A stretch of DNA of 64,000 nucleotides from Eledone cirrhosa (Eukaryota): assembly GCA_964016885.1 (NCBI GenBank), contig OZ024747.1:6200001-6264000 (forward strand). The letters run 5' to 3'. Below the pieces are notes generated by a model. That model ran no database searches. It worked only from the letters and a program-made list of their open reading frames with translations, and was not told where the DNA came from. Positions 1 to 64,000 of the stretch are shown in pieces (position 1 is the first letter of the stretch; each line of letters starts with the position of its first letter). The position numbers and the translations under genes were made by a program.

Positions 1-728
1 GGAGCGTTTTTTATTGGGGGGATCCGGGTTTTTTTTTTTTTTTTGAACCTTGAGGTATAACCAGTCAGTAGTTCCTTCAAAGGGTCTGGCGGTTCCGGAA
101 GAGGGGGCAATGTGACGTTACCGTTTAAGCACCACATTGCAGGTGGCTCCCCAGCCCACTGAGTAGCAGAGCGCATCGAGTAATTAACGTTTTGCTCATA
201 CTTGAAAGCCCGTAGGTGCCAGTAAGGGCTGTTGGGGCTCGTCACACCGCGTGCAGCTTCTCGCCGTCGACTGTTACGCTTGAACGTAGAACATTGGTCG
301 TGTGGTTGGTGGGAAGGTCTGGCAGCAATAGCAGAAGCAACATTTGCAATGCTAATGGACCGCCCGTCTGCATCTTTAGAAGCCATGGAAGTAGTCATAG
401 CCGCAGCGTCCGTAGGAAAGCGAGCTGTCCGTTGTTTTAAACGTTCCAAAGACCTGGAAGCAGCATTAGTCGCAGCGTTTCTAGCCAGGCGCTTCGACCT
501 TTGTTCACGGCTCTCTGAAGCCCTGGAAGAAGCCTGGTATGAAGCCATTTTGGCTAGGCGTGCGGTGCGCTGTTGGAAACTTTCAGCGGCTCGACATTCT
601 GCTGAACGTAAGGCTGTCTGTGAAAGTCTTGAAGCATTTTCCTCAGAGGACTCCTTTGCTATAGTAGCCTTTTGCGCCACTGCTGACGCGGTATGTCGAC
701 TGGGGCGACTTCTCTTTTTAGGTGGCAT
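1..728 (-). CDS. Helitron RepHel N-terminal fragment (STPR-like repeats + degenerate N-terminal motif), open to the window edge
   Basis: Manual translation from ATG at 728: MPPKKRSRPSRH...ESSEENASRL...ESFQQRTARL...ESREQRSKRL...AFKYEQNVNYS...WAGEPPAMWCLNGNVTLPPLPEPPDPLKELLTG, matching the Helitron W..E..G.CC..GKV.LP.L..PP.PL..LL.G pattern. No stop before position 1, so it is absent from the ORF track. Confidence 0.8.
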   Translation of the reverse strand, partial: MPPKKRSRPSRHTASAVAQKATIAKESSEENASRLSQTALRSAECRAAESFQQRTARLAKMASYQASSRASESREQRSKRLARNAATNAASRSLERLKQRTARFPTDAAAMTTSMASKDADGRSISIANVASAIAARPSHQPHDQCSTFKRNSRRREAARGVTSPNSPYWHLRAFKYEQNVNYSMRSATQWAGEPPAMWCLNGNVTLPPLPEPPDPLKELLTGYTSRFKKKKKTRIPPIKNA

Positions 729-1040
729 TTTATGTCCAAAAGAAAGGGTGAAAGTTACTTCTACAGAAAAATTGACTTTGAAAGTCTACTGTCTATTTAT
801 GAATATTGTTATTGTTGTTGTGATACAAATGTTAGTAAGTAAATTGGTATCGAAAAATAAAGGGTGAAAGTTACTTCAACATAAAAATTGACTTTGAAAG
901 TATAAGGCTGATAATTGAATGTAAAAAGATTGATAAGAAAGCCCCCCCCCCCCCCCCCCAAAAAAAAATGTACAGGTATTTGTATGTATGTGTGTATGAA
1001 AGTGTAAGGCCGATGTGTGTGTAAATTAAGTGACAGGTAT

Positions 1041-3064
1041 TTGTATGTATGTATGTATGTTTTCTCTTTCTCTTAATTTCGAGTATATTTTTTTGACCGG
1101 CCACCTTCCTGGTGGCAAGGTTGTAAAAGAAAAGAAATTGTCATCCCTTGAATCGCAAGAATGTTTTGCAAATCTTGAAGGTGCCAGCTATCGCAGCCAT
1201 TTGTAGACTATGAATTAGGGAGCTGCGCTTTTTGTCCGCAAATCCAAGTTCATTCATACTTTGGTCCAAGCGGGTTGGTATATAACCCGTAGCACCAATA
1301 ATGATGGGTATGAAGCTAAAGGTGTATCTTGGATACTGGATTTGTAAACTCCTCATCAATGGTCCGTAGATGTCCTCCTTCTCCTGTATTTTTCTGACAA
1401 CGTTTACATCAAGTGGGCAGCTGATCTCCACAACAGAACACGTTTTCAATGTGTGGTCCCAAACTACAATATCAGGCCGGTTGTGCTTTAATTTGGTGGC
1501 AGTTTTTATTTTCAGGTTCCACCAGTATTCCTTAGTGCCATCTGTCTCAATATATTCTTCCTCGTTTGTTGTTAATTTTGTTTTCCGAAGTGCGTTCCAG
1601 ATGGTTCTAGCTATCCCATCGTGTCTCGTGGGGAGGTAGTAGCGAGATGACATTCTTTCGCAGCTGGCAACAATGTGGCTTACATCCTCGATCTTTGTTT
1701 TACATAGCCTACATTTATTGTCAGCTGCTGGCCCTCCTCTTTTGTGCAGCAGATATTTGGTAGGGAGTTCTTGTTCCTGTATTGCATAGAGATATCCCTC
1801 AAGGTGTGATGTCATAAACCTGTCGGAACTCCATGCCAGGCTTTTTGAGTGGTTTATCCCCTCTATGGTCTGTGTTTTACGCCTCAAGTATCCATGCACA
1901 ACTTTTTCTGTAAATTGGTCAATTTTTTTATCTTGTTTGAACATTGAATAGGATCTTCCGATTTCTCTGGGTGAGAGATTTATATCAGGCTTTATTCCAT
2001 ATCTCTCCTCCAGATCAGTCGCTATTCTAATGATATTTCTTTTTTCATGGTCATAAACCTGGGCAAGATGGTTGCCAGCCTTTTTCCTCTGTTGAAGGTG
2101 TTGCTTCAGTGTCACTATCCGGGTCTCATATGTTGTTAATATTGATTTTAGACCCCGGCCACCTTCCTTGCGTGAGAAGTATAGCCTATCCACATCACCA
2201 TTGATGTTAAAGTTCCCAGTAACACTGAGAAGTTTTCGAGTTCTAACATCCATCTCACTTAGTTCTTGCAATGACCAGTTCAGTAGGCCAAATGTTGGCG
2301 TTAGAATTGGCACAGCATAAGTATTGTGGGCAATGTATTTGTTGTATGCTGACAGTTCTGATGACCATATTTTCTTTACTCTTCTGAGGTATTCAGTTCT
2401 GGTTCTCTCCTTATTTATGGGTCCATCATATCTGACATTCTCATCCTGTCCAAGATATCTGTAGTTGTCACCTGACTGCAGAGGTTGTATTGTCAGGCCA
2501 TTCATCTCTAGATTTCTAGAGGAGGGCACAGCTCTTCCACGTTTTACTGCCAAATATGCACACTTGGACTCACCAAATTTCATTTTGATGTCGGTTGAAA
2601 ATTGTGTAATGAGGTCCAATTGTTTCTTGATGTCATTGATATTTGGCCCATACAACTTCAGGTCATCAACAAAGAAAAGATGGGAGATACTTCTGGTCCC
2701 ACTTCTTTGTCCACCTTGTTTCCTGAGTAGGTAAGATAGTGGATTCAGTGAGAGAACGAAGAGTAGCACTGACAAGCTATCACCCTGAAAGATGCCCTTC
2801 TGGTAATGAATCTTATCAGTCTTAACCTGCTTCTTCTCACCTCTAAGGATCAAACTGGTGTACCAGTTCTTGGTCAGGCGTTCAACAGCAGCTACCAATG
2901 GTTGTGGGACTTTAGCTAACTGTAAAGCCTTAACAATCCACCCATGAGGTACACTATCAAATGCTTTTTGATAGTCCAGCCACACGACAGTCATGTTTCT
3001 GCGATTCTTTGTTGTTTTTTCCTGAATCATTTTGTTAGTATGTATGTATGTATGTATGTATGTA
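1041..3064 (-). mobile_element. R4/Dong-clade RLE non-LTR retrotransposon, 5'-truncated, in a (TATG)n tract
   Basis: Intact RT+RLE ORF, short 3' UTR (1140-1061), (TATG)n at both ends (1043-1060 and 3038-3064). Confidence 0.9.
1141..3030 (-). CDS. Reverse transcriptase + CCHC zinc knuckle + restriction-like endonuclease (R4/Dong type), starts mid-RT
   Basis: WLDYQKAFDSVPH, GIFQGDSLS, FVDDLKLY, EGGRGL, CRLC..EDVSHIVASC, RHD, RPDIVV..VEISCP, KEDIY. Confidence 0.93.
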   Translation of the reverse strand: MIQEKTTKNRRNMTVVWLDYQKAFDSVPHGWIVKALQLAKVPQPLVAAVERLTKNWYTSLILRGEKKQVKTDKIHYQKGIFQGDSLSVLLFVLSLNPLSYLLRKQGGQRSGTRSISHLFFVDDLKLYGPNINDIKKQLDLITQFSTDIKMKFGESKCAYLAVKRGRAVPSSRNLEMNGLTIQPLQSGDNYRYLGQDENVRYDGPINKERTRTEYLRRVKKIWSSELSAYNKYIAHNTYAVPILTPTFGLLNWSLQELSEMDVRTRKLLSVTGNFNINGDVDRLYFSRKEGGRGLKSILTTYETRIVTLKQHLQQRKKAGNHLAQVYDHEKRNIIRIATDLEERYGIKPDINLSPREIGRSYSMFKQDKKIDQFTEKVVHGYLRRKTQTIEGINHSKSLAWSSDRFMTSHLEGYLYAIQEQELPTKYLLHKRGGPAADNKCRLCKTKIEDVSHIVASCERMSSRYYLPTRHDGIARTIWNALRKTKLTTNEEEYIETDGTKEYWWNLKIKTATKLKHNRPDIVVWDHTLKTCSVVEISCPLDVNVVRKIQEKEDIYGPLMRSLQIQYPRYTFSFIPIIIGATGYIPTRLDQSMNELGFADKKRSSLIHSLQMAAIAGTFKICKTFLRFKG

Positions 3065-3275
3065 TTACTTCAACATAAAAATTGACTTTGAAAGTATAAG
3101 GCTGATAATTGAATGTAAAAAGATTGATAAGAAAGGCTCCCAAAAAAAGTTTACAGGTATTTGTATGTATGTGTGTATTTTTATGTCGAAAATAAAGGGT
3201 TAAAGTTACTTATACAGAAAAATTTAGTTTGAAAGTGTTATGCCGATCTCTTTATCATTATATGCTATTGTTATT

Positions 3276-3457
3276 TGGTGGCTTGGCAGTATCGGTAGAG
3301 GGTCGGACGCCATGCTTTCCAGCATAGTTACGTCCCTTTGCGGTCTGAGTTCAAATCCCACCGAGGTTAACTTTGCCTTTCATCCTTACGGGGTCGATAA
3401 AATAAAGTACCAGTAATGCACTGGGTAATTGATGGCCTTGTGCCTAAAGTAGAAACA
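3276..3457 (+). mobile_element. tRNA-derived SINE family A (Nin-domain-like core)
   Basis: A box TGGCAGTATCGG, B box GAGTTCAAATCC, core tttgcctttcatccttacggggtcgataaaataaagtaccag. Other copies (approx.): 4704-4830(-), 7343-7655(+, 2 copies), 11453-11970(-, 3 copies), 28892-29107(+), 37385-37781(-, 2 copies), 43155-43315(-), 43835-44220(-, 2 copies), 45631-45742(-), 62991-63172(+). Confidence 0.85.
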
Positions 3458-3907
3458 GTTATTTCTAAAACAAACTGTGTATGCGTTGATTGATTGAAAT
3501 TCCCGCGTTCCTGTTTCTATGACGTCAATCGTAACCATACCAACATATATGTGTGTGTATGCACCCACATATATGTGTGTATATGTTTTTTTTCAATGTT
3601 TCTCTTTTTCACAAACACTTATAAGAGAAGGTAGCAATTTTAAGGGGAGGTTATGAATGGGAGTAGATATAGGAAAACGTATATCATATGAGAGAGGAGA
3701 AATCATCGATTGTCGAAATAAATCGATTTTTCCGTAATTGTGGCATTTTTTAGCCAATAAGTTCGCCCATGACCCAAGTTAGAATATTTGTAAACATTCT
3801 GCTTAATTATTCATTCAATATTTTTGGAATTGTGTAAATGTATAAAATTGAAACATACATACAGACACACAAATCTGCCTTTTATAGATAATGATATATA
3901 CAATATA

Positions 3908-3939
<32 letters not shown>

Positions 3940-4016
3940 AAACTTTGATAACTTTCGGCCAGTATTGGCCCAGGCCATGTCTAACTTAATAGCACCACCT
4001 GGCGAAGTCTTACAAA

Positions 4017-4260
4017 TCAGTGTTTGGGCACCATGGCCCACTGGAGCAGAGAGTTATTGTTTACGGAGGCATATCCGGGTGTAGGAGGCTTATCCGGGAT
4101 TTCTTGAAGAAATTTATCCAAAGACTTCTTGAACTTGATGGGGTCTGTCTCTGCTTTGATGTGTTTTGGTGTAATGTTAAAGAGTGCAGTTCGAATATTT
4201 AATACTGCCGGCACTAGTATCGAGCACCTTTGGCATACGCTACTTGGCAAATAACTATAT
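4017..4260 (-). mobile_element. CR1/L2-group LINE 3' fragment
   Basis: LFNITPKHIK...FKKSLDKFLQEIPDKPPTPGY...NSL resembles the ORF2 C-terminus of CR1-group elements. Confidence 0.6.
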
Positions 4261-4382
4261 GTCATCATCATTATCATTTTACGTCCGCTCCTCCCTGCTT
4301 GCAAGGGTAGGATGGGTCTTATTCAGCACAGCATCTCTCCACTTGTCACGGTCCTTCGTCATCTCCACCGTGAGCTTCAGCG

Positions 4383-4418
<36 letters not shown>

Positions 4419-5070
4419 CCTTATTGAACCCTCTTCGGATTTGAGTCTCCACATTTATTATTACTATATATTTATTAAAAGGTAGCTATATGTTCTAGTC
4501 AGTTCCATATGTCAGTTGACGAAGACCTCGTAATATATTTAAAATCATGCAAATAATAATATGCAACTAAATTCAGTGTTAAACGATACAACAGCATCCC
4601 ACCCAGGAACCTTTTCCTTTTTTGGCTGCTATTTCTAGTATGACAGGAGACCACGTAGAAGCATTGTGTTCGTTCGTGGGAAATAACAGAAGGGTTTAAT
4701 AATTATTTCTACTTTAGGCACAAGGCCAGCAATTTGAATTAGGAAGTCGATTAAATTGATCGCAGTGCATTACTGGTACTTTATTTTACCGATCCCGTAA
4801 GGGTGAAAGACAAAGCTAACCTCGGCAGGAATAACAAGATACTAAAGTACGAAATAATTTTCATTTGTAAATTATCGACTTAAAAATATTTATGACTCTA
4901 CCCAAGATAAGAAATATATAATTAAATAAAGAAATAAATGAATTTCAAAGGGAGATAACTAGCATTGTAATGCTGGAATTATCTTTTCTTTGTTTTTAAT
5001 TGTGAACTGTCAGTTCAATTATTGATGCATATATAGACAGATATACTATCATATTTCTTTCGTCTTAACG

Positions 5071-5522
5071 ATGTCTTGCTGGTTTTGCCTTTTATTACTG
5101 CTGTACAGTAGTGTAGTATTTGCTGAAGTAGAACAACAATCATCACATAATCTAGATGCAAAAGGAGAGAAAGATCTCACAAAAGAACCGGGACATCTTC
5201 AAAGGTTTGGAAGTGGAAGATCTAGTTCCCCTATAGATGAAGTTGAAGGTTTTCCCGATGCCGAAACGTTCTTCAGAGAGTATGTGTTAGCTTCGCGTCC
5301 TTTAAAAATGAAAGGAGCTGCTCGTCTATCTCCTGCCTACCACTTGTGGACGGACGAGTATTTTCTGTCTCTAGACATAGACCCAAATTCCACGGTTATG
5401 GTCGAGGAGAATAAAAAAGAAAACCGCAGCTTACCCTTGAAATTGATGCATTTTCACAAGTTTCTACAGATCTATAACGACTCTAATAAATACATGGTGC
5501 AGGATGTGCCATCTTATCTCAA
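5071..5522 (+). CDS. JmjC gene exon 1 (signal peptide, start of cupin region)
   Basis: ATG 5071; donor AA|gtaggt, phase 2. Confidence 0.92.
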
Positions 5523-7804
5523 GTAGGTGTTTATAACATAATCCGTTGTATCTATTGATGTTCTTCTATACAGCAGAACTACCCTCAACATTTCCGTTTT
5601 ATTGTCTTCGTTCTTATTTACATCAGTGAACTCCACCCTTTTTTTTCGCTATACGAATCCCACAAATATCGCTGACACACTTAAAAAAAAACATTCTTCC
5701 CTTAAACTTGATATTAGAAAGGATATATCCCTACCTCCTTACTGTTTTATTATTGTTTCTGCGTTGCAGTGTTTACATTTTCGATCTTTGTTAATAAATA
5801 ACCAGTGCAGTTTCTATCCTCTTTTGTTATAACATTCGGGTTATCGTTATGTTTTCTTAACTTCATAAGGCATATTGTTGGTTGAGGGAATATTAATCAA
5901 AAACACCACATGCAAGTCTGCACAGTAGACACTACAGTTTTTAAGCCAAAAAAGAAACTTAACATTGTAACTTTAACACAGCTACTGAGCGACCCCGAGC
6001 AACACCGAGCTTTACTGCTAGTATATATATAAAATTATCGTTTAGCGTCCATTTTTCAAGCTAGCATGGTTGGTGTGTATACCAAACTAGACATTTAATT
6101 AAAAAATAACATTAAAGTAGAAACTTTAGAATGCCAATCCTAATGAAGTAAATACATATATATATACATCGTATTTCCCGGCGTCGAAGACGCTACTTTT
6201 TTCCTAAAATAAGTCTAACAAATCTACCATGGGTCCTGGAGGCCGAAAGTTGTTTATTATTTTTTTTTTCAAAGTTTTGGTTGTCAAAATTAGACGAAGC
6301 GTCTTCGACGCCGGGAAATACGGTATACACATATATATATATATGGACTTTATTACCTATTTGGTTGTTATTTTTAGCAAGTTGAGCGACAATGTTGCGG
6401 TTTTTTCATTGTTATCAGAGATCAGAAAGTAGGTTTAGTTTTAGTGAGATTTGGTTGCTATTTCTTGCAGGTCAAGTGAGGTTTATTCGTTGTTACAAGG
6501 GATAATTAAGAGTAAGGCAAATAGTCAGAATAAATAAACGCCTTCCACTCCTTAGTTTTACGATATTACATTTTGAGTTAGTTTGCTTTTCATCATGATG
6601 TGGCTATAATGATCATCATCACGTTTGTTTTTGTTTTTTTATACGTTTTTTTTAGACAAATCCTCTCCAGAACATCATCTCTCCACTGGTCCTTTCCCTT
6701 TGACTTCTCCTTTGTAAGATATATTTTTGAGATTGGCTTCCATGCCTTTCTTGTATTTGGAACTCTTGACATTTCTTCACCCAGTTATCAGCCTCCATAC
6801 CTGTTACATGTCTGAACCAGCGCAGTCTTCTCTCCTACATATAACATCTAACTCCTCTTATGTCCAGCTTTTCCTTTGGTTTATCTATGCTCCTTATAAA
6901 TAAATACCAGTGATAGAATGTACTTCTGTATAGTTCAATGAAGAGTGTGTCAGTTGTTCGATTAACAGAACAGCTTGCTCCTGATACCAATGTGCTGGTG
7001 GCTGAGCATTCCACAGGCACATGTACTCTTAGGGAGATTCAGCACGCCACAGTGTGTGATAATGCTGGTCTTTTGAATCTCTAGTACAGTCCATCCATTG
7101 GGTTTCTAAACAATTTCTGTCTATTCAGTTTTACTCACAAGGCACTAGTCAACCCTTGGCTATTGTAAATTACACTTACCAAGATGCCACATGGTGGGAT
7201 TGAACCTAGGACTTAATGATGGCAAAGTAAACTCCTTAACCATTCAGTTATGCTGTACTAGTCAAGTATTGGGGTTGATTTGATCAACTTTCCTTCTCTC
7301 CCCAAATTGCTGTCTTTGTTACTAAATTAGAGACCATTATTATTTGGTTTGGCAGTATTGGTAGAACGTCAGACACCATGCTTTGTAGCATAGGAGTTAT
7401 GGCCCTTTACGTTCTGAGTTCAAATCCCGCTGAGGTTAACTTTGTCCTTCATCCTTACGGGGTCGATAAAATAAAGTACCAGTAATGCACTGGGATAATT
7501 GCTGGCCTTGTGCCAACAATAGAAACATTATTGTTATTATTGAATCTAAATCCTGCTGAGGCTAGCTTTGCCTTTCATCCTTACAGGGTCGATAGAATAA
7601 AGTACCAGTAATGCACTGGGGTTGATTTAATTGATTTCCCCTCCCCCAAAATTGTTAGTGTTATTATTTGTTGAGTTTATTCTTTGTCACCACTTTATTG
7701 CATTCTAAAGATTTTACCAATTCTTCTCCTTTTAGACAAGATGTGATAATTCCTTGTTGTATTCAGTGTCCTGACTTAGAAGAATACTTTACAAACACTG
7801 TAAG

Positions 7805-7837
<33 letters not shown>

Positions 7838-8061
7838 ATATATATATATATATATATATATTTATTTATTATCATCATCATATGTATCATCATTATCATC
7901 ACCGTTTTACATCCATTCTTCCACGCTAGCATGGGTTAGACGGGTTGTCCTGTTGTGGGCAATGTCAGGTCAGGTGACCATATCTTGCTCATACAGAACT
8001 GATTTTGGCTTAATTTCTACAGCTGGGTGCCCTTCCTAATACCAACCTCATTTACAGTAAG

Positions 8062-8107
<46 letters not shown>

Positions 8108-8125
8108 CTCACTGTAAATGAGGTT

Positions 8126-8160
<35 letters not shown>

Positions 8161-9332
8161 TTCCACTTATACAATATTTATGTTCAAAGGCATCTGAAAG
8201 CGGTGGACATATTTAGACTGATGAAACCATTTAATAATCCATAGTTAAGTCAAACTGTTAATATTAATTAATATTCTTAACTTCTATATTGTGTTTATTG
8301 AAGCTAAATAATGCTTGTGACAATAGTGAAGAATTACTATTGTCTAGAGTTATAGAGTTGAGAGATAACTATTGTATAGAGTAATATAAAGGTAAGGAAT
8401 TGTAGCTACTAATGAGTGTGGAATTATTTCTCACTAAAGTTTAGGAATCATATAAATGTATTGATAATGTATTCAGTACAACTTGCAAAGTGGTTGTCTT
8501 ATAGTAAAATGCACCCAGTACATTCTGTAAAGATGTCGTGATCCTGCTATGATAAAATGTACCCAGTTCACTCTATAATGAGGTCATGCTGGTGCCTTGG
8601 TAAAATGCACCCAGTACATTCTGTAACATGGTTTGTGTTAGGAATGATATCCAGCCATAAAAAACCATGCCAAAATTACACTCAGTAAAGTGGTTATACT
8701 CGTGCTATGATAAAATGCCCCCAGTATACTCTATAAAGTTATCATGCTTGTGTTAGGATAAAATGCATCCAGTCAATTTTATAAAGTAGTAATGCTGGTG
8801 TTGCAATAAAAGGCACCCGGTCCACTCTATAATATAGTTAGTTGTGCTGGTGCCACAATAAAAGGCACCCAGTCCACTCTATAGTATAGTTGTGCTGGTG
8901 CCACAATAAAAGCACCCATGACTGGTGCCATGATAAAATTCACCCAGTACATTCTGTAACATGGTTGGTGTTAGGAAGGACATCCAGCCATAAAAGCCAT
9001 ACCAAAATGGATCATCTGACCTATCTAGTTATTTAGTCTCAACATGACAACCCATATAGCTCATGTCAAACATGGAAAATGGATGTAAAATACTACTGCT
9101 GATGATGGTGGTGAATATCTCTTGTGTTATTTTCTTTATACAGGTGATGTGGTTTAGCAGTGGGGGGACCAAGTCGGTCATCCATACTGATGAACTGGAC
9201 AATATTAACTGTTTGTTTCGAGGAGATAAAGAAATCGTCTTTGTTGACCCCAAATATCAGGATAGGGTGAGAACATTTTCATCTACAACATTTTATTGGG
9301 ATAACTGACACACTAGTCCAGTTGTGGGCTAT

Positions 9333-9369
<37 letters not shown>

Positions 9370-12300
9370 GGCATGTGGCTGAGTGGTAAGAGAATTAGAT
9401 TTGTAATCGTGAGGTGAGTTTGATTCCTGGACCGGACGATGCGTTATGTCCTTGAGCAAGACACTTTATTTCACGTTGCTCCTTCTACCTGGAATTGTGA
9501 CCAATAGAGAGTATTAGCAATTGGAAAGACCAATGGAAACATTGTTTCCTTGGTCCGATTTGGCAAAAGTCAATCGACTGTCAATATATATATATATGTT
9601 TGTATGTATGTAAAAAGTAAACGGAAATAAAGCAAACAATACAGTACAATGAAGATATATATCAGGAATTGAACCCACAATGTTACAATCATATGTTCAA
9701 CACCCTCACCACCTGACCATGCAACTTCATATACATAGGAACACACATACACACTGACATATGTTATATATACAGGGTGTGCCCCTCAAAATATATACAC
9801 ACTTTGATTAGAATGCTATTGAAGTGTGTATACATTTTTTGGGGGGGACACCCTGTATATATAAACATATATCTGTCAATATAACTGATTGAAGAATGAT
9901 TCCTCTCTGTAGATCCAACTGAAAACCCGAGGTTCCTATTCAAACATTGATGTCGACAGGTAATTAAAATACTTTTTAAAATATTGATAGATGTTCCTGT
10001 GCAGGGATCATCTAATTATATTCATGTTTCTTTGTAGTAGTAGTATATGTTATATTGAATCTTCAGCCTTTTGATAACTACCAGTGGTTCTACAATACAA
10101 AACTGTATATTTTAAAGTGTTTATATTTATCATAATTTCATGTGAGGACTTTTGTTGTGTTCCACCAGCATAATAATACAAATGTTGGTTATATTATGAA
10201 TTCCCACCAGATTCTTGTTTATTTTCAAAATTATTTGATAATAAAAGGCAGTGTCTTCCATTAGAAATATATTAACAAAATGGTTAAAATTATTGTAATA
10301 CTTGAAATTTATATGTACCATGGTGAATAAGAAAAGCAATTCATCATCATCATTATCATCATCAGTTTACATTTGCTTTTCCTTACTTGCATGGGTTGGA
10401 CAGGTTTTCCTCTGAGCAGCTCCTCGTTATTTGTAACCTTCCTTCATCTCGTCCTATATAAATTCAAAGATTTAAGATCAGCTCTCACGGCTTCTGCCTA
10501 GATTTGGTCTTCCTTGGTCTTCCTCTTGTGCAGCTTCCTTCCACTGGGAACTCTTAACAAGGCCATGAATTACAACTGAATATGACTTACGATTAGGATA
10601 TAATATACCTTTTGTTTTGGGTCTTTTTTAGATTCACATGTACTTAATGGCAGGCACAAACACTTTCTTGACCCTTCATTATAGCTGGAAGGGGAGAGGG
10701 TTGCATTCAAGCAGTTAACTGGTCTTTTATCAACCCCAGAAGGATGGAAGTCAAAGTTAACCTCAGCAGGATTTGAACTCAGGCAATTAGCTCCTTCCCT
10801 TTTCTGCCAGGTGTTGTGACTGGCAGATAATATCAGCATTGGAAAGACCAATGGAAACATTGTTTCTGTGGTCCAATCAGACAAGCAACTCCTTTCCTTT
10901 TTTTTCTACATGTGGAGAAAAGCAGACATAAAATGATCAAAATGATATAGACTTGGGTTCAAGTCCTGCTAAAATTGAATTTGGCTTTTCATTTTTCTGA
11001 AGCCAAATAAATACCAGCTACATGTTGGGGTTTGATAACTACTAGTTTTCAACTGTACCTTGATACCAGTAATAAGTTGAGGCTAATTTACTGACTAAAT
11101 AATTAAATAAGAAGTCAATATTGATGTTCTAGTAATGTATAAACAGCTGCGTAAGGGAAGGCTTCATCCCTCAGGTCAACTTGTCAATGTATTGTGTGTA
11201 TGTACAGTGTGCTGCACACACTATATGGTAACAATAAACTGTGCTAGTGTCCCCCACCCCAGCAACATCCTATTAATCTAGTTCAACATACCTGTCAGAT
11301 AGCTCACCTGTCAGTTAAGTTATAATTACAAAAGTAAATAGGCTTTCTTGTTTCCTCTATTTGTCTTTCACAGATAACTAAGTTGGATGTGACATTTATA
11401 CCAAGAAACAAAAACAATTTAATAGCAACAATAATGATAATATATTAATAATTGTTTCTACTTTTGGCACAAGCCCAGTACATTACTGGTATTTTATTTT
11501 ATCGACCCCGTAAGGATGAAAGGCAAAGTTAACCTCGGCGGGATTTGAACTCAAACTGTAAAGGGACGTAACTATGCTGGAACGCATGGCGTCTGACTCT
11601 CTACCGATACTGCCAATCCACTGCCCTGGTTTCTGATTCAGGCACAAGGCTGGCAATTTTGGAGGAGAGGAAGTTGATTAAATAAACCCCAGTGGATTAC
11701 TGGTACTTTTACTCTATCGACCCTGTAAGGATGAAGGGCAAAGCTAACCTTGATGAGATTTGAACTCAGAACGCAAAGGGACGTAACTCAATGTCACCAA
11801 ACGTCTGACGCTCTAGCGATACTGGCAATCTACTGCCCTATAATATATTAATAATAATAATTGTTTCTACTTTTGGCACAAGGCCAGCAATTATCCCAGT
11901 GTATACTGGTACTTTATTTTATCGACTCCGTAAGGATGAAAGGCAAAGTTAACCTCGGCGGGATTTGAACTTCAGATATTAATAATAATAATAATGTAAC
12001 CTTGATATAATTATAATAATTTCTTTATTAATCCCAATGAGTTCACCTGAAGAAAACATTGACAACAGAAGATGAAGCAGGGTGGGGTGGTGGTGGAGTA
12101 GTGGTGGTGGGGTGGCATAGTAACAATGAAATTATAACAAAGAAAATTCCTTCCTCAATAGGGAAGAAACTACCAAGGGTTACTCGTGGAAAAACTCATT
12201 TAAAAAGCCAAAATTACCCTAAATACTTTGCCCCAGTTATTCTGTTCCAATCTACAAAGCCCTTTAAAATAGAGTTTTGTTTCATAGAACCAGAGCCGGT

Positions 12301-15300
12301 TTTAGCCAGTTTGGTGTGAAAAGTGTTTAGTTTACCTTAATCTTCAAACATATGCTATATTCTAGAGTAAATATTAATTATTTATTACAGTTGTATTGTG
12401 TTTTCTCTTCAGGATGAATTATACGGAAAACCCTGAACTGGCAGAGATTGAGTATCTTCATGGCAACATGACAGCTGGAGATTGTCTTTATATTCCTTTC
12501 TTATGGTTAGTTCTTATTTGGAAATTTTCTACTGTGATGATGAGGATGATGGTGGGCAGTGGTGGGCAGTGGTGGGAGGGGAATCTGTATTGTTGGGGTG
12601 GCAGGTGTCTCTCTCTCTATATATATAAATTCGGCTAGAACCAGTTTGAAACTGGTTAGACCATTACTCAACAGAGTACTTGATACTTGGGGTAGTAGAG
12701 TATGGTTATATTATAGAGTCGGGACCCCACAGCTGAGCGCTTACCGTTTCAACAGCTATATGATGATACAATATACAGACACAGTCATTCTGCACTTGGC
12801 AACCAGGCTCCATTCCACAAATATGGTCATAAAGCAAATTATGGACAGAAAAAGTTGACAGAGAAGCTTCTGGCCACTTTTTTTTTTATCTCTAGGAGTA
12901 CTTTATTGTATTTTCTCAACTTTTATTTATAGTGATTAACTATTATTACTCTATTACATGTTCCAGCTGATAGGGTGAAGCCATGTTGGGATGTCTGCAT
13001 GTCAAATAGACTGAGGCCATGCTGGGATGTCTGCATGTCAAATAGACTGAGGCCATGCTGGGATGTCTGCATGTCAAATAGACTGAGGCCATGCTGGGAT
13101 GTCTGCATTTCAAATAGGCTGAGGCCATGCTGGGATGTCTGCATGTCAAATAGGCTGAGGCCATGCTGGGATGTCTGCATTTCAAATAGGCTGAGGCCAT
13201 GTTGGGATGTCTGCATTTCAAATAGGCTGAGGCCATGTTGGGATGTCTGCATTTCAAATATATTGTATGTAGGTGACACAACAAAAAGCACCCAGTCCAC
13301 ACTGTAAAGTGGTCATGTAGGAGACATAGTAAAAAGGCTCTCAGTCCACACTGTAAATGTGGTTGGTGTTAGGAAAGGCATCCAGCCGTAGAAAACCTGT
13401 CAGAAACAGTTCTGTACGAGCGAGACACGGTCTCCCAACTAATCTTGCCTCAAGTGGGACAAAACCATCCAACCCATGCTAGCGTGGAAGATGGATGTTA
13501 AACGATGATGATGATGATTCTAAATCTTTTTGTTTTCCAGGATCCACCAGGTTCGTTCCTATGGAAGTAACTTGGCTGTTAATGTCTGGTGGAATAATTC
13601 CATAAACTATTTCGTTGATGTCAGCAAATGTTTGAAAGAGTGTAAAAATGACCTCAGTTTGGCAAATGTCAGCTTCAATATTAAAAGTGATGATGAATAT
13701 GATGAACTGGCTGACTTTCAGTGAGTATGTCTTCATGTTGGTATGGGTTTGGAAATAAACTGTTAGCTCTCACATCATTTATACTTGTTCAGGGCTGTAA
13801 GTATATCGTTAGTTCAGGTCTGTAAGGAAGGTGTTAGTTAAGGGCTGTAAGGAGGGTGTTAGTTCATACTGTCTATGTCATTAACCCTTTCATTACCATA
13901 TTTCTAATGAAAGACACTGTCTATGTCATTAACCCTTTCATTACCATATTTCTAATGAAAGACACTGCCTATGTCATTAACCCTTTCATTACAATATTTC
14001 TAATGAAAGACACTGCCTATGTCATTAACCCTTTCATTACAATATTTCTAATGAAAGACACTGTCTATGTCATTAACCCTTTCATTACCATATTTCTAAT
14101 GAAAGACACTGTCTATGTCATTAACCCTTTCATTACCATATTTCTAATGAAAGACACTGCCTATGTCTTTAACCCTTTCATTCCCATATTTCTACTGAAA
14201 GACACTATCTATGTCTTTAACCCTTTCATTACCATATTTCTAATGAAAGACACTGTCTATGTCATTAACCCTTTCATTACAATATTTCTAATGAAAGACA
14301 CTGCTTCTGATTTTTCAAATAAGTTTGAAAATATCCAAGAATTTGGTGAGATCTAGTAAACTTTCTCATTATTAAGCTGGTGTTTGGAAAGTAACTTAAC
14401 AAAGGTTCTTACATAAAATGATGATGGAAGGTTTTTAGCTGAACATAATTTAAAATAAACAGTTTTGTATCATCGAGCTAGAAGTGGTTTCAGGTAGTTT
14501 GGTATGAAAAAGGTTAGTTATACATATTCATGCTGCTGGCTTCCTTAAGTAATTCTCTTCAGCTCATTTTATTTTTAATTCTACCAATGTTTTGACCTGT
14601 ATTTTGGAGCCAAGTGGTTAGGGTGGTGTTAGACTTCTGATTGTTGATTTGATTGCTGGACAAGACACTTCATTTCATGTAGCTCCACTTGCCTCATCTG
14701 AAAAAATGAGCAACAGCAGCTGGTATAGAGAGGCTAACCCCGGCAACAGACTGGCATCTGGTTCAGGGTGGGGTATTCTTTTTATTATTATTATATAACT
14801 GGAGCCCCTATCATTAAAATAACTTAAGAAATCTGTGAGCTGCAACCTAAGCTTGGTTATGTGGGAGCTGTAACTATAACAACTGTATTTGGGGGACAAG
14901 CTATCACTTTAGGTCATCTGTCTCCTCTGTTTAACCCTTTAGCACTTAAACCTCGGCTATATCCCGCCAGAATTCACTCACTTCTTTCTGTTCATATCGG
15001 CTGTAACCAGCTGCTAATACTGACATTTCGGTATTGTTCTTAAAATAAATAATATCAAAATCTTGTAGATTCGATATTATGTGAGATAAAGCCTTTACTG
15101 TGAAAATATAATTGTAAATATAGAGTAATATAAATACTATAGGGTTAAATGTAGTGGACTAACTGTATTATGGTATTGTCTTTCAGAGATATGTTGTTTG
15201 GTCTGTTTGAGACGAAGAACAACATTGACTTGGCTGATATGAAGCTTATTCTGCTTGGGGTAAGTTATAACATACTGTATACAATTGTTAATGTGTGTGT

Positions 15301-17392
15301 GTGTGTGCGCATGCATATGTGTATAAAAAGCACATTATGACCTTTTCTGATTGTAGTGAACAGTATTTTCTATATATTTTGTCTAAAAAGTATATATATC
15401 ACTTTCTCTCTCTCTCTCCCTATATATATATATATATATATACACACACAGACACAAAAATATATATACACAGACACACACAAATATATATATACACACA
15501 CACATAGAAACTCAATTGAAAAGTCGTTATACTGTTATAATTCTTCATATTTCAGGATAAACTCACCAAAGATCTAGAGCAGATGAATGCAGGTTACGGT
15601 TATATTGCTCAGATTAAGAGGGTAAGACATCATTTTTCTTCAGATTTCAACAAGGTGTATTTTACCATTTTATCATGGCACCAGTACTACCACTTTAGAG
15701 TGTACTGGGTGCATTTTATTATGACACTGGCAGTATCATTTCAGAGTGTACTGGATGCAGGAGAAACTCTCCTGTGGTCTTGTAGGAGACACAGTAAAAA
15801 GGCTCCCAGTCCACACTGTAAAGTGGTCGTGTAGGAGACACAGTAAAAAGGCTCCCAGTCCACACTGTAAAGTAGTCGTGTAGGAGACATGATAAAAAGG
15901 CTCCCAGTCCACATTGTAAAGTGGTCGTGTAGGAGACATGATAAAAAGGCTCCCAGTCCACACTGTAAAGTGGTCATGTAGGAGACATGATAAAAAGGCT
16001 CCCAGTCCACACTGTAAAGTGGTCATGTAGGAGACATGATAAAAAGGCTCCCAGTCCACACTGTAAAGTGGTCGTGTAGGAGACATGATAAAAAGGCTCC
16101 CAGTCCACATTGTAAAGTGGTCGTGTAGGAGACATGATAAAAAGGCTCCCAGTCCACACTGTAAAGTGGTCGTGTAGGAGACACAGTAAAAAGGCTCCCA
16201 GTCCACATTGTAAAGTGGTCGTGTAGGAGACATGATAAAAAGGCTCCCAGTCCACACTGTAAAGTGGTCATGTAGGAGACATGATAAAAAGGCTCCCAGT
16301 CCACACTGTAAAGTGGTCGTGTAGGAGACATGATAAAAAGGCTCCCAGTCCACATTGTAAAGTGGTCGTGTAGGAGACATGATAAAAAGGCTCCCAGTCC
16401 ACACTGTAAAGTGGTCGTGTAGGAGACACAGTAAAAAGGCTCCCAGTCCACATTGTAAAGTGGTCGTGTAGGAGACATGATAAAAAGGCTCCCAGTCCAC
16501 ACTGTAAAGTGGTCGTGTAGGAGACATGATAAAAAGGCTCCCAGTCCACACTGTAAAGTGGTCGTGTAGGAGACATGATAAAAAGGCTCCCAGTCCACAC
16601 TGTAAAGTGGTCATGTAGGAGACATGATAAAAAGGCTCCCAGTCCACACTGTAAAGTGGTCGTGTAGGAGATACGATAAAAAGGCTCCCAGTCCACACTG
16701 TAAAGTGGTCGTGTAGGAGACATGATAAAAAGGCTCCCAGTCCACACTGTAAATGTGGTAGGTGTTAGGAAAGGCATTCAGCCATAGAAAACCTGCCAGA
16801 AACAGTTCTACACAAGTGAGACATGGTCACCTGACCAATCTTGTCTCAAGTGGGACAAACCCGTCCAACCCATGCTAGCGTGGAAGATGGACGTTAAACA
16901 ATGATGATGATGACAACTCAGGAACAATTTCAGGCCGGTTGGTCTAAAAAATGTTAAATATTTTTGCAGTTCATTCATGAAACTATAGAAAATCAAGCAT
17001 TGAAAGTGGATATAGTTTTAACTCTTTTTTTTCTTTTCTTTTGTCAGGTATTTCAGAAACTTGATATTAATAGAGATTGGACGATCAGTGAGGAAGAGCT
17101 GAGATCACTGCCTGATGAGGTATTTCTCTCATAACTGTTTATATTGGTTGTTTTATTAAGGTTGAATCAGTGGCCTGTTACTCTGGAGTTTCAATCGTGT
17201 CTCAACATACACTTCTCAGTATTGTCTAATAACCTTGTAAACACAGGTGGAATTCTACAGTAACAGGCAACTGACTTGTCATTAATAAAATTATATATAA
17301 ATATACACACACACATGTGTATATATATATATGTGTGTGTATATATATATGTGCATTTGTGTGTATATCATCATCACCGTTTAACATCCATA

Positions 17393-17435
<43 letters not shown>

Positions 17436-17560
17436 ATGCATTGTGTGTGTAACTGCAACATAATGGTTTGACAAATGTAAGTTAAATAAGTATTAGAATG
17501 GGTGTGATCAACTGAATTGGTAGTGCTCCAGCATGGTCACAGTTTTTAATGACAAACCAG

Positions 17561-17625
<65 letters not shown>

Positions 17626-18383
17626 TGTAATAAACAACACAATACAATTATTCCATTACCAAGGATTCACGAAGACAGGCGACCCCAACAGAGGCGTCCG
17701 AAGGAAAATTTAATATGATGAACGACTTCAGGTGCCTCTGTGGGGGTAGCCTGTCTTCGTGAAACCTTGGGTAATGGAATAATTATATTATCTTGTTTAT
17801 TACATAATTAAATAGCTCTGTACTATACATAGAGCACTCTTCTTTCCTTTACCTTTTCCATGGAAATACTTATCTATATTACGATTGGTGCTCTGAAATA
17901 GCGATGTATACATGAATGTATGTATAGTATATTTGGCAATATACCGTATGCTTAATTAAAAACATTTTGAAGACCTTGCACTATCATTACTGATTATTAC
18001 TGGAATTCTATAAGAATCCAGCCTCTATAATTTTCGGCAAGGCAGGGAGTACGTTGCTCTGAGGAACACCAACAGTGTGAAACAGAATCTGTCAGCTTCT
18101 CTCCCTTCATTGCCGAAAAAAGGAAGTAAGTGACATAGTCACTACTTTAAAATGATAGTGCAAGGTCTTCAAAATGTTTTTAATTAAGCATACGGTATAT
18201 TGCCAAATATACTATACACTTATATATATAAACTGAAAGTATCTAACAGATACATTGAGCACTATTTCTCTCTTTCTCCTTTTCCAGTTATGGGACGAGT
18301 GTATGGATTTGATCATTGACCTCACCCATCTGATTGATGCCATCCAGAAAGCAGAATCAAATATGCAACACCATGAGTTATAA
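5071..18383 (+). CDS. Secretory-pathway JmjC (cupin-like, TYW5/JMJD7/FIH-like) 2OG-Fe(II) oxygenase with EF-hand and C-terminal HHEL; 10 exons, 421 aa
   Basis: Exons 5071-5522, 7736-7799, 9144-9266, 9913-9959, 12413-12505, 13541-13720, 15187-15259, 15556-15621, 17048-17119, 18288-18383. All GT-AG, phases match, total 1266 nt. Signal peptide MSCWFCLLLLLYSSVVFA; FFREYVLASRPLKMKGAA; WFSSGGTKSVIHTD; GDCLYIPFLWIHQVRS; NLAVNVWW; DINRDWTISEEEL; ends HHEL*. Confidence 0.93.
5975..6021 (+). mobile_element. Helitron-like 3' terminus (remnant)
   Basis: ccccgagcaacaccgagc...tgCTAG|t: degenerate subterminal hairpin followed by CTAG and T. 5' end not located. Confidence 0.45.
6169..6323. mobile_element. 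Tc1/mariner (pogo-like) MITE
   Basis: 25-bp TIRs cgtatttcccggcgtcgaagacgct / agcgtcttcgacgccgggaaatacg in TA-rich flanks. Confidence 0.8.
7736..7799 (+). CDS. JmjC gene exon 2
   Basis: ttttag|A CAA GAT GTG...; QDVIIPCCIQCPDLEEYFTNT; donor gtaagt. Confidence 0.88.
9144..9266 (+). CDS. JmjC gene exon 3 (HxD metal ligands)
   Basis: VMWFSSGGTKSVIHTDELDNINCLFRGDKEIVFVDPKYQDR; cag| acceptor, |gtgaga donor. Confidence 0.93.
9367..9482 (+). mobile_element. tRNA-derived SINE family B (CORE-like gtccttgagcaagacactt)
   Basis: A-box-like TGGCTGAGTGG, degenerate B box, core motif. Other copies about 18601-18720 and 54596-54905. Confidence 0.7.
9773..9855. mobile_element. Tc1/mariner MITE (83 bp)
   Basis: TA|CAGGGTGT...ACACCCTG|TA with extended internal inverted symmetry. 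Confidence 0.85.
9913..9959 (+). CDS. JmjC gene exon 4
   Basis: IQLKTRGSYSNIDVD(R); tag| acceptor, |gtaatt donor. Confidence 0.88.
12413..12505 (+). CDS. JmjC gene exon 5
   Basis: MNYTENPELAEIEYLHGNMTAGDCLYIPFL(W); |gttagt donor. Confidence 0.92.
12978..13260. repeat. 36-bp minisatellite, ~8 copies
   Basis: Unit gaggccatgctgggatgtctgcatgtcaaatagact. Confidence 0.95.
13541..13720 (+). CDS. JmjC gene exon 6 (distal His)
   Basis: IHQVRSYGSNLAVNVWW...DELADF(Q); |gtgagt donor. Confidence 0.92.
13868..14517. mobile_element. piggyBac-type (TTAA) MITE whose left end is amplified as a 48-bp x ~9 array (13868-14305)
   Basis: Each unit carries ttaa|ccctttcattacc; right end ggtatgaaaaagg|ttag. Related decayed copies near 21300-21466, 28120-28370, 29150-29530, 34029 and 44580. 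Confidence 0.65.
15187..15259 (+). CDS. JmjC gene exon 7
   Basis: DMLFGLFETKNNIDLADMKLILLG; |gtaagt donor. Confidence 0.82.
15556..15621 (+). CDS. JmjC gene exon 8
   Basis: DKLTKDLEQMNAGYGYIAQIKR; |gtaaga donor. Confidence 0.8.
15775..16755. repeat. 49-bp minisatellite, ~20 copies, inside an RTE 3'-end copy (to ~16912, + orientation)
   Basis: Unit aaaaaggctcccagtccacactgtaaagtggtcgtgtaggagacatgat, followed by the RTE 3' terminus and (GAT)n tail. Confidence 0.95.
17048..17119 (+). CDS. JmjC gene exon 9 (EF-hand loop)
   Basis: VFQKLDINRDWTISEEELRSLPDE; |gtattt donor. Confidence 0.85.
17621..18225. mobile_element. (TA)n-embedded foldback element carrying a hammerhead ribozyme (probably Penelope-like-element derived)
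   Basis: Imperfect IR 17621-17810; perfect 68-bp IR 17921-17988/18151-18218; hammerhead at its centre; TA tracts on both flanks; short related segment at ~62915-62942. Confidence 0.6.
18031..18119 (+). ncRNA. Type I hammerhead ribozyme motif (GUC site, predicted cut after 18093)
   Basis: gct-CTGAGGA-ACAC(caaca)GTGT-GAA-ACAG(aat)CTGT-C-agc. All core nucleotides present. Stem I extends through gggag/ctccc and ttttcggcaa/ttgccgaaaa. Confidence 0.85.
18288..18383 (+). CDS. JmjC gene exon 10 (terminal, HHEL)
   Basis: Strong pyrimidine tract then ccag|; LWDECMDLIIDLTHLIDAIQKAESNMQHHEL*. Confidence 0.87.
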   Translation, partial: LWDECMDLIIDLTHLIDAIQKAESNMQHHEL

Positions 18384-19539
18384 TAAGTTGGCCATCTTCT
18401 GCCAACTAATTGGAATAGGAGATACCCTTAAAAACACAAAAAAGCTAATACCTGCCACATTGATAAGATTTGGTCACAAAATATTTCTGGGTAAACTGAA
18501 ACTTTCTTGAATCTCATTTAAAAAAAAACCTCACAACAATGTTCCTACTCAGATATTTATCTAACACCATAACACAACCCATTTCTAACTGGATTTCTAT
18601 GAGGGAAGCGTGGCCTAGTGGTTATGGGGTTAAACTGATGATCAAAAAGTCGTAAGTTTGATCCCTAAACTGGGCCACGCATTGTGTTTTTCAGCAAGAC
18701 GCTTCCTTTCATGTTGCTTATCATAAAAGGACCAAGGTCCCTACCATTAAAACATCCGTGATACTTCCTATGATATGTAACTTTGTTGGAGGCCAAGCTA
18801 TACTTGCATAAATGTGATCTCTAAATTTCATTTTCATTTGAAAAAGGGGAAAAATCCAGGAACTATTTGGATTATCTCACACTTGCATTGGATTATCTAT
18901 GAATCTTGGATAGGAATTTCAGATTTTATTTTTTATTATTTTATATTGTTATTTCTAAACTCATCAGTAATGTGTGTTATATTGTTATTTCTAAACTCAT
19001 CAGTAATGTGTGTTTCACCCTCCCATCATAATGTTCCTTCATCTAAACTGTATTGTCACATCTCCTTTTTTGGAGCTTATATTTTCTGTTTTTCTTTCTT
19101 TTCCAAGGATTGGGGGTTGACAAAAATACTTATTGTACATAAGATATGCTATTATTAAAATAATAGAAAAATATATGAAAAAGAGAAAGGAAAAAAGTTT
19201 CTGAGATTTGTTTCTCTCTATGTAATGAGTGTGTATCATCATCATCATCGTTTAACGTCCGTGTTCCACGCTTGCATGGGTTTGGACGGGGGTTTTCCCA
19301 CTTGAGGCAAGAGTGATTGTCTTGCTCGCATAGGACTGTCTGGCGGGTTTTCTACAGCTGGATGCCCTTCCTAACACCAACCACATTTACAGTGTGGGGC
19401 TGGGAGGTTTTTACCGTGTTGCCTACATGGCCACATTACAGCGTGGACTGTTATGTTTGTATATATACATATATGTGTATATATATATATAATTATTTAA
19501 TATAGAAATGGTTTCTACAGGATTAGAAATGTTTCGTTC

Positions 19540-20130
19540 ATGTGAAATCATCAGGAATGCTGGGTGACAGAGTAAGTTGTACTTGTCAGAAGCAACCATC
19601 TCCAACTTGATCTCCAAGCGTGACCAGCCAATGATGTTATCCAACTATCTTGATCAGGGTCTACTGCTGGTTGGTTTTGCCCGTAAAATCTGTCCTGCGA
19701 TTCTTTCCTGAGACATTCTAACCACATGCCCATAATATCGGAGTTGTGATCTCTCAATTTGGAGAAGTAGTGGCTCTACCAGGAGTGACTCTCTGATTTC
19801 CGAGCTACGCACTTTATCAAGTAACGTTACTCCAAACACCCTTCGGAGGAATCCCATTTTCGCCACTTATATTCGCAATCATATTCTTTTGGTCATTACC
19901 CAAGATTCATGACCATAGGTAAGGGTTGCTAAGAATACCGAATTGAAAGTAGTGAGTTTGGCTTTTACACCTACCTCCATTCTTCTAATTACCGAATGCT
20001 GAAGCTGGGACATTATTGTACCAGCTCCTGCAATTCTTGCACATAATTCAGCCTCCTGCCTTCCATCACTTGTGAACACGGTACCAAGACACTTGAACTT
20101 CTCTACCTGCTTCAGTGGAACTCCATTCAC
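19540..20130 (-). mobile_element. Decayed RTE-clade LINE 3' fragment
   Basis: LKQVEKFKCLG...LTYGHESW and LRYYGHVVRM in frameshifted ORFs 19879-20130 and 19654-19866. Confidence 0.8.
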
Positions 20131-20974
20131 AAGCAGAGTTTATATTTCTGGGACAATTATCCATCATAATTGTACAGAAAATCTAGGCAGGGAAAACATT
20201 CAAGAGAGTCACCTTGTATTTATTCAAGATATTTTCCAGCTCATTGCATTCTTAGTTCAACTCCTGTTGGTGTTAACTTTGCCTTTCATACTTCTGGAAT
20301 TGATAAAGTACCAGTCTAGGTAGTTTAACTGGTGGGATTGTTAAAGTATAGAATGAGATACCTTGTATTTGTTCCAGGTCTTTGTGTTCTCAGTTCAAAT
20401 TCTTCCATGGCTAATTTTGGATGATTGACTTAATTCTGTCATGACCATATTTCTAATGAAGTACACTCTATTTGAATTAATGAAGATTTTCGAGTGATTT
20501 ACTAAAATTATAATTCCATTACTAAGATAGCAACATAGATTTTAATTTAAAGAAGAACCCTTTAATATGGGTGGTTTTTACTGGGTTGGTATCAAAGTCT
20601 AGGGTTTTGTCTACCATTTTAACACCACAACCTGGCCCTTAGGTGCCTATATAAAATTCCACTTTATTTCAAGCATTCAGGCCCGGTCTCTCTTTCAGCA
20701 GTGATGGTAGACATGCAATTGTGTGTCTACCTTGTAGTATTCAGCAGATCCACACAGTTCTTCCAAGGGTGCTTTTTACAGAGGTGGCTGGTATGTTCAC
20801 TGTGAAGAAATACAATTACTCAGTCATACCACTGCCTTGTATACAATAGCCATGAAGTCATCATTACCGAAATGATGGAAAAAACAAACAGTAAATAGGA
20901 ATTAAGAAAAAAACTAAAAAGAATGTTTTGTAATCGGATTTTTGTGATTTTCTTTATTTATTGACAATCTCAAA

Positions 20975-21009
<35 letters not shown>

Positions 21010-23258
21010 TCAAGCAATAACTATTTACAAACAATAAATAACAGGTATAAAATTTAATTTAATGTGAGCGTGTGGTGGGTTTTTGACACAATGACCGATT
21101 CCATTTGGCTCCCACCCCCCTTTTTGTTTTGTTTAAATCACAAGGTTTGTATCATATGACCAGAATATCTCAATCTATACACTTGGCATGGCTTGATGGA
21201 GTATTTCTCAAAGAGATGAAACTGTGTGTGTATATAGAAGCAATTAAAAGGGTTGATGTCAGGAAAGGCATCTTGCTGTAAAACACGTTACTATATTTTT
21301 ACTAAAATTATTAATCACTTCATTATTTTTGATGGTATTTGTTACTTAAAAGGTTCTTATATAAAAGTATATTAGGTTTTAATTGCAATAGAAACTTTTA
21401 AAGCTAAGTGGCTTTGTTTCATAGAACCAGTGATGGTTTTGGGGGAGTTGATATCACAAGGGTTAAGGTATGTGTACTACAATTATGTGGTTGATATATT
21501 CAGATTTGAACTACTAGTGATCATGTGTCTCCTGAAGCTTGACTCACTATTGGTCACTATTTGGCTGAGCCTATATTAAGTTATAATAAGATTAGAACTC
21601 AGCACTGTAAGCTAACAAAACCTTTATTACAATTACTGTTAACCACTTGTTTAATTAACTTGGCTCCAGAAGGCACACAGTTTACATGGGGGTAGTGGGT
21701 GTTTAAAGGTATAGTTTCAAATATTTTACATCTCTTTGAGAAATACCCAAATTCAAGTTTGGTACAATTCCAAAACCAGAAGATATTGGTTAAAAAGACA
21801 ATAAACACATTAAAGACATGACAGTGTTGACATCAAGCCGGACACGAAATTTTCTTTTTTTTGTACTTTTTCCTCTATGTATATACACACTCAGATATAT
21901 ACACTCATATGTACATACACTCAAACATGTTGATTCTATATTTCTGTAGCAAACCTCTTTTATAAAAAGCCCCTATATTAGCATGCATGTGTGTGGTAAT
22001 AGGTAGGTTTTTAAACAACCAGCCTTACTGAGAAGACTGAACTCAGTAACAGCCAATGTAAGTTAAAAAAAAAAATTTATTAAAAACCTACTGAGACAAT
22101 GGCAGTTACACTAGTTATGTGGTGGGGAAGAGGAAAGGGCCCTTAACTCATCAGTTTCAGTTGTAGGGTGCTACCCTGACACATGGTGTGTCTTGGGCAT
22201 ATAAAACCTGATGGAGTCCATCATTCACCAGGGGTGGAACACAGCCAATCTCTTCCATTGAAAGAGAATAAGGGGAATTTGATAAAGAGAGATAGAGGAA
22301 GAACCAGCCCCATTATTTTATTGAACTTGAAAGAATAAAAAGCAAAGTTGATCTCGGCCAGATGTGAACTCAGAATGCAATGAGATGGATGAAATACAGA
22401 AGCATTTTAAATCTGACACTATACAAAACATTTAAGGCTGTTCTGGTAATCTTAGCCAATCAATTGGCAGTTGTTAGAGCATTGGTTTAAATGGCTTATT
22501 TCTTCTCTCTCCTTTCTGAGTTCAAATTTAGTCAATTTTGCTTTTCATCCTTTCAGGATCAATACCAGTTAAGGGTAGGTAGTTGACTAACAGAATTGTT
22601 AAGAAGTTGGATACTTATCCAGCTCTATGAACTCTGAGTCTGAAATTCTACTGCTCACAACTTCTGGCAGAATGAGGTTGTGAGCAGTAGATAGTATCAG
22701 CAATGGAAAGACCAATGGAAACATAATTTCTTTGATCTCATCTGACAATGGGCACCTTTCCAATTTCTTTAGAGGGAGGGGATCCTAACACATGCAAGCA
22801 TACATTAGAACTCTACACCATCATACCCTGAAATATCCAGCACTCCTATTTCTGTATGAAATTAAAAAACATCACATTACAGATACAAACACACACACAC
22901 ACACACACACATCTATATATATGCACCCCATGGATGTCTTCTGGATAGGCAGTATTTAACCAGATTACAACTATAAATATTCATTATTAAATACCAGAAG
23001 TAAATGATTTCTAATCTAGTATAAAAATAATTCAAAGCACGGAATTCAATATTTTAATGTTAGACAGAACATCTACTACCTATAAAATTATACATACACA
23101 CATTCATGGCCAACCACATGTGTGATTAGCTTTGCTACAGAAGGCAGCACTAAGTGTCAATGGATGCTGAATATAACCTGCTAATGCCCAGTGATATTAC
23201 AGAGTGAGATGTATGTGGTTACCTCTGATGGTTGAAGTAATTTTCCGAGACATTTTAT

Positions 23259-23428
23259 TTAACGCTTTAGCATTTACATTACTCTATATATACTATTGTA
23301 TTTTCACAGTAAAGGCTTTATCTCACATAATATCGAATCTACGAGATTTTGAGAACAATACCTTAATGAGCAGAAAGATGTGAGAGAATTCTGGCCGGAT
23401 ATGGCCGGTTTAAATGCTAAAGGGTTAA
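23259..23428. mobile_element. piggyBac-type MITE family 2
   Basis: ttaa|c(g)ctttagcattta ... taaatgctaaaggg|ttaa. Copies also at 14931-15148 and 35281-35509. Confidence 0.75.
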
Positions 23429-23439
23429 TGTATTTATAT

Positions 23440-23475
<36 letters not shown>

Positions 23476-25601
23476 TAAAAATGTGTTTATCTAGCATGTA
23501 ATAGCATTAATGCTTGTTTACATACATATGTATTTAGGCACAAACCCTTCAAAAAACTTTTTTTCATATAGGTATATTTTATGTGTGCATACATATATAC
23601 ACATATATCATCATTGCTTCTTCCATGCTTGTTTCTTGTCAAAATCCTTCTTATATATTGTCACATAGTGATAATTTACTTAACTAATGTCTACTACCTA
23701 CCCTGAGTATTTACTTATGACCTGTGCCTGACATATACACATTAGACAAAGCTTGAGCAACAGACGTGTATATATAATCCACACACACCTTATTAGTATC
23801 CCATTTCATGAAATATGTACATATATTTTTATGTATGTGCACACACATATATACATCTACCCCCAAAAGAACCATACACACACACATATATATATATAAA
23901 ACCATAGGAAACTCCACATGCTCACTCCTGCCTTTATAGCACTGATTGTTAATGCTGTTACTGCTTTTTTTTTTTCTTTTTCACCGGTTCATATTTTACA
24001 TGAAGAACACAAGAACAACAGCAACATCAGCAGACAAACAGTACAACCAATGGCACAACTGTACATTCTACAACCATTCTTTTTATTATACAGCTTTTGG
24101 TTTTTCTTTGTCCTCTCCTTATATATCATCATCATTATTTCATTTCAAAAACTAAAAAAAAAAAAATTAGAAATGTATATTTAATTTGTACCCCACCTGT
24201 ACAGGTTTGAATTGGCAGTGGTTAGGGCAGTTGGATAGAATGCTAAGCATTATTCATCTTGGCCCCTGGCACTTTGGGTTCCTGCCGAAGCCAACTTTGC
24301 ATTTCATTCTTTTGGGAGAGAGGTCGATAAATAAAGTGCCAATTCAATACTAGGGACAATTCTTCTCTCTTGCTCTCTCTCTGGAAGAAATTAGCTTTGG
24401 TCAAACATGGAGAGGCAAGGGCACTGTCAAGTTTAACTTGTAATGTCCTGTACACCATGAAATAACATTAGCAAGACATTCTTGAGAAATATAAAACAGC
24501 ACTATGACTTCATCACATTATCAAAGTCTTTACTTTAATACTGTAAATTTTCTCAGCAATTTGTCCACTAGTAGAGATACTATAAACATTTGATTTAAGA
24601 AACCACATGAAACTGCAGTAGCAAGCCATTCTTGAAAAATATAAAACAGCACTACTATGACTTCATAACATTTACAATTGAAGCCTTTACTTTAATACTG
24701 TAAATTTCCACAATGATCTTTCCACTAGTAAGATGCTTTTAAACATTTGAAATAACAAACCTGTTTTTATATTTGTTCTGCTAAACCATTAGAGAATGTT
24801 AAGAGTTAAATGCCCGTACGGTCCCACCAGGAGTTCAGAAATTGGTGACAATGTGTGGTGGTGCTAAGCAATGTTTGCAGTGCAGTTTCAATTCCTCCAT
24901 GCTTTTAGCAATTTTCACACAAATCTCTCCATTTGTCCTCCCTGATTTCACATGGCTCACACCTCTCTCTTTCTCTCACTCACTGTCCATACCTCTTACC
25001 ACCACCACCACCTCAGTTATTATAATTATCATCACAATCATTGTATGTATTGTTACCAACCTATCATATACCACATCATAGCAAATTCAGATCTTCATAT
25101 AACATATATATTGCATATATACACACACAATCTTGCTAGGAGGGAAAATGAATGCTAAACGATGATGATAGTGACACGTGTGTGTGTATATATATATATA
25201 TACACACACACAGTTAATCTACACACATATACATATTTTTATTATACATACAACACATACAAAGAGAAACTCTTTCCATGTTGGCATGGATTGAAATATA
25301 TATGTGTTGTATACAAGATGACTATTACTAATTACAGCAGAAATATATATATATCAGTTTTCATTTCATCATTTCATTTTACGTCCGCTTTTTCCCTGCT
25401 TGCAAGGGTGGGAAGGGAACTGATTCTGGCTTGATTTCTACAGCTGGATGCCCTTCCTAACACCAACCTCATTTACAGTGAGTGCTGGGTGCTTTTTTCC
25501 GTGGCGCCTACACGTCCACTTTGCAGTGGAATGATAGGATCCCAGTCCCTATCATCTCATTTCTACAGCTGAGTAAACTGGAGCAATGTGAAATAAAGTG
25601 T

Positions 25602-25717
<116 letters not shown>

Positions 25718-26493
25718 ATAGCAGGGAACCAGTAAAAAAAGAAGTATGATTTCACAAAAAAATATGAGTGTAGGGATGTATATGTGCTTGTTAGGCTGCC
25801 CTGTTAGTATACACAGGAGAAACTCCTGAATAACAAGGTTCAAGCTTGGTTTTAGTATATATATATATATTGTGTTGGTGATCTACATGATAAACACACC
25901 CAGTTCACTCTGTAAATTGGTTGGTATTAAGAAGGTCATCCAGTCAAGCAAACAGTCGTGAGGACCCTTCAGCTGTGTCAAAGGCATTACAAGTTCCCTA
26001 GTGCGGGTGTCATGATAAAATGCACTCTGTAGAAATGCAGGACCCTGGCCCATTTGAGAGGTCAGTAGCCTTGCTTAAGTTACTGACTTGGTTTGTGATG
26101 ACCCATCCAACCCTTGCTAGCAGGAAAATGGATGTTAAATAATGATGATGATGGTGGTATACACACACACACATACATATATACACATAACTGGGAACCA
26201 ATAAAAGAAAACAGGTATGATTTCATAAAGAAATATGTGTAGGGAGGATGTTTTATAGATGGATGCAACATGAGTATTTAGTGGAGTGGAGTGGTGGGAG
26301 GAGGTGAAGATGATATAAGGTATAGAGGGCTTTATGTACAATTGAGAGAGAGACACACAGAAGGGATATATATATATGTCTGTGTGTGAGTATCTCAGGT
26401 TCAAACGGGGGTAACCTCAGTAAGGTACTCAATACCTAGAGTGTATAGAAATGGCTTCTACAGGACTAGAACTGTTCTAGTCCTGTAGAAGCC

Positions 26494-26529
<36 letters not shown>

Positions 26530-27028
26530 TGTGTGTGTGTGATTGAAGGCACTATTGTTGTGTATAACATTAAACAGGTATATTATGGGGTCAATAAAAT
26601 AAAGTACTTGACAGGTACTTTATTGTATTGATCCTTGAAAGATGACAAAGTTGACCTCAAATCCTGCTGATGTCAATTTTGTTTTTCATCTTTCCAGAAT
26701 CAATGAAATAAAGTCCTGGTCATGTACAGCGGATGAGGGGGGGGGGTGATTAATCAACTTTCCCTTCCCTCCAAATTGCTGGCCTTGTGCCGAAATTAAA
26801 AAGAAAGAACTATTTAAAAAAAAAAAAAACCGTTTCTGATGTAGTTGCATCAATGAGCTGTCGGGGCGTTGGTTCCTGTCATTCAGCTGGGTTTGGGTTC
26901 AATCTCAAGTAATTCTTTCTGATAGTGGAAGGAATATTCCAATGCAAGGCATCAACCATTTACCTTTTTTTAAATATGTATATCTGTGTGTGTGTGTGTA
27001 TATATATAGATATACGTGTGTGAGTGTA

Positions 27029-27064
<36 letters not shown>

Positions 27065-27072
27065 AATATGTG

Positions 27073-27122
<50 letters not shown>

Positions 27123-27991
27123 AAAATGTTTGACCCCGACAGCAGAGCTCAAGCCGTTTTGACGGTTATTTCTGGACTGTATATATATATATACATATAC
27201 ATATGTGTATGCTTGTTTGTGCATGCATGTATATATCTGTATTAAATGGTGACTGTTTACTAAGAAGTTTTGCCAATGTTAATGGCATATTAAAACAGTC
27301 TACATTGTAACAAATATTTTATATTGACTCTATACACAGTATATAAGTCTTTAATTCAGTATGTTTCATGTGTTTATCACACAAGCCTATAAAACAAGCA
27401 TTAACACACACACACATGTATGTATGTATGTATATATATATAGTTATAAAATGTTGGGTTTTTTTCTGAGAGGTGGGTAGGTATGGGGGGGGGGGGGGGG
27501 GGGTTGCATTTTTTCTCTTTTCGGCTATTTTTTTCTTTCTTTTTCTTTTATTTACAAATTCCTACATATTGACCAGCACACTTTGAAGTCTTTGATGCGC
27601 CCCCCTCCTCCTCCCTCCAGATATTGTTAGTGGTGATGGAGGTGGTGTGAACATTTTGGTAGCAAGGAAAACAATTATTCCTGAGCAGTTCCCTGAATGA
27701 ATCAATCAATGAATGAATGAATGATAGATCTAAGAAGGAAGGGGTTGGGGGTGAAGAATATAAAAAGTGGGGAGGGAGGAGCTGGGCTGTTGGTTTGAAT
27801 AGGTGAACAAAAAAAAAAAAAAAAAAAAAAATCTCTTTTCTGTTAACTATTATACAATGTCTACATTGGAAGACGTCTCTCCTCCTCCCTTGAATATTGT
27901 ACAATTGCAGTGGGGGAGGAGGGGAGAGGGTTTTGATTTGAGATCGGAGGAACTAAAATGTTTTGGTTGGTAGTTGCAAAAAAAAAAAATA

Positions 27992-59021
<31,030 letters not shown>

Positions 59022-59171
59022 CTGAAAATAAATAGATGTATATATAATATATATATATATATGTATATATAATATATATATATAATGTAAAAGGTAAACA
59101 GAAATAACAACACATGGTACAGTATATGGAAGGAATATATTAATTTAACACTTGAAATAGCAGGAAGAGGG

Positions 59172-59207
59172 TCTTAACGTTTCGGACGCTAGTCCTTCAT
59201 CAGAAGA
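59172..59207 (-). ncRNA. Minimal (Penelope-type) hammerhead ribozyme motif
   Basis: - strand: tctt-CTGATGA-A-GGAC(tagc)GTCC-GAA-ACGT-T-aaga. Palindromic 4-nt stem III, 4-bp stem I, GUU site. Confidence 0.75.
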
Positions 59208-59354
59208 AAGAATGAGAAATTAGAAAGATTGAAGGGATGGGCAGAACGGAATCGGAAAACATTTTTAGAGAAAAATAACAGGTCCATGCATGTTGCCATC
59301 TTTTGGAAAACTATTGATGCTGGCGTTTTGTGTATGATATACTTTATATATACT

Positions 59355-59385
<31 letters not shown>

Positions 59386-59972
59386 AGTTTGAAGAGCAGG
59401 CAGTTAACATTTACCTAATTTTTCTTCTTAGTCCAGGGAAATTAACTAAATAAATAATCAATTAAACGGAGCTAAGTTTAAATTGTAAGTTTGAAGAAAT
59501 AATAGATAAATGTTTACCAATAATATATATATATATATATAATCATCATCATCATCGTTTAATGTCCATCTTCCACGCTAGCATGGGTTAGACAGTTTTG
59601 TTCTATTTGATGCGGGAATGGTCAAGAGACCATGTCTCGCTTGGATAGAAGCATCTCTGGCAGGTGTTTTCTACAGCTGGATACCCTTCCTAACACCAAC
59701 CACATCTACAGTGTGGACTATATATATATATATATATATCATATCACATGAATACACCCATTTTGCAATTGAAGGATTAATATTTTTTATGTAACTGACA
59801 GGTTTCATTAATATGCAAGTGAGCACATCTAGAGTTCAATATTCTGCTTCAACAGTTTTACACACGAGCTTGTCAAACTCAAACAATGCTTTTTGTTTAT
59901 TGACACAGTAGTCCTCGATTTCAAGTTATATAAATTCAAATAACGGAAACCGATTACAACTATAATTTATAC

Positions 59973-60056
<84 letters not shown>

Positions 60057-60750
60057 CATCATCATCATCACCATCACCGTTTTACGTCCGTTCTTCCACG
60101 CTAGCATGTGTTAGACGGGTTGTCCTGTTGTGGGCAGTGTCTGGTCGGCTGACCATGCCTTGCTCATACAGGAACTGATTTGGCTTGATTTCTACAGCTG
60201 GATGCCCTTCCTAACACCAACCTCATTTACAGTGAGTGCTGGGTGCTTTTTCGTGGTGCCTACACGTCCACTTTACAGTGTGGGCTGGGTGCTTTTTTGC
60301 CGTGGCACCTCCATGACCATCTTGCAGTGGGAGGGTGTGGGGGCATATTGTCTATATGCTTCAGCTTGTACCCATGGAAGGTCGGGTACTCATGGTAAAG
60401 TGCTGAAACGAATGTAAGCAAGCTGCAAGCCATGGCCTCTCTAAGATGGTAATTCTGATCAAGTGGAAATGGAAGTTTAATGATGATATGACAAAGAAAA
60501 TATTATTTCTTGCATTTGATGGAAGTGGTCAGAGGGTTAAAAACAAACCCTGTGACTACCTCCATGTAGGGCAAGGTACAAAGCTTTCTTTGTAAGGGTT
60601 AAATAATAATAATTGTTTCTACGTTAGGCACAAGGCCAGCAATTATCCAGTGCATTACTGGTACTTTATTTTATAATAATAATAATATATATTCTCTATT
60701 AAAGTGCATTGAGTTCTAATTAAAAACAACTGGTCTCTCCAACAACATCC

Positions 60751-61881
60751 ACAACACTGCCACACAACAGAATGGAATGTAGTTCCATGCTACATCTACT
60801 TTAACCAACAACAACTACCATCACCTCTACTATACCGCCATCACCACAACCAACACCAACACCACCACCACCAACAACAACTACCATCACCACTACTATA
60901 CCGCCATCACCACAACCAACACCAACACCACCACCACCAACAACAACTACCATCACCACTACTATACCGCCATCACCACAACCAACACCAACACCACCAC
61001 CACCACCAACAACAACTACCATCACCACTACTATACCGCCATCACCACAACCAACACCAACACCACCACCACCAACAACAACTACCATCACCACTACTAT
61101 ACCGCCATCACCACAACCAACACCACCACCACCAACAACAACTACCATCACCACAACCAACACCACCACCACCACCAACAACAACTACCATCACCACTAC
61201 TATACCGCCATCACCACAACCAACACCTACCACCACCACCAACAACAACTACCATCACCACTACTATACCGCCATCACCACAACCAACACCACCACCACC
61301 ACCACCACCAACACCACCACCACCACCAACACCACCACCAACACCACCACCACCACCAACACCACCACCAACACCATCACCACCACCACCACCACCACCA
61401 ACACCATCACCACCACCACCACCACCACCAACACCACCACCACCACCACCACCACCAACACCACCACCACCACCACCAACACCAACACCAACAACAACAC
61501 CATCACCACAACCAACACCACCACCACCACCAACACCACCACCAACACCACCACCACCAACACCACAACCAACACCAACAACACCACCACCACCACCAAC
61601 ACCACAACCAACACCACCACCACCACCAACACCACCACCACCACCACCACCAACACCACCACCAACACCACCACAACCAACACCAACACCACCACCACCA
61701 CCAACACCACCACCAACACCACCACCAACACCACCACCACCAACACCACCACCACCACCAACACTGCCACACAACAGACTGGAATGTGGTTCCATGCTAC
61801 ATCTACTTTAACCAACAACAACAACAACAACAACAGTAATGAGAGGGCCAACTGATAAGTCAGTTATTTGGCCTCTGGTTG

Positions 61882-61912
<31 letters not shown>

Positions 61913-62190
61913 GTTATAATAGTGGTAGTATTGGTGATGGGGGTGGTGGAGATAGTTATAGTAGTGGTAGTAGTGATGGTGGTGGTGGAGGTAGTTGTTA
62001 TAGTAGTGGTAGTAGTGATGGTGGTGGTGGAGGTAGTTGTTATAGTAGTGGTAGTAGTGGTGGTGGTGGAGGTAGTTGTTATAGTAGTAGTGATGGTGGT
62101 GGTGGAGGTAGTTGTAGTAGTAGTGATGATGATGGTGGTAGTGGTAGTAGTAGTATAATAGTGGTGATGGTAGTAGTAGTAGTAATGGTA
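60751..62190. repeat. Low-complexity (CAC/CAA)n array with 60-bp higher-order units, then a (GTA/GGT)n array
   Basis: Directly visible; ~65-bp unique direct repeat at 60751-60815 and 61759-61825. Confidence 0.9.
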
Positions 62191-62279
62191 GGAAACTAAA
62201 AAAAGATAAAACCAGTTGTGACAATAGGAATATCCATATGATGCCAGTGGTAGAGCAAGTAACCTGTCTTTAGTATCTA

Positions 62280-62316
<37 letters not shown>

Positions 62317-62470
62317 GTAAATGTGTGTATGTATGTTAGTACATGTGTGTGTGTATGTGTGTATGTGTGTATATATATATATATAATAGAAAAAATGAGG
62401 AAGTTTTGTTTACATATGAAAAATATACTACACTATATCATCATCATCATCATCGTTTAATGTCTATCTT

Positions 62471-62508
<38 letters not shown>

Positions 62509-62630
62509 GTAGGTCCCGGGTTGAGTCGGGGATAACCACAGTAAGTAAGGTACTCAATACATGGCAGAGTAAACATTTTTTTATTTTATAGAAACAGTAC
62601 TAGTCCTGTAGAAGTTCCTTCTATAAAATA

Positions 62631-62713
<83 letters not shown>

Positions 62714-63626
62714 GAAAAGATTCTGGACCCTGATGGCTGAGCTCCAGCCGTTTCGACAGCTAGAGCCATTGGGGTCCTGAATCTTTTCATATAACCCACT
62801 GTACTACCCCAAGTATTGAGTACTCTGGTGGGTTATGGTCCACCTGGTTTTTTACCACACCCTATCTGATATATATATATAATTAGAAAGTGAACAATAC
62901 AATATATAACTACAAATAGCTCTGTTCTATACATAGAGCACTATTTTTTCCTTCGGAATTAACTAACATATATATATATATTATTAATTTAGGTGGATTG
63001 GCAGTATCGGTAGAGGGTCGGACGCCATGCTTTCCAGCATAGTTATGTCCCTTTACGATCTGAGTTCAAATCCCGCCGAGGTTGACTTTGCCTTTCATCC
63101 TTACGGGGTCGATAAAATAAAGTACCAGTAATGCACTGGGTAATTGCTGGCCTTGTGCCTAAAGTAGAAACAATTTATATATATTATATAAATGTTCAGT
63201 GTTCTTCTGTGCAAATTATTTTCCATATTTAAATCACTAATGCTATGAACTGTTGTTAAACATCTACTAATGTGTTGGTGATAGGAAGGGCATCCAGCTG
63301 TAGAAACAATGTCAAAGATGAAATGAATAATAATGACAAAATTATTGTGCACAGTGCTCAGCTCAGGTGAAAGCGCGACATGGGCCACAACCTGTCTGAG
63401 AGGAAAGTAATTCTAGTAAAGTACTGACTTGGTCTGTGGAAGATGATACATATATATATATATAAATATATGGACGTTAAATTGTGATATATGTAACTTT
63501 CTGTTCATTTAATATTTGTCTGATGAGGTCATAACTGTTACATAACAGTTACCATTGAAATATGTATAACAGCGATTGTGTAATGAATAAATGAGGTAAA
63601 TTCTAACCTGTTGATGTCTACTCCAT

Positions 63627-63672
<46 letters not shown>

Positions 63673-64000
63673 CCTTGTCCTTATAAACAAACAAGAGGTA
63701 TATATATTTTCTTTACATCATGTATGAAAAGTTGATTCTTTCCATTTATTTTTTCACTACATCACCAACATAAAAATGATAATGATGATGTGTATATGTA
63801 TATATGTGTGTGTGTGTGTAAATTGCATGCAAAGAGAGCCATCATCATTGACAGTGATGGAGATCCAACAGACATAATGTTAAGATGAGCTTATGGGAGA
63901 GAGGGGCTCCTTAATGGCCATAGGGATTGCTAGAAATAACCTCCAATCTTTTCCAATTCCTACACTTATTGTAACAAAGAAGAGGAACCCATATTGGATA

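What the first reader, a model, noticed from the sequence alone, without database searches (positions are those of the whole stretch)
17921..18218. Intact hammerhead ribozyme at the apex of a perfect 68-bp foldback in the last intron of the JmjC gene
Seen on the host sense strand: core CUGAGGA (18059-65), stem II ACAC/GUGU, GAA, stem III ACAG/CUGU, GUC cleavage triplet (cut after 18093), and stem I gcu/agc extended across an internal loop by gggag/cuccc and uuuucggcaa/uugccgaaaa. All of this is enclosed by perfect 68-bp arms (17921-17988/18151-18218) ending ~70 nt before the final acceptor. Known: type I hammerheads mark Penelope-like elements and retrozymes; short stem III forms often need dimerisation. 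Inference: a non-coding, rod-shaped, ribozyme-bearing mobile element that favours (TA)n. If active it would cut the pre-mRNA just before the exon encoding the HHEL signal.
Basis: partly seen in the sequence, partly recalled or inferred. Interest (0 to 1): 0.75.

Follow-up and report, generated by a model that had tools for sequence, protein, structure and literature searches.

The report
Penelope-inserted hammerhead retrozyme, truncated copy
This is one truncated copy of a roughly 317-base non-coding repeat with a hammerhead-ribozyme motif, present in hundreds to thousands of copies; its foldback is likely a scar left when a Penelope-type retrotransposon enzyme copied the repeat's RNA from both ends of a DNA break, and a spliced contig still joins the host gene's last exon across it.

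Summary
Observation confirmed: type I hammerhead motif at 18053-18099 and perfect 68-bp arms, in the gene's last intron. The foldback is not part of the mobile unit. The unit is a ~317-nt monomer with 560 exact core matches and 1,329 exact tail matches in the genome. It occurs in partial tandems, and its stems covary. Of 58 position-ordered loci, 27 are back-to-back pairs with variable arm length (110-347 nt) and 31 are one-directional. Outer ends fall at two sites 34 nt apart, beside (TA)n. In 17 of 18 classifiable pairs exactly one arm has the 34-nt tail, the published Penelope-like-element (PLE) footprint. Best reading: a non-LTR retrozyme mobilised in trans by a PLE, with both target strands priming on its RNA. 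The window copy holds 236 of 317 nt in sense and is likely a dead end. Cleavage is untested; an inactive fold is predicted 4.1 kcal/mol more stable. No autonomous partner was found in 80 PLE loci. This scan noted the same footprint, probably this family too, elsewhere in the genome.

The parts
17048..17119 (+). Penultimate exon of the host cupin/JmjC-like gene (5' boundary read from the sequence only)
   Evidence: loose end of the X4 contig maps to 17088-17117; GT donor at 17120
17120..18287 (+). Last intron (1,168 nt), holding two nested hammerhead-bearing repeats
17620..17870 (.). Neighbouring, unrelated foldback repeat (family 2) with a truncated hammerhead and a one-sided tail of about 56 nt; its (TA)n end is the insertion site of the finding's element
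17871..17878 (.). Degenerate (TA)n, left flank of the insertion
17878..17911 (-).
   Evidence: L001 1479-1589, 3' end at monomer position 168
17878..17988 (-). Inverted, 5'-truncated copy of the monomer's 3' part (111 nt); its inner 68 nt form the left arm
17983..18218 (+). Sense, 5'-truncated copy (236 of 317 nt) ending near end site A; overlaps the inverted copy by a few bases at the junction
18031..18119 (+). Type I hammerhead with extended stem I: GTAC bulge 18049-52, stem I 18053-58/18094-99, core 18059-65, stem II 18066-69/18075-78, GAAA 18079-82, stem III 18082-85/18089-92, predicted cut after C18093
18221..18230 (.). (TA)5, right flank of the insertion
18288..18383 (+). Coding part of the final exon, ending HHEL-stop

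Best explanation
The feature is a truncated two-armed insertion of a ~317-nt non-coding hammerhead repeat (a non-LTR retrozyme), likely written into a (TA)n tract by a Penelope-like element's reverse transcriptase/GIY-YIG endonuclease acting in trans. Shown: the dispersed family, its tandem monomer, two fixed 3' ends 34 nt apart, (TA)n flanks, variable 5' truncation, and back-to-back pairs in which one arm has the tail and the other does not. Inferred steps: (1) tandem source copies are transcribed, and the hammerheads cut the RNA into monomers that may circularise. (2) A PLE protein nicks both strands in (TA)n. (3) Each nicked strand primes reverse transcription on the repeat RNA, one at site A and one at site B. 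(4) The two incomplete cDNAs are joined at their truncated ends, which gives a foldback whose length is simply the overlap of the two cDNAs (68 bp here). This copy has one hammerhead and less than one monomer in sense, so it would not release a unit RNA and is likely a dead end. Its ribozyme probably cuts slowly or needs help, and probably has no major effect on the host mRNA.
For: Copy number: 560 exact matches to the 27-nt core pattern and 1,329 to a 26-nt tail pattern, with 0 for the reversed controls; 2,324 candidates for the DNA query, 40 scored. Tandem period of about 280-330 nt in 25 same-direction pairs. Ends and pairing in 58 position-ordered loci (60 fetched, 2 duplicates dropped): 27 inverted and 31 one-directional; outer ends A 33, B 39, other 13; (TA)n beside 68 of 72 A/B ends. 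Of the 27 inverted loci, 18 had both ends classifiable and 17 were A+B, 1 A+A, 0 B+B (p=7e-5 against 0.5). The two biased sets gave 15 of 15 and 16 of 17. Literature: inverted 5'-truncated copy, 30-40-bp tail often at one end only, and (TA)n targets (PMC8557442, passages); a PLE protein cleaves and extends both strands and starts at two internal RNA sites that delimit the tail (PMC11167929, parts 1-2 of 4). RT plus C-terminal GIY-YIG PLEs exist in this genome, and several end in (TA)n with their own hammerheads. Covariation: 93% of cells paired, 58 both-side changes against 16 in shuffles; one stem II pair is A-U in 63 rows and G-C in 16. The arms of one locus are closer than arms of different loci (median 0.048 vs 0.081, n=54, p=2.5e-5). 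The window's two arms share a two-variant combination seen in none of the other 199 segments.
Against: No autonomous PLE sharing sequence with the monomer was found in 30+20 GIY-YIG loci or in 30 loci of a second PLE type. The matches there (L032, L187, L200) were separate insertions of the repeat, and one weak profile match in L036 lay outside that PLE; these 80 are a small sample of over 10,000 candidates. No cleavage, circular RNA or RNA end was observed. A fold pairing the core with stem III is predicted more stable by 4.1 kcal/mol in this copy, and in all 69 of 85 copies that could be tested (2.0-17.3 kcal/mol); tertiary contacts are not modelled. The covariation control ignores relatedness, so the 58 cells reflect a handful of events; the two measures less sensitive to relatedness were not significant (54/500 and 468/500). 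The nearest arm at another locus is usually closer (median 0.017) than the partner arm, so a single template molecule is not shown. Target-site duplications cannot be read inside (TA)n.
Confidence: 0.82

Rival explanations
1. A rod-shaped hairpin element or MITE whose 68-bp inverted arms are its fixed termini, with the ribozyme as cargo at the apex.
For: The arms are perfect and the region folds at z=-19; the TA context also fits some DNA transposons (recalled).
Against: Shorter-arm lengths run from 110 to 347 nt in 27 inverted loci, 31 of 58 loci have no inverted arm, and the two outer ends differ by a 34-nt tail. The hammerhead lies in one arm, both arms or neither, and copies read through into tandem monomers.
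Confidence: 0.03
2. The same retrozyme family, but spread or rearranged by DNA-level processes (satellite slippage, recombination at (TA)n, replication template switching), so that the inversions are secondary and no PLE enzyme primes on its RNA.
For: No partner PLE was found. (TA)n tracts are unstable (recalled). Li et al. favour local tandem amplification of PLE termini (10.64898/2026.07.22.740005, parts 1-3 of 5 read).
Against: Two fixed 3' ends with random 5' truncation, dispersed loci on many contigs and 17 of 18 A+B pairs are not expected from DNA slippage. The same geometry is seen in PLE copies in this genome (L172, L181 inverted; L170/L174/L181 with two ends).
Confidence: 0.08
3. This copy has been co-opted as a regulatory intronic ribozyme that cuts the pre-mRNA and tunes inclusion of the HHEL exon, like the conserved amniote intronic hammerheads.
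For: Sense orientation, intact core, 194 nt before the last acceptor; best Rfam match is HH9, an intronic family (the intronic role is recalled).
Against: The copy is up to 95-97% identical to dispersed siblings over the sense unit, so an intact core needs no host selection. A contig joins the final exon to the upstream exon. An inactive fold is predicted to dominate.
Confidence: 0.05
4. The sequences are only solo pseudo-LTR fragments of an autonomous PLE that my sampling missed, not an independent non-coding monomer.
For: Most PLE copies are 5'-truncated and can give opposite-strand hammerhead pairs 100-700 bp apart (PMC4209133).
Against: Read-through past the tail enters another copy of the monomer, not an ORF (24 read-throughs in 60 loci; 23 in 40). 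No contiguous PLE ORF was seen in 100 sampled loci.
Confidence: 0.04

Closest known systems
Animal non-LTR retrozymes (coral, mussel, axolotl: Cervera and de la Pena 2020, PMC7229834, passages and part 2 of 6 read; vertebrates: Li, Clavereau and Pollet 2026, 10.64898/2026.07.22.740005, parts 1-3 of 5 read)
   Same: Non-coding 150-450-bp monomer, one type I hammerhead per unit, low GC, dispersed and tandem copies, no LTR/PBS/PPT, suspected PLE link.
   Different: Copies here are mostly partial (under two monomers per arm), sit in (TA)n, and about half are back-to-back pairs with a one-sided 34-nt tail. The word 'inverted' does not occur in PMC7229834 and occurs once in the preprint. Circular RNA and cleavage are shown for the coral elements, not here.
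EN+ Penelope-like elements (Neptune, Penelope/Poseidon, Naiad; PMC8557442 passages; PAc in vitro, PMC11167929 parts 1-2 of 4)
   Same: 5' truncation, partial tandems, inverted 5'-truncated partner, 30-40-bp tail at one end, (TA)n/AT-rich targets, type I hammerhead upstream of the 3' end.
   Different: No RT/GIY-YIG ORF; no sequence homology found to any of 80 sampled PLE loci; the hammerhead has a canonical 6-position stem I and a 3-4-bp stem III rather than the minimal PLE form (PMC4209133).
Amniote intronic hammerheads HH9/HH10 (Rfam RF02275)
   Same: Type I geometry, UAC bulge, CAA-A loop II, intronic sense position.
   Different: 20.3 bits against a gathering score of 52; a high-copy mobile repeat, not a single conserved locus.

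Membership tests
Type I hammerhead ribozyme | Core CUGANGA, GAAA, NUH with stems II and III closed and stem I open | tested here: met
   core intact in 79 of 85 aligned copies (51 rows were selected on this pattern); in 40 copies not selected on an exact core, at most 3 deviate at any invariant position
Type I hammerhead ribozyme | Compensatory changes in stems | tested here: met
   stem II A-U/G-C 63/16; outer stem five pairs with both-side changes; stem I position 6 G-C 58 / U-A 20; few independent events
Type I hammerhead ribozyme | Loop I-loop II tertiary contact | tested here: inconclusive
   bulge and loop align with the HH9 model, below gathering; no 3D test
Type I hammerhead ribozyme | Self-cleavage after C17 | not testable with these tools
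   no raw reads; predicted competing fold 4.1 kcal/mol lower
Non-LTR retrozyme | Short non-coding tandem monomer with one type I hammerhead per unit | tested here: met
   317-nt period; two hammerheads in tandem at L101, L113; the window copy itself is sub-monomeric
Non-LTR retrozyme | Dispersed multi-copy family without LTR or ORF | tested here: met
Non-LTR retrozyme | Expressed as linear and circular monomer RNA | not testable with these tools
   only contigs were available; a monomer end-to-start joint occurs in X4 and X1 alike and is explained by genomic tandems
Non-autonomous PLE-mobilised element | 5' truncation, inverted partner and optional 30-40-bp tail | tested here: met
Non-autonomous PLE-mobilised element | Microsatellite/AT-rich target | tested here: met
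   68 of 72 classified ends
Non-autonomous PLE-mobilised element | Sequence shared with the pLTR or tail of an autonomous PLE | tested here: inconclusive
   none in 80 PLE loci sampled from more than 10,000 candidates
Autonomous PLE | RT plus GIY-YIG ORF | tested here: not met
   no contiguous ORF in the window or in 100 sampled loci
MITE / foldback DNA transposon | Fixed terminal inverted repeats on all copies | tested here: not met

The most novel reading that the evidence does not exclude
Retrozyme insertions record the PLE reaction itself. A dimeric PLE protein holds one small, probably circular hammerhead RNA and primes both strands of a cut (TA)n at two fixed start sites 34 nt apart, one site per strand, and the two cDNAs are then joined head to head. 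This would explain the PLE inverted-repeat-plus-tail structure and show directly how animal retrozymes are mobilised, even by a PLE with which they share no recognisable sequence.
Probability: 0.5. Interest if true: 0.7.

Novelty: new member of a known kind. Interest (0 to 1): 0.42.

Why it matters
The copy itself is ordinary repeat DNA. The family matters because the papers I read leave two questions open: how animal retrozymes are inserted, and how PLEs make inverted repeats with a one-sided tail. The near-strict one-tailed, one-untailed pairing (17 of 18 in the unbiased set) gives a sharp prediction. The 317-nt RNA is a minimal substrate on which two start sites, circular versus linear template and need for the ribozyme can be tested with a purified PLE protein.

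Tried and rejected
Rfam over 6 kb found no hammerhead at E<=1; the microRNA hits are microsatellite or hairpin artefacts. Sequencing runs: no RNA holder listed. X4 is treated as RNA-like only because one contig joins two exons, and all four runs are contigs from one study, so they say nothing on RNA ends, strand, level or circularity. Family sequence is present in X4, but intronic read-through would explain it. The first pair count used a structure shifted by some columns and is discarded; one search replaces it. The fuzzy end count included false 'no tail' matches and is replaced. Partner search was negative in GIY-YIG loci L031-L060 and L167-L186 and in a second PLE type, L187-L216. L032 looked like a partner (GIY-YIG 950 nt upstream of the core) but is a separate two-armed insertion at that PLE's (TA)n end. 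The arm-identity test favours a common source but cannot separate one RNA molecule from one source locus or gene conversion. Literature: 7 searches. In the listings and the parts read I saw no description of retrozymes with PLE-type twin arms or of strict A+B pairing. The library lacks most subscription papers, and the preprint's supplements were not visible. The terms octopus/cephalopod were my guess from composition, not a result. One search was seen as a listing only and is not used as evidence. Look-ups of earlier findings by sequence and near this place returned nothing.

Full report
Observation. The sequence is as described. Arms 17921-17988 and 18151-18218 are exact reverse complements, and a type I hammerhead motif lies between them: core at 18059, C17 at 18093. 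It was the only hit of my descriptor in the window. Rfam misses it over 6 kb but aligns it to Hammerhead_HH9 on a short stretch, at E=0.005 and below gathering. A 1,923-nt contig of run X4 joins the exon ending at 17119 to the exon starting at 18288. The element is thus in the last intron (17120-18287), and the last exon encodes LWDE...HHEL*. The one upstream exon tested gave a sub-threshold Cupin_8 match.

It is a repeat family. The region gave 2,324 candidates in the genome, of which 40 were scored. Exact patterns gave 560 matches for the ribozyme core and 1,329 for a 3' segment, with 0 for the reversed controls. Copies that run on past the 3' end enter the same sequence again and define a monomer of about 317 nt. 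No ORF was contiguous with the repeat in 60 core-anchored and 40 tail-anchored loci taken in genome order on contig C1.

The foldback is an insertion pattern, not the unit. Of 58 core-anchored loci (2 duplicates dropped), 27 are back-to-back pairs with 3' ends facing outward and 31 run in one direction. The shorter arm ranges from 110 to 347 nt. Outer ends fall at two sites, A (33) and B (39), which are 34 nt apart; 13 ends fit neither. (TA)n lies beside 68 of the 72 A/B ends. Among the 18 inverted loci with both ends classifiable, 17 are A+B, 1 is A+A and none is B+B (p=7e-5 against 50%). The best-hit set (15 of 15) and the tail-anchored set (16 of 17) agree, but both are biased by how they were chosen. 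The window copy fits this pattern. Its right copy is 17983-18218 and ends near A. It sits in the (TA)n end of a second, unrelated hammerhead foldback repeat at 17620-17870.

This is the published PLE footprint. Craig et al. describe partial tandems, an inverted 5'-truncated copy, a 30-40-bp tail often at one end only, and (TA)n targets (PMC8557442, passages). Frangieh et al. show that a PLE protein cleaves and extends both target strands, starts at two internal RNA sites that delimit the tail, is predicted to be a dimer, and does not need hammerhead cleavage in vitro (PMC11167929, parts 1-2 of 4). This genome holds RT plus GIY-YIG PLEs, several ending in (TA)n with their own hammerheads and some in inverted pairs. 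None of 80 sampled PLE loci shares sequence with the monomer except as separate insertions, so the partner is unidentified.

Ribozyme. On 85 aligned copies, 93% of stem cells pair, with 58 both-side changes against 16 in shuffles. One stem II pair is A-U in 63 rows and G-C in 16, and stem I position 6 is G-C in 58 and U-A in 20. These reflect few events, and the two measures less sensitive to relatedness were not significant. Stem III varies in length while staying paired, and 22 of 85 copies have a palindromic form. Sister families keep the fold with different sequence. One has mostly a U3-A8 core in the copies read, a variant known from PLEs (PMC4209133, parts 1-2 of 4). Against strong activity of this copy: two U-U mismatches in stem I (family-wide), and a competing fold predicted 4.1 kcal/mol more stable; this holds for all 69 testable copies. 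In published tests a coral monomer cut efficiently (PMC7229834, part 2), while 1 of 9 Xenopus dimers did.

Mechanism. Shown: the family, its monomer, ends, targets, pairing rule and covariation. Inferred: transcription of tandem source copies; hammerhead processing and possible circularisation; nicking of both (TA)n strands by a PLE protein; one cDNA begun at A and one at B; joining of the two truncated cDNAs. Partner arms are closer to each other than to arms elsewhere (0.048 vs 0.081, n=54), and the window's arms share a variant pair absent from 199 other segments. The nearest outside arm is nonetheless usually closer (0.017), so a single template molecule is not proven. A sister 310-nt family at L222 has six hammerheads at exact 310-nt spacing, with 0 mismatches in four successive monomer comparisons; this suits a circular template but also recent duplication. 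The window copy has one hammerhead and 236 of 317 nt in sense, so it likely cannot produce a unit RNA. An effect on the host is unshown, and the spliced join across it exists.

Comparison and verdict. It meets the sequence criteria of a non-LTR retrozyme; circular RNA and cleavage could not be tested. It works like a non-autonomous PLE and is not a MITE or an autonomous PLE. It is a new member of a known kind. The part I did not find in print (7 searches; listings and the named parts only) is the PLE twin-arm footprint on a retrozyme with near-strict A+B pairing. I obtained that result; one search then showed that the scan had noted the same footprint in this genome, for a 316-bp family that is probably this one and for 310-nt and 591-nt families. 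Those notes are not independent evidence. Interest 0.42.

Noticed in passing
window 17620-17870: A second hammerhead-bearing foldback family (1,361 candidates, 40 scored) with a long stem II, a 3-bp stem III, a one-sided tail of about 56 nt and (TA)n ends; the window copy's core is cut at the inversion junction. The finding's element is nested at its end.
   Followed up: partly
L096:138-272 and L137-L166: A sister family (1,167 candidates; about 74% identical in the 3' part, same two-end layout). Its core reads TTGATAA in 6 and TCGATAA in 2 of the 15 motif matches (3 of them spurious): a U3-A8 swap relative to this family.
   Followed up: partly
L222:256-2240 (G000:C1 near 24,875,450): Array of about six identical 310-nt monomers of another sister family with a canonical core, ending at the site-A equivalent before (TA)n; apparently very young.
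   Followed up: partly
L031-L060, L167-L186: Several RT/GIY-YIG PLE families; one ends in (TA)n with a U3-A8 minimal hammerhead about 200-230 nt upstream, and another has two 3' ends about 50-60 nt apart and inverted pairs. ORFs of 636-938 aa remain (L168, L170).
   Followed up: partly
L008:1966-2050: Contig depth over the hammerhead part of the monomer is roughly 10-100 times lower than over its flanks even at 80% likeness, and loose ends show other cores: the ribozyme module appears far more variable than the rest of the monomer.
   Followed up: partly
window 17921-18218: The 68-bp perfect duplex in a sense intron would be a substrate for dsRNA editing or processing enzymes (inference; no RNA reads to test).
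   Followed up: no
window 15627-16906, 13838-14383, 12923-13368: Minisatellites of 49 and 48 bp and a shorter one in upstream introns of the same gene; the 49-bp unit has an inverted relative at 19339-19450.
   Followed up: no
window 1141-3069 (-) and 38517-41033 (-): Long reading frames (642 and 838 aa) that look like non-LTR retrotransposon reverse transcriptases, by eye.
   Followed up: no
window 33697-36000 and 44243-44668 (-): Exon-like frames of another gene on the minus strand (by eye resembling AMOP/VWD mucin-like proteins; label recalled).
   Followed up: no
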